Assembly (NCBI GenBank): GCA_040901985.1 | Contig: JBBDYC010000006.1 | Span: 58,379-122,378, forward strand | Source of the DNA: Gemmatimonadaceae bacterium | Lineage (GTDB): Bacteria; Gemmatimonadota; Gemmatimonadetes; Gemmatimonadales; Gemmatimonadaceae | DNA: 64,000 nucleotides | Direction of reading: 5' to 3' | Shown: positions 1 through 64,000 of the stretch, in pieces | Layout: each line of letters opens with the position of its first letter | Position numbering within the stretch: the first letter of the stretch is position 1 | Made by a program: the position numbers and the translations under genes | Notes under the pieces: model-generated | The model's database searches: none | Seen by the model: only the letters and a program-made list of their open reading frames with translations | What the model was told of the DNA's origin: nothing

Positions 1-2160
<2,160 letters not shown>

Positions 2161-2286
2161 CGGAGCGCGCTCCGGCTGAAGGACGCAGACGCAAAATCCA
2201 CGCCAGAGCAATCTATGGTCGGGCCAGCACCGGACAAGAGGGGGTCACAAATCGTTGGCCCGTAGGGATTTCCGCAGTCGGCGCCT

Positions 2287-2892
2287 TCAGCGGACGGCCA
2301 CGCCCCCCCGCCTCGGCCTCGCCAGAGCCAAGAAATTGCGCAGGATGCGTCGGCCGTCAGGCGTGCCAATGGATTCTGGGTGGAACTGCACCCCCACCAC
2401 CGGGTGGTCGCGGTGGGCAAGGGCGTGGATCTCGGCCGGGTCGTCGAGTGCCGTGGCCGTCGCGCGCAGCACGGCGGGAAGTGAGGCGCGCTCGACCACG
2501 AGCGAATGGTACCGCATCACCTCGACCGGGTTGGCAATCCCCCCGAAGAGGCCTGTCCCGTCGTGGCAGATGTGGGAGGTCTTGCCGTGCATCACGCCGC
2601 GCGGCGCCCGGATCACCCGGCCCCCGTACGCCTCGCCGATCGCCTGGTGGCCGAGGCAGACGCCGAGGATCGGCACGGTCGGGCCGAAGCGCTGGACCAG
2701 CGCCACCGAGATCCCCGCCTTGGCCGGCGTGCCGGGTCCCGGGCTGATGACGATCGCCTCCGGGGCGAGTCGTGCGACCTCGTCGAGCGTGATGGCGTCG
2801 TTCCGCACGACGTGGGGATCGGCGCCAAGCTCGCCCAGGTACTGGACAAGGTTGTAGGTGAAGGAGTCGTAGTTGTCTATGACGAGCAGCAC
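2287..2892 (-). CDS. Anthranilate/aminodeoxychorismate synthase component II (glutamine amidotransferase, TrpG/PabA family)
   Basis: IDNYDSFTYNL, ISPGPG, GVCLGHQ, RYHSL, GVQFHPES; GTG start at 2892. TrpG and PabA cannot be told apart here. Confidence 0.93.
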   Translation of the reverse strand: MLLVIDNYDSFTYNLVQYLGELGADPHVVRNDAITLDEVARLAPEAIVISPGPGTPAKAGISVALVQRFGPTVPILGVCLGHQAIGEAYGGRVIRAPRGVMHGKTSHICHDGTGLFGGIANPVEVMRYHSLVVERASLPAVLRATATALDDPAEIHALAHRDHPVVGVQFHPESIGTPDGRRILRNFLALARPRRGGVAVR

Positions 2893-2902
2893 GCGTGGTC
2901 GC

Positions 2903-3820
2903 CTACCCTCGAGGGTGGAACTGCCGGTGCACCTGTCGCAGGTGCTCCCGATCAATGTGCGTGTACAGCTGTGTGGTCGAGATGTCCGAGTGCCCGAGCA
3001 TCTCCTGGACCGCGCGCAGGTCCGCCCCGCCCTGCAGGAGGTGCGTGGCGAAACTGTGCCGGAGCGTATGCGGCTTGATCGTCGTGCGAAGCCCAGCGAG
3101 TTCCACGTATTTGCGCAGGATATTCCACGCACCCATCCGGCTCAATGGGCGACCGTGCGCGTTCAGGAAGAGTCGGCCGGCGCCCTGCCCCCTCTCGAGG
3201 CGCGGCCGCAGTTCGCGGAGGTAGATTGCCACTGCGCCGGCCGCCTTCCGGCCAATCGGGACGACGCGCTCCTTTCCGCCCTTGCCAATGACGCGCACGG
3301 TCAACTCATCGAGCAGGATGTCCTTCGTTCCGATCCCGATCCACTCGCTCACGCGCAATCCGGCGCCGTAGGCGAGCTCAAGCATCGCCCGGTCGCGGAA
3401 CGCGAACCGCTCGTCAAGCGAGATGGCCCCAATCAGGCGGTCCACGTCGTCGGGGGTCAGCACGTCGGGGAGCGCGCGCCACCGCTTGGGTGTCTCGAGC
3501 CGTTCGCTCGGGTCGGCGGTCACGACGCCCTCGGTGAGGAGGAAGCGGTACCAGGTGCGGATGGCCGAGATGCGTCGGCGGATTGTCGCCGGCGAGCGGC
3601 CGTCGTCCTTGAGGAAGTACACGAACTCGCGCAGGTGCGGGGCGCCGAGCCCGGCGATGGTCGTCACGCCGCGGCCAGCGGCCCAGCCCACCAGCACGCC
3701 GAGGTCGCGGCGATAGGCGTCAATCGTGCGGGCACTCGCGCCCTGTTCCAACGCGAGGAACTCGCCGAAGCGTTCAAGGAGGAAGACGCGGTCGAGCGCG
3801 TCGGCGGACGTGGCGGTCAC
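2903..3820 (-). CDS. xerD: Site-specific tyrosine recombinase XerD
   Basis: YRRDL N-terminal domain, RDRAMLELAYGAGLRVSE, GKGGKERVVP, HTLRHSFATHLL, LGHSDISTTQLYTH, C-terminal HPR; GTG start at 3820. Confidence 0.9.
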   Translation of the reverse strand: MTATSADALDRVFLLERFGEFLALEQGASARTIDAYRRDLGVLVGWAAGRGVTTIAGLGAPHLREFVYFLKDDGRSPATIRRRISAIRTWYRFLLTEGVVTADPSERLETPKRWRALPDVLTPDDVDRLIGAISLDERFAFRDRAMLELAYGAGLRVSEWIGIGTKDILLDELTVRVIGKGGKERVVPIGRKAAGAVAIYLRELRPRLERGQGAGRLFLNAHGRPLSRMGAWNILRKYVELAGLRTTIKPHTLRHSFATHLLQGGADLRAVQEMLGHSDISTTQLYTHIDREHLRQVHRQFHPRG

Positions 3821-3830
3821 CCCCGGGAAT

Positions 3831-4472
3831 CTAGTCCTGCCGCGTGCGCCGTCGCCTCCAAACCAGCCAAGCGATGGCCGTGAGCACCAACGCCACGGCG
3901 ACGGCGCCGAGTCCGACGCTCTCGGCGAACTGGACCACGGCCTCGCGGACGCGCTCCCAGTCCATGCCGACCCGGAAGGCAATCCAGGCGATGATGCCAT
4001 ACCAGATCGTCGAGGTGACCGTGATGATGAGGGCGGTCTGCCAATAGGGGACGCCGAGCGCCCCCGCCGCCACGGGCGACATCGCGCGCGCGCCCGGCAC
4101 GAAGCGACTCACGAAGAGCGCCACCCAACCGTACTTCCTGTAGGCGTCCTCGATCCGGTGCTCGGCGGTCTCCGCCGTGGCGCTGGCGCGGCGCAGGCCG
4201 AAGCGGACCATCTGGCGGGTGAGCCAGGCGGTGCCGTGGCGCTTGCCGATCCACCAATGGATGGAGTTGCCAGCCAGCCCACCGGCGACGACTGCGGCCG
4301 TGGTGGGGAGCCAGTTGCCGCCCGCGCGCGCGCTCAGGAAGGCAAGGAATCCGGCGGCGACATCGCCGGGAACCACCGGTACCACGCCTTCCACGAACGA
4401 CACCAGGGCGATGAGCGCGTAGAGCGCCCCGACCTGGAGCCCCCCAAGCCAGGCCATCATCGAGGCGAGCAC
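3831..4472 (-). CDS. DedA family membrane protein
   Basis: FVEGVVPVVPGD and YGWVALFVSRFVPGAR motifs, hydrophobic helices; start uncertain (4472/4460). Confidence 0.88.
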   Translation of the reverse strand: MLASMMAWLGGLQVGALYALIALVSFVEGVVPVVPGDVAAGFLAFLSARAGGNWLPTTAAVVAGGLAGNSIHWWIGKRHGTAWLTRQMVRFGLRRASATAETAEHRIEDAYRKYGWVALFVSRFVPGARAMSPVAAGALGVPYWQTALIITVTSTIWYGIIAWIAFRVGMDWERVREAVVQFAESVGLGAVAVALVLTAIAWLVWRRRRTRQD

Positions 4473-4479
4473 CCTAACC

Positions 4480-4977
4480 TCAGGCGCGGACGAGCGTGGC
4501 CACCGCAATGCAGGCAATCCCCTCGCCGCGGCCGATCCACCCCATTCCCTCGTTGGTCTTCCCCTTCACCATCACGTCGTCCGGCTCGACGCCGAGCGCG
4601 GCGGCGAGTCGCTCGCGGATCGCCGCCCGGTGCGGCCCGATTCTCGGCGTCTCGGCGATGACGGTCAGGTCGGCCTGCGCCGGCGCCCACCCGGCGGCGC
4701 GCACGCGCGCCGCGGCGACGCGCAGCATCTCGATGCTGTCGCGGCCGGCGTTCTCCGGCGCCGTGTCGGGGAACATCTCCCCGATGTCGCCGATGCCGGC
4801 CCCGCCAAGCAGCGCGTCGGTCAGCGCGTGGCAGACCGCGTCGGCGTCGCTGTGGCCGGTGCAACGCACCGACGCCGGGATCAGGACGCCGCCGACGAGG
4901 ACGCCGTGCCCCTCCGCAAAGCGATGGGAGTCGTATCCGATTCCGACCCGGAAGCCGGGTGCGGCGGGCGTGCTCAC
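4480..4977 (-). CDS. ispF: 2-C-methyl-D-erythritol 2,4-cyclodiphosphate synthase
   Basis: RVGIGYDSHRF, GHSDADAVCHALTDALLG, GDIGEMFP, VKGKTNEGMG; GTGA overlap with the mqnC stop. Confidence 0.96.
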   Translation of the reverse strand: MSTPAAPGFRVGIGYDSHRFAEGHGVLVGGVLIPASVRCTGHSDADAVCHALTDALLGGAGIGDIGEMFPDTAPENAGRDSIEMLRVAAARVRAAGWAPAQADLTVIAETPRIGPHRAAIRERLAAALGVEPDDVMVKGKTNEGMGWIGRGEGIACIAVATLVRA

Positions 4978-6020
4978 GCGGCGACCGTCGTCGGGCTCGG
5001 TTCGATGAGCCGGTAGTCCTGCCGCCGCCGGCGCGGCGTGAACCCCGCCTCGCGGATCAGCTGTTCCATCTCCGCGATCGAGGTGCGATGCGTCGTGTTC
5101 GCCGCCGACACCACGTTCTCCTCGAGCATCAGCGAGCCGAAGTCGTTGCAGCCGTAGTGGAGTGCCGTCTGTCCCACCTTCATCCCCATCGTCACCCAGC
5201 TCGCCTGGATGTTGGGGATGTTCTCGAGCACCGTGCGCGCAAGCGCCGTGGTCCGGAGATACTGCACCGCGTCGGTCTTTGGCATCTGGCTCATCGTCGG
5301 CGTGTTCTCCGGCTGGAGCGGCCAGCAGATGAACGCGGTGAATCCGTTGGTGCGCTGCTGCAGCGCCTTGAGCCGCAGCAGGTGCTCGATCCGCTCGGCG
5401 TTGGTCTCGCCGATCCCGTACATCATCGTGCAGGAGGTCTTGAGCCCCTCGCCGTGGGCGATCTCCATCACCTCGAGCCAGCGATCGGCGCCGGCCTTCT
5501 TCCTCGCCACCTGGTCGCGCACGCGCTGGACGAGGATCTCCCCGCCGCCGCCGGGGATTGAGTCGAGCCCCGCCTTCACCAGCTCCTGGATCACCGTGCG
5601 GGCGTCCATCCGGTACAGCGTGGCCCAGAAGTCCACCTCGCTCGGCGAGAAGCCGTGGATGTGGATCGGATGGTTGCGCTTGATGTACTTGAGGAGCTCG
5701 AGGTACCACTCGAACGGGATGTACGGATTGTGGCCGCCCTGAATGAGGATCTGGACCCCGCCGAGCGCCTTCACCTCGTCAATCTTCGCGCCGATTTGCT
5801 CATAGCTGAGCGTCCACCCCTCGCCGTCCTTGGGGCGGCGGTAGAAGGCGCAGAAGCCGCAATCGGCCACGCAGACGTTCGTGTAGTTGATGTTGCGGTC
5901 CACGATGTACGTGACGATCGGCTCCGGGTGGAGGCGGCGCCGGACGGCGTCGGCCGCCGCGCCAAGCTCGAGGAGGGGGGTGCGCTCGTAGTACTCGAGC
6001 AGGTCCTGTTCGATTGCCAC
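4974..6020 (-). CDS. mqnC: Cyclic dehypoxanthinyl futalosine synthase (radical SAM)
   Basis: VDRNINYTNVCVADCGFCAF (CX3CX2C), SIPGGGGEIL, NIQASWVT, NDFGSLMLEENVVSAA; GTG start at 6020. Confidence 0.93.
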   Translation of the reverse strand: MAIEQDLLEYYERTPLLELGAAADAVRRRLHPEPIVTYIVDRNINYTNVCVADCGFCAFYRRPKDGEGWTLSYEQIGAKIDEVKALGGVQILIQGGHNPYIPFEWYLELLKYIKRNHPIHIHGFSPSEVDFWATLYRMDARTVIQELVKAGLDSIPGGGGEILVQRVRDQVARKKAGADRWLEVMEIAHGEGLKTSCTMMYGIGETNAERIEHLLRLKALQQRTNGFTAFICWPLQPENTPTMSQMPKTDAVQYLRTTALARTVLENIPNIQASWVTMGMKVGQTALHYGCNDFGSLMLEENVVSAANTTHRTSIAEMEQLIREAGFTPRRRRQDYRLIEPSPTTVAA

Positions 6021-6021
6021 G

Positions 6022-6893
<872 letters not shown>

Positions 6894-6894
<1 letters not shown>

Positions 6895-8054
6895 CAGGCG
6901 GCCTCGCGGTTGGCGTCGAAGACACGCAGCGTTCGGTAGAACGAGTCCCGCTCGGCGGGCACCTTCCCTGCCCCGCGGATCAGCGCGACGAGCTCGTCGA
7001 GCGACATCGCCTGCTGGGTCTGCGCGCCGACCGCGTGATAGATCTTCTCGCGGACGACGGTCCCCTCGAGGTCGTTCACACCGTAGTGCAGCGCAATCTG
7101 CGAGAGAAACGGCGTCACCATGATCCAGTGACTCTTGATGTGCGCGAAGTTGTCGAGAAAGAGGCGTCCCACCGCGAGGTTCTTCAGGTCGTCCACGCCG
7201 GAGGTGGCGATCCCCTGCCGGCCAAGCTTCCGCCCCAGCTCATTGTCGTCGGGGTGATAGGCGAGCGGGATGTAGGCGAGGAACCCGCCTGTCTCGTCCT
7301 GGAGGTCGCGGAGCGTCTGGAGGTGGTGCATCCGGTCGGCGAACGTCTCGACGTGGCCGTAGAGCATCGTGCTGTTGGTCCGGATGCCGAGTTGGTGCGC
7401 CGTGCGGTGGACGCCGATGTAATCCGCGGCGCCGAGCTTCTTGCGGGCGATCTCCTCGCGCACCGCCGCGCTGAAGGTCTCGGCGCCGCCGCCGGGCATC
7501 GTGTCGAGGCCGGCCTCCTTGAGCGCCATCAGGACGTCGGCCCACGATCGCTTCTCAATCCGGGCGATATGCGCGATCTCGACCGCCGTCAGCGCCTTGA
7601 TGTGCACGTGCGGCAACTCGGCCTTGAGGGCACGGAACATCGTCGTGTAGTAGTCGAGGCCGGCCTGCATATCGAGCCCGCCGACGATGTGGAACTCCTT
7701 CGTCAGGCCGTCCTTCGCCTGGGCGGCCTCGGCCATCACCTGGTCGAGCGAGTAGCGGTACGCCCCCGCCTCCTTGGGCAGCCGCGCGTACCCACAGAAG
7801 GTGCAGGTGGTCCGGAGCGTGCAGATGTTGGTCGGGTTGATGTGCTGGTTGGCGGCGAAGGTCACCACGTCGCCGTGGCGTGCGCGGTTGACCGCGTCGG
7901 CGAGGAGCCCGATGCCGGTCAGGTCGCGCGACTCGAAGAGCGTGACGCCGTCGGCGGTTGCCAGGCGCTCGCCCGCCGCGACCCGCTCGCCGATTGCCCG
8001 CACCGCCGGGTCAACGATGCGCTCGAAGGGGATCCGCAGCGCGCTCGTCGGCAT
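6894..8054 (-). CDS. mqnE: Aminodeoxyfutalosine synthase (radical SAM)
   Basis: HINPTNIC, EFHIVGG, HIKALTAVEI, MPGGGAETF, STMLYGHVET, NFAHIKSHW, GTVVREKIYHAVGA; start MPTS at 8054. Confidence 0.9.
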
Positions 8055-8058
8055 ACCC

Positions 8059-9312
8059 CTAGTCCGTGACGCGGCGGAGCGCGATGCTGACATTGTGGCC
8101 GCCGAAGCCCGAGGAGTTGGTAAGGGCCGCGTGCACCTCGCGCTTCACCGGGGTGTTCGCCGTGCAGTCGAGGTCGCACTCCGGGTCGGGCGTCGAGAGG
8201 TTGATCGTCGGCGGAATGATGCCGTGCCGGATCGCCATTGCCGTGAAGACCGCCTCCGCCCCGCCGGCCGCGCCAAGCATATGGCCGGTCGCCGACTTCG
8301 TGGAGCTGACGTTGAGCCCGGTGGCGTGCGCTCCGAAGACCTTCTTGATGGCCCGGATCTCGTTGGGGTCGTTCATCGGCGTCGAGGTGCCGTGGGCATT
8401 GACGTACTGCACGTCCGCCGGCTGGAGGCCGGCATCCTCGAGGGCGCGACGCATCGCGCGCTGGAGTCCCTCGTGATCCTCGGGCTGTCCGGTGAGATGG
8501 TAGGCGTCGCCGGTGGCGCCATAGCCGACCACTTCGCAGTAGATCTGCGCGCCGCGTCGCTTCGCGTGCCCGTACTCCTCAAGGATGACCGTTCCAGCGC
8601 CCTCCCCGAGGACAAAGCCGTCGCGCGTCTGGTCGAACGGCCGCGAGGCCGTCTCGGGAGACTCGTTGCGCGTGGAGAGCGCCTGCATGTTGCCGAACCC
8701 CCCGATCGCCATCGGCGCGACCGCCGCCTCGGATCCGCCGGCGATCATCACGTCGGCGTCGCCGTAGCTGATCATCCGGAACGCATCGCCGATGGCGTGG
8801 GCGCTCGTCGCGCAGGCCGACTGGGTGGCGTAGTTCGGCCCCTTCGCCTGGAAACGCATCGAGACCACGCCGGCCGCGATGTCGCCGATGAACATCGGCA
8901 CGAAGAAGGGGGAGATCCGGTTGGGGCCGCTCGTGAGGTAGGTCTCGACCTGGTGTTCGAAGGTCGCGATCCCGCCGATCCCCGACCCGATCACGACGCC
9001 GGTGCGGTGGGGGTCGAAGCCCTTCCCGTCGCCGAATCCGGCGTCGGTCATCGCCTGCACCGACGCGGCCATCGCGTACTGCGTGTAGAGATCCGAGCGC
9101 TTGACCTCCTTGCGATCCATATACGCCGTGGGGTCGAAGCCCTTGACCTCGCAGGCGAAGCGGACCTTGAAGGCCGCGGCGTCGAAGCGGGTGATGGGCC
9201 CGCCACCGGACTTGCCGGCGAGCAGTGCCGCCCAGGTGCCGGCCAGGTCGTTGCCGACAGGAGTGACGCAGCCGGCCCCGGTGATCACGACGCGGCGCTT
9301 CGGCGACGCCAT
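8059..9312 (-). CDS. fabF: 3-oxoacyl-ACP synthase II
   Basis: SACATSAH, NAHGTST, KSATGHMLGAAG, NSSGFGGHN. Confidence 0.97.
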   Translation of the reverse strand: MASPKRRVVITGAGCVTPVGNDLAGTWAALLAGKSGGGPITRFDAAAFKVRFACEVKGFDPTAYMDRKEVKRSDLYTQYAMAASVQAMTDAGFGDGKGFDPHRTGVVIGSGIGGIATFEHQVETYLTSGPNRISPFFVPMFIGDIAAGVVSMRFQAKGPNYATQSACATSAHAIGDAFRMISYGDADVMIAGGSEAAVAPMAIGGFGNMQALSTRNESPETASRPFDQTRDGFVLGEGAGTVILEEYGHAKRRGAQIYCEVVGYGATGDAYHLTGQPEDHEGLQRAMRRALEDAGLQPADVQYVNAHGTSTPMNDPNEIRAIKKVFGAHATGLNVSSTKSATGHMLGAAGGAEAVFTAMAIRHGIIPPTINLSTPDPECDLDCTANTPVKREVHAALTNSSGFGGHNVSIALRRVTD

Positions 9313-9316
9313 CCGG

Positions 9317-9556
9317 TCAGCCGCCGATCTTGCCGTTCAAGTAGCCGATCGCATCGCCCACGGTGCGCAGCTTCTCCGCGTCCTCGTCCGGGATATCGAT
9401 GTTGAACTCCTTCTCGAACTCCATCACCAGCTCGACGATGTCGAGCGAGTCCGCGCCCAGATCCTCGATGAAGCTCGCGCCGTCAGTGAGCTTCTCGCGC
9501 TCGACTCCGAGCTCCTTCTCGATGATGTCCTTGACCTTCGCGGAATGGTCGGCCAT
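9317..9556 (-). CDS. acpP: Acyl carrier protein
   Basis: [17 protein letters not shown] phosphopantetheine motif; start MADHS at 9556. Confidence 0.97.
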
Positions 9557-9644
9557 GTGCGTAGGGACTCCGTAGGGGTGAGACCGCTTGAAGCAACCGG
9601 AAATATACGCCTTTGCAGGGGGCAAGGGCACACCGGAATGGCGC

Positions 9645-10379
9645 CTACATCACCATGCCGCCGTCCACCGTCAGGACCTGCCCGGTGATGTATGCCGCGT
9701 GGTCGGAAGCGAGGAAGGCGACCGCGCTCGCGACATCGCCCGGCGTGCCGAATCGGTCGAGCGGGATCTGCGCCGAGAGCGCCTTGACCGCGTCCGGCGG
9801 CATCGCGTCGGTCATATCGGTCCTGATGAACCCCGGGGCGACGACGTTGCACAGGATGTTGCGCGACGCGAGTTCCTTGGCCACCGACTTGCTGAGCCCG
9901 ATCAGCCCGGCCTTGCTCGCGGCATAGTTCGCCTGCCCGGCGTTCCCGACCATCCCGACGACCGACGCGATGTTGATGATCCGGCCCCACCGGCGCTTCA
10001 TCATCCCGCGCTGGGCGGCCCGGATGGCGACGAACGCCGAGCGGAGGTTCGTCTCGAGGACCGCGTTCCAGTCCTCGTCCTTCATCCGCAGCATCAGGTT
10101 GTCCTTGGTGATGCCGGCGTTGTTCACGAGGATGTCGAGCGACCCGAGGGCCTCCTCGACGCCCTGGACGAGCGCGGTCACCTCCTCCGGGACCCTGATG
10201 TCGCCGCCCGATCCGCGCGCCGCGCCGATCTCCCTGGCCACCTGCTCGGCCCTCGCGAGCTCACGGCCGACGACGACCACCGTCGCGCCGCAGCCGACGA
10301 GCGTCTCGGCGATTGCGCGACCGATGCCGCGGGTGGAGCCAGTGACGAGGGCCACCCTTCCGGAGAGATCGATCTTCAT
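9645..10379 (-). CDS. fabG: 3-oxoacyl-ACP reductase
   Basis: [21 protein letters not shown]; fab operon context. Confidence 0.97.
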
Positions 10380-11317
10380 GGGACGGCGGATTGGAGATGG
10401 GAAATCAACGCTTCCACTTCACCGGCGGTCCCGCAGGTCATCGTCCGGCAGTCCGGGGCGAGGCGCTTCACGAGGCCGCTGAGCACCGCGCCCGGGCCCA
10501 TCTCGACGAAGGTCGTACCGGGGAAACGGGCGGCGATGTTGCGCACGACCTCCACCCAGCGCACCGGCGAGGTCAGTTGCCGGTGGAGGAGGTCCCTGGC
10601 CGTGCCAGCGTCGCCCACGGCCTCGGCGGTGACGTTGCTCCAGACCGGGACCAGCGGGTCGCGGAAGTGGGCGGCATCGAGGGCCTCCCGGAGGCCAGCG
10701 ACGGCCGGCGCCATCAGCGGGCTGTGAAAGGCGCCGCTCACCGGCAGGCGCAACGCGCGCTTGGCACCAGCCGCCTTGGCCAGTCCCATCGCCGACTCGA
10801 CGGCGGCGACCTCTCCGGAGATCACGATCTGCTCGGGCGTGTTGTAGTTCGCCGGCACCACCACCCCGTGGGCCGAGGCCTCGGCGCAGATCTCCTCGAT
10901 GGTCCGCTGCATCTCGCCGAGGATGGCCGCCATCGCGCCCGGGACCTGCACGCCGGTGTCGTACATCAGCTGGCCGCGGCGGCGCACAAGCGTCACCGCG
11001 TCCTCGAGCGAGAGCGCGCCCGCCGCGTGATGGGCCGAGAACTCCCCGAGCGAGTGGCCGGCGGCGGCACGGACGTTCGCGGCGACGTGCTCCTTGACCA
11101 CGGCCCAGACCGCAGCCCCGTGCGCGAGGAGCGCCGGCTGCGCGTTGTGCGTGCGCGTGAGTTCCTCGGCCGGCCCCTCGAAGCAGAGGGCGCTGAGGGG
11201 GGTGCCGAGGACGGCGTCGGCCCTGGCAAAGACGTCGCGCGCTGCGGGAAAGGCGGCGGCGATGTCCTTCCCCATGCCGGGCTTCTGGGAGCCCTGTCCG
11301 GGAAACAGGAGGATCAC
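10376..11317 (-). CDS. fabD: Malonyl-CoA:ACP transacylase
   Basis: LFPGQGSQ, GHSLGE, VSGAFHSPLM. Confidence 0.97.
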   Translation of the reverse strand: MILLFPGQGSQKPGMGKDIAAAFPAARDVFARADAVLGTPLSALCFEGPAEELTRTHNAQPALLAHGAAVWAVVKEHVAANVRAAAGHSLGEFSAHHAAGALSLEDAVTLVRRRGQLMYDTGVQVPGAMAAILGEMQRTIEEICAEASAHGVVVPANYNTPEQIVISGEVAAVESAMGLAKAAGAKRALRLPVSGAFHSPLMAPAVAGLREALDAAHFRDPLVPVWSNVTAEAVGDAGTARDLLHRQLTSPVRWVEVVRNIAARFPGTTFVEMGPGAVLSGLVKRLAPDCRTMTCGTAGEVEALISHLQSAVP

Positions 11318-11327
11318 GCGCCGGCGC

Positions 11328-12317
11328 TCAGAAGCGCACCACCATCGAGCCCCAGGTGAACCCCGCGCCGAAGGCGACGAACATCGCCGTCGTGCCCTCC
11401 TTGATGACGCCCGTGGCGAGCGCCTCGCTGAGCGCGATCGGGATGGACGCCGCCGACGTGTTCCCGAAGCGGTCCACGTTCACATAGACCTTCTCCATCG
11501 GGATGTTGGCGTGCTTGGCCGTCGCCTCGATGATGCGGATGTTCGCCTGATGCGGGATCAGCACGTCAATGTCGGTGGCCGACAGCTTTGCGCCGTCGAG
11601 CGCCCGGTCGGCCGCCTCGGCCATCGAGCGGACCGCGTTCTTGAAGACCTCGCGGCCGGCCATCGTGAGGAGGTGCGTCCCCTCGGCGATGATTTCCGGC
11701 GTCATCGGCGCGGTCGCGCCGCCCTTCGGGCGATGCAACAGGTCAGCGAGCGTGCCATCGGAGCGCATATAGGCCGAGAGGATCCCGCGGCCCTTGGTGG
11801 CCTTCTTGATCACCGTCGCCCCGGCCCCGTCGCCGAAGAGCACGCAGGTGTTGCGATCCTTCCAGTTGACGATGCGACTGAGTAGCTCGCCGCCGATCAC
11901 GAGGATCGTCTCGTAGCCGCCGGTAGCCATCAGGCCCTCGGCCACCTGGATCGCGTAGAGCCACCCCGAGCAGGCGGCGTCAATGTCGAAGGCCACCGCG
12001 CGGGTCGCGCCGATCTCCGCCTGGACCTCGACCGCCGTCGCCGGCAGGAGTCGGTCCGGGCTCGCCGTGGCGAGAATGATTGCGTCGAGCTCGGCGGCGG
12101 TGACGCCCGCCTGAGCCATTGCACGCCGGGCCGCCTCGCTGGAGAGCGACGTGAGCGTCTCCCCCTCCCCGGCGATGTGGCGCTGGCCGATCCCGGTGCG
12201 CTCGCGGATCCATTCGTCCGACGTGTCGATCCCGATCGCGGCGAAATCGTGGTTCGTCATGATGCGCTTCGGCACCGCGTGCGCCGTGGCAGCGAGCATT
12301 GCAGTGGGGCGTTTCAT
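11328..12317 (-). CDS. fabH: 3-oxoacyl-ACP synthase III
   Basis: WIRERTGI, AACSG, FGDGAGA, PHQAN, GNTSAAS, FGAGFTWG. Confidence 0.97.
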   Translation of the reverse strand: MKRPTAMLAATAHAVPKRIMTNHDFAAIGIDTSDEWIRERTGIGQRHIAGEGETLTSLSSEAARRAMAQAGVTAAELDAIILATASPDRLLPATAVEVQAEIGATRAVAFDIDAACSGWLYAIQVAEGLMATGGYETILVIGGELLSRIVNWKDRNTCVLFGDGAGATVIKKATKGRGILSAYMRSDGTLADLLHRPKGGATAPMTPEIIAEGTHLLTMAGREVFKNAVRSMAEAADRALDGAKLSATDIDVLIPHQANIRIIEATAKHANIPMEKVYVNVDRFGNTSAASIPIALSEALATGVIKEGTTAMFVAFGAGFTWGSMVVRF

Positions 12318-13321
12318 CCGTGGACCTGCTCGGCGATGTGGGTGCTCATCTGGGACGACACCGCGCGGAGGCCGGCGAAGATGCCGTTCTTGATGGCCTC
12401 GGGCGTGGACTTGCCGTGACAGATGATGCTGACGCCCTTCACGCCGAGGAGCGGCGCGCCGCCGTACTTGGCGTAGTCGAGCGCGTGGACGAGTGTGCCC
12501 AGCTGCTCCTTGGTGACGCCCGCCTTCAGCATCATCCCGAGGAGGACCGGCGCGACCGATTCGTAGAACTTGAGGAGGACGTTCCCGGTGAACCCGTCGC
12601 AGACGACGACGTCAATCGGGCCGCGGTCGCACTCGCCGCGGGGGATGTCGCGTCCCTCGATGTTGCCGAGAAAATTGAGGCCGGCGCCAAGGAGGAGCTG
12701 GTGCGCCTCCTTCACCGCGGCGTTCCCCTTCTCCGCCTCCTCGCCGATCGAGAGGAGGCCGATTGCCGGGCGCTCGCGGCCCAGGATGTCCTTGGCGTAG
12801 ACGTGCCCAAGCTGCGCGAAGGTCACCAGCTCCCGTGGCGTGCAGTCCACGTTGGCGCCCGCGTCGAGGAGGATGACCGGGTCCTTGGCGGTCGGGAGGA
12901 GCGTGGCAATCGCCGGCCGGTCAATGCCGTCGTGCAGACGCAGGATGAAGGTGGACGCCGCCATCTGCGCGCCGGTGTTGCCGGCGGAGACGAAGGCGTC
13001 GGAACGTCCCTCCGATTGGAGGCGGATCCCGAGCGCCATCGAGGACTGCGGCTTGCCGCGGATGGCGACCGACGGCTTGTCGGTCATCGTGATGACGTCG
13101 GGGGCGTCAATGATCTCGAAGCGCGACGCCGCCTCGACGAGGAGGGTGTTGTCGGTGACGGCGGCCAGCTGGCGGGCGAGCTCGTCGCGGACGGGCGCAC
13201 CCTGCCCGACAAGTTGGATCGTGTGTTCGCCACCAAGTTCGGCCGCCGCGAGGAGTGCCGCGGCGACCGGGGCCTGGGGCGCGTGGTCGCCCCCCATCGC
13301 GTCCAACGCGATGCGGGCCAT
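12314..13321 (-). CDS. plsX: Phosphate:acyl-ACP acyltransferase
   Basis: IALDAMGGDHAP, SAGNTGA, LDAGANVD, VCDGFTGN, GGAPLLGV, HGKS; start MARIA at 13321. Confidence 0.96.
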   Translation of the reverse strand: MARIALDAMGGDHAPQAPVAAALLAAAELGGEHTIQLVGQGAPVRDELARQLAAVTDNTLLVEAASRFEIIDAPDVITMTDKPSVAIRGKPQSSMALGIRLQSEGRSDAFVSAGNTGAQMAASTFILRLHDGIDRPAIATLLPTAKDPVILLDAGANVDCTPRELVTFAQLGHVYAKDILGRERPAIGLLSIGEEAEKGNAAVKEAHQLLLGAGLNFLGNIEGRDIPRGECDRGPIDVVVCDGFTGNVLLKFYESVAPVLLGMMLKAGVTKEQLGTLVHALDYAKYGGAPLLGVKGVSIICHGKSTPEAIKNGIFAGLRAVSSQMSTHIAEQVHG

Positions 13322-13323
13322 GG

Positions 13324-13506
13324 CTACGCTTCGCGCGCCGCGACCCGCTGCTCGCCGGCGTAGAACCCGCACTCCGCACAGACGTGATGCGGGCGCTTCA
13401 TCGCGCCGCACTTCGGGCAGGCCTGGATGTTGATCTTGGGTGCCACCTTGTGCGTGTTGCGTGCGCGCTTCTTGCGCTTCGAGGTACGGCGCTTCGGGAC
13501 GGCCAT
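13324..13506 (-). CDS. rpmF: 50S ribosomal protein L32 (Zn-binding form, CxxC...CxxC)
   Basis: MAVPKRRTSK...CPKC...HHVCAECG. Confidence 0.97.
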   Translation of the reverse strand: MAVPKRRTSKRKKRARNTHKVAPKINIQACPKCGAMKRPHHVCAECGFYAGEQRVAAREA

Positions 13507-13559
13507 CGGAGTCTCAGCTCAGCGAAAAGGGGAAACGGAGGTCGGGATCGCGGTGTCGT

Positions 13560-14033
13560 TCAGGTCGTTGCGGCGACCGGACTGCAGGCGCACGGACCGG
13601 TGTTCAGGTCCGCCCCGCACGTCGCGCAGAGTCCCTTGCAGTCGGGACGGCACAACGGCAGGCCGGAGGCATCGAGCAGCCAGTGCTCACGGATCGCCGG
13701 CCGAAGGTCGAGCAACGTCCCGAGGTCGCCCAAGGGATAGACGTCCGGCTCATCGGCGGTCTCATCGTCCGTGTCAACGAAAATCAGGTGTACCTCTCCG
13801 GCCACCGTGAACTCCACCGGCACCAGGCAACGGCGGCACTCCCCCGCGGCGGTCCCGTCGAACGCGCCACTGAAGTAGAACCGATCGCTGCCAGCCCCGC
13901 TCAAGCGACCGGTGACTCGGATGCCGGAGACGGGCCGAACGTCGCCCTCAAGCCAGATCGCATCGGTTGGCGGGAGGTCGGACGCGACCTGCACGGCGCC
14001 GTGCGCGAGGGTCTGAATTGGGAACGACAGCAT
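13560..14033 (-). CDS. YceD/DUF177 family protein
   Basis: CRRCL and PLCRPDCKGLCATCGADLN..C.C motifs; conserved position upstream of rpmF. Confidence 0.92.
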   Translation of the reverse strand: MLSFPIQTLAHGAVQVASDLPPTDAIWLEGDVRPVSGIRVTGRLSGAGSDRFYFSGAFDGTAAGECRRCLVPVEFTVAGEVHLIFVDTDDETADEPDVYPLGDLGTLLDLRPAIREHWLLDASGLPLCRPDCKGLCATCGADLNTGPCACSPVAATT

Positions 14034-14041
14034 AGCTTCGA

Positions 14042-14070
14042 AAGCTACTGACCCCAAATGGGTGGGTCAA
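14042..14070 (-). promoter_or_regulatory. sigma70-type promoter for the yceD-rpmF-plsX-fab unit
   Basis: Minus strand TTGACC (14070-14065), 17-nt spacer, TAGCTT (14047-14042); the -10 ends 8 nt before the yceD ATG. Confidence 0.65.
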
Positions 14071-14096
14071 GGTGCAAGCTATGGAGTGGCAGGGAC

Positions 14097-14528
14097 TTAG
14101 CGCAGTCCCTGGAGCACGTCCGCTTCGGCGAAGAAGAACCGGCTCTCGCGGACGGCGTTCTCGTCCGAGTCGGAGGCGTGGATCGCGTTCTTGCCCTTCG
14201 ACTCGGCAAAGAGCTTGCGCACCGTGCCGGGGGCTGCCTCGGCGGGGTCGGTGGCGCCGATTGCCTCGCGCAGTGCGGCCACGGCACCCGCCTTCTCCAC
14301 GATGAACGGCAGGCACGGGCCGGAGCTCATGAAGGCGACCAGCTCGTCGTAGAACGGACGGCCACGGTGCACCGCGTAGAACTCCTCGGCTTGCCGTCGC
14401 GACAGTTGCATCACGCGCGCCGCCCGGAGGACAAATCCCCCGCCCTCCAGATGGGCAAGGATCTTCCCGGCCTTGCCGGCATTGAAGGCGTCGGGCTTGA
14501 TGATGCCGAGCGTAAAGTTGGCCGCCAT
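14097..14528 (-). CDS. ndk: Nucleoside diphosphate kinase
   Basis: IIKPDA, FYAVHRGRPF, IGATDP, PGTVR, NAIHASDS. Confidence 0.97.
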   Translation of the reverse strand: MAANFTLGIIKPDAFNAGKAGKILAHLEGGGFVLRAARVMQLSRRQAEEFYAVHRGRPFYDELVAFMSSGPCLPFIVEKAGAVAALREAIGATDPAEAAPGTVRKLFAESKGKNAIHASDSDENAVRESRFFFAEADVLQGLR

Positions 14529-15401
14529 CTACTTGAGCCTCGCAGTGATCAGTTCCACGAAATCTATCGGTCGCCGGGCGATTCCCATTCCCGCGGCGGC
14601 GAAGGCCTCGAGCTTCTCGGCGGCGGTGCCGGACGAGCCGGAGATGATGGCGCCGGCGTGCCCCATCCGCCGGCCTGGCGGTGCGGTCTGGCCGGCGATG
14701 AATCCGACCACCGGCTTCTTCATGTGCTGCTTCACGAACGCCGCCGCTTCCTGTTCATCGGTGCCGCCGATCTCGCCCATCATCGCGACGGCCTTGGTGC
14801 CCGGGTCCCGCTCGAACGCCTCGAGGCAATCAATGAAGCTCGTCCCGTTGATCGGGTCGCCGCCGATGCCGACGCAGGTGGTCTGCCCGATCCCGGCGCG
14901 CGTGAGTTGGTAAACGATCTCGTAGGTGAGGGTGCCGGAGCGCGAGACCACGCCCACCGGGCCCGGCGTGCAGATCCGGCCCGGGATGATGCCGACCTTC
15001 GACACGCCGGGCGTGATGAGTCCCGGGCAGTTCGGGCCAAGCAGCCGTACGCCGCGTTCCTTCACGAAGGGGTGGACCTTCGTCATATCGAGCACGGGAA
15101 CGCCTTCGGTGATGCAGACGACGAGCTGGACGCCGGCGGCGGCCGCCTCCATGATTGCGTCGGCGGCGAACGGCGGCGGCACGTAGATCACGCTCGTGTT
15201 GGCGCCGGTCGCCTTCACGGCGTCGTGGACCGTGTTGAAGATCGGCACCGTGCCCTCGAACTGCTGGCCACCCTTCCCTGGCGTGACTCCGGCGACCACT
15301 TGGGTGCCGTACTCCATCATCTGCTTGGTATGGAACGAGCCGTCGCGCCCGGTGATGCCCTGCACGACCAGCTTCGTGTTCCGATCAATAAAGATGCTCA
15401 C
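14529..15401 (-). CDS. sucD: Succinyl-CoA synthetase alpha subunit
   Basis: [30 protein letters not shown] (phospho-His). Confidence 0.98.
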
Positions 15402-16549
15402 GCGGCCTTCCCCGACGAACCCTTCGCGAGAGCGACGGCCTGCTGGACCGCCTCGTCCATGTCGCTCGACGCCGAGAAGCCGTTGTCCGTCAGGATCTTC
15501 ATCGCGAGCTCTTCGTTGGTGCCGGTCAGCCGAATCACGATCGGGACCTTGAGCGGGTTGGCCTTGGTCGCGGTGACGATGCCGTTGGCGACGTCGTCGG
15601 TGCGGGTGATCCCGCCGAAGATGTTGAAGAGGATGGCCTTCACGTTCTTGTCCGTCGTGATGATCCGGAGCGCATTGACCACCTTCTCCGGGTTCGACGA
15701 GCCGCCGATGTCGAGGAAGTTCGCCGGCTCTCCGCCGTAGTACTTCACGAGGTCCATCGTGGCCATCGCGAGGCCGGCACCGTTCACCACGCAGCCGACG
15801 TTGCCGTCGAGCTTGATGAAGGTGAGGTTGGCGTTGCGGGCGTCCACCTCCGATGGCTCCTCGCTCGATTCGTCGCGGAGCGCGGTGATTTCCGGGCGTC
15901 GGTCGAGCTCGTTGTCGTCAATGACCATCTTGCCGTCCACGGCGATCAGCTCGCCCTGCGGCGTGACGACGAGGGGATTGATCTCGGCCAGCGAGCATCC
16001 ACTCGCCATGAAGGCGGCGAAGAGCTGCTGCATGATTCTCGCGGCGGCGCGGGCAAGCTTGACGTCGTCGTGGAGGAAGAAGCCCATCCGCATCGCGTCG
16101 TAGTTGGGGAGCCCGTAGCGGACGTCCACCGGGACGTAGAGGATCTTCTCCGGCGTCGTCGCGGCGACCTCCTCGATGTCAATGCCGCCGGCGGCTGAGA
16201 CCATGAAGACCGGCTTCTTGGTGGCGCGGTCAACGATGATGCCGACGTACGCTTCACTGCCAATCTCGGCGGCGACGGTCACGAGGACCTTCTCGACCGT
16301 GAGCCCCTTGATCTGCATCCCGAGGATGGCGGCGGCCTTCTCCCGGGCGTCGGCGGGCGTCTTGCAGAACTTGACGCCGCCCGCCTTTCCCCGACCGCCG
16401 GCGTGGACCTGCGCCTTGACCATCACGGCCGTGCCGTATTGCTTCGCGAGGGCCTCCGCCTGGGCCGGCGTCGTCGCAATCTCCCCCGGGGGGATTGGCA
16501 CGCCGTGGCCGCGCAGGATCTCCTTCGCCTGATACTCGTGGATGTTCAC
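15398..16549 (-). CDS. sucC: Succinyl-CoA synthetase beta subunit
   Basis: [46 protein letters not shown]. Confidence 0.98.
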
Positions 16550-16643
16550 ACCGGCTCCGTTCGGGGTGGGAATCGGACAACCACGAATAATGTCGGCGTG
16601 GGGGCGGAATCGGTAGCCGCGCCGCGCGATCGAGCGCCCACGG

Positions 16644-18344
16644 TCAGGGGCGAACGACGATGGTCGGGAGGAAGTTCGGCGACCGGCGTGCCCGGAGGGT
16701 CTGTTCGAAGCCGAAGGCGAGACGGAGCAGTTTACCCTCGCTCCACGCCGTGCCCATGAAGAGGATTCCGACGGGAAGCCCCGCGACGTCGCCCGCCGGC
16801 ACGGTGATGGACGGGTAGCCGGCTGCCGCCGGCGTCACAAAACTGCCGAGCATCGTGTTGTCGCCGAGGAGGACGTCGGTGAGCCAAGCCGGCGACTGGG
16901 TGGGCGCAACGATTGCGTCGAGCCGGTGCTTCTGGAGCGTCGCGTCGATTCCCTGCGTCCTCGACAATTGGCGCACGATCTGCAGCGCCGAGAGGTACTC
17001 CGGGCTCGTGAGGGGTCCCTTTCCCTGCGCGTACTCGAACGTCTCCTGGCCGAACCAGGCCATTTCACGATCGCTGTTGCGCACGTTGAACGCGATCAGG
17101 TCGGCGAGCGACTTCACCGGGGACCGCGGTCCGAGCGAGGCGAGGTACTCGTTGAGCGAGGCCTTGAGTTCGAACGAGAGCACTTCCGCGTCGAAGGTCC
17201 AGATGCCGTCGGCGGTCTCGATGTCGGCGGGATCCACGATCACCGCACCGGCTTGCTTCATTGTGTCCAACGCGCGCTCGACGACCCGATCAGAGACGAG
17301 GCTGCTGCCGAAGAGGTTGCGCGCCACTCCGATGCGCGCGCCCCTGAGGCCGTTGGGGTCCAGAAACGTGGTGTAATCGGCCTCCGCGTGGCGGGCGGCG
17401 TCGGCCGTCAGGCGGTCACGCGGGTCGGCGCCGGCGACCGCGCTCAGGAGCAACGCCGCGTCGCGAACGGTGCGCGTCATCGGTCCGGCGGTGTCCTGCG
17501 TGTACGAGACGGGAATGATGCCGGCGCGGCTGATCAGGCCGACGGTCGGCTTGAGGCCGACCACGCCGCAGAGTGCGGCGGGGCTCACGATCGAACCCAT
17601 CGTCTCGGTGCCGAAGGCGGCGGTGGCGAGATTGGCGCTGACGGCCGCGGCGGTGCCGGAGCTGGACCCTCCGGCCGAGCGGTCGAGCGCGTACGGATTG
17701 CGCGTCAGGCGTCCGCGGCCGCTCCACCCGCCGATCGAGGCGCGCCCGCGCGCATTCGCCCACTCGCTCATATTGGCCTTGCCGAGGATCACCGCCCCGC
17801 CCGCGCGCAGCCGCTCGACCAGAAAGGCGTCGCGCGGCGCAATGCTCTCCGCAAGCGCAAGCGATCCGGCGCTCGTGTGCAGTCGGTCGGCCGTCCCGAT
17901 GTTGTCCTTGAGCAGGATCGGCACGCCGTGCAGGGGGCCCCGCGGTCCCTTCTCCCGACGCTCCGCGTCCAGCGCGTCGGCGATTGCCAGCGCGTCGGGG
18001 TTCACCTCGAGCACCGAGTTCAGGGTGGCGCCGCTCCGGTCCGTCCGCTCGATCGCCGCAAGGTACCACTCGACCACCATACGCGAGGTCCACCGGCCGG
18101 TGCGCATCCCCTCGCCAAGTTCGCCGATCGTGATCTCGTGGAATTCCGTCAGCGCCGGATCGCCGGGGTCGAGGATCGGCGGCGTGGGCCCGTGGGCGGC
18201 GACCGCCGTGGCAGCGGCGGTCGGTGGGGCGTCGGCGTGGAGGAGCGAGGGAATGGACGCCAGCGCGAGCGCGGCGCCACCCTGGCGGATGAACGTGCGG
18301 CGGTCCGATGCGGCGGGACGCGCGGCAGTATGGTCGTCGGTCAC
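16644..18344 (-). CDS. Amidase-signature family enzyme (peptide-amidase-like) with Tat signal
   Basis: DRRTFIRQG twin-arginine leader; PLHGVPILLKDN, GKANMSEWA, GGSSSG, GTETMGSI (Lys-Ser-Ser triad motifs). Confidence 0.88.
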   Translation of the reverse strand: MTDDHTAARPAASDRRTFIRQGGAALALASIPSLLHADAPPTAAATAVAAHGPTPPILDPGDPALTEFHEITIGELGEGMRTGRWTSRMVVEWYLAAIERTDRSGATLNSVLEVNPDALAIADALDAERREKGPRGPLHGVPILLKDNIGTADRLHTSAGSLALAESIAPRDAFLVERLRAGGAVILGKANMSEWANARGRASIGGWSGRGRLTRNPYALDRSAGGSSSGTAAAVSANLATAAFGTETMGSIVSPAALCGVVGLKPTVGLISRAGIIPVSYTQDTAGPMTRTVRDAALLLSAVAGADPRDRLTADAARHAEADYTTFLDPNGLRGARIGVARNLFGSSLVSDRVVERALDTMKQAGAVIVDPADIETADGIWTFDAEVLSFELKASLNEYLASLGPRSPVKSLADLIAFNVRNSDREMAWFGQETFEYAQGKGPLTSPEYLSALQIVRQLSRTQGIDATLQKHRLDAIVAPTQSPAWLTDVLLGDNTMLGSFVTPAAAGYPSITVPAGDVAGLPVGILFMGTAWSEGKLLRLAFGFEQTLRARRSPNFLPTIVVRP

Positions 18345-18419
18345 AGGGGAGGGTGATTTGGGAACGAAGCTCCACCCTGTACTACTCCGACTGCCCCGCT
18401 TTCGTTATCGGAACGCCCG

Positions 18420-20891
18420 TCAGGGCGACCGGCGGTTGAGCAGACGACCTAGGGCGTCCCACGCCCGCCCGTAGGCGGTCCAGTCGCCGGCGCGGAGCGC
18501 GGCCTGCATCGCGTCGTAAAGCGCGTTGACGCGCGCGCGGAAGATGTGGTCCGGCAGCACGGTCGCACGCGGTGCCCGATGGCCGAGCGCTTCGCCGAGG
18601 GTGCGGCCGGCGCGCGCGCGCCCGTCGAGCAGGATCACGACCCCCAAATGGCGCGGCGCGGCGTCGGCCGGCCATTCGTAAAAGCTCTGGACAAAGGCGG
18701 GGCCCGCGTCGGTCGGGACCGCCTGCACCCTACCCCGGCGGAGGTTCGACACGCCCCGTGTGATCCCTGCGGCGTCGGCGGCGTGGCGGATCTCCCCGAG
18801 CACGCCCGTCCAGAGCGCGGGAGGGGCGTCGTGGTATTCCGTCCGGCGTTCGCTTCCGCCGCGAGCGACCAACACCCCGATCATCCGGCCATCCTGCGGA
18901 ATGTCCATCGGGACACCCCAGCCGAGTCCGCCGAGCGTATCCACCCGGAAGAGCGCCGGACCGGCGGCGGTGACGTCGGGGTCGGCGTCGTCGGCACGGG
19001 TCACGCTGCGGCGTCCCAGTGTGTCGCGGGCAAACCCGACGCGCGAGAGCGCTGCGGCCTGCACGAGCGTGACGTCGAGCGCCGGCGGCCGCGTGGCGCG
19101 GTACCACGCCGGCGCGTCCTCAAGCGGGCGGATGAGCGTCGGGAAACGCCGCATCCAAGTGCGCGTGATGGCGTCGGGGCGTTCGGTGGCGACAAGCAGC
19201 ACCGCCCCGCTCTGCGCCTGGACGATTGCCGTCGCGGCGTGGCGCGCATAGTGCAGTCGGTCGCCGAGTACGTCGAGGCGCTCGCTCAGCGGGTAATGCG
19301 ACGACGTGACGAAGAGCTCGACCAGCCAATGGAGCGAGTCGCCCCGGACCAGCGGCGTGACGGTGGGACCCGGCGTGAAGAACGGCGCCACCCTGCGGAG
19401 CCTGGCGTGCACGTCGCGGTGCGTGAAGAGCCGCGGGTCCGGCGACGGCAGCTCGCGCAGGAAGAGGCCGGGATCCTGGAGCGCCCACGACTGGGCCAGT
19501 CGCTCGAACGGGGAGGCGAATCGTGGCGCCACGGTGCGTCCCGAACTGTCGGCGACGACCGCGTAGGAACGCAGTCCGGGAGCGACGTGCACACCACCGA
19601 TGGCCTGTGGCACGGCGCCGACTACCGGGACCGGCGCCGCCTGGACGTCCATCTGCGAGGCAGTCAGCCGCTCGGCCTCCCAAGGCTCAGCCGGGCGTCC
19701 ACGCTCGGGCGGCGCGCGGATCGTAATCGCCTCGAGCTCGACCTCCCCTCCCTGCCACGCCACCGACACCTCGGCAGCGGTCGTGCGGGCGAGCGAGACC
19801 GAGCGTGCCAACGCCGCCGGATCCCAGATTGACACGTGCCGATCGAGCGCCGCGGCGGTGAGCCGCGCCCGCGCGACTGCGTCGGTGGTGGCTACCTCTT
19901 CCACGGCAAATGCGCGGCGCGTGAAGAGCGCGCTCGTGTTCAGGTATGGGCGTTCGCGCCCCCGCGCCTCCGGCGTCGCCGGGGGATCGCGCAGGGCGAG
20001 CGGCAGGAGCGCGCCGGCAACCGGGCCCAGGAGCAGAAGTGCGGTGACGAGCGCGAAGGCCGGCCGATGCAGGCCATTCCACCCTGCCCACGCCAGCACC
20101 GCGGCAATCGGGATCGTGGCAAACGAGACGACGGCGAGGTACGGGAGCGCGACGTGATGGTCGAACGCCGAGAAGGCCGCGTCCCACCCGCGGTCGCCCC
20201 AGATCCCGCTCCCGTCCACCAAGCGCTCATAGCGGTCGAGCCGCCAGTCCCAGCCGACCAGCAGCACGATCACTCCCGCCAGCAGCACGAGATGGCGGCG
20301 GACCCAGGTCGACACATACAGGCCCTCCGCTCCCCACTTCACGCTGGGCGTGCTGGCGTAGAGCAGGATCACCACGAGGGTGACGACCGTGACCGCAAGG
20401 GTCGTTCGGTGCAGCAGTCCCAGTTCCCACGGGAGCCAGGTAGCGAAGAAGCCGAGGTCGCGCTCGAGATACGGCTCGAACTCGCGGAACGCGACCCCTT
20501 CCCAGGCCATCGCGGCGGTGGGCCAATCGTGCGGAAGCATCGCGAAGACCAGGCCGAAGCCCAAGGCGCCGATGGCGGCGAGCAGGGTCAGGCGTCGGGA
20601 GGGGACCGCCTCGCCGAACTCGATATTGCTGAGCTGTCGCGGCAGGACGAGCGAGACGATGGACCGCCGCACCGCGTAGAGGTTTGCGAAGGCGAAGCCG
20701 GTGGCGGCGACGAAGGCGCCGGAGGCCAGCGCCGTGGTGTGCAGGATCCGGCTCCGCCAGATCTCGCCGAGCCCAAGCGCACGGAAAAAGGCCCACTCGG
20801 CGTAGTGGCCGGCCACCCAACGGCCGACCAGGAGGGTCAGCGCGCCTCCGGCAACGAACCAGAGCACGCCGCGCCGCCGGCGACCGGTCAT
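18420..20891 (-). CDS. UPF0182 family membrane protein (divergent)
   Basis: N-terminal multi-TM region (EWAFFRALG, EPYLERDLGFF..WLP), ERPYL...TRRAF, RDVHARLRRVAPF, C-terminal AMQAALRAGDWTAYG. Confidence 0.75.
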   Translation of the reverse strand: MTGRRRRGVLWFVAGGALTLLVGRWVAGHYAEWAFFRALGLGEIWRSRILHTTALASGAFVAATGFAFANLYAVRRSIVSLVLPRQLSNIEFGEAVPSRRLTLLAAIGALGFGLVFAMLPHDWPTAAMAWEGVAFREFEPYLERDLGFFATWLPWELGLLHRTTLAVTVVTLVVILLYASTPSVKWGAEGLYVSTWVRRHLVLLAGVIVLLVGWDWRLDRYERLVDGSGIWGDRGWDAAFSAFDHHVALPYLAVVSFATIPIAAVLAWAGWNGLHRPAFALVTALLLLGPVAGALLPLALRDPPATPEARGRERPYLNTSALFTRRAFAVEEVATTDAVARARLTAAALDRHVSIWDPAALARSVSLARTTAAEVSVAWQGGEVELEAITIRAPPERGRPAEPWEAERLTASQMDVQAAPVPVVGAVPQAIGGVHVAPGLRSYAVVADSSGRTVAPRFASPFERLAQSWALQDPGLFLRELPSPDPRLFTHRDVHARLRRVAPFFTPGPTVTPLVRGDSLHWLVELFVTSSHYPLSERLDVLGDRLHYARHAATAIVQAQSGAVLLVATERPDAITRTWMRRFPTLIRPLEDAPAWYRATRPPALDVTLVQAAALSRVGFARDTLGRRSVTRADDADPDVTAAGPALFRVDTLGGLGWGVPMDIPQDGRMIGVLVARGGSERRTEYHDAPPALWTGVLGEIRHAADAAGITRGVSNLRRGRVQAVPTDAGPAFVQSFYEWPADAAPRHLGVVILLDGRARAGRTLGEALGHRAPRATVLPDHIFRARVNALYDAMQAALRAGDWTAYGRAWDALGRLLNRRSP

Positions 20892-20892
20892 C

Positions 20893-22272
20893 TCAGTGCG
20901 CCGTGGCGCCGACCGAGACGCCCTGCGTGGCCAGCCATCCCTCGACCTCGGCGCGGAGCTCCGCGAGCCGCGGCGCGCTGTCGGCCTCGAAGCGCAGCAC
21001 GAGGATCGGCTGCGTGTTGGAGCTCCGGATCAGTCCCCAGCCGCCGTCGAAGAGGATCCGCACGCCGTCCACGTCGCTGACCTGGTACCGCGACCGGAAA
21101 TGCGCCAGGGCGTCCCGGACGATCGCTTCCTTGCGATCATCGGGGCAATCCACCCGCATCTCCGGTGTCGAGACGAACCGCGGTACGTCGGCGAGGAGTT
21201 CCTTCACCGTCCGTTCGGCGTCGGCGACGATGCGGAGAAGTCGCGCCGCCGCGTAGAGCGCGTCGTCGTGGCCGTAGAAGCCCTCGGTGAAGAACATATG
21301 GCCCGACATCTCGCCGGCGAGCGGCGCCCCCAGCTCCTTCATCTTCTCCTTGATCAACGAGTGTCCGGTCTTCCACATCACCGGGACCCCACCCGCCTTG
21401 GCAATCGCGTCGGGCAGCGCCTGCGAGCACTTGACGTCGAAGATGATGGATTGCCCCGCGCCGGTGCGCGCCAGCACGTCGCGCGCATAGACGAGGAGGA
21501 GGTAGTCGCCCCAGATGATGGTGCCGTCGCCGTCCACGATGCCGATCCGGTCGGCGTCGCCGTCGAATCCGATGCCGAGCTGGCTCCCCGACGCGCGCAC
21601 CGCGCGGATGAGATCCTGGAGATTCTCCGTTACGGTCGGATCGGGGTGATGGTTCGGGAACGACCCGTCGCTCTCGGCAAACAGCCAGGTCGGCGTGACG
21701 CCGAGCGCCTTGAAGAGCGACGGCGCGGCCACCGCGCCGACGCCGTTGCCGCAGTCAATCACCACCTTGAGGTCGCGCGGGAGCGGGCCGATCCGCTGCA
21801 CGATGTCGGCGACGTAGCGGTCGAGGAGATCCTCGTGGCGCGCGCGGCCGGCGCCGCTGGGGAACCGGCCCTCCTCGATGATCGCCCGCAGCCGCTGGAT
21901 TCCCTCGCCGTGCAACGACCCGTGGCCGATGCAGCACTTGAAGCCGTTGTATTCCGGCGGGTTGTGCGACCCCGTGACCTGGATTCCCGCCACCACCGGG
22001 AGGTGGTGGAGCGTCCAGTAGAGGAGCGGCGTCGGCACGATGCCGATGTCCACGACGTCGAGGCCGCTCGCGGTGAGGCCGCGCACGAGCGCGTCGCGAA
22101 GGGCAACGCCGCTCGCGCGGTTGTCGCGCCCGACCGCGACGGCGCCGGCGACCCCGCGCTCGGCGAGGATGACCGCGTACGCGCGCCCGATCGCCTCGGC
22201 GGCCTCGACCGTCAGGTCGACGCCGACCACGCCGCGGATGTCGTACTGCCGGAAGATGCCCGCGGCAATCAT
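20893..22272 (-). CDS. Phosphomannomutase/phosphoglucomutase
   Basis: IFRQYDIRG, TGSHNP, FDGDADR, GEMSGH, RSSNTQP; start MIAAG at 22272. Confidence 0.95.
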   Translation of the reverse strand: MIAAGIFRQYDIRGVVGVDLTVEAAEAIGRAYAVILAERGVAGAVAVGRDNRASGVALRDALVRGLTASGLDVVDIGIVPTPLLYWTLHHLPVVAGIQVTGSHNPPEYNGFKCCIGHGSLHGEGIQRLRAIIEEGRFPSGAGRARHEDLLDRYVADIVQRIGPLPRDLKVVIDCGNGVGAVAAPSLFKALGVTPTWLFAESDGSFPNHHPDPTVTENLQDLIRAVRASGSQLGIGFDGDADRIGIVDGDGTIIWGDYLLLVYARDVLARTGAGQSIIFDVKCSQALPDAIAKAGGVPVMWKTGHSLIKEKMKELGAPLAGEMSGHMFFTEGFYGHDDALYAAARLLRIVADAERTVKELLADVPRFVSTPEMRVDCPDDRKEAIVRDALAHFRSRYQVSDVDGVRILFDGGWGLIRSSNTQPILVLRFEADSAPRLAELRAEVEGWLATQGVSVGATAH

Positions 22273-22273
22273 G

Positions 22274-23800
22274 CTACGGGCGGACCTGGGCGCGCGCCTC
22301 CGTGACGACCGGTCGGCCGCGGTACTCCTCAATCGCCCCCGCCTGGCTCCAGCGGGCGAGCGTGCCCGGGAAGAGGCCGAGTCCAAGAATGATGACCGTG
22401 GTCACGGCGAGCACCGTGCGGGTCAGCGGTCCGGCCGGCAGCGTGTCCGCCGCGCCCTCGGGCCGCCGCTCCATGAACATCACGCGCACGACCTGGAGGT
22501 AGTAGCCCGCCGAGATCACCGAGGTCAGCACCACAATCACCGCAAGTGCGTTGAGGTTGAACACCGAACTGAGCGCGGCCTGGAGGAGGTACCACTTGGC
22601 AAAGAATCCGACACCGCCGAAGATCGGGAAGCCGAGGAGCGCCAGGAGATACACCGCCATCGCCGTCGCGAGCCAGGGCCGGACGTGCCAGAGGCCGGCG
22701 TAGTCGGCGAGCATTGACGGACGGCCGTCGCGGTCCTCGAGCGTGGAGATCACGGCGAACGCACCGAACGTCGCCAGCGTGTAGGCGACGGCATAGAAGA
22801 TGAACGCCGAGCTGGCGAGCGGCGAATAGGCGAGCACGGCGACGAGCAGGTATCCCGTGTGGGCGATGCTCGAGTAGGCGAGCAGGCGCTTGATGTTCCG
22901 CTGGGCCAGGGCAACGACGTTGCCGACGACCATCGTGACGACGGCGAGCCACCAGAGGATCGGCGCCCAGTCCTGGGTGGAAAGCTGGAAGCTCTCGTAC
23001 CAGATGCGGGCGAACGAGGCAAAGGCGGCCGACTTCACGGCGGCAGCCATGAAGGCGGTAATCGGCGTGGGCGCGCCGTCGTAGACGTCGGGCGCCCACA
23101 TATGGAACGGCACCGCCGCCACCTTGAACCCGAAGCCAATCGTCAGGAGGCCAATGCCGACCAGGAGCATTGGGCTCCCGAACACACTGTAGGCGGCGAT
23201 CCGCGCGCCGATCTGCCCGAGCTGCGTGGAACCGGTCGCGCCGTAGATCAGCGCGATGCCGTAGAGCAGGAATCCGGTCGCGAAGGCGCCGAGCAGGAAG
23301 TACTTGATCGCGGCCTCGGCGGCGCGCGGGCTGCGGCGGTTGAGGCCGGCCAGCACGTACGCCGCCACCGACATGATCTCGATGCCGAGGAAGATGATCA
23401 TCAGGTCGCGGCCGGCGGCGAGGATCATCATCCCCGCGGCGGCGAAGAGCACGAGCACGTGCATCTCCGCCTGATGGATCCCCTCACGGGCGTTGTACTC
23501 GATCGAGAGCGCGATTGTCCCGAGGGCGGCAAGGAGGATCACGAGGTCCACCGCCCAGCGGAAGCCGTCCACCGCGATCACGCCGCCCTCGGCGGTGTCC
23601 CCGCGCCCAATCATATAGACGACCGCGGCGATCGTCAGCACCACGAGGACCATCGCGTTGATTCCGACGCGCCGCTGGTGCCCGGCCGAGTCGGGGCGCC
23701 AGGCCGCCTGCAGCATCAGCACCATCGCCCCGACCATCAAGACGAGGTCGGGGAAGAGTGCGCCGAGCAACTGCGAGGGGACGAGGAGGTCGAAGGTCAT
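22274..23800 (-). CDS. nuoN: NADH-quinone oxidoreductase subunit N
   Basis: EAAIKYFLLG, FKVAAVPFHMWAPDVY, KRLLAYSSIAH. Confidence 0.96.
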   Translation of the reverse strand: MTFDLLVPSQLLGALFPDLVLMVGAMVLMLQAAWRPDSAGHQRRVGINAMVLVVLTIAAVVYMIGRGDTAEGGVIAVDGFRWAVDLVILLAALGTIALSIEYNAREGIHQAEMHVLVLFAAAGMMILAAGRDLMIIFLGIEIMSVAAYVLAGLNRRSPRAAEAAIKYFLLGAFATGFLLYGIALIYGATGSTQLGQIGARIAAYSVFGSPMLLVGIGLLTIGFGFKVAAVPFHMWAPDVYDGAPTPITAFMAAAVKSAAFASFARIWYESFQLSTQDWAPILWWLAVVTMVVGNVVALAQRNIKRLLAYSSIAHTGYLLVAVLAYSPLASSAFIFYAVAYTLATFGAFAVISTLEDRDGRPSMLADYAGLWHVRPWLATAMAVYLLALLGFPIFGGVGFFAKWYLLQAALSSVFNLNALAVIVVLTSVISAGYYLQVVRVMFMERRPEGAADTLPAGPLTRTVLAVTTVIILGLGLFPGTLARWSQAGAIEEYRGRPVVTEARAQVRP

Positions 23801-25414
23801 CTAGCGAGCCCCTCCGTTGCCCGCCGGACCACCAGCGTCCGGGCGCGCCGCCGTGCGCGGCGCCGGGCGCGCGGACTCGACAAGGCGCACCAGCCGCGTC
23901 GCCGCCGCCTCGGTCTTGTGAAGGATCGGCTTCGGATAGACGCCGATCCACAGGATGGCGATGACCAGCGGGGTGAGCAATCCAATTTCGCGCCAGTTGA
24001 GGTCCATCCCGCGCAGGGCCTCGTTTTCCGGCTTGACGAGCGGGTTGTAGATGATCCGCTGTACGGCCCAGAGGAGGTACGCCGCGGCAAAGATCACGCT
24101 CGTCGCCGCGATCAGCGTATGGAAGGGCTGCGTCGGGAACGACCCCACGAGCACGAGGAACTCCCCGATGAAGCCGTTGGTCCCCGGCACGCCGATGCTC
24201 GAGAGCGCGACGATCGTCAGGAAGGCCGCGAAGATCGGCATCACCTTCGCAATCCCGCCGAAGTCGGCGATCATCCGGGTATGGCGGCGTTCGTAGATCA
24301 TCCCGACCAGAAGGAAGAGCGCGCCGGTGGAGATCCCGTGGCTGATCGTCACGACGAGCGCGCCCTGCATGCTCTCGACGGTCAGCGCGAAAATCCCGAG
24401 CATCACGAAGCCGAGGTGACTCACCGAGGAGTAGGCAACGAGCTTCTTGAAGTCCGGCTGGACCAGCGCCACCAGGGCGCCGTAGACGATTCCGACCACC
24501 GCGAGGGCGAGCATCACGCCCCGCACCGTCGGGTGCATCGCCGCCTCGGGGAAGAGCGGCAGGGCGAACCGCACGAAGCCGAAGGTCCCCATCTTGAGCA
24601 TGATCGCCGCCAGGATCACCGAGCCGGCGGTCGGCGCCTCGACGTGCGCGTCGGGGAGCCAGGTATGGAACGGGAACATCGGCACCTTCACCGCGAAGGC
24701 GAGCGCAAACGCCGTGAAGAGCCAGAACGAACCGCCAATTCCCCCGCTGCGCGTGAGCTGGAGCAGCGCGTCGTAGCTGAAGTCGGGCACCCCGCCCTTT
24801 GCCGCCGCCAGGCCGAGCCAGAGGATTGCCACCAGCATCAGCAACGACCCGATCATCGTATACAGGAAGAATTTGAGACTCGCATAGAGCCGACGTTGTC
24901 CGCCCCAGATCCCGATGATCAGGTACATCGGAATCAGCATCACTTCCCACATCACGTAGAAGAACAGCAGGTCGAGCGCCACGAAGACACCGAGCATTCC
25001 CGTCGTGAGGATCAACAGCAGCCCGTAGAAGCTGTGCGTCTTTTCGCGGACCGACGTCCAGCTGCCGAGTACCGCCAATGGCATCAGGCAGGTAGTCAGG
25101 AGGACGAGCATCAGCGAGATGCCGTCGAGGCCCACCGTGAAGCGGGCGCCCCATTGCGGGATCCAGGCCACGTCCACCATCGCCTGCCAGTCGGGACTCG
25201 TCACGTCCACCGACCACCAGAGCCCGAGGGCGAGCACCGCCTCGGCGAGAAAGAACCAGAACGCCGTCAGGCGGCTCGACGCCATTGCCGTGGCGGCGGA
25301 GGCGCCTCCGCGCGATCCAGCCACGAAGAGCACGAGCGCCCCGACGAGCGGGAGCCCCAGGAGCACCGGGATGATCCAGCCGTTATAGCCGATCGAGTCG
25401 AGGAGCGCGGTCAC
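23801..25414 (-). CDS. nuoM: NADH-quinone oxidoreductase subunit M
   Basis: WEVMLIPMY, KVPMFPFHTWLPDAHVEAP, KKLVAYSSVSH, GFIGEF. Confidence 0.96.
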   Translation of the reverse strand: MTALLDSIGYNGWIIPVLLGLPLVGALVLFVAGSRGGASAATAMASSRLTAFWFFLAEAVLALGLWWSVDVTSPDWQAMVDVAWIPQWGARFTVGLDGISLMLVLLTTCLMPLAVLGSWTSVREKTHSFYGLLLILTTGMLGVFVALDLLFFYVMWEVMLIPMYLIIGIWGGQRRLYASLKFFLYTMIGSLLMLVAILWLGLAAAKGGVPDFSYDALLQLTRSGGIGGSFWLFTAFALAFAVKVPMFPFHTWLPDAHVEAPTAGSVILAAIMLKMGTFGFVRFALPLFPEAAMHPTVRGVMLALAVVGIVYGALVALVQPDFKKLVAYSSVSHLGFVMLGIFALTVESMQGALVVTISHGISTGALFLLVGMIYERRHTRMIADFGGIAKVMPIFAAFLTIVALSSIGVPGTNGFIGEFLVLVGSFPTQPFHTLIAATSVIFAAAYLLWAVQRIIYNPLVKPENEALRGMDLNWREIGLLTPLVIAILWIGVYPKPILHKTEAAATRLVRLVESARPAPRTAARPDAGGPAGNGGAR

Positions 25415-25422
25415 TGGTCAGA

Positions 25423-27618
25423 TCACCGGATGGAGAAGGCGCTCAACAGCGTGACGGCGCCGAGCACGAGGACCCAGGCGTAGGTGCCCACTCGCCCTGA
25501 CTGGAGCTGCGAACCGGCCCACCCGAGCGCCCGCGCGAACAGGGCGCTGCCATTCACGAGGAGCCCGTCAATGAGCCCCACATCCACCCCCTTCCAGAGC
25601 AGGGTCTTCGAGACGCCGACCGTCGGCTGGACCACCACCTTGTCGTACGCCTCGTCCACGTACCACTTGTTGAGGAGCGTCTTGGCGATCCCCTGCTCCG
25701 CCGGCGCGTCCTTCGCCGCGACGAGCGCCGCCGGCTTGAGCCTGACCAGCGCGAAGACGATGCCGGCGACGGCGATGAAGACCGCGGTCCCGATCAGCGC
25801 ATACTCGGTGGCGTGCGAGAGGTGGGGCGCCTCGCCGTGGGTCACGATGGCCGCGCCCGTGCCGACCACCGGCTCGAGCCAGTGATGGAGGAGCTCCGTG
25901 GGCCCGAGCACTCCGCCGCTGATCAGCGGAAGGTTGAGCCAGCCGCCGACCAGCGCGAGGACGCCCAGCACCACCAGCGGGCCGGTCATCACCCAGGGCG
26001 CCTCGTTGAGATGCGGCCCCTCCTTCTCGCCGGTCCGGTTGGGCCCGTGGAAGGTGTAGAGCATCATCCGGGTCATATAGATTGCCGTCATCAGCGCGGC
26101 GGCGAGCCCGAGCGCATAGACCCCGTAGAGCACCATCCCCCCGGGAATCCCCAGCCAGGTCGCCTCGGCGAGGGTCGAACCGTGCGTCCGGGCGAAGACC
26201 GCGGTCAGGATCTCGTCCTTCGAGAAGAACCCCGAGAAGACCGGGATGCCGGCGATCGCCAGCGTCGCAATCCACATCAGGACGAAGGTGATCGGAAGCC
26301 GCGCGCGCAGGCCGCCCATGTTGCGCATGTCCTGCGCATCCTCGTGGTTGTGCGTCTGGTGATACGCGTGGTGCATCGCGTAAATCACCGACCCCGCGCC
26401 GAGGAAGAGGAGCGCCTTGAAGAAGGCGTGCGTCATCAGGTGGAAGATCCCCGCCGTGTACGCCCCGACGCCGACCCCCACGAACATGTAGCCGAGCTGC
26501 GACACGGTGGAATACGCGAGGACCTTCTTGATGTCCCACTGCTTGAGGCCGATCGTCGCCGCGAACACCGCCGTCAGCGCACCGATCACGGCCACCGTGA
26601 GTTGCGCCGTCGGCGCGAGGGCAAAGAGCGTCGCCGTCCGCGCGACGAGATAGACGCCCGCGGTGACCATCGTCGCCGCGTGGATCAACGCCGAGACGGG
26701 AGTCGGGCCCGCCATCGCATCGGGGAGCCAGACGAAGAGCGGGATCTGCGCGCTCTTGCCGGTGGCGCCGAGGAAGAGGAAAAGGCAGATCGCGGTGGCG
26801 ACCAGGTTGCCGACCGAGAGCGCCGCGGCGGCGCTTTCGACGCCGCTGAACGTCAGCGTGCCAAAGTTCGCGAACATCAGGAACATCGCGACGAGAAACC
26901 CGAAGTCGCCGATCCGGTTGACGATGAACGCCTTCTTGCCGGCGTCGGCGTTGGCCTTGTCGCTGAACCAGAAGCCGATGAGCAGGTACGAGCAGAGCCC
27001 GACCCCTTCCCACCCAACAAACATCAGCGGGTAGTTGGCGCCGAGCACGAGCAGGAGCATGAAGAAGATGAACAGGTTGAGGTACGCAAAGTAGCGCGGG
27101 TACCCCGGGTCGTCGCGCATGTAGCCGACCGAGAAGACGTGGATCAGCGTCCCGACGCCCGTGATGATGAGCGTCATCAGCATCGAGAGCTGGTCGAGCT
27201 GGAGCGCCACGTCCACGCCCAGCCGTCCGGTGGGCATCCACTGGAACAGCGTCAGCACGAACGGCTCCGCCATCCCGTCGCCGGCGGCGCGCATCGCGGC
27301 GAAGATCGCGACCGCCACGCCGAAGGTCAGGACCAGGACCCCGGGACCGATGATCGAGACCCAGGTGGCCGAGACGTGCCGTACCGGCTGATGTGCGTCG
27401 TGATCGCCGGCGTGCGCTGCGTCGTGCGCTGCGTCGTGCGCTCCGTGGTGCGCCCCGGCCGACGGGTCCGCCGGGCCCGGCTTCCCCGCCGCCTTGAGCG
27501 ACAGCCACCCATTGAGGACGAACCCGAGCAGCGGCAGCACCGGGATCAGCCACGCGAAGCGGGCCACGGTGTCGGCGAGCGGATGCCCGAGGAACGGCAG
27601 GTCGGCCTGGATGGGCAT
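25423..27618 (-). CDS. nuoL: NADH-quinone oxidoreductase subunit L
   Basis: GWEGVG, NRIGD, KSAQIPLFVWLPDAMAGPTPVSALIHAATMV, HAFFKALLF. Confidence 0.97.
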   Translation of the reverse strand: MPIQADLPFLGHPLADTVARFAWLIPVLPLLGFVLNGWLSLKAAGKPGPADPSAGAHHGAHDAAHDAAHAGDHDAHQPVRHVSATWVSIIGPGVLVLTFGVAVAIFAAMRAAGDGMAEPFVLTLFQWMPTGRLGVDVALQLDQLSMLMTLIITGVGTLIHVFSVGYMRDDPGYPRYFAYLNLFIFFMLLLVLGANYPLMFVGWEGVGLCSYLLIGFWFSDKANADAGKKAFIVNRIGDFGFLVAMFLMFANFGTLTFSGVESAAAALSVGNLVATAICLFLFLGATGKSAQIPLFVWLPDAMAGPTPVSALIHAATMVTAGVYLVARTATLFALAPTAQLTVAVIGALTAVFAATIGLKQWDIKKVLAYSTVSQLGYMFVGVGVGAYTAGIFHLMTHAFFKALLFLGAGSVIYAMHHAYHQTHNHEDAQDMRNMGGLRARLPITFVLMWIATLAIAGIPVFSGFFSKDEILTAVFARTHGSTLAEATWLGIPGGMVLYGVYALGLAAALMTAIYMTRMMLYTFHGPNRTGEKEGPHLNEAPWVMTGPLVVLGVLALVGGWLNLPLISGGVLGPTELLHHWLEPVVGTGAAIVTHGEAPHLSHATEYALIGTAVFIAVAGIVFALVRLKPAALVAAKDAPAEQGIAKTLLNKWYVDEAYDKVVVQPTVGVSKTLLWKGVDVGLIDGLLVNGSALFARALGWAGSQLQSGRVGTYAWVLVLGAVTLLSAFSIR
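27411..27442. repeat. In-frame 12-bp tandem repeat (CGTGCGCTGCGT x about 2.7) in nuoL
   Basis: Read directly; encodes AHDA-AHDA-AH within a His-rich loop. Confidence 0.8.
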
Positions 27619-27911
27619 CAGCCCTTCAGCAGGTTGATGTCCTGGAGGTCCACCGACTGGCGGTGCCGGAAGATCGCGATGATGATTGCCAGCCCGACCG
27701 CAGCCTCAGCGGCGGCGACCGTGATCACGAAGATGACGAACACCTGCCCGGTGGCGCCGTAGAGCCGGGAGAAGGCGATGAAGGAAAGGTTGACCGCGTT
27801 CAGCATCAGCTCCACGCACATGAAGATCAGGATCGCGTTGCGTCGAGTGAGCACGCCGACCACGCCGATCGTGAAGAGGAGGGCCGAGAGCGCGAGGGAT
27901 TCGGCGATCAT
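27618..27911 (-). CDS. nuoK: NADH-quinone oxidoreductase subunit K
   Basis: [23 protein letters not shown]. Confidence 0.97.
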
Positions 27912-27914
27912 CGG

Positions 27915-28460
27915 TCAGGCCCTCTTCTTGCCGATGACGACCGCCCCGACGATCGCGGTCAGCAGCAGGATTGACGTGAGTTCGAACGCGAGGAGGTACT
28001 CGCGGAAGAGCGGCCCGGCGACCGGCGCGATGATCCCGCCGGGACCACCGACGCTCTCCGCCGACGCCGGCACGGGCACCGTGAGGCCGGCCGGGAATCG
28101 CGCGCGCGCGAGCACCATGATCTCGGCCAGCAGCGCGAGGCCGACCCCGCCTGCGGCGAGCCGGCCGGCGTTGCCGCGGATGTCGCTCAGGTCGCCTGGC
28201 TTCCCGAGGTTGAGCAACATCACCACGAACAGGAAGACGACCATGATCGCGCCGGCGTAGACCAGCACCTGGATTGCCCCGATGAACTGCGCATCGAGCA
28301 TCACGTAGAGCGCGGCAAGGCAGAACATCACGTTCACCAGCCAGAGCGCCGCCGCCACCGGGCTCTTCCGCGTCACGAAGATGATCGCCGACGTGAGCGC
28401 GATCAGCCCGAAGAGGTAGAAGTGAAACGAATAGAAGAGCGGAAGGAACTCGTTGTCCAT
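27915..28460 (-). CDS. nuoJ: NADH-quinone oxidoreductase subunit J
   Basis: QVLVYAGAIMVVFLFVVMLL, FELTSILLL. Confidence 0.96.
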   Translation of the reverse strand: MDNEFLPLFYSFHFYLFGLIALTSAIIFVTRKSPVAAALWLVNVMFCLAALYVMLDAQFIGAIQVLVYAGAIMVVFLFVVMLLNLGKPGDLSDIRGNAGRLAAGGVGLALLAEIMVLARARFPAGLTVPVPASAESVGGPGGIIAPVAGPLFREYLLAFELTSILLLTAIVGAVVIGKKRA

Positions 28461-28462
28461 CG

Positions 28463-28960
28463 CTATTCCCCCAGCGGGTCGGCGGGATCCCAGAGCTCGC
28501 TCACCGGGTGCGTCTGCGCGGTCAGCCGCTCGAGGTCGTAGACAAAGCGCTCGCGGTTGAATTCGGAGTTCTCGTAGTGTCGGCCCATATGGATCGCCTC
28601 CTCCGGGCAGACCTCCTGGCAGTAGCCGCAGAAGATGCAGCGGAACTCGTCAATCTCGAAGACGAGCGGGAACCGGTTCCCCGACTCGTCCTCGCCGGGC
28701 ACGAGCTTGATGCAGTTGGCCGGGCAGACGGTCGGACAGAGACCGCAGGCGACGCACTTGGCCTGGCCATCCTCGGTCGTGAGCATCCGGTGCGTGCCCC
28801 GCCAGCGCGGCGAGATGTCCCACCGCTCGTCGGGATACTGGATCGTGACCTTGTGCGGATTGACGAGGTGCCTGAGCGTGAGCCCGAGCCCGCTGAAGGT
28901 CGCGCGCACGTAGCTCACCTCGCCGACCGGCCGCTCCATCACCTTCACGTTGATCGTCAT
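28463..28960 (-). CDS. nuoI: NADH-quinone oxidoreductase subunit I
   Basis: TIQYP, CVACGLCPTVCP and CIFCGYCQEVCP. Confidence 0.96.
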   Translation of the reverse strand: MTINVKVMERPVGEVSYVRATFSGLGLTLRHLVNPHKVTIQYPDERWDISPRWRGTHRMLTTEDGQAKCVACGLCPTVCPANCIKLVPGEDESGNRFPLVFEIDEFRCIFCGYCQEVCPEEAIHMGRHYENSEFNRERFVYDLERLTAQTHPVSELWDPADPLGE

Positions 28961-28961
28961 C

Positions 28962-30224
28962 TCAGCGAATCTCCTCGGGGGACTGCCTGGCGTGACTGGA
29001 AGCGCGCGCGCGGAGGTGGGCCATCCGCTCCGGGTCCAGGCGGCTGTGGGCAGGGCTCACGAGGCGGCCCCGGTCGAGAATCCAGAAGAGAACCACGACG
29101 AGGACGAGATTCAGGCCGCCCATCGCGTAGCCATACGACGGACCGCGCGGGATGCCGGCCATATCGAGTGCGAGGGTCGCCGAGGCGACAATCACGATGT
29201 AGGCCAGCGCCACCGGGAGCATCACCTTCCAGCCGAGCGACATCAGCTGGTCGTAGCGAAAGCGCGGCAGGGTCCAGCGCACCCAGATGTAAAAGAAGAC
29301 GAAGAAGAGCACCTTGCCGGCGAAGACGCCGAACGTGGCCGCCGACTTCAGCGCCGTAGCCGGCCCGAAGTTGTCCCACTCGGTGAAGGGGATGTCCCAG
29401 CCGCCGAAGAAGAGCGTCACGAACAGCGCGCTCGCCGTGATCATGTTGGCGTATTCGGAGATCGGGAACATCGAGAACTTCATCGCGCTGTATTCACTGT
29501 GATAGCCTGCAATCAGCTCGGCCTCCGCCTCGGGCAGGTCAAACGGCAGGCGGTTCGTCTCGGCGAATGCGGCGACCAGGAACAGGACGCCGGCGACCGA
29601 GATGACCACGATGTTCCAGCCGACCAGCACCTGCTGCTCGATGATCGTGTTGAGCGAGACGTTGCCAGCGACCAGAAGCACGCAGACGAGCGCCATCGCC
29701 ATCGCGACCTCGTAGCTGACCATCTGCGCCGAGGCCCGCAGGCCGCCCAGCAGCGCGTACTTGTTGTTGGACGCCCAGCCGGCGAGGACGAGCCCGTACA
29801 CGCCGAGCGAGGTGATGGCGAGCGTGAACAGAAAGCCGATCGGGAGGTCGGCGACGACGAGGTCCATCAGGCCCCAGCGCGTCGGGAGCGGCGCGCCGAA
29901 CGGGATGACCGCCCAGGCGACCATCGCCGGCACGAAGGCGAGCATCGGCGCCAGCACGAACATCGGCTTGTTCACCCCGCCCGGCATCGTCTCTTCCTTC
30001 ATCATGTTCTTGACGCCGTCGGCGAGGACCTGGAAAAGCCCCCACGGCCCGACGCGGTTGGGCCCGTGGCGGTCCTGGATCCAGCCCGAGATCTTCCGCT
30101 CCGCGAACGTGGTGTAGGCCACACCCACCATATAGATGCTGAAGATCACCACCATCTTCACGACCGTCGCCACCACGAACGGGAGCGTGGACATCGGCAG
30201 CTGCGTGGGGTCGAGCGGGGTCAC
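28962..30224 (-). CDS. nuoH: NADH-quinone oxidoreductase subunit H
   Basis: ERKISGWIQDRHGPNRVG, AQMVSYE, AETNRLPFDLPEAEAEL, RWTLPRFRYDQ. Confidence 0.97.
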   Translation of the reverse strand: MTPLDPTQLPMSTLPFVVATVVKMVVIFSIYMVGVAYTTFAERKISGWIQDRHGPNRVGPWGLFQVLADGVKNMMKEETMPGGVNKPMFVLAPMLAFVPAMVAWAVIPFGAPLPTRWGLMDLVVADLPIGFLFTLAITSLGVYGLVLAGWASNNKYALLGGLRASAQMVSYEVAMAMALVCVLLVAGNVSLNTIIEQQVLVGWNIVVISVAGVLFLVAAFAETNRLPFDLPEAEAELIAGYHSEYSAMKFSMFPISEYANMITASALFVTLFFGGWDIPFTEWDNFGPATALKSAATFGVFAGKVLFFVFFYIWVRWTLPRFRYDQLMSLGWKVMLPVALAYIVIVASATLALDMAGIPRGPSYGYAMGGLNLVLVVVLFWILDRGRLVSPAHSRLDPERMAHLRARASSHARQSPEEIR

Positions 30225-31792
30225 GCCGCCCCCGTCGCGGCGGCGGCGCCGGCGACCGCGGCGCCGCGCAGGCCGAGCGTCTCGTAGCGCATTCCGGCAA
30301 AGGCCGGCTCCTGCCTCGCCATCGCGTCAAACACGGCGCCGGGCAGGAAGTACTCCGACGCGATGCCAAGGGTGGCGTTGAGGTCGGCGAGCGCAAACCA
30401 GCTCGGGCGCGCCAACCCCGGCGCCGCCTTCGCCTGCAGGAAGCGCTGCACGCGCCCGCGCAGGTTCGTGAAGGTGCCCTCCTCCTCGGCGACATTGGCA
30501 ATCGGGAGCACCACGGCCGGCGTCGGGATCCCGATCGGAAGCGCGGTCCCGATGACGATGACGGCGCTCGCCTTCCGCACCGCGCTCACGTCGAGTCCGC
30601 GCAACTCCTCGTCGGCGAGGACCAGGACGTCGCCGTCGCGCAGCCCATCGAGGACGCCGTCGTCGCGGCGCCGGAAACCCAGCAGCTCGGCGCCGTTCAC
30701 GTTCGGCGCCCGGTCGGCACGGAGCGCAAGGTCAGGCACGCCGGGCAGTGGCGCCTCGGGACCGGTCCCGCAGCGGAAGACGCCTTCGCCCTTCGTCAGT
30801 CCGATCAGCTGCTTGAGGAGAAAGAGCGCCTCGTTGGACAGGCCGGGGCTCGCCACCACGTAGGCGCGCCTGCCGGTGAGGACCGTCTTGGCCTCGCCGT
30901 AGGCAAGTTCCCAGTCCACCGGCGAGAGGACGTCGTGCAGGCGGATCTTCGGGACCTGCATCCGATCGGCCCGGTTCATCCAGCGATAGTCGAGCCGACC
31001 GTGATCGCAGAGATAGAACTGGTTCACCGCGTCGTTGGAGCGCGGCTTCATCCGCACCACCACGTTGTCGCGCGTCTCGAGGATGCTGTTGCACCCCTGC
31101 GTGCAGCCGGTGCAGACGGAGGCGGTGCGGTCGAGCTCCCACGCGCGCGCCTTGTTCAGGAAGTCCTTCGAGACCAAGGCGCCGACCGGACAGAGGTCAA
31201 TGACGTTCGCCGCCCACGGCTGCGTGAGGTCGGCGTCAGACGCCCGGCCGATCACCGCGCGGTCGCCGCGCTCGGACACGTTGAGCACCGGCGCGTCGTG
31301 GATGTCCTCCATGAAGCGGACGCAACGCGTGCACAGGATGCAGCGGTTGGGGACGTAGAGGACGTCGCCGCCGAAGTCCTCGACCGGATTGAAGCGCTTC
31401 GGCTCGCGATACCGCGAGTCGGCACGCCCCTCCTGGAACGTGTAGTCCTGCAGCTCGCACTCGCCGGCCTGGTCGCAGATCGGGCAGTCGAGCGGATGAT
31501 TGATCAGGAGGAACTCCAGCACGCCCTTCCGGGCCTCGAGTGCCTGCTCCGAATGGACGTGCACTACCTGCCCCTCGGCCACCGTCGTCGCGCAGCTGGC
31601 GGCCAGCTTCGGCATCTTCTCGACCTCGACGAGGCACATCCGGCACACGCCCGCCACCGGCAGGCCGGGGTGGTAGCAGTAGTGCGGCACCAGCACGCCG
31701 GCGGTCTTGGCCGCCTCGAGGATGCTCGTGCCCTCGGGCACGCGCACCGCGCGCCCCTCGATCGTCAGACTGACCATCCTGGGCTCGGCCAT
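30221..31792 (-). CDS. nuoG: NADH-quinone oxidoreductase subunit G (short form)
   Basis: CYHPGL..GVCRMC, NHPLDCPICDQAGEC, CILCTRC, DLCPVGAL, EEEGTFTN..GRVQ. Confidence 0.93.
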   Translation of the reverse strand: MAEPRMVSLTIEGRAVRVPEGTSILEAAKTAGVLVPHYCYHPGLPVAGVCRMCLVEVEKMPKLAASCATTVAEGQVVHVHSEQALEARKGVLEFLLINHPLDCPICDQAGECELQDYTFQEGRADSRYREPKRFNPVEDFGGDVLYVPNRCILCTRCVRFMEDIHDAPVLNVSERGDRAVIGRASDADLTQPWAANVIDLCPVGALVSKDFLNKARAWELDRTASVCTGCTQGCNSILETRDNVVVRMKPRSNDAVNQFYLCDHGRLDYRWMNRADRMQVPKIRLHDVLSPVDWELAYGEAKTVLTGRRAYVVASPGLSNEALFLLKQLIGLTKGEGVFRCGTGPEAPLPGVPDLALRADRAPNVNGAELLGFRRRDDGVLDGLRDGDVLVLADEELRGLDVSAVRKASAVIVIGTALPIGIPTPAVVLPIANVAEEEGTFTNLRGRVQRFLQAKAAPGLARPSWFALADLNATLGIASEYFLPGAVFDAMARQEPAFAGMRYETLGLRGAAVAGAAAATGAA

Positions 31793-31795
31793 CGC

Positions 31796-33109
31796 CTAGG
31801 GCGCCCCCACGGCGACGGTGGACGAACGCCTGCCCTTGATCAGCGCCTCGAACTCGCCGCGGAACTTGGTGATGCCGCTGGTGACAGGCGCCCCGCACGA
31901 ATCGCTGAGCACGCAGATCGTCTTGCCGGTCATCTGCTCGGAGAGGTCGAAGATCGTGTCGAGGTCCTCGTAGGTGCCCTGCCCGGCAACGATTCGCTCG
32001 AGAATCTTGGTCATCCACGCCGTGCCCTCGCGGCACTGCGTGCACTGGGCGCAGCTCTCGTGCGCATAAAAGCGCGCCAGCCGCGCCAACTGCCGCGGCA
32101 TGGACTGCGCGTCGTCGAAGATGATGACCCCGCCCGAGCCGAGCATCGTCCCCTGCTCGACGAATCCCTCGTAGTCCATCTTGGCCGCCTCGGCCTCCTC
32201 CAGCGTGATCACCGGCACCGACGAGCCGCCGGGGATGATCGCCTTGAATTTCCGGCCGGGCGGTGGGCCGCCGCAGACGTCGTGCAGGAACTCCTTGAAC
32301 GGGAATCCCATCACGACCTCATAGTTGCCGGGCTTGGCGACGTTGCCGCAGACCGAGAAGAGCTTGGTCCCGGTGCTCTTCGGGTTGCCGAGGCACATCG
32401 CCTTGTACCACTCGGCGCCGTTGGCCACGATGTGCGGCACTGCGGCCAGCGTCTCGACGTTGTTGATCGTCGTCGGCTGGCCGAAGAGCCCGCTCACCGC
32501 CGGGAAGGGCGGCTTGATGCGCGGGTTGCCGCGCTTCCCTTCCAGCGAGTTCATCAGCGCGGTCTCCTCACCGCAGATGTAGGCACCGGCGCCCTTGTGG
32601 ATCCAGACGTTGATCGTGCGCCCGGACCCCATCGCGTTCCGGCCGACGATCCCCGCCGCGCGGGCCTCCTCGAGCGCCCGTTCCATCACCCGGATCGGCT
32701 CGGTGAACTCGCCCCTGATATAGATGTAGGCCGTCTCGGCACCGATGGCGTGCGCGGCGATCGCGCACCCCTCGATCAGGGCGTGCGGCGTCCAGCGCAT
32801 GATCTCGCGGTCCTTGAACGTTCCCGGCTCCGACTCGTCGGCGTTGCAGCAGAGGTAGTGCGGCTTGCCGTCGCCGAGCTTCATGAACGAGAACTTGAGC
32901 CCGGTCGGGAATCCGGCACCGCCACGCCCCCGGAGCCCGGAATCCTTGACGATCTGTTGGATCGCCAAGGGGTCCATCGCGAGAGCCTGCGGCAGCGCCG
33001 TGTAGCCGCCGCGCGCCTTCCAGCCGTCGAGCGTACGTGCCTCGGCGTCGCCGAAGTGCTTGGACAGCACCGGGGTCTCGCGCGGGTGCGACTTGTGGGG
33101 GAAGCCCAT
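31796..33109 (-). CDS. nuoF: NADH-quinone oxidoreductase subunit F
   Basis: GRGGAGF, NADESEPG, GAGAYICGEETAL, ESCAQCTQCREG. Confidence 0.97.
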   Translation of the reverse strand: MGFPHKSHPRETPVLSKHFGDAEARTLDGWKARGGYTALPQALAMDPLAIQQIVKDSGLRGRGGAGFPTGLKFSFMKLGDGKPHYLCCNADESEPGTFKDREIMRWTPHALIEGCAIAAHAIGAETAYIYIRGEFTEPIRVMERALEEARAAGIVGRNAMGSGRTINVWIHKGAGAYICGEETALMNSLEGKRGNPRIKPPFPAVSGLFGQPTTINNVETLAAVPHIVANGAEWYKAMCLGNPKSTGTKLFSVCGNVAKPGNYEVVMGFPFKEFLHDVCGGPPPGRKFKAIIPGGSSVPVITLEEAEAAKMDYEGFVEQGTMLGSGGVIIFDDAQSMPRQLARLARFYAHESCAQCTQCREGTAWMTKILERIVAGQGTYEDLDTIFDLSEQMTGKTICVLSDSCGAPVTSGITKFRGEFEALIKGRRSSTVAVGAP

Positions 33110-33120
33110 TAGGACTGCCG

Positions 33121-33150
33121 GTGGAAAGTGTGAGGTGGGCGGTGTGAGGT
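33121..33150. repeat. Degenerate heptamer array in the nuoE-nuoF spacer (GTGGAAA GTGTGAG GTGGGCG GTGTGAG GT)
   Basis: Read directly; two exact GTGTGAG copies, the reverse complement of the unit at 63946-64000. Confidence 0.55.
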
Positions 33151-33692
33151 CACGTCAGCCCCTCGAGGATCTCCGGCACCTTTTCGGGCGTGACGTTCTC
33201 CACGCAGTCCTCGTTGATCTGCACCGGCGTGGCAAAACCGCAGGCGCCGAGGCACTCGACCTCGATGACCGTGTACTTGCCGTCGGGCGACGTGAGGCCC
33301 AGCTCCTTGCACCCCGTGTGCTCGAGGAACGCCTTCACCACGTCGCCAGCACCCGCGCAGAGGCAGGGGCTCGTCGTGCAGATCTGGATGAAGTGCCTTC
33401 CCACCGGGTGCTGGTGGTACATCGTGTAGAAGGTCACCACGCCCTTCACGTAGGCGGCGGTGCAGCCCAGCTGGTCGCCCACCTCGATCATCGCCTCCTC
33501 GCTGATCCAGCCGCGGTCGTTCTGCACCATCCAGAGCGCCGGGAGCAGCGCGGCGCGCCGGTCCGGATAGCGGGTGATGAGGTCGGCGAGTTCCCTGCTC
33601 CGCGCCGACCCCGGCGTGAAGACGGGATCGTACGGCGGATGGGCGTGCGCCTGCCCGGTGCCGATCGCGGGGGTCGAGGGTCCGTGGCTCAC
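33150..33692 (-). CDS. nuoE: NADH-quinone oxidoreductase subunit E
   Basis: GVVTFYTMY, CTTSPC, ECLGAC. Confidence 0.96.
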   Translation of the reverse strand: MSHGPSTPAIGTGQAHAHPPYDPVFTPGSARSRELADLITRYPDRRAALLPALWMVQNDRGWISEEAMIEVGDQLGCTAAYVKGVVTFYTMYHQHPVGRHFIQICTTSPCLCAGAGDVVKAFLEHTGCKELGLTSPDGKYTVIEVECLGACGFATPVQINEDCVENVTPEKVPEILEGLT

Positions 33693-34993
33693 CGGTCAAT
33701 CTCCCCCATCACGATGTCAATCGAGGCGTTGATCGCGATCACGTCGGAGAGGAGGTGGCCCTCCACCATCTTCGGGATCGCCGAGAGGTTCAGATAACTC
33801 GGCGGCCGGATGCGCCAGCGCACCGGCTTGGCCGTGCCGTCGGAGACGAAGTAGTAGCCTTTCTCCCCCTTCGGGCTCTCGACCGGCACGTAGACCTCGC
33901 CAATCGGCGGGCGCGGACCCTCCATCACGAGCTTGAAGTGGTGGATCATCGACTCCATCTCGCTGGTCGCCTTGGTCTTCGACGGGAGGATCACCCGCGG
34001 GTCATCCACATTCACCGGCCCGTCGGGGAGGCGCTGCAGCGCCTGCTCGAGGATCCGCACCGACTGGCGCAACTCCTCCTGGCGGACGAGGAAGCGGTCA
34101 TAGACGTCGCCGTTGGTGCCGACCGGCACGTCGAAGTCGTAGGTCTCGTAGTCGAGGTACGGAAAATCCTTGCGCACGTCGTAGGCGACGCCGGAGGCGC
34201 GGAGCATCGGGCCGGAGAGACCGTAGTTGAGCGCCTCCTCGGGGCTCATCACGCCGAGGCCGACCGTGCGGCCGACCCAGATTGCGTTCTTGTTGAGCAT
34301 CCGCTCGACCTGGTCGAGCGTCTTCGGGAACGTCTCGAGGAAGTGCCGGAGCTGGTCGGTCCATCCGTCAGGGACGTCGGCAATCATCCCGCCGACCCGA
34401 GTCCCGCTCGTCGTGAGCCGCGCGCCCGTCCACCGCTCGAGCAGTTGGTAGACGTTCTCCCGCTCCTGGAAGCTCCAGAGAAACGGCGTAAAAGCGCCGA
34501 TGTCAATGCAGGTCGTGCCGAGCCAGACGAGGTGCGAGATGATCCGCGAGAGCTCCATCGCGATCACCCGGAGGACGGTACACCGCGGCGTGCTCTCGAC
34601 GCCGAAGAGCCGCTCGGCGCCGAGCACGAACGCGACGTTGTTCCCCATCGAATTCAGATAGTCCTCGCGGTCGGTCCACGGGATGATCTGGTTGTACTGC
34701 CGGTATTCGCCGATCTTCTCGAACCCGCAGTGCAGGTAGCCGATGTGGGGGATGCACCGCACGACCGTCTCACCGTCGAGTTCGAGCACGAGCCGCAGGA
34801 CGCCGTGGGTCGCCGGATGCTGCGGCCCGATGTTGATGAGCATATGCTCGCCTTCGAACTCGGGCTCCAGCGGGGCGTGCGGCTGGACGAGTCCCTCGGC
34901 GCCGAGCGGGACACGGATCGGCCGTCCATCGGCGCCGAGGCCGGTGGTGGAGAGCGCGACCTCGAGGGTCCGCTTGTCGGTCAGCGTGGCCAT
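33689..34993 (-). CDS. nuoD: NADH-quinone oxidoreductase subunit D
   Basis: GPQHPATHGVLR, ELSRIISH, ESPKGE, DIVMGEIDR. Confidence 0.97.
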   Translation of the reverse strand: MATLTDKRTLEVALSTTGLGADGRPIRVPLGAEGLVQPHAPLEPEFEGEHMLINIGPQHPATHGVLRLVLELDGETVVRCIPHIGYLHCGFEKIGEYRQYNQIIPWTDREDYLNSMGNNVAFVLGAERLFGVESTPRCTVLRVIAMELSRIISHLVWLGTTCIDIGAFTPFLWSFQERENVYQLLERWTGARLTTSGTRVGGMIADVPDGWTDQLRHFLETFPKTLDQVERMLNKNAIWVGRTVGLGVMSPEEALNYGLSGPMLRASGVAYDVRKDFPYLDYETYDFDVPVGTNGDVYDRFLVRQEELRQSVRILEQALQRLPDGPVNVDDPRVILPSKTKATSEMESMIHHFKLVMEGPRPPIGEVYVPVESPKGEKGYYFVSDGTAKPVRWRIRPPSYLNLSAIPKMVEGHLLSDVIAINASIDIVMGEIDR

Positions 34994-34999
34994 CGGCGG

Positions 35000-35719
35000 C
35001 TACTCTCCCGTCCGCTCGCCGCCGGCCAACCGCTTGCGCATGTCGAGCGGAAGGTCCTCGAACGCGTCGGAGATCGAGAGTTCTTCCTTCGAGTAGCGCG
35101 CCTCGGGGTTGGCGGCGAGCGCCTGTTTCAGCTGCTCGGAGCGCGAGAACCGCCCGCGCATTGGAAAGTCCTTGCGCAGCGGGAAGCCCTCCTTGTACTG
35201 CTCCCACATCAGGATGCGGCGCAGGTCCGGATGTCCGGCGAAGGTGATGCCGAACATGTCATAGCACTCGCGTTCGAGCCAATCGGCGCCCTTCCAGACC
35301 GGCCAGACGCTCGGCACCTCAAGTGGTGTTGCGCCATCCTTCGGAATCTCGGCCTTGAGGCGCAGGAAGCGACGGAACCTGAGCGACCGGAGGTGCCAGA
35401 CAACCTCAATCGGACGCGTGATGTCGCGGTACTCGACCGCGGTGACATCGCTCAGGTACTCGTACGACTCGGTGGGCGTGGCCTGCAACCAGGCGCAGAT
35501 CTCGGCGACCTTTGTGCGCTCCACATAGACCGTCGTCTCACCCCAGACGACCTCGGCGCGTCCGATCGCCGCGCCAAACTGCGCGTGCAACGTGTCCACC
35601 GTCGGGTTCATCGGGCCGCCGCGGTGCGCGACGTTCCGGGGCGTGGCCGGCGCGTCACCCGGCTGCCCCGGATGGACGATCGCAAACGTCGGAGTGCCGT
35701 GCGAGACTTTTTCCTTCAC
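35000..35719 (-). CDS. nuoC: NADH-quinone oxidoreductase subunit C
   Basis: [31 protein letters not shown]. Confidence 0.95.
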
Positions 35720-36351
35720 GGCGCCGACCGCGTCTGATGAACCGAGTTGCCGAACGGCTCCGAGAGCTCGTCAATGCGGGACGGCGGGATGTAGAGCTGG
35801 GACGTCGGGTCGGGCATCAGCTCATCGCGGAGCGCCACGTCCGACATCCGCTCCTCCTTGATTTTCTGCTGGAGCATCATGATGCCGTAGATGAGCCCCT
35901 CCGGGCGCGGCGGACAGCCGGGCACGTAGACATCCACCGGGATGATCGTGTCAATGCCCTGCACCACGGCGTAGGAATCGAACATCCCGCCGGTTGATGC
36001 GCAGGCGCCCATCGAGATCACCCACTTCGGCTGATGCATCTGTTGATAGATGCGCCGGATGACGGGGGCGAGCTTGAACGGGACACGGCCGGCGCAGATC
36101 AGGACATCGGCCTGCCGCGGCGAGAAGGACATCCGTTCCATGCCGAAACGCGCGAGGTCGTAGTGGGAGGCCGCCGACGCCATGAACTCGATTGCGCAGC
36201 AGGCGGTGCCGAATGGCATCGGCCAGAGGGAGTTGGCGCGGCCCCAGTTGACCAGGAAGTCGAGGCGCGTCGCGACCCATCCTTCCTGGGCCCGCGGGTC
36301 ATACGAGACTTCCCTGGGGCTGTCCGCGTCGGGGCGCGCGATCAATCCCAT
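35716..36351 (-). CDS. nuoB: NADH-quinone oxidoreductase subunit B
   Basis: [27 protein letters not shown]; start MGLIA at 36351. Confidence 0.96.
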
Positions 36352-36746
36352 TGGAATGCCCCCTTCTTCCAGATGTAGATGTAACCGGCGAGCAGGATCC
36401 CGATGAAGACGAGCATCTCGCCGAGGCCGAAGAACGTGTGGTACCCGGCCGGGCACATCCCGCCGATGAGGGGTTCCGTGCAGGAGAGCTGCCGATAGTA
36501 GGCGGCCCACGGGATCATGAAGACGGCCTCGATGTCGAACACGATGAAGAGCATCGCGACCATATAGAACTTGACGGAGAAGCGCTCACGCGCATCACCA
36601 ATGACCGGGATGCCGGACTCGTAGGCCTCCTGCTTGACCGGCGTCGGGCGCGCGCGGGTGATGAAGTGCGACAGGGCCACGATCATCACCGCGTTGACGG
36701 CGACGAATCCAAGAAGGAGAAGTACGGGGAGGTACGTCCGTTCCAT
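36342..36746 (-). CDS. nuoA: NADH-quinone oxidoreductase subunit A
   Basis: [30 protein letters not shown]; start MERTY at 36746. Confidence 0.95.
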
Positions 36747-36772
36747 GCGGTCGGAAGGGCCGGTGGAGGGGT

Positions 36773-36790
36773 TCGTGAAATATTTCACGA
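36773..36790. promoter_or_regulatory. Perfect 18-bp palindrome TCGTGAAATATTTCACGA, Rex-operator-like
   Basis: Read directly; matches the Rex consensus TTGTGAA-N4-TTCACAA with one symmetric change per arm; 26 nt upstream of nuoA. Confidence 0.72.
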
Positions 36791-36810
36791 GCGTCGCGCG
36801 TGCGGGTGGG

Positions 36811-36839
36811 AAAGTAGTGGCCGTGCAAAGGCGAGGCAA
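36811..36839 (-). promoter_or_regulatory. sigma70-type promoter of the nuo operon
   Basis: Minus strand TTGCCT (36839-36834), 17-nt spacer, TACTTT (36816-36811). Confidence 0.6.
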
Positions 36840-36893
36840 CGGCAACGCCCGGACGTGTAGATTATCCGCTTCCCCTCCCACCCCTGCGAACTG

Positions 36894-37448
36894 ATGTCCA
36901 TCAAGAACGACCGCTGGATCACCGAGATGGCCACCCAGCACGGGATGATCGACCCGTTCGAGAGCTCGCAACAGCGCGACGGGGTCGTCTCCTACGGCGT
37001 CTCGGCGTACGGCTACGACATGCGCGTGGCGCCGGAATACCGGATCTTCACCAACGTGCTCAGCTCAATCGTGGACCCCAAGCACTTCGATCCAAGGTCG
37101 CTCGTCGAGCACGAGGGGGACGTCTGCATCGTGCCGCCGAACTCCTTTGCCCTCGCGCGGTCGGTCGAGTACTTCCGCATTCCGCGGAACGTGATGACGC
37201 TGACCGTCGGCAAGTCCACGTATGCCCGCTGCGGGATCATCACGAACGTCACGCCCTTTGAGCCCGAATGGGAGGGGTACGTGACGCTCGAGATCTCGAA
37301 CACCACACCGCTCCCGGCCAAGATCTACTCCAATGAAGGCATCGCCCAGGTGCTGTTCTTCGAGGGCGACGAGGAGCCGCTGGTGAGCTACAAGGACAAG
37401 AAAGGGAAGTATCAGGGCCAGGTCGGGGTGACGCTGCCGCGGATATGA
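36894..37448 (+). CDS. dcd: dCTP deaminase
   Basis: [37 protein letters not shown]. Confidence 0.96.
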
Positions 37449-39502
37449 CCCGCCCGATCCGGTGCCCGAGTCGTGCGCGCGGCCAGCTGCCGTTGGTGGC
37501 GCTCCTCGCCCTGGGTGTCGGCTGCACCGAGAAAGTTTCTCCGAACCGCGTCGCGTCCGTTGCCGTCAGTGCACCGGAGGCGACGCCTCTCTTGGTCGGT
37601 CCGGGGGGCGGTCAGACGCGGCAATACAGCGCCGCGGCGCTGAATGCGAGTGGCGAGCCGGTCACCACGGCGACGATCACCTGGAGCGTCACGGCGCCGT
37701 CGGTCATCTCGGTGTCGAGCGCCGGTCTCGTGACGGCGCTCGCCGTCGGCACGGGTTACGTGCGAGCCGCGGTGCCGAACAAGGCCGACAGTGCCCTTGT
37801 CACGGTGCAGGACGTCCCGGTGGCCAGTGTGACCATTTCGCCTGACGCGGTGGAGCTCGAGACCGGTCCACTCGGCAACGGCAATCAGCAACTCACCGTC
37901 GTGTTGCACGACTCGACCGGACTCGTGCTCGTTGGGCGCTCGATGACGTTTTCCTCTACCGCGCCAGCCGTTGCTTCCGTCACCAGCGGCGGCCTTGTGA
38001 CCGGACTGGGCGCGGGCGCGGCGTACATCAAGGTTGCGGTCGCGGGGCGCAGCGATTCCGTCGTGGCCACCGTCACCGAGGTCGAGACGCTCCCGGAGGG
38101 GATTGACGCGGCGATCACCGGCGCCCACTGGACGCAAGGCGCACAGAACTGGGATGGCACGATCCCGATGGTCCGTGAGGGGCGGGCGGCGGTGGTACTC
38201 GTGACCACCACCACGACCGCCGGCATCAACGTTCCCAGCCAGTTCGTCCTGCGGCTCTTCACGGACGCGGGAGCGCTGACGTACACCGACACGGTGAGCG
38301 CGATGATCCCGCTCGCTGCAACGACGTTCGCGACGCCGACGGTCCAGTTCCTGGTGCCGTCGGCGCAACTGCAGCCGGGGCTGCGCTGGGAGGTGGAGCG
38401 CGACCCGCTCGGCGTCCTCGCCGACGCCGACGCGTCGAGCGACGTGTTCCCGCGCGATGGCCACGCCGCGCTCGCCCTGATCACGCCACCCCTGCTCCGG
38501 CTGCGGTTCATTCCGGTCTCCCTCACGGCGCACGGCGGCGTGACAGGAAATGTGTCGGCGGCGAATCTCGAGAGCTACCTCCAGCTCATCCGGGCGTTCA
38601 TACCACACGGCCAGATCGAAGCCACCGTGGGCAGCCAGTTCCCGACCTCGGCGTTTTACGGGACGGCGCCATCGGGTGCCGGGCCCACCTTCTGGACTAC
38701 GCTTCTTTCGCAGCTCGACGCCTCGCGCGTCGCCGATCCGGTGAACGCCGATGCGCACTGGATCGGCATCGTGGCGCCGCCGGCCGGCTTTACGTTCGCC
38801 CAGAACGGTGGGTGGGGGTACATCCCGAGCAACGGCGCCTCGTACGGCCCGCTGACGCGGACGTTTGCCCTGATCAATCTCGGGTGGTTCAGCGACGCCA
38901 GCTGGACGAACCAGCTGGTGGCGCACGAACTCGGCCATAACCTGGGGCGCCTGCACTCGTGGTGCGGTAACCCCAGCGGTCCCGATCCCGGCTACCCGAT
39001 TGACGGAGGCGTCATCGGTCCGGGGGCGCACAACACGCATCTCTGGGAGACCGGCCTCGCCACCTCGGCCCAACCGATCCCGGCCACCACCGGCGATATG
39101 ATGGGCTACTGTTCGCCGTCGTGGCCGAGTCCCTACACCTACGAAGGGATGCTGACGTTCCGGGGGTCGGTCGGCGTGGCGCTCCGCGAGCCAGAGGAGC
39201 GTCGCCACGTTCTCCTCGTGCGCGGCCACGTCGAAAACGGGCGCGCCACGTTCGACCCGCCGATGACACTGACCGCGATCCCCTCACCCGACAATCCGTC
39301 GGGCGCGTGGACGCTCGAGGGCCGCGATGCCAACGGCCTCGTGCTGTTCAGCCAGCGCTTCGTGCTCGGGCGCTACGACCACTCCGAGTCGCTCCGTCCG
39401 TTTGCCGTTGCCGTTCCGGTAAATGCCGCCACCGCGGCCGCGGTTGCCACGTTGGACGTGCGCGGCCCCGGGACGGCCGCCGAGCTTCGGCTTTCGCCCT
39501 AG
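37445..39502 (+). CDS. Lipoprotein with two Ig-like (Big_2-type) domains and a metzincin-type metallopeptidase domain
   Basis: Lipobox LGVGC; repeated VASV.V/IS...[11 protein letters not shown] units; [12 protein letters not shown] (HExxHxxGxxH) and Met-turn DMMGYC. Confidence 0.75.
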
Positions 39503-39535
39503 GCGCCGGACCTCGGCGCGTCGGTCAGGCGTCTC

Positions 39536-41884
<2,349 letters not shown>

Positions 41885-41953
41885 GGGGCGGTCCAGGGAA
41901 GGGTTCTTGAGGTCCGCCCATTCTATCCCGCCCCCACCCTTGTCGCCCACCCC

Positions 41954-41987
41954 TTGCAACTTTCGGTGTTTGTTCGGTTATTTAGGT
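41954..41987 (+). promoter_or_regulatory. AT-rich promoter/operator upstream of imuA with direct repeat TTCGGT-N5-TTCGGT
   Basis: TTGCAA at 41954-41959; TTCGGT at 41962-41967 and 41973-41978; also reads TTTC-N7-GTTC. Confidence 0.45.
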
Positions 41988-42716
41988 ATGTCTCTCGCGG
42001 CCGAAGAACTCCGGGCCCAGATCGCCACGGTCGTCGCCGGCGGAGCGCCCAGCCAGACCCCTGCGCTCCCCACCGGACTCCCGCAGCTCGACGCCCTTCT
42101 TCCGGGACGCGGGATCCCTCCCGGGCGCCTGACCGAACTCCTCGCCCCCGCCGGGCTCGGCAAGACGAGCATCGCCCGGGCGATCGTCGCCACCACGCTC
42201 GCCGCCGGCCACGGCGTGGCCTGGGTGGACGCCACCCGCACCCTCGACCCGCGCGACTGGGCCGAGCTCGCCGGCGATGGGCTCTGGGTCGTCCGCCCTC
42301 CCGAGGCGACCCGCGGCGCCTGGTGCGCCGACCTCCTGCTGCGCACCGGCGCCTTTGCCCTCGTCGTGCTCGATGGCGCGCCGGTGCTCTCCCGCACCCT
42401 CGGCGTGCGGTTCGCCCACCTCGCCCGCGAGACCGACAGCGCCCTCCTCCTCCTCGGCGATGGCACCCGGGCCTCGGACCACGGCGGCGTGCTGCGACTG
42501 CGCGTGGGCCGGGATCGCGCGGTCACGCTCGAGAAAGGCGGTCCGTACCACCACGTTCGCCTGGATATCCCTTATGCCGCCAGCATCGCGCGTCGCCTGT
42601 GTACGCATCCCGAGGTTCCCGATCGGCGCGGTGTGGCGCGACGACCCACGCGGCTCAGCCGCGAGCTTCGGAGCCGGCGTTGCGCTCAGCCCGACTATCC
42701 CGTTGCTGCCGTCTGA
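41988..42716 (+). CDS. imuA: ImuA (RecA-like) mutasome protein
   Basis: LPTGLPQLDALLPGRGIPPGRLTEL, GLGKTS, AWVD, ADLLLRTGAFALVVLD; first gene before imuB-dnaE2. Confidence 0.85.
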   Translation: MSLAAEELRAQIATVVAGGAPSQTPALPTGLPQLDALLPGRGIPPGRLTELLAPAGLGKTSIARAIVATTLAAGHGVAWVDATRTLDPRDWAELAGDGLWVVRPPEATRGAWCADLLLRTGAFALVVLDGAPVLSRTLGVRFAHLARETDSALLLLGDGTRASDHGGVLRLRVGRDRAVTLEKGGPYHHVRLDIPYAASIARRLCTHPEVPDRRGVARRPTRLSRELRSRRCAQPDYPVAAV

Positions 42717-44220
42717 CCCCCTCGAGCACTGGGACCAGCGGCCGATTGCGGTCGCCGAGGGGGCGAAGCTCCGTCTCGTCACGGCGGCGGCGACCGCGCG
42801 GCGCGTCGAGGTGGGGATGACCGCTGCCGCCGCGCGCGCACACTGCGCCGAGCTCACGATCCTGCCGTGGGACGCGGAGCGGATCGGCCGCGAGGTGGCG
42901 CGGGCGAGCGCGGCCTTCCTCGTGGCGAGTCCGCAGGTCACGCCGGTGCGCGGTGCACCGGGCACCTGGTGGATCGGCGCCGGCGGACTGCACGGGTCTT
43001 CCCTTGGCGAGGGGACCTTCGCGCGGACGCTCGCAGAACTCGCGCGCGCCTGGCATCCGCGCGCACGGGTGGCGGTCGCCGACAGCTGCGTCGCCGCGCA
43101 GGCGGCCACCTGGTCCACGCGCGCGGCGGGCGGCACGCTCCATCTCCCGCCCGGCGGCGACGCCGAGTATCTCGCGCGGGTCCCGATCGCGCTCATCCCG
43201 ATGGATGGGGAGCTGCGCGAGGCGCTCCTCGCGCTGGGGCTGCGCACGGCGGGCGCCTTTGCCACGCTCGACCCGCTCGACGTGGAGCGCCGCTGGGGCG
43301 ACCTCGGGCTCGCCGCCTGGCGCCTCGCGCGCGGCATTGACGATCGCCGCGCCGCGCTCGCGCGGACCGACGACCCGCGCGCCATCGTGCACGAGCTCGC
43401 CACGAGTGCCGACTCGATGGAACCGGTGCTCTTCGTGGTGCGCGCGGCGCTCGACCGGCTGGTGCACGACCTCACCACCGACGGCCTCGCCGCCGCCGAG
43501 GTGACGATCACGCTGACGCTCGACGATGCGACGAGCGCGCTCCCGCACACGGGGACGCGCTCGCCGACCGTGGTGCGCATCGTGCGGCCGGCGCGACCGG
43601 TGGCACGCCTGGCGCCCCTCTTCGAGCGCTGCCGCGCGCTCCTCGACGATTGGCCGGAGCGGATCCATTTTTCCAACGGCGCGCCGGTGCGCGCGGTCGA
43701 GGTGCGGATCTCCGAGGCGGTCCCTTCCTCGGCCGAACAGCGCGACCTGCTCGCCACCTCGTGGCGCGACCCCGCCGCAGTGGACGCCGCGCTCGAGCGA
43801 CTGCGTGCCAAGCTCGGGCCGGGAAGCGTGGTGCGGTCGGTGCGCCGCGATTCGCACGCCCCCGAACGCGCCGGGCGATGGGATGCGGTGGAGCGACTGG
43901 CTCCGACGCGGACCGCGTCGGTGGTGTCGGAGGCGGCGGAGGCGAGAGCGCCAGCAACGCCGGCGGCGGCGCGGCTCCTCGACCGGCCCGAGGAGATTGC
44001 CGTCACCCTCGACGCGCGCGGCACGCCGCGCGCGCTCGCCTGGCGCGGGCATCGCTTCCCCCTCGCCCGCGCCGAGGGGCCGGAGCGCCTCTCCGGCGAG
44101 TGGTGGCACGCCGATCCGTTCGCGCGGGAGTACTGGCGCTGCGAGAGCGCCAATGACGGCCGCACGTTCTTGGTCTTCCGCAGCGCCGAGGGATGGCGGG
44201 TGCAGGGCTGGAATGATTGA
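42574..44220 (+). CDS. imuB: ImuB, catalytically inactive Y-family polymerase homologue
   Basis: VACVRIP N-terminus, AARRVEVGMTAAAARA, LGLRTAG, HAPE, GPERLSGEWW..REYW; acidic catalytic motifs absent; start MPPAS at 42574 inferred. Confidence 0.85.
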   Translation: MPPASRVACVRIPRFPIGAVWRDDPRGSAASFGAGVALSPTIPLLPSDPLEHWDQRPIAVAEGAKLRLVTAAATARRVEVGMTAAAARAHCAELTILPWDAERIGREVARASAAFLVASPQVTPVRGAPGTWWIGAGGLHGSSLGEGTFARTLAELARAWHPRARVAVADSCVAAQAATWSTRAAGGTLHLPPGGDAEYLARVPIALIPMDGELREALLALGLRTAGAFATLDPLDVERRWGDLGLAAWRLARGIDDRRAALARTDDPRAIVHELATSADSMEPVLFVVRAALDRLVHDLTTDGLAAAEVTITLTLDDATSALPHTGTRSPTVVRIVRPARPVARLAPLFERCRALLDDWPERIHFSNGAPVRAVEVRISEAVPSSAEQRDLLATSWRDPAAVDAALERLRAKLGPGSVVRSVRRDSHAPERAGRWDAVERLAPTRTASVVSEAAEARAPATPAAARLLDRPEEIAVTLDARGTPRALAWRGHRFPLARAEGPERLSGEWWHADPFAREYWRCESANDGRTFLVFRSAEGWRVQGWND

Positions 44221-47200
44221 CCGGCCGCGGCCGGCGTTCGCCGAGCTGCACTGCCACTCGACCTTCTCGCTGCTCGACGGCGCGTCGGACCCCGAGCCCC
44301 TCGTCGAGCGCGCACTGGAACTGGGCCTCGCCGCACTGGCGCTCACCGACCACGACGATGTCGGCGGGGTAGTGCGCTTCGGCACCGCGGCGGCCGCCGC
44401 CGGACTCCCGGGGATCCTCGGCGCCGAGCTCACGGTCGAGGTTTCTTTGCCGGGCAAGCGCGCCGGCCTTCCGCCGCGACTGACCCATCTCGTCTGCCTC
44501 GCCGAGTCGCGCGAGGGGTGGGGGAACATCACGACCCTGATCACCCGCGCGCGCGAGGAGCACGCGCGCGGCTCGCCGCGGGTGGGGCTCGAGCTGCTCG
44601 CGGCGCACGCCGACGGGATCTTCGCGTTGAGCGGCTGTCCGCGCGGCTGGGTGCCGCAACTCCTCGCCGCCGGCGTCCCCGCCGCCGCCCGTCGCGCGGC
44701 GGGCACGCTCGCCGAGATCTTCCGCGGACGTTTCGCGCTCGAGTGCTGGGACCATTCGCTCCCCGAGGAGCGCGCCCTGACGCGGGCGCTCGTTCCGCTC
44801 GCGCGCGCCCTCGACCTGCCCTGGGTGGTCACCAACGACGTGCACTACGCGCGCCGCCGCGACCGCGCGGCGCACGACGTCCTCTCGGCGCTCCGCCACG
44901 GCGCCACCCTCGACGAGATGGGGACGCGCCTCCGCCCCAACGGCGAGTGGCACCTCAAGGGGTACGCGCAACTCGCCGAGCGGTGGCGCGGGATGGAGGA
45001 GGGACTCACGGCGACGCTGCCGATCGCCGAGCGCTGCGCCTTCCGGCTCGCCGCGCTCAAGCCGGCCTTCCCGCTCTATCCCGGATTGCCAGCCGGCGTC
45101 ACCGCCGACGAGTACCTCGCCACGCTGGTCGAGCGCGGCGCGCAGGAGCGCTGGGGATGGAAGCGCACCGCGCGCCACGACCGGCAGATCGAGCGTGAGC
45201 TCACGCTGATCGCCAGGCTCGGGCTGGCCGGCTACTTCCTGATCGTCTGGGACATCGCGCGCTTTGCGCGCCGCGAGGGGATCCTCTGCCAGGGGCGCGG
45301 CTCGGCGGCCAACAGCGCCATCTGCTACTGCCTCGACATCACCGCGGTGGACCCGATCGCGCACAACCTCCTCTTCGAGCGCTTCCTGAGCGAGGAGCGG
45401 CAGGAGTATCCCGACATTGACATTGACTTTGCGCACCGCGAACGGGAACGCGTCCTGCAGTACGTGTACGAGCGCTACGGCCGCGACCACGCAGCGATGG
45501 TCTGCGAGCACATCACCTGGCGCAACCGGAGCGCCATCCGCGACGCCGCGCGCACGCTCGGCTTCTCCCCCGACCAGGCCGACGCACTCGTCCGCTCGCT
45601 CGAGCGGCGCGACCCGGGGCGGCGCAAGGCGCCCGAGGGGCCGATCCCGATGGCCGCCTCGGGCTTCGACGGCCGCGATCCGCGCGTGCAGAAGCTCGCC
45701 GGGATCATCGAGGGCCTGCGCGGCGCGCCGCGGCACCGCGGCATCCACGTCGGCGGCTTCGTCCTCACCGCCGAGCCGCTGCACACCGTGGTGGCGATCG
45801 AGCCGGCGAGCATGGAGGACCGGACCGTCATCCAGTGGGAGAAGGACGACCTCGACGGCGCCGGGCTGATCAAGATTGACCTGCTCGGCCTCGGGATGCT
45901 CACCGTGTTGCAGGACTGCCTTGCCTACCTCCGCACCACGCGCGGCAAGCGGATAGACCTCGGCCAGTTGGAGCAGGATCCCGCCGTCTACGACGACCTC
46001 TGCCGCGCCGACAGCGTCGGCGTGTTCCAGGTGGAGAGCCGCGCGCAGATGAACACCCTGCCCCGCCTCAAGCCGCGGAACTTCTACGACCTCGTCGTGC
46101 AGGTCTCGCTGATCCGTCCCGGTCCCATCCAGGGCGATATGGTGAACCCGTACCTGCGACGGCGCGCCGGGCTCGAGCCGGTGACCTACCTCCATCCCTC
46201 GCTCGAGTCCGTGCTCAAGCGCACACTCGGCGTGCCGCTCTTCCAGGAGCAGGGGATGCAGGTGGCCGTCGCCGCGGCGCGCTTCACGCCCGGCGAGGCC
46301 GACACCCTCCGCAAGGCGATGGGCTACAAGCGCACGCGCCGCAAGATGGCCGAGATCGGCCAGAGGATGCTCGACGGAATGAAGGCCAACGGCATCGCCG
46401 ACGATGTCGCCCAGCGGATCTTCCATCAGATCGAGGGCTTTGCCGACTACGGGTTCCCGGAGAGCCACGCGGCGAGCTTCGCGCTGATCGTCTACGCGAG
46501 CGCCTACCTGCGGCACCACTACGCGCCGGAGTTCCTTTGTGCGATGCTCAACGCGCAGCCGATGGGGTTCTACGCGCCGGGCACGTTGATCGAGGACGCG
46601 CGACGGCACGGCGTGCGCGTGGCGCCGGTGAATGTGCGGCGCAGCTCGTGGGACCACACGCTGGAGCCGAGCCCCAGGCCGGGCGCGCCGCCGATCGTGC
46701 GGCTCGGGCTGCGCGCGGTGATTGGGCTCGGCGGCCACTCGCGCGAGAGGATTGAGCGCGCGTGCGGGCTGCGCGTGCCCGAGCACGGCGGCAAGGCGCC
46801 GCGTCCCTTCACCTCGATCGCCGACTTCGTGCACCGCACCGGACTCGACCGCCGCGCGCTGCGCGCGCTCGCCGGGGCGGGGGCGTTCGACGTCTTCGTG
46901 CAGGACGAGCCGCCGGCGCGGCGGCGGCGCGCCGCGCTCTGGGGCGTGCTCGTGGCGGAGCGCGAGTCGAGCGCCACGTTGACGCTCCCGCTCTTCCCCG
47001 AGTCGAAGGTGCCCGAGTCCCTCCCCGCCTTTGCACCGGTGGAGCTCACCGAGGCAGACTACCGGCTGACCGGCCTCTCCCTCAACGGGCATCCGCTGAA
47101 GCATCTGCGGCCGCTGCTCGACCCCAACGGCGTCTCGACCGCGCGCGGCCTGCGCCGGCACCGCGACGGCGAGCGGGTGGCACACGCGGGGCTCGTCATC

Positions 47201-47452
47201 TGCCGCCAGCGCCCGCAGACGGCGAAGGGGTTCTGCTTCCTCACGCTGGAGGACGAGACGGGGACGGTGAATGTAGTGATCACGCCGGCGCGGTATGAGG
47301 AGCAGGCGCAGCTGATCTCCACCTCACCGCTGTTGCTCGTGCGCGGCGTGCTGCAGGTGGCGCAGGGGGTCTACAACATCCGGGCCAAGGACTTCGTCGC
47401 GATGCGGGCGGGGGCCGGGGAGGAGTCGGTGCGGGGGCACGATTATCGGTGA
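44213..47452 (+). CDS. dnaE2: Error-prone DNA polymerase III alpha (ImuC)
   Basis: FAELHCHSTFSLLDGAS, GRGSAANS, PDIDID, KIDLLGLGML, YGFPESHAASF, NAQPMGFY, RQRPQTAKG; ATG at 44213. Confidence 0.95.
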   Translation: MIDRPRPAFAELHCHSTFSLLDGASDPEPLVERALELGLAALALTDHDDVGGVVRFGTAAAAAGLPGILGAELTVEVSLPGKRAGLPPRLTHLVCLAESREGWGNITTLITRAREEHARGSPRVGLELLAAHADGIFALSGCPRGWVPQLLAAGVPAAARRAAGTLAEIFRGRFALECWDHSLPEERALTRALVPLARALDLPWVVTNDVHYARRRDRAAHDVLSALRHGATLDEMGTRLRPNGEWHLKGYAQLAERWRGMEEGLTATLPIAERCAFRLAALKPAFPLYPGLPAGVTADEYLATLVERGAQERWGWKRTARHDRQIERELTLIARLGLAGYFLIVWDIARFARREGILCQGRGSAANSAICYCLDITAVDPIAHNLLFERFLSEERQEYPDIDIDFAHRERERVLQYVYERYGRDHAAMVCEHITWRNRSAIRDAARTLGFSPDQADALVRSLERRDPGRRKAPEGPIPMAASGFDGRDPRVQKLAGIIEGLRGAPRHRGIHVGGFVLTAEPLHTVVAIEPASMEDRTVIQWEKDDLDGAGLIKIDLLGLGMLTVLQDCLAYLRTTRGKRIDLGQLEQDPAVYDDLCRADSVGVFQVESRAQMNTLPRLKPRNFYDLVVQVSLIRPGPIQGDMVNPYLRRRAGLEPVTYLHPSLESVLKRTLGVPLFQEQGMQVAVAAARFTPGEADTLRKAMGYKRTRRKMAEIGQRMLDGMKANGIADDVAQRIFHQIEGFADYGFPESHAASFALIVYASAYLRHHYAPEFLCAMLNAQPMGFYAPGTLIEDARRHGVRVAPVNVRRSSWDHTLEPSPRPGAPPIVRLGLRAVIGLGGHSRERIERACGLRVPEHGGKAPRPFTSIADFVHRTGLDRRALRALAGAGAFDVFVQDEPPARRRRAALWGVLVAERESSATLTLPLFPESKVPESLPAFAPVELTEADYRLTGLSLNGHPLKHLRPLLDPNGVSTARGLRRHRDGERVAHAGLVICRQRPQTAKGFCFLTLEDETGTVNVVITPARYEEQAQLISTSPLLLVRGVLQVAQGVYNIRAKDFVAMRAGAGEESVRGHDYR

Positions 47453-47469
47453 GGGCACCGCACCTCCCG

Positions 47470-49755
47470 CTACCCCGCCAGCGCCTGCGGCTCCCGCAGC
47501 CGCTCCTCCCCGCCCCCACCGTCCAGGAAGTGCCCGAAGTGCTCGCGGAACGTTTTCGCGATCACCGGATCGAGGTCCGGCGTGACGGGCAGTTCGCTGT
47601 CGAGCACCACGCCGCCGGCCAGCTCGATCCGCGCCCTGAGCGACGCCAGGTCGTGCCCGTCCTCGCTGAAGTGCGCGAGGTATCCGGCGAGGTGGAACGT
47701 CGTGACCACCGTCGCCCCGCGGAGGCGCGCAATCATCTCGGCCCCCGCCGCGCGGAGGTCCGACCCCTCGTCGAGTATCACCGGTTCGGCGCAGGCCAGA
47801 TGCATCCGGCCGAGCCGGATCCGGCCGCGCCAGACGTCGCCGAGCCACTTGTAGAAGGGCCCGATCCGCAACGGTGCCTTGGGCAACCCCGCAAGCTCGC
47901 GCGCGAAGACCGATTCCTCGGGGATGCGGTCGTAGGTGATCGCGATCGGGAAGAGTGCCGACGGGCGCCCGCTCTCTTGGAGGCAACGCATCAGTCCGCG
48001 CTTGGGCGAGAGGAAGGCGCGCGAGCGGCTCCGCTGCCCCTCGATGAAGAACTCGATCACCTCGCCGCGGTCCACCAACGCCTTGACGCGGCGCGAGAGG
48101 TCACGGTTCTCGCGCGACGCCCCGCGCTCCACGTAGAACGCGTGGACGAGCCCGAGGAGCCGCCCGAGGATCGGCAGCCGCCCGAACTCCGCCGCCGCGG
48201 CGATCTGCGGCACGCGGATCCCAAGGTCGGGACGCGCAAAGGCGAGCACCGAGCAGAGGACGAAGTCGAAGAAGCTCCGGTGCGACGGCAGGAGCGCGAT
48301 GGACGCGCCCTCCGGCACCGCGAGCCGCGCCCGCTCGAACGACGGCACGTCCACCGTCACGCGGTCGGCCACGCGGCGCAGCACCTTGATGGACAGCCAG
48401 CAGGCGAAGCGCACGAACAGGTTGCCCGAGGGTTGCGTCGCCGCCCAGCGCCAGTCGCTGATCTGCGGCGCGCTGGTGCGGCCGGCGAGCACCCACTCGC
48501 GGTCGTCCTGGTCGAAGACGTGGCGGGAGATGCCGCGGCAGACGGTGGACACGAGTTCCAGCGGCCGGAAGCGATCATCCAGCGGCACCGACGTCGCGAA
48601 GTCGAACGTCCGACTCGTGAAGTACGGGAAGGCGTCGTTGAGATAGGCGAGGCGCGAGGCCAGCTTCTTGCCCTGCCGCCGGCGGCCCGCCGAGAAGAGT
48701 CCGGCAAGGACCATCGGCACCCGGTGATGGACGAAGTCCGCCATCACATACCGGGCGCCGGCGGGACCGAGGTAGCCGCGGAGCGGCCAGCGGTCAATCG
48801 GCTGCAGCCGGAAATGCCGCTCGATCTCCGCCCAGCAGTCGTGCACCGTCGCCGCACGCGCGGCGCCGGACACCGCGTGCTGCACCGTCACGTTGTCCGA
48901 GTCAATCAGGCTCGCCGCGAGCACGCGGTCCACGACGTCGTCCACCGCAATCAGGTCGAGTCGCGCCTTGGCATTGCCGATCACCGCCCGCAGGTGCCCC
49001 ATCCCGATCAACGTGACGAAGGCGCCGAACCCCGAGCTGCTGTCAATCCACCCCGGCATCGGCTGCGCCCGGGCGGCGGTGATGATGCTCGGCCGCACGA
49101 TGCTCAACCGCACTGACCCGCGCCGCTCCACCAGCAGGCACTCGGCGATGGTCTTGGTCATCGTGTAGGTGTTCGGGTGCCCCGTGCGCGCGAGCAGCTC
49201 GGCGTCGGTGGAGCGCCCGGCGTCAATCGCCTCGAGCATCCCCGAGGCCGGCTCGGGAAGCTTTACGAGTTGCTCGGCGATCACGCCGTCGTGATGCGGG
49301 GTCACGTACGCGGTGGAGACGTAGACAAACCGCGCGAGCCGCGGGGACGACCGCACCGCCTCGAGCAGGTTGAGGCTCGCCGTGATGTTCGCCTTTCCCG
49401 CCACGGCGGCCGGCAGCGTGAAGCCAACCGTCGCTGCCGAGTGGATGACGTGCGTCACGCGCGCCAGCAGGGCCCTGTGGTCGGCCGACTGGCCGAGCGT
49501 GGGGTCGGAGAGGTCGGCGTCAAGCACCTTCACGGCACGCGCCCACCCCGGCTCGAAGTCGGCGAAGCAGGGCGCTGCGATGACCTCCTCACGGAACCGG
49601 TCGGCGGCGCTGCGATTCCCGCGCGCGCGCACCACGACGATGATCTCCTCGACCGCGAACTCGTCGCGTCGCCGGATCAGCTCGTGCAGTAGCACCTTAC
49701 CGACGAACCCCGTCACGCCGGTGACGAGGTAGGTGCGTGTCCAGTGCGCGGTCAT
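47470..49755 (-). CDS. Fusion of a fatty acyl-CoA reductase (FAR/male-sterility type) and a GNPAT/DHAPAT-like acyltransferase (FARAT-like)
   Basis: N-terminal half: TGVTGFVGK, HSAATVGF, YVSTAYV, PNTYTMTK, IVRPSII..PMPGWID. C-terminal half: LLPSHRSFFD (HxxxxD), AFYVER, FFIEGQRSRS, PIAITYDRIPEE. ATG at 49755 overlaps the AGPS stop (ATGA). Confidence 0.85.
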   Translation of the reverse strand: MTAHWTRTYLVTGVTGFVGKVLLHELIRRRDEFAVEEIIVVVRARGNRSAADRFREEVIAAPCFADFEPGWARAVKVLDADLSDPTLGQSADHRALLARVTHVIHSAATVGFTLPAAVAGKANITASLNLLEAVRSSPRLARFVYVSTAYVTPHHDGVIAEQLVKLPEPASGMLEAIDAGRSTDAELLARTGHPNTYTMTKTIAECLLVERRGSVRLSIVRPSIITAARAQPMPGWIDSSSGFGAFVTLIGMGHLRAVIGNAKARLDLIAVDDVVDRVLAASLIDSDNVTVQHAVSGAARAATVHDCWAEIERHFRLQPIDRWPLRGYLGPAGARYVMADFVHHRVPMVLAGLFSAGRRRQGKKLASRLAYLNDAFPYFTSRTFDFATSVPLDDRFRPLELVSTVCRGISRHVFDQDDREWVLAGRTSAPQISDWRWAATQPSGNLFVRFACWLSIKVLRRVADRVTVDVPSFERARLAVPEGASIALLPSHRSFFDFVLCSVLAFARPDLGIRVPQIAAAAEFGRLPILGRLLGLVHAFYVERGASRENRDLSRRVKALVDRGEVIEFFIEGQRSRSRAFLSPKRGLMRCLQESGRPSALFPIAITYDRIPEESVFARELAGLPKAPLRIGPFYKWLGDVWRGRIRLGRMHLACAEPVILDEGSDLRAAGAEMIARLRGATVVTTFHLAGYLAHFSEDGHDLASLRARIELAGGVVLDSELPVTPDLDPVIAKTFREHFGHFLDGGGGEERLREPQALAG

Positions 49756-51521
49756 GCCTTCCCCGCCCCGAAGAGGTTGCGGGGGTCCACGGCCGCCTTC
49801 ACCGCACGCTGCCAGGTGAGCGCGGCCGGGGAGAGCACACGAGGGAGGAATTCCTTTCGCAACTGACCGACGCCGTGGTGGTGTGAGAGCGACCCGCCGC
49901 TCTTCAGGATCTCGTCGCGGGCCGCGCGTTCCAGTATGCCGAACGTCTCGATCGGCCGCGCTGAACCGCCGTGAAAGAAGCCAAAATAAAAATAGACGCA
50001 GACGCCGCTGCCATAGAGCTGGGTGACGCGCGCGGTGACGAAGGGCCGGCCCGGAAGGCCCGTCCTCGCGTACTCGTCGTAGAGCCGCTGCTTCACCCGG
50101 TCGCAGAGCGTGACCGTGTCGCTCCACGCCACCGAGGTCTCGAACGACTCCGCCACCACGCCGAGCTTCATCACGAAGTCGCGCAGGTAGGCGATGCCAA
50201 ACGTGAGCTGATAGCCCTTGCGCCCATTCTCGGCGCCGGCGTGCATCCCGCCGTACTTCCGCGACAGCCGGTTTACCGCGGCGCGTTGCTGCGCCACCTC
50301 GCGCCGCTCGCCCTCGAAAAGGAGCGTGCAGGCGACCATCTGTTGCGGATCGAGGCCCTTCACCCTGGTGACAATCCACTTCTCGAGCTTTCGCTTCCAG
50401 GTCGCGGCGCCGGTCGCCTTCGGCTTCAGCGTCTGGCTGAGCTGGAACTGGAGGTTGTCCACCAGTCGGACGCTCGCCGGCACGCTCCCTTCGCGGCTCA
50501 GCTCGTGCAGGAACTCCACCCCCGTCTCGAAACTCGGAAAGAGGATGGCATCGTGCTGCTCGGTCTCGGGCACCGGGCGCAGCTTCACGACCGCCTGCGT
50601 GACGATGCCGAGCTGTCCCTCCGAGCCGTAGATCCAGCGGCGCGGGTCGGCGCCAATGGACTCGCGCGGCACCACCGGCGTGCGCGAGACGATTCCCGCC
50701 TCGGTCACGATCCGGACGTCGAGCACGAGGTCCTCGATGTTCCCGTAGCGGTTCTTCTTCATCCCGCTGGCGTGGGTGGCAATCCACCCGCCGAGGGTCG
50801 AGAACTCGTAGCTGTCGGGCTCGTGGCCCATCGTGAAGCCGTGCTTGGCGAGGGCGTCGGTGATGTGCCGTCCGATGGCGCCGGCCTCGATGCACGCCGT
50901 GCGGTTGACCGTATCTATCCAGAGGATGCGGTTCATCCGACGCGTGTCCACCGAGACGATCATCCGCTCTTCGTCGGCCGCGCAGCGGAGCGCGTCGGTC
51001 ACGTTCGTGCCGCCGCCGAACGCGACGAGCGAGACGTCGTGCCGCGCCGCAAGCTGGACGATCGTCGTGACGTGCTCCTCGCTCTCCGGATAGACCACGA
51101 GGTCGGGCACGCGCGACAGGCCGCCGTTCCGGACCGCGTAGATCTCCTCAACCGTGTGCCCGTGGCCGTGACGCAGGCGCACCAGCGGCGCGCTCGAGAG
51201 GGCCGCCGCCGGGAGCCGCTGCCTGAGCGCGTTCACGAAGGCGTCGTTGGTCCGCGCGGCCGGCACCGGCGGCGGGTAGTGCCCGTTGTCGAGCGCGGCC
51301 GTGTTGAACGTCACCCCCATCACGCCCTGCACCCACGGCACGAGGTCGGGCAGCTCGAGCCCGCTCAGCGCGTAGCGCGTGCCGCCGAGCGAGACGTTGC
51401 CGTTGGGAAGAATCGTGAACTGGGTATCGCTGAAGCCCCAGGCATCGGGGGCGAGAATCGCATCGGCATCCACCGGCAACGCGATGGGAGCGACGGTGTT
51501 GGAGTCGCGGGTCTGAGGCAT
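49752..51521 (-). CDS. Alkyl-dihydroxyacetonephosphate synthase (AGPS/ADPS), FAD-dependent
   Basis: WGFSDTQF, RHGHGHT, GGGTNV, GHEPDSYEFSTLGGWIATHASGMKKNRYGNIED, GSEG, PASVRLVDN, ESFETS, RVTQLY..GVCVYFYF, GGSLSHHHGVG; start MPQTR at 51521 inferred. Confidence 0.9.
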   Translation of the reverse strand: MPQTRDSNTVAPIALPVDADAILAPDAWGFSDTQFTILPNGNVSLGGTRYALSGLELPDLVPWVQGVMGVTFNTAALDNGHYPPPVPAARTNDAFVNALRQRLPAAALSSAPLVRLRHGHGHTVEEIYAVRNGGLSRVPDLVVYPESEEHVTTIVQLAARHDVSLVAFGGGTNVTDALRCAADEERMIVSVDTRRMNRILWIDTVNRTACIEAGAIGRHITDALAKHGFTMGHEPDSYEFSTLGGWIATHASGMKKNRYGNIEDLVLDVRIVTEAGIVSRTPVVPRESIGADPRRWIYGSEGQLGIVTQAVVKLRPVPETEQHDAILFPSFETGVEFLHELSREGSVPASVRLVDNLQFQLSQTLKPKATGAATWKRKLEKWIVTRVKGLDPQQMVACTLLFEGERREVAQQRAAVNRLSRKYGGMHAGAENGRKGYQLTFGIAYLRDFVMKLGVVAESFETSVAWSDTVTLCDRVKQRLYDEYARTGLPGRPFVTARVTQLYGSGVCVYFYFGFFHGGSARPIETFGILERAARDEILKSGGSLSHHHGVGQLRKEFLPRVLSPAALTWQRAVKAAVDPRNLFGAGKA

Positions 51522-51567
51522 CAGTTGAGGAAGGAGGTCGTGCGGGAAATCTAGCGCAGTCGCGGGC

Positions 51568-52323
51568 TCAAGACGCCTGGGCGGACCGGGCATCGCGCAT
51601 TTCCTGCTCCACGCGCGTCCGGGCATCCACGCCCGGGACCCATCGCCGCAGGAAGCGCTCGAGCCGCGCGAAGACCCGATACCGCTCAAAGAGCGGGTTC
51701 CACAGTCCCACCGTGATGCAGTAGTAGGTGTCGTGGGGGCTCGTGTGGTGCCGGTCGTGGTGGTCCTTGGAGATGATGAGCCCGGCCCTCTGGAGCGCCC
51801 GCACCGGCGCCGGCGGCAGATCCTGGTGCGCCCACTTATGCACCTGGTTGGTCAGGAAGGCCGCCAGCAGCAGTACAAGGACGAACAGCCCGGTCAGGAA
51901 TCCAAGTCTGGTCTCCATCACCGGGACGAGGACCACCGTGGGGATCAGGACGGGGAGGCACACGAGGGCGTTGTTTCCGTTCGCCTCGAAAAAGCCGTGG
52001 CGGGTGATCCCCTTGGGGTCCCGGTGATGCTCGCGGAACGGGAGCACGAACCCCGGCCCGACGAAGGGCGTCTCGGGCGTGCCAAAGTTGTCGGCGAGGA
52101 AGTGCACCACGCCGGAGAGCAGGTCCGCCGCGAGGTAGGCCGCAATCGCCACGACGACGAAGAGCCAGACCGGCATCGGATTGACCTGGATGGCGCGCCA
52201 GACCATCGCGGCGAGGACGCCCATCAGGCCGAAATAGGCCAGATAGCCGACGAGCTGCAACCGACTGTGGAAGGCGGTCCGGGGCCCAGGGGCCGTGTGC
52301 GCGAGCTCGGCGAGGGTGTCCAC
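51568..52323 (-). CDS. carF: CarF/TMEM189 (PEDS1) family lipid desaturase, probable plasmanylethanolamine desaturase
   Basis: Four hydrophobic segments plus His boxes ADLLSGVVHFLAD, FREHHRDPKGITRH, TNQVHKWAH, HHDRHHTSPH and YCITVGLWN. Confidence 0.87.
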   Translation of the reverse strand: MDTLAELAHTAPGPRTAFHSRLQLVGYLAYFGLMGVLAAMVWRAIQVNPMPVWLFVVVAIAAYLAADLLSGVVHFLADNFGTPETPFVGPGFVLPFREHHRDPKGITRHGFFEANGNNALVCLPVLIPTVVLVPVMETRLGFLTGLFVLVLLLAAFLTNQVHKWAHQDLPPAPVRALQRAGLIISKDHHDRHHTSPHDTYYCITVGLWNPLFERYRVFARLERFLRRWVPGVDARTRVEQEMRDARSAQAS

Positions 52324-52476
52324 AAATTCGATTCTATAGAGCCGTGGCCCGTCGCGCTACAGCCGCACCGGGGTCCGGGTCGGGGTTTCTCCCCGGTGCG
52401 GCGAGGCCCTCCCCCGCTTGCCGGGAGGAGAACAGGGAGCGAACCTTGCTCTATCCTCCCGGGGGTCAGTTCAACG

Positions 52477-54264
52477 ATGGCGGCGACAAACGTTTCAGAT
52501 CCACGGTACTACCACAAAGTCGTAGACTGTCAGTGGGCCTGTCCGGCCCACACGAACGTCCCCGGCTACCTGCGCCTCATCGCGCAGGGCCGGTACGACG
52601 ACTCGTATATGCTCAATCGCGAGTCCAACGTCTTCCCGGGGATTCTCGGCCGCACCTGCGACCGTCCCTGCGAGCCGGCTTGCCGGCGTGTGCGCGTGGA
52701 GGAGAAGCCGGTCGCGATCTGCCGGCTCAAGCGCGTCGCCGCCGACCTCCGCGGCGATATCCGCAACCGACTCCCCAAGGCGCCCAAGCGGAAGAACGGG
52801 AAGCGGATCGCCTGCGTCGGCGCCGGCCCCGCCTCGCTGACCATCGCCAACGACCTCCTCCCGCTCGGTTACGACGTCACGATCTTCGACCGCAATCCGC
52901 AGCCCGGCGGGTTGATGCGAATCAACATCCCCGCGTTTCGGCTGCCCGCCGAGGTGCTCGACGAGGAGTGCGCCTACATCATCGAGATGGGCGCGACGAT
53001 GAAGTACAACACGCCGATTGACAGCATGAAGGCGCTGCTTGCCGAAGGATACGACGCGATCTTCGTCGGGAGCGGCGCCCCCAAGGGGAAGGAGCTCGAC
53101 ATCCCCGGCCGCTGGGACGCGCCCGACCAGGTGCACATCGGCATCGAGTGGCTCGCCAACATCCACTTCGGCCACGTCGAGACGATCGAGCCGCGCGTCC
53201 TGATCATCGGCGTCGGCAACACGGCAATGGACTGCTGCCGCACCGCCAAGCGCGTCGGCGCCACCGACGTGAAGGTCATCGCGCGCCGCGGCCGCAAGCA
53301 CTTCAAGGCCTCGCCCTGGGAACTCGAGGACGCCGAGGAGGAGCTGGTCGAGATCATCGAGAACCACGCGCCCAAGCGGTTCATCGTCGAGGACGGGAAG
53401 GTCAAGGGAATGGAGTTCGAGGTCCTCGACTGGACCGAGGACGCCAAGGGGAAGCAGCGGAGCACGGTGCTCCGCACCGCGATCATCCCCTGTGACGCGG
53501 TGATCCTCGCGATTGGCCAGGACAATGCCTTCCCGTGGATCGAACGCGACATCGGGATCGAGTTCGGCGAGTGGGATATGCCGGTGGTGGACCGCCAGAC
53601 CTTCCAGAGTTCGCTTCCCGGCGTCTACTTTGGTGGCGACGCCGCGTGGGGGCCGGAGAACATCATCTGGGCGGTGGCGCACGGGCACGAGGCGGCGATC
53701 TCGATCCACGCCCAGTGCGAGCAGCGCTCCATCACCGCGCGGCCGCCGCACGGGATGACGCTCGTCAGCGCGAAGGTCGGGATGCACAGCTGGGGCTACG
53801 ACAACGACTACGAGACGGCGCGCCGCGCCAAGATGACCCACGAGGAGCTCACCAAGCGCTTCAGCGACATCGGCGTGGAGGTCGAGCTCGGCTTCACGCC
53901 CGAACAGACCGCCGCCGAGGTGCAGCGCTGCCTCAACTGCGACATCCAGACGCACTTCACCGACGCGCTCTGCATCGAATGCGACGCCTGCGTGGACGTC
54001 TGCCCGACGAGTTGCCTCACCATCACCACCAACAGCACGCCGCTGGAAGAGCTCCGCACGCGTCTCACCGCACCGGCAACGAACCTCAAGCAGGAGATCT
54101 ACGTCTCCGGCGCGCTCCCGCAGACCAAGCGGGTGATGGTGAAGGACGAGGACGTCTGCCTGCACTGCGGCCTCTGCGCCGAGCGCTGTCCGACCGCGGC
54201 GTGGGATATGCGGACCTTTGACCTCAAGCTTCCCTATGCCGGTCGCGAGCAGGTGACCCGATGA
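52477..54264 (+). CDS. GltD-like FAD/NAD(P)-binding Fe-S oxidoreductase with C-terminal 2x[4Fe-4S] domain (KorC-like)
   Basis: CQWACP, CDRPCEPAC, GAGPAS, GVGNTAMD, RCLNC, CIECDACVDVCP, CLHCGLCAERCP; ATG at 52477. Confidence 0.85.
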   Translation: MAATNVSDPRYYHKVVDCQWACPAHTNVPGYLRLIAQGRYDDSYMLNRESNVFPGILGRTCDRPCEPACRRVRVEEKPVAICRLKRVAADLRGDIRNRLPKAPKRKNGKRIACVGAGPASLTIANDLLPLGYDVTIFDRNPQPGGLMRINIPAFRLPAEVLDEECAYIIEMGATMKYNTPIDSMKALLAEGYDAIFVGSGAPKGKELDIPGRWDAPDQVHIGIEWLANIHFGHVETIEPRVLIIGVGNTAMDCCRTAKRVGATDVKVIARRGRKHFKASPWELEDAEEELVEIIENHAPKRFIVEDGKVKGMEFEVLDWTEDAKGKQRSTVLRTAIIPCDAVILAIGQDNAFPWIERDIGIEFGEWDMPVVDRQTFQSSLPGVYFGGDAAWGPENIIWAVAHGHEAAISIHAQCEQRSITARPPHGMTLVSAKVGMHSWGYDNDYETARRAKMTHEELTKRFSDIGVEVELGFTPEQTAAEVQRCLNCDIQTHFTDALCIECDACVDVCPTSCLTITTNSTPLEELRTRLTAPATNLKQEIYVSGALPQTKRVMVKDEDVCLHCGLCAERCPTAAWDMRTFDLKLPYAGREQVTR

Positions 54265-56066
54265 GCCGCGTCAACGACTTCGCGTTCAAGATGGGGACGG
54301 TGAACGGCACCGGCTCCGCCAGCGCCAACGCCCTGCTGATGCAGGCGATCTTCCGGATGGGAATCCCCGTCACCGGGAAGAACCTCTTCCCATCGAACAT
54401 CCAGGGGCTGCCGACCTGGTACGAGATCCGCGTCAGCAAGGACGGGTACACGGCGCGTCCATCGGCCGTGGATCTCGTCGTCGCGCTCAATCCGGCGACC
54501 TATGCGAAGGACGTCGCGAGCGTGCGTCCGGGCGGCTACCTCCTCTACGACTCGTCGTGGCCGATCGACCCCGACCTCGTGCGCGAGGGGATCACGATCC
54601 TCGGCGTGCCGTTCGGCGCGATGTGCGTCGAGGCGTTCGACACCGACCGTGACCGGACTCTCCTGCGCAATATCACGTACGTGGGCGCCTTGGCGGCCTT
54701 GCTGAGCATTGATATGGACGTCGTCGAGGCGATGCTCACCGAGAAGTTCGGGAAAAAGAAGCGGCTCCTCGACGCCAACCACACCGCCATCAAGCTCGGC
54801 TACGACTTCGCCAAGAAGGAGTTCAAGTGCCCGCTGCCGTTCCATCTCAAGAAGATGGAGGCCACCGGCGATCACGTCCTGATGGATGGCAACACCGCCT
54901 GCGCACTCGGCGCGGTCTATGCCGGCGCGACGGTCGGCGCCTGGTACCCAATCACGCCGGCGACGGCGCTGATGGAGGCATTCACCGCCTTCTGCCACCA
55001 GTTCCGCGTGGACAAGGAGACTGGTGCGCACCACTTCGCCGTCCTCCAGGCCGAGGACGAACTGGCGGCGGCGGGAATCGTGATCGGCGCCGGATGGGCC
55101 GGGGCCCGCGCCTTTACCAACACCTCGGGGCCGGGCATCTCGCTGATGCAGGAGTTCATCGGGCTCGCGTACTACACCGACGTCCCGGCGGTCTTCTTCG
55201 ACATCCAGCGTTGCGGACCGGCGACGGGGATGCCGACACGGACGCAGCAGGCCGACCTTCTCTCGCTCGCCTACGCGTCGCACGGCGACACCAAGCACCT
55301 CATCCTCTTCCCGGCCAATCCCAAGGAATGCTTTGAGATGAGTGTCGAGGCGTTCGACCTCGCCGAGCGGTTCCAGACCCCGGTCTTCGTGGCGTCGGAC
55401 CTCGACATCGGGATGAACGACTGGATGATTCCGCGACTCACTTGGGACGACGCGTATCGCCCCGACCGCGGGAAGGTCCTCGACGCCGAGGCGCTCAAGG
55501 CGCTGCCACGGTTCTCGCGCTACGTGGACGTGGACGGCGACGGGATCGCCGCGCGGACGCTCCCCGGCACGGGTGCCAAGGGCGCGTACTTCGTTCGTGG
55601 GTCGGGCCACGACAAGCACGCCGTATATACCGAGGAGGCCGACGCCTATCAGGAGGTCGTGGACCGCCTCAAGCGGAAGTTCGAGCACGCGGCGGGTGCC
55701 GTGCCCCGCCCCGTCTTCGCGCTGCAGAAGGGCGCCGAGGTCGGCCTCGTGACGCTCGGGGGGTGTGACGCGGCCGTGCTCGAGGCCAAGGACGCGCTGA
55801 AGGCGCAGGGGATCAAGGCCGACGTGATGCGCATCCGCGGCTTCCCCTTCAACGACGAGGTCCGGGAGTTCCTCGGCAAGCACGAGCATACGTTCGTGAT
55901 CGAGCAGAACCGCGATGCGCAGTTGCGCTCCCTCCTCACGATCGAGCTCGGTGTGCCGCGTGACGAGATGACGCCGATCCTCGACTATGGCGGCCTGCCG
56001 CTGACGGCGAAGACCGTCGTGGACGCCGTGGCGAACCACCTCTCGGCTACAGGGGCCCCCGCATGA
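54261..56066 (+). CDS. 2-oxoacid:acceptor oxidoreductase alpha subunit (gamma-alpha fused)
   Basis: YPITPAT, EDELAA, TSGPG, QRCGPATGMPT, EQNRDAQL. Confidence 0.92.
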   Translation: MSRVNDFAFKMGTVNGTGSASANALLMQAIFRMGIPVTGKNLFPSNIQGLPTWYEIRVSKDGYTARPSAVDLVVALNPATYAKDVASVRPGGYLLYDSSWPIDPDLVREGITILGVPFGAMCVEAFDTDRDRTLLRNITYVGALAALLSIDMDVVEAMLTEKFGKKKRLLDANHTAIKLGYDFAKKEFKCPLPFHLKKMEATGDHVLMDGNTACALGAVYAGATVGAWYPITPATALMEAFTAFCHQFRVDKETGAHHFAVLQAEDELAAAGIVIGAGWAGARAFTNTSGPGISLMQEFIGLAYYTDVPAVFFDIQRCGPATGMPTRTQQADLLSLAYASHGDTKHLILFPANPKECFEMSVEAFDLAERFQTPVFVASDLDIGMNDWMIPRLTWDDAYRPDRGKVLDAEALKALPRFSRYVDVDGDGIAARTLPGTGAKGAYFVRGSGHDKHAVYTEEADAYQEVVDRLKRKFEHAAGAVPRPVFALQKGAEVGLVTLGGCDAAVLEAKDALKAQGIKADVMRIRGFPFNDEVREFLGKHEHTFVIEQNRDAQLRSLLTIELGVPRDEMTPILDYGGLPLTAKTVVDAVANHLSATGAPA

Positions 56067-57118
56067 CCTCGATCGCAAAGCCTCCCGTCAAGCATCCCAG
56101 TGCCCGCACGAACGGGCTCGGCCTCACGCTGCGCGACTACGAGGGGGCGATGTCCACCCTCTGCGCCGGGTGCGGACACGACTCCGTGACCGCCGCGATC
56201 GTCCTGGCCGCCTGGGAGCTGGAGCTCCCGCCGCATATGGCGGCGAAGATGAGCGGAATCGGGTGCTCATCGAAGACGACCGCGTACTTCATGAAGCAGT
56301 CGCACGGGTTCAACTCCGTGCACGGCCGGATGCCGTCGGTCACGTCGGGGGCGGCCGCAGCAAACCGGTCGCTGATCTGCATCGGCGTCTCCGGCGATGG
56401 GGATTCGCTGTCCATCGGCCTCGGGCAGATGAGTCACGCCATTCGCCGCAACGTGAACATGCTCTACGTCCTTGAGAACAACGGCGTGTACGGCCTGACC
56501 AAGGGGCAGTTCTCCGCCTCGGCCGACGTCGGGTCCAAGTCAAAGAAGGGGGAGGCCAACGAGCAGTCGCCGATAGATCCCGTGCTCCTGGCGCTGACGC
56601 TCGGCGCGACCTTTGTGGCGCGCTCGTTCTCCGGCGACAAGCAGCAGCTCGTGCCGATCCTCAAGGCGGGGATCACGCACAAGGGGTTCGCCCTGGTGGA
56701 TGTGATCTCGCCCTGCGTGACGTTCAACGACCACGAGGGGTCAACGAAGTCGTATGCGTACACGCGGGAGCACGAAGTGGAGGCGGTGACCACCGACTTC
56801 GTGCCGCTCAGGCGGGAGATCACGGTACCGGTGACGGACGCTTCCGTGGCCGTGGTGCGGATGCACGACGGGAGCGAGGTGCGGTTGCGGGCGACGGGTG
56901 ACGGGTACGATCCGACCGACCGCGGCTCGGCCTACGCGCACGTGCGCGAGTGCCAGGCGCGGGGGGAGATCGCGACGGGGCTGCTGTTCGTGGACGAGGG
57001 TGGGCACGAAATGGTGGAGGGACTCAAGCTCCCGGAGCGGCCGCTCGTGGACTTGGCGTATGAGCAGCTCTGTCCGGGGAGCGCGAAGCTGGACGCCCTG
57101 ATGGCGCGCTACCGCTGA
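56063..57118 (+). CDS. 2-oxoacid:ferredoxin oxidoreductase beta subunit (TPP-binding)
   Basis: CAGCGH, GIGCS, HGR, GDGD...NNGVYGLTKGQ, SPCVTF. Confidence 0.93.
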   Translation: MTSIAKPPVKHPSARTNGLGLTLRDYEGAMSTLCAGCGHDSVTAAIVLAAWELELPPHMAAKMSGIGCSSKTTAYFMKQSHGFNSVHGRMPSVTSGAAAANRSLICIGVSGDGDSLSIGLGQMSHAIRRNVNMLYVLENNGVYGLTKGQFSASADVGSKSKKGEANEQSPIDPVLLALTLGATFVARSFSGDKQQLVPILKAGITHKGFALVDVISPCVTFNDHEGSTKSYAYTREHEVEAVTTDFVPLRREITVPVTDASVAVVRMHDGSEVRLRATGDGYDPTDRGSAYAHVRECQARGEIATGLLFVDEGGHEMVEGLKLPERPLVDLAYEQLCPGSAKLDALMARYR

Positions 57119-57119
57119 C

Positions 57120-57144
57120 GCCGCGCTTCGAGTACGGCCTTTTT
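57120..57144 (+). terminator. Possible weak intrinsic terminator after the beta subunit gene
   Basis: Imperfect stem GCCGCGCT-tcg-AGTACGGC followed by CTTTTT. Confidence 0.3.
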
Positions 57145-57160
57145 CCTCTTCGAGGTCCTT

Positions 57161-59578
57161 ATGTTGACGCGTTGTCTTTCGCTCCTCGCCCTCGTCGCGG
57201 CCACAACTGTCAGCGCAATCGCCCCCCTTTCGGCCCAAGAACTGTTCGCCGTATCGCGCGACGGCGACAAACTTCTCTTCACAGTCCCTGACTCCCTCCT
57301 GGGCCGCGACATGATCATTATGTCGAGGTATGCCCGGGTGCAGGACGGAATGTCCCAAGTCGGCGCGAACCTGGCGCCGAACATCGTCGTGCGTTGGGAA
57401 CGGCGCGACGACCGTGTCTACCTCCGTGCGACGTCACACCAGACGACGGCGGAACCGGGCACTGCTCGCCACCTCGCCGTCGAAGACCAGAACTTCGCGC
57501 CGGTCCTGCAGTCGTTCAAGCTCGAACGGCGAGCCGGCAACGCCAGCGTCATCAACGTTGCTGACCTCTACCTCGCCGAACACCCGGCGTTCACGCTGCA
57601 GCGGCAGCAGCGTACCCAGCTCGCCGTCCGCCGCTACGAGCGCGACCGCAGTTGGCTGGAGTTCGCCCGCGCCTTCCCCACCAACGTCGAGGTCCGTGTC
57701 GTCCAGACCTACGCGGCGGACCAGCCGCCGAGCAATGCGCGCGGTGGCGCGGTGAGCTTCGAGGTGAACCACTCGATGATCCTCCTGCCGGCCGTGCCGA
57801 TGCGGCCGCGGCTCTGGGACGAGCGCGTGGGCTTCATCAGCGTGCAGCGCACGAACTACTCGCGCGACTTCCAGGGCGTGCGGCCCGAACGCTACGTGCG
57901 CCGCTACCGGCTGGAGCCGAAGGACACCGCCGCCTTCCTGCGTGGCGAACTCGTCGAGCCGGTGAAGCCGTGGATCTGGTACATTGACCCGGCAACACCG
58001 GAAGAGTGGGTGCCGTTCTTTGAGGCCGGGATCCTGGAGTGGAACGGAGCATTCGAGGACGCGGGCTTCAAGAACGCCATCCAGGTGCGCCGTGCGCCCA
58101 CGGAGGCCGAGGATCCCACGTTCTCGCTCCTCGACGCTCGGTACTCCGTGGTTCGGTATGTCCCAACTACCGTCCGCTCAGCCAACTCCGGGGGCGATGT
58201 GGTGGACCCGCGGAGCGGAGAGGTCCTCCGCGCGCACACGAATATGTATGAGGCCGTCGCCGAGCGGATGCGCTGGCAGTTGCTCTCCCAGGTAGCGACC
58301 GCAGCGGACGACAAGCGGTATCGAAGCTCACGCCTTCCGCCCGACCTGATGGGCGAGGCGATCCGCTACGTGATGTCGCACGAGACCGCGCATTCGGTCG
58401 GCTTGCCACACAATCAGCGCGCAAACTTCGTCTTCCCGATTGACTCCATCCGGAATCCCGACTTCGTGGCGCGGATGGGACACTCGGGATCGTCGGTCGG
58501 ACGGACGCGATTCAACTACGCCGCCCAGCCGGGTGACGGCGTGAACCCGGCGCGGCGGATGGGCATCTGGGACCGCTGGGCCGTGTACTGGGGCTACCGA
58601 CCGATCATTGACGCGACAAGCGCTCTCGACGAGACACCGACGCTCAATCGGTGGGTCACCGAGCGCGCGGACAAGCCCTGGTTCCGTTTTGCCGACGCGC
58701 AGTTCGGGATGGACGTCGAGTGGGATCCGTACCGGATGACGGAAGGCATCAGCGACGACCCGGTCGAAGCGGCTTCACTGGGTATGCGCAACCTCAAGGT
58801 GATGGTGGACAGTCTGCTCCCGTGGCTTCTGCGCGATGGGGACGACTATTACGAGGTTGAGAACCACTATTTGCAAGCATTGACGCAGTGGAACCGGTAC
58901 GCCGAGCACGCGGCGGCGGCCGTCGGCGGGTCGTGGACGCATCACAAGCGGTACGGCGAGCCGGGCGTGATCTATACGGCGATCGAGCCGGCGTACCAGC
59001 GCAAGGCGATGCAGTTCATTGACGAGCAGGTGCTGGCGACCCCGACCTGGGCGCTCAAGCCGGACGTCCTGCGGCGGCTCGAGCACGCCGGCGCGGTCGA
59101 GCGGATCCGGGCGTATCAGGAACTGGCGGTGCAGCGATTGCTCAACCACGCGCGGCTGGCCCGGCTCATCGAACACGAGGCGTTCCTGGGCTCGGCGACG
59201 TACACGCCAACGCAGATGCTCGACGATACACGCACCGCCGTCTGGCGGGACGCCCGGACGGGCAACGCGGTGGATGTCTATCGGCGCAATCTGCAACGGG
59301 CGTATCTCGCCCAGGCGCACCATCTCCTGAAGGTGGCGGACAATGCGGGGTGGAGTCCGCCGCGATCCGGGGATCTGCGCGTGGGCAGCGACACGGATCC
59401 GCGCCTCAACGGGGAGTTGAAGATCGCGCAGTCGGACATCCGCCCGCTGATCCGCGATCAGCTCACGTTGCTCCGGACCGAGCTTCGCGCGGCGCTCGGG
59501 CGTGGCGTGCGGGACCGGAGTACCCGCATCCATTTGGAGGATGCGGTGCTGCGGATCGATCAGGCGCTGGCGCCCTGA
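57161..59578 (+). CDS. Secreted zinc-dependent metalloprotease (DUF5117/DUF4953 Met-zincin-like family)
   Basis: Signal peptide; [66 protein letters not shown]. Confidence 0.85.
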
Positions 59579-60336
59579 GCCGCCGCGGCGACGATGTAAT
59601 CCCGATTCATCTGCATGATCGCATCGAGCGAGATCCCCTTGGGACACGCCTCCATGCACTCCCCGAACAGCGAACACCCGCCAAACCCCTCGAGGTCCAT
59701 CGTCTCCACCATCGCCAGCGCCCGCATCCGACGCTCCGGCTGACCCTGCGGCAGCGCGCCGAGATGCGTGATCTTGGCCGCGGTGAACAAGGACGCTGAC
59801 GCGTTCGGGCAGGCCGCCACACACGCCCCGCACCCGATGCACGCCGCATTGTCCATCGCCAGCTCGGCATCCGACTTCGGTACCGGAATCCCATTAGCAT
59901 CCTGCGCGGTCCCGGTAGGCGCGGAGATGAACCCGCCGGCCTGAATGATCCGATCGAACGCACCGCGATCCACGATCAGGTCCTTCACCACCGGAAACGC
60001 CTTCGCCCGCCAGGGCTCGATGAAGATCTCCTGCCCATCGGTGAAGCTCCGCATATGCAGCTGGCAAGCCGTGGTGAGCTTCATCGGCCCGTGCGCGTGA
60101 CCGTTGATCATCACCCCGCACGCACCGCAGATCCCCTCTCGACAATCGTGGTCGAAGGCAATCGGCTCGTCCCCTGCCTCGACGAGTCGCTCGTTCACCA
60201 CGTCGAGCATCTCGAGGAAGCTCATATCCGGGCTGATGTCCTTCGCCGGATACGTGACCATCGCGCCCTTCGCGTTCGGGCCGCCCTGCCGCCAGACGTG
60301 GAGCGTGAGGTTCAACCCAGAACCGGAAGAACTCAC
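59560..60336 (-). CDS. sdhB: Succinate dehydrogenase/fumarate reductase iron-sulfur subunit
   Basis: [34 protein letters not shown]. Confidence 0.95.
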
Positions 60337-62255
60337 TTGTAGCTCCGCGTGCTGAGGTGGACGTTGTCGAACGTGAGCGGCTCCTTGTTCAGGATCGGCG
60401 CCTTCCCTTCACCGGCGTACTCCCACGCCGCCACGTAGGCAAAGGCGTCGTCGTTGCGCTTGGCCTCGCCGTCGGGTGTCTGGTGCTCGGTGCGGAAATG
60501 CCCGCCGCAACTCTCCTCCCGATGCAACGCGTCCACGCACAGCAACTCGGCGAACTCCAAAAAGTCCGCCACACGCCCGGCGCGCTCGAGGGACTGGTTC
60601 AGCTCGGCGCCGGTGCCCGGTACCTTCACGTTGCGCCAGAACTCCTCGCGCAGCCGCGGGATCTCCTCAAGCGCCCGCCTGAGCCCGGCCGCGTCCCGCG
60701 CCATTCCGCACTTGTCCCAGAGAATCGTGCCGAGCTCGCGGTGAAAGGAGTTCACGGTCCGCTTGCCGTTGATCGAGAGCAGTCGCGTGGTCCGCTCCTC
60801 GACCGCGGCGCGCGCCGCAACGAACTCGGGATGGTCGGGCGTCACCGGCGCAAGCGTGTTGCTCGCCAGGTAGTCGCCGATGGTGTACGGGATCACGAAG
60901 TATCCGTCGGCCAACCCCTGCATCAGCGCGCTCGCGCCAAGGCGATTGGCGCCGTGGTCGGAGAAGTTCGCCTCGCCCAGCACGTGCAACCCGGGAATGG
61001 TGCTCATCAGGTTGTAGTCCACCCAGAGCCCGCCCATCGTGTAGTGCACCGCGGGGTAGATCCGCATCGGCCGCGTGTACGGATCCTCATCGGTGATCCG
61101 CTGGTACATCTCGAAGAGGTTGCTGTACCGCTCCTCGATCGCCGCCTTGCCGAGCCGCTGGATGGCATCGGCGAAGTCGAGATAGACGCTTTGGCCGCCG
61201 GGACCGACGCCGCGCCCATCGTCGCAGGCCTCCTTTGCGGCGCGGGACGAGATGTCGCGCGGCGAAAGGTTGCCGAAGCTCGGATACTTGCGCTCGAGAT
61301 AGTAGTCGCGATCCTCCTCGGCGATCTCGGACGGGTCCTTTGCCACGTCCTCGCGACGCTTCGGCACCCAGACCCGCCCGTCGTTGCGCAGCGACTCGGA
61401 CATCAGCGTCAGCTTCGACTGGTGCTCGCCGGCCACGGGGATGCACGTCGGGTGGATCTGTGTGAAGCACGGATTGGCGAACGCAGCGCCCTTGCGGTAC
61501 GCGCGGTACGTCGCCGTGACGTTGCACCCCATCGCGTTGGTCGAGAGATAGAACACCGGGCTGTAGCCGCCGGTCGCCAGGATCACCGCGTCGGCGGTGT
61601 GCGACTCGATTTCGCCGGTCACCATGTCGCGGACGATGATCCCGCGGGCCTTCCCGTCCACCAACACGAGGTCGAGCATTTCGTGCCGCTCGTACATCTT
61701 CACGCCGCCGCGCGCGATTTCCTTCTCCAACGCCTGATACGCGCCGAGCAGGAGTTGCTGTCCCGTCTGGCCGCGCGCGTAAAAGGTCCGCGAGACCTGC
61801 GCGCCGCCAAAGCTGCGGTTGGCGAGCGACCCACCGTACTCACGCGCGAACGGCACCCCCTGCGCCACGCACTGGTCAATGATGTTCACCGACACCTGAG
61901 CCAGCCGATACACGTTGGCCTCGCGGGCGCGGAAATCGCCGCCCTTGATTGTGTCGTAGAACAGCCGCTGCACTGAGTCGCCATCGTTGCGATAGTTCTT
62001 GGCGGCGTTGATCCCGCCCTGCGCGGCGATCGAATGGGCGCGGCGCGGTGAGTCCTGATAGCAGAAGCAACTGACGTGGTAGCCGAGCTCGCTCAGCGTC
62101 GCCGACGCCGACGCGCCGGCGAGCCCCGAACCGACGACGATCACGTGGTATTTCCGCTTGTTCGCCGGATTCACCAGCTTCATCTCGAAGCGATGGTTGT
62201 CCCACTTGTCGGCGAGGGCGCCGGAGGGGATCTTGGCGTCGAGCTTGAGGGTCAC
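60333..62255 (-). CDS. sdhA: Succinate dehydrogenase/fumarate reductase flavoprotein
   Basis: [42 protein letters not shown]. Confidence 0.96.
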
Positions 62256-62271
62256 GGTCGGCGTCTCGTGG

Positions 62272-62928
62272 TCAGTCGAGGATGCCCAGCAGGACCGCCA
62301 CCGGGATGACGGTGAAGCCCGCCCAGACGGTGATCGCCACGGCGAGCGCGATCCGGCGTTCGAGCGGCGCCGGCGATGGCTTGGCGATGCCGAGCGTGCG
62401 GAACCCGCTCCAGACGCCGTGAAAAAGGTGGAGTCCGAGGAAGGCCATCGCGACGATGTAGAAGAGCGACACCCACCAGCTCTCGAACCCGAGAATCACG
62501 TTGCCGTATGCCCCACCCCGACTGAACGCCGGGTGCCAGGCGCCGACCGTGAAGTGCATCAAGTGGTAGACGATGAAGAGCGCGAGCACCACGCCGCCGA
62601 CGCGCATCGTGCGCGACGCGATCGTCGAGGCGATCGACTCGCGCCGGGCGTAGTCGTCGGGGCGCGCCTTCCGCGCGATCGCCGTGAGCTGGACCGCCGA
62701 GATGATGTGCAGCACCGCCGCGGCGAGGAGCACCGCGCGGGCCATCCAAAGCAGCGGACCCAGCGCCTGAAGACTGTGCGCGTAGCTGTTGAAGGCGTCG
62801 GCGCCAAGGAAGAGCTGCAGGTTCCCCGCCATATGGCCGACGACGAAGACCACGAGCCCCAGCCCGGTCACCGCCATCACGACTTTTTTCCCGATCGTGG
62901 AGGCCCAGAAGTCGCGCAGCCAGCGCAT
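62272..62928 (-). CDS. sdhC: Succinate dehydrogenase cytochrome b558 subunit (single five-helix anchor)
   Basis: [35 protein letters not shown]. Confidence 0.92.
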
Positions 62929-62933
62929 TGCCG

Positions 62934-63863
62934 CTACTGCTTGACGACGGACATCGGCTCGCGGACCGCCGCCGCGCTCTTTTCCAGCGCGGCGCGCTCA
63001 TCCGCGGTCAACGTGACCTCGATGATCTTCTCCATTCCCTTCCGCCCAAGCTTCACCGGTACGCCGAGGAAGAGCCCCTTCATCCCGTACTCCCCGTCGA
63101 GCCAGGCCGAGCACGGCAGGATGCGCTTCTGGTCGTTGACGATCGCCTCGACCATCTGGACGGCGCCCGACGACGGCGCATAGTACGCCGAGCCGGTCTT
63201 CAGGTGCTTCACGATCTCGGCGCCACCGTTGCGTGTGCGGTCCACGATTGCGTTGAGCGTCGCCGTGTCCATCAGCTGTGTGATCGGGATTCCGCTCACG
63301 GTCGTGTAAGAGATCAGCGGGACCATCGTGTCGCCGTGTCCGCCAAGGACCATCGCCTGGATGTCGCGGACCGAGACGTCGAGCGCGGTGGCGAGGAAGG
63401 CGCGGTAGCGCGCGGTGTCGAGGATGCCCGCCATCCCGATCACTCGCTCGCGCGGGAAGCCGGTGGCCTCCTTGGCCACCCAGCACATCACGTCGAGCGG
63501 ATTGGAGACCACGATGACGATTGCCTTGGGCGAGGTCTTGCGGACGCTCTCGCCGACCGACTTGACGATGCCGGCGTTGGTATTGAGGAGGTCGTCGCGG
63601 CTCATTCCCGGCTTGCGGGCAATGCCGGCGGTGATGACGACGATTTCCGATTCGGCGCTTTCGTCGTAGGTATTGCTCCCGATCACCCGGCTGTCGAACC
63701 CCTCGATGGGCGCCGACTGCCACTGGTCGAGTCCCTTCCCCTGCGGCACGCCCTCGACGACGTCCACCATCACGACGGTGCGGGCGAGTTCCTTCTCGGC
63801 GATGCGTTGCGCGGCCGTCGCGCCAACGTTGCCGGCGCCTACAACCGTGATCTTGTTGACCAT
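62934..63863 (-). CDS. mdh: Malate dehydrogenase (LDH-like)
   Basis: [43 protein letters not shown]. Confidence 0.96.
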
Positions 63864-63945
63864 TTGAGGGACGGTGGGAGTGGGGATCTCGAGAGGACTG
63901 CGTAGGACAATAACGTCTAAAGCGAGCGAACTGAAGGTGCAGCAC

Positions 63946-64000
63946 CCTCACACCTCACACCTCACACCTCACACCTCACACCTCACACCTCACACCTCAC
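63946..64000. repeat. Perfect heptamer tandem repeat (CCTCACA)n, about 7.9 copies, runs off the window
   Basis: Read directly from the sequence. Confidence 0.95.

Follow-up and report, generated by a model that had tools for sequence, protein, structure and literature searches.

On the minus strand of the 64,000-nucleotide stretch of Gemmatimonadaceae DNA analysed here (the window), three intact genes form a compact unit. Starting from the 5′ end, they encode a carF/PEDS1-like desaturase, an alkylglycerone-phosphate synthase (AGPS) and a fusion of a fatty acyl-CoA reductase (FAR) with an acyltransferase (AT), with the coordinates listed in Table 1. The stop of agps and the start of far::at share an ATGA, which by sequence is a case of translational coupling. 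The carF–agps spacer was searched for a terminator-like site and none was found, and a scan of positions 47200–52700 found no sigma-70-like promoter; the three genes are presumably co-transcribed.

Table 1 Features of the three-gene unit, with positions in the window or, for domains, in the protein
Feature	Position	Strand	Details
carF/PEDS1-like desaturase, P0001	51568..52323	-	251 aa, GTG start, intact ORF
Spacer carF–agps	51522..51567	-	46 nt, read from sequence
AGPS, P0002	49752..51521	-	589 aa, intact ORF
agps stop/far::at start overlap	49752..49755	-	ATGA, direct from sequence
FAR::acyltransferase fusion, P0003	47470..49755	-	761 aa, intact ORF
P0003 N-terminal fatty acyl-CoA reductase	~1–420 aa		PF07993, 184.5 bits
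P0003 C-terminal PlsB/GPAT/GNPAT-clan acyltransferase	~425–750 aa		PF01553, 57.3 bits

A gap of 17 nt separates the unit from the stop of the converging dnaE2, part of an imuA-imuB-dnaE2 set on the plus strand; on the other side, also on the plus strand, are genes for a GltD-like oxidoreductase and a 2-oxoacid:ferredoxin oxidoreductase. The coordinates thereby bear out the layout described in the initial annotation, with its 46-nt gap, ATGA overlap and unrelated opposite-strand neighbours. The carF-agps-far::at order recurs in seven other genomes with differing flanks, which argues that the arrangement is not due to chance. The GC3 of the unit (0.90–0.92) and the codon usage of its genes (39th–66th percentile among 1197 long host ORFs) are host-like, and where the closest relatives of the genes carry a name, they belong to Gemmatimonadaceae/Gemmatimonadota MAGs. 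With a contamination of 0.86%, these observations rule out a myxobacterial or contaminant source and agree with the non-myxobacterial Gemmatimonadota host first proposed. The enzyme families had also been assigned correctly, as Pfam places P0001 in PF10520, P0002 in PF01565 and PF02913, and P0003 in PF07993 and PF01553.

On sequence grounds, P0002 is an alkylglycerone-phosphate synthase (EC 2.5.1.26) and the orthologue of Myxococcus xanthus MXAN_1676. It matches mammalian peroxisomal AGPS (4bby) over residues 15–585 at 539 bits (E 1e-160), against 109 bits for the best non-AGPS family, glycolate oxidase, and a reading as a generic FAD oxidase was dropped on that difference. Residues H233, R352, Y510 and H547–H549, invariant in 54 sequences, align to the mammalian active site, where we take the equivalents to be H300, R419, Y578 and H615–617. 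Among the 51 closest FAR loci of a GTDB scan, 46 have agps directly 5′ of far::at.

The FAR domain of P0003 has the rice FAR DPW (7eoz) as its top match in both sequence and fold (model pLDDT 62.9) and carries TGxxGxxG and YxxxK motifs, the latter (Y197xxxK201) invariant. The Pfam FAR C-terminal Sterile domain (PF03015) has no match in P0003, nor do the dataset rows for MXAN_1675 list one; residues 296–421 are conserved and helical in a model whose confidence is low there. In the AT domain, the HxxxxD and FxEGxRSR blocks are present, with H492xxxxD497 and E572-G-x-R575-S-R577 invariant. Profile matches to PlsB-type 9vuq (E 4e-31) and GPAT1 (7e-29) are far better than that to PlsC (2e-6), and a PlsC reading was dropped; GPAT_C matched weakly in 11 of 34 AT family members and gave no match in P0003, which is also without the ~130-residue tail of non-Gemmatimonadota orthologues. 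The family is far from the PlsB of most Myxococcaceae-like genomes (branch length 1.9) and is fused with an SDR in two bacterial proteins. In eukaryotes it comes closest to diatom proteins that join FAR, AT and AGPS in a single chain, a fusion for which no description was found in literature that took in few subscription journals. P0003 is the orthologue of MXAN_1675.

From the coupling and fusion of the AT with AGPS, we infer that its acceptor would be DHAP and not G3P. The initial GNPAT label stands as far as the PlsB/GPAT/GNPAT clan is concerned; the name itself was drawn from context, and the PNAS GNPAT datasets S2 and S9 (PMC13012113) contain neither the family nor MXAN_1675. This absence, the GPATs as best solved relatives, and Spirochaetota loci that keep AGPS and FAR with a decayed AT, so that AGPS can run without an AT there, would suit an enzyme acting on G3P or a lyso-lipid after the ether step, with acyl-DHAP supplied from elsewhere. 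We consider such a late-acting AT highly improbable, given the poor PlsC match, the diatom fusions with AGPS and the PlsY and three other PF01553 proteins that cover ordinary acylation steps in the source genome (G000); the structure matches, moreover, included no solved GNPAT for comparison. As G000 has GpsA in addition to PlsY, the AT of P0003 is not needed for ordinary G3P acylation, and DHAP is kept as its predicted acceptor.

P0001 matches PF10520 at 175.6 bits (Pfam cut-off 26.4). Aligned with two myxobacterial CarFs, it has all eight universal PEDS1 histidines (H74, H99, H100, H162, H166, H189, H192 and H193), which are the criterion for PEDS1/CarF in PMC9131029. A ninth, H109, aligns to the ITRH histidine of the two CarFs and corresponds to CarF H113 (numbering counted by eye in dataset rows), the residue by which PEDS1 is told apart from FAD4 and from alphaproteobacterial homologues; D78 and F96, equivalent to human D99 and F117, are invariant in the same alignment. 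With the nine histidines, Asp and Phe all kept, a FAD4 reading was dropped. A PEDS1 relative was looked for among solved structures and none was found. P0001 is a predicted plasmanyl-ethanolamine delta-1′ desaturase.

The retention of these eleven essential residues, and of carF 46–60 nt 5′ of agps across genomes of three genera, argues against a rival reading in which the unit makes alkyl ethers but its desaturase does not act on them as a PEDS1, having drifted to another lipid or to mainly scavenged ether lipids. That reading draws on a score of 177.4 bits to the NCBIfam equivalog NF045946 (PlasmethDesatCarF), under its cut-off of 500, and on an Asn at the H113 position, carried by 14 of 120 close homologues as well as by the operon-linked copy of genome G137. 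Members of the subfamily are also encoded where AGPS is missing, in genome G012 (76% complete) and in Rubrobacteraceae (12 PEDS1 rows and zero AGPS rows in the PNAS datasets, PMC13012113), and of the 16 genomes in the genus that carry AGPS, 9 lack any PF10520 gene. By its score, P0001 is placed outside the myxobacterial CarF equivalog, which counts against its being CarF and not against its working like PEDS1; in the tree it joins myxobacterial CarF with weak support (bootstrap 60), and the nearest relatives of its subfamily are Rubrobacter proteins. A non-PEDS1 desaturase is in our view unlikely, and we retain the PEDS1-like prediction.

The AGPS-FAR::AT operon is patchy across many phyla. 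Of the 55 genomes of the genus, 16 carry AGPS and the very same 16 carry FAR::AT. Across the Gemmatimonadaceae, carF is inside the unit in eight genomes of three genera; in wider samples the route is present in 10 of 331 genomes of the family and 3 of 301 of the phylum. A downstream NAD-dependent SDR, present in six operons of the genus, is missing next to the unit, and no copy turned up elsewhere in G000. The literature searched, again with few subscription journals, gave no description of ether lipids or of the three-gene unit in Gemmatimonadota.

In the genus, carF and phototrophy genes do not occur together, with pufLM in none of the eight carF genomes versus 23 of the 55 genomes of the genus (Fisher p 0.015, with kinship ignored). 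On an RpoB tree (FastTree, 42 genomes; 10 were without rpoB, and G005, G012 and G019 were dropped as doubtful or short fragments), carF and pufLM are both clustered, with 3 and 7 changes versus 5.7 and 14.3 when shuffled. Over 3–5 independent host lineages the exclusion gives 0.07–0.20, and its significance was dropped once kinship was counted. In G000 itself pufLM was not found, and the notion of a phototroph with PEDS1 was set aside. A genus that mixes phototrophs with non-phototrophs, and three-gene with two-gene forms, makes the idea of PEDS1/photosynthesis exclusion testable.

In the pathway we propose, the FAR domain would supply fatty alcohol from acyl-CoA (or acyl-ACP) and the fused AT would turn DHAP into acyl-DHAP, after which AGPS would exchange the acyl chain for an alkyl chain. 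A putative unlinked host reductase would then give alkyl-G3P, host PlsC/CdsA/PssA/Psd-type enzymes would carry this to plasmanyl-ethanolamine, and the CarF-like desaturase would form the vinyl-ether bond with O2. The unit holds the four families (FAR, AT, AGPS and desaturase) and is not the whole pathway, as it has no candidate for the alkyl-DHAP reductase. A search for an MXAN_1674-type SDR came up empty in G000, G019, G052, G137 and G253, and G000 has nothing clearly orthologous to a classical SDR that adjoins the operon in G137 (best 37%). In G000, a pssA-like gene lies beside psd, and cox1 is present; plasmalogens are plausible in a host that produces phosphatidylethanolamine and uses oxygen for respiration.

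What the analysis establishes is which genes these are, that their catalytic residues are kept, how they co-occur and are ordered, and that the host has psd/pssA and cox1. On this footing the unit probably synthesises alkyl-ether phospholipids, which would then be turned into plasmalogens by an O2-dependent route; alkyl ethers are very likely among its products, plasmalogens likely. The genes could instead be intact and the route silent or marginal, with little or no ether lipid in the cells, as the patchy distribution, the absence of a linked reductase, the minor contribution of MXAN_1676 (PMC9131029) and a Trichoderma precedent would allow. Reading frames and catalytic residues are, however, conserved among relatives at 53–75% identity, and tblastn of G000 found no second FAR-like domain, so that an ElbD-type alternative does not appear to take over. 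We rate a silent route as slightly less credible than a non-PEDS1 desaturase and continue to favour active synthesis.

What is new in the locus is limited, as agps and far::at are the described MXAN_1676/MXAN_1675 pair (PMC9131029) and the same trio stands in the PNAS datasets (PMC13012113). With carF inside the same unit as AGPS-FAR::AT, the locus is a variant whose parts are known from Myxococcus. It probably goes back to an MXAN_1676-1675 module that gained carF on its upstream side and passed from one genus of Gemmatimonadaceae to another. More tentatively, one might picture a mobile single-transcript cassette, enough with host enzymes for plasmalogens outside myxobacteria, with carF kept, within one genus, only in non-phototrophs and phototrophs having at most the alkyl-ether half; FAR::AT would be a second 'FARAT' lineage, distinct from that of animal GNPAT, with the diatom FAR-AT-AGPS proteins as eukaryotic descendants. 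If true, the carF split would offer a bacterial test of whether vinyl ethers are selected against by the singlet oxygen that photosynthesis produces. Plasmalogen formation by the unit would in itself bring Gemmatimonadota into the group of aerobic plasmalogen producers. The 4.9-kb unit, with FAR, AT, AGPS and desaturase from a host without an ElbD-like domain, is a construct with which to rebuild aerobic plasmalogen synthesis in a laboratory bacterium and could settle the role of MXAN_1675-type proteins.

The same three genes occur in another Gemmatimonadaceae genome as the consecutive WYBP01000008.1_380/381/382 (243/588/760 aa) of PNAS 2026 datasets S1, S5 and S4, listed gene by gene and undiscussed (PMC13012113). 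GNPAT dataset S2 has no Gemmatimonadota row, so this genome is probably not among the 73 'complete' ones, and the place of the AT family outside that GNPAT set suggests that 73 complete bacterial genomes is a low count (PMC13012113). The validated Leptospira PEDS1 shares the PF10520 family and, by eye, motifs with P0001, and Leptospira has AGPS without FAR1; plant FAD4 shares PF10520 and has Arg at the H113 position, where P0001 has His. The animal FAR1/GNPAT/AGPS/PEDS1 (TMEM189) pathway comprises the same four reaction types, and its AGPS aligns over the full length. Here, however, FAR and AT are fused, the AT is much shorter than GNPAT, to which we claim no orthology, cytochrome b5 was not found in G000, and a linked alkyl-DHAP reductase is absent. 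In M. xanthus, the operon MXAN_1676-MXAN_1675-MXAN_1674 encodes AGPS, FAR::AT and an NAD-dependent SDR, with carF unlinked (PMC9131029; PMC13012113). Deletion of MXAN_1676 lowers ether lipid, to which the enzyme contributes a minor share only, and the activity of MXAN_1675 was never shown (PMC9131029); the AGPS route there is masked by ElbD. The Gemmatimonadaceae unit differs in having carF within it, in lacking the SDR in this subclade, in a shorter FAR::AT (761 versus 868 aa), in a desaturase of another subfamily, closest to Rubrobacter proteins, and in a non-myxobacterial host in which tblastn saw no ElbD-type FAR domain. The two systems nevertheless have orthologous AGPS and FAR::AT genes in the same order (motifs compared by eye with dataset rows) and a nine-histidine desaturase in common, and the Archangium and Cystobacter loci are 39–41% identical to P0003 over the fusion.

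The carF-agps-far::at unit is very probably an ether-lipid/plasmalogen unit. Its three co-oriented minus-strand genes, with a 46-nt spacer between carF and agps, an ATGA overlap between agps and far::at, and unrelated flanks, were described in the initial annotation, and the intact reading frames and their coordinates confirm this layout. The unit ends 17 nt from the convergent dnaE2 of an imuA-imuB-dnaE2 cassette; the other unrelated neighbours are GltD-like and 2-oxoacid:ferredoxin oxidoreductase genes. GC3 and codon use are host-like in all three genes. The organisms named for its nearest homologues, and the record titles of the closest GTDB loci among the matches listed, place the host probably in Gemmatimonadota. 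The host genome (G000; 2.64 Mb, completeness 99.97%, contamination 0.86%) has psd adjoining a pssA-like gene, as well as cox1, so that substrate head group and oxygen would be on hand for the desaturase P0001; no cytochrome b5 was found in this genome.

Coordinates of the carF-agps-far::at unit and of the cassette that converges on it
Feature	Position	Strand	Remarks
P0001, carF/PEDS1-like	52323-51568	minus	intact ORF, 251 aa
P0002, AGPS	51521-49752	minus	intact ORF, 589 aa
P0003, FAR::acyltransferase	49755-47470	minus	intact ORF, 761 aa
imuA-imuB-dnaE2, damage-inducible mutagenesis cassette	41877-47452	plus	

P0002 is a predicted AGPS, matching the mammalian peroxisomal enzyme over almost its full length (539 bits, E 1e-160), Dictyostelium AGPS with 299 bits and the next family with 109 bits. 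The active-site residues (His, Arg, Tyr and the HHH motif) line up with those of mammalian AGPS and show no variation in 54 relatives. P0003, judged by its domains, is a FAR::acyltransferase (AT) fusion. The N-terminal domain (PF07993, 184.5 bits) has the YxxxK motif and the rice FAR DPW as top match by sequence and by fold (model pLDDT 62.9), and the C-terminal domain carries HxxxxD and FxEGxRSR.

P0001 contains every residue required in PEDS1: the eight histidines universal in the PEDS1/CarF family, the ninth (CarF H113, here H109) that marks the functional enzymes in animals, myxobacteria and Leptospira, and one Asp and one Phe that are likewise needed (PMC9131029). These residues (H74, D78, F96, H99, H100, H109, H162, H166, H189, H192 and H193) do not vary when P0001 is aligned to two CarF proteins from myxobacteria, and by this test P0001 is a putative PEDS1. 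It scores 177 bits against the myxobacterial CarF equivalog, below the 500-bit cut-off, and in a 41-sequence tree its neighbours are Rubrobacter proteins and further operon-linked copies, and this group joins myxobacterial CarF with a bootstrap of only 60. The ninth position is His in 105 of 120 close homologues, Asn in 14 and Ala in 1. The nearest named relatives outside Gemmatimonadota are Rubrobacter proteins (P0177, P0229, P0234 and P0237; 53-54%), cultured species included; for Rubrobacteraceae, the PNAS 2026 datasets (PMC13012113) hold PEDS1 and FAR::HAD rows and no AGPS rows.

Genes 2 and 3 correspond to a known operon, given the MXAN_1676-1675-1674 operon of Myxococcus xanthus (AGPS, FAR::AT and an NAD-dependent SDR) described in PMC9131029 and the diagnostic motifs, compared by eye, that P0002 and P0003 have in common with the M. 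xanthus entries in the PNAS 2026 datasets, where an 868-aa FAR + acyltransferase adjoins a 631-aa AGPS. The AGPS-FAR::AT operon is widespread yet patchy. A GTDB scan gave at least 245 relatives, with 80 loci kept; among the 51 closest FAR loci of the matches listed, examined for neighbours, AGPS lies directly upstream in 46 and the SDR downstream in 25. By record title, the operon loci listed belong to Gemmatimonadota, Myxococcota, Acidimicrobiia, Sericytochromatia, Binatia, Nitrospira, Spirochaetota, Bacteroidetes and others. AGPS with FAR::AT falls from 16/55 genomes of the genus to 10/331 in the family sample and 3/301 in the phylum sample, the latter two with only four candidates scored per genome. 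In the family around an Archangium locus, some AT match occurs in 58/61 genomes, mostly PlsB-like, and the MXAN_1675 type in only 4/61. In five Spirochaetota loci (L124, L128-L131), the tail behind AGPS and FAR resembles a decayed acyltransferase and lacks HxxxxD; L129 has a classical SDR immediately behind the fusion, and L131 a PF10520 gene on the opposite strand with Arg at the H113 position.

The acceptor of the AT domain is where the initial annotation, sound in outline for the AGPS, FAR and desaturase families, went further than the evidence. A profile of 34 AT sequences matches a PlsB-type structure at 4e-31, a GPAT1 structure at 7e-29 and PlsC at 2e-6. We infer DHAP as acceptor because AGPS and FAR::AT share the same 16 genomes of the genus, because the host already has PlsY and GpsA, and because diatoms have fusions of this AT family with AGPS. 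Against DHAP use count the lack of a tail of about 130 residues in the Gemmatimonadota copies and the absence of these proteins and MXAN_1675 from GNPAT datasets S2 and S9 of PMC13012113. That paper names MXAN_1675 as the myxobacterial FAR-GNPAT fusion, and its GNPAT datasets include a different M. xanthus protein; PlsB-type proteins may underlie its 'FARAT' tree.

The diatom proteins emerged from a search of 1.84 billion representatives with the AT-domain profile, in which chains of 1,400-2,700 aa rank after the bacterial family (fusion-related proteins P0330, P0331, P0340, P0342-P0344, P0353 and P0380). A domain scan of 17 long proteins shows five single chains that contain complete FAR, AT and both AGPS domains, and a sixth in which FAR is partial; these domains often follow an acyl-CoA-binding domain and a DegT-like domain, giving the layout ACBP - DegT-like aminotransferase - FAR - acyltransferase - AGPS. 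Among 20 proteins looked up, all species-named fusions are from diatoms, centric and pennate (Seminavis robusta, Cylindrotheca fusiformis, Chaetoceros debilis, Stephanodiscus triporus, Nitzschia inconspicua and Thalassiosira profunda); their identity is 41-44% with P0002 and 35-44% with the AT domain. In a tree built without eukaryotic GNPAT, the diatom AT is the sister group of the bacterial MXAN_1675-type family, far from PlsB. The PNAS 2026 datasets contain Cylindrotheca only with FAD4 and Seminavis nowhere, and the literature searched yielded no description of the fusion. The fusion supports coupling of the FAR, AT and AGPS activities and merits separate study.

carF lies directly upstream of agps in six genomes of the genus (G000, G019, G021, G041, G065 and G052, the last with the unit split across three contigs) and in two other genera (G137 and G253), with flanks that differ from group to group. 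The arrangement recurs in 2 of the 51 closest GTDB loci among the matches listed, both titled Gemmatimonas or Gemmatimonadota; in two further loci a desaturase lies close by but is arranged differently. An AGPS+FAR tree of 65 taxa unites most copies from Gemmatimonadota in one clade (0.995). Within it, copies of the genus without carF make up a single clade (1.0), and those linked to carF fall into two groups, each well supported but joined without support (0.28). The copies of G137 and G253 lie within those of genus g1, which points to movement of the unit between genera. In G137 (L238:6273-12115), the operon-linked carF has Asn for the ninth histidine, and a classical SDR of 270 aa, a possible alternative reductase, lies 167 nt behind far::at. 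Operons of the genus without carF (L029, L031, L033, L035 and L036) often have a PAS-GGDEF-EAL protein upstream of agps, identified for L036 and assigned elsewhere because length and start are similar; downstream, a LuxR-family AAA ATPase converges on them.

The MXAN_1674-type SDR was not found in any of five genomes searched of the host's subclade; tblastn places it in six other operons at 46-95% identity. FAR::AT::SDR triple fusions occur at L122:6001-9477 (1169 aa, titled Nitrospira sp.) and in P0249 (1113 aa). They link this SDR to the pathway, plausibly as the alkyl-DHAP reductase.

Photosynthesis has been proposed to select against PEDS1 (PMC13012113). Within the genus, the phototrophy marker pufLM occurs in 23/55 genomes and a PF10520 gene in 8/55, with no overlap; phototrophs make up 4/9 AGPS carriers without carF and 0/7 with it. 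Fisher's p = 0.015 for the separation of PF10520 genes and pufLM across the 55 genomes, a comparison in which many genomes are incomplete, is an overstatement, since carF and pufLM both cluster on the RpoB tree and all four phototrophic AGPS carriers fall in a single carF-less clade; counted on 3-5 independent lineages, the value is 0.07-0.20. Two rpoB copies, L042 (G065:C205) and L078 (G012:C223), are just 59-60% identical to that of the host and are probably contaminant contigs in their bins. In the family sample, pufLM occurs in 45/331 genomes and in 0/10 AGPS carriers; six phototrophs have PF10520 genes of other subfamilies, all without AGPS, and at the H113 position the five of these proteins placed in the tree carry either Arg or Asn. 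The exclusion is a lead, not a result. In genus g63, phototrophic genomes (L177, L179-L181, L183; G221, G309, G356, G334, G376) have another PF10520 subfamily without AGPS, with an RHWIDTNGD motif in which the His is displaced by one, adjoining an apparent sterol-desaturase-family gene (labelled by eye).

The novelty of the gene set is limited. According to PMC13012113, 73 bacterial genomes, 12 of them from outside Myxococcota, have all four enzymes; its datasets list PEDS1, AGPS and FAR+acyltransferase of one Gemmatimonadaceae genome as WYBP01000008.1_380, _381 and _382. Gemmatimonadota is unnamed in the passages searched of that paper's bioRxiv text and of bioRxiv 10.64898/2026.06.23.733905; the searched parts of PMC13159169 gave no match, and those of PMC11316326 and PMC9244630 nothing on the unit or the diatom fusion. 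Neither ether lipids nor the unit had been described for Gemmatimonadota in the literature searched. The unit is built from known parts, of MXAN_1676-1675 type as to genes 2 and 3, and published tables already list it for a relative; its value lies in a compact test construct and in two leads, phototroph exclusion and the diatom fusion. Compared with the M. xanthus module, its variant feature is that carF has been recruited in and the SDR lost.
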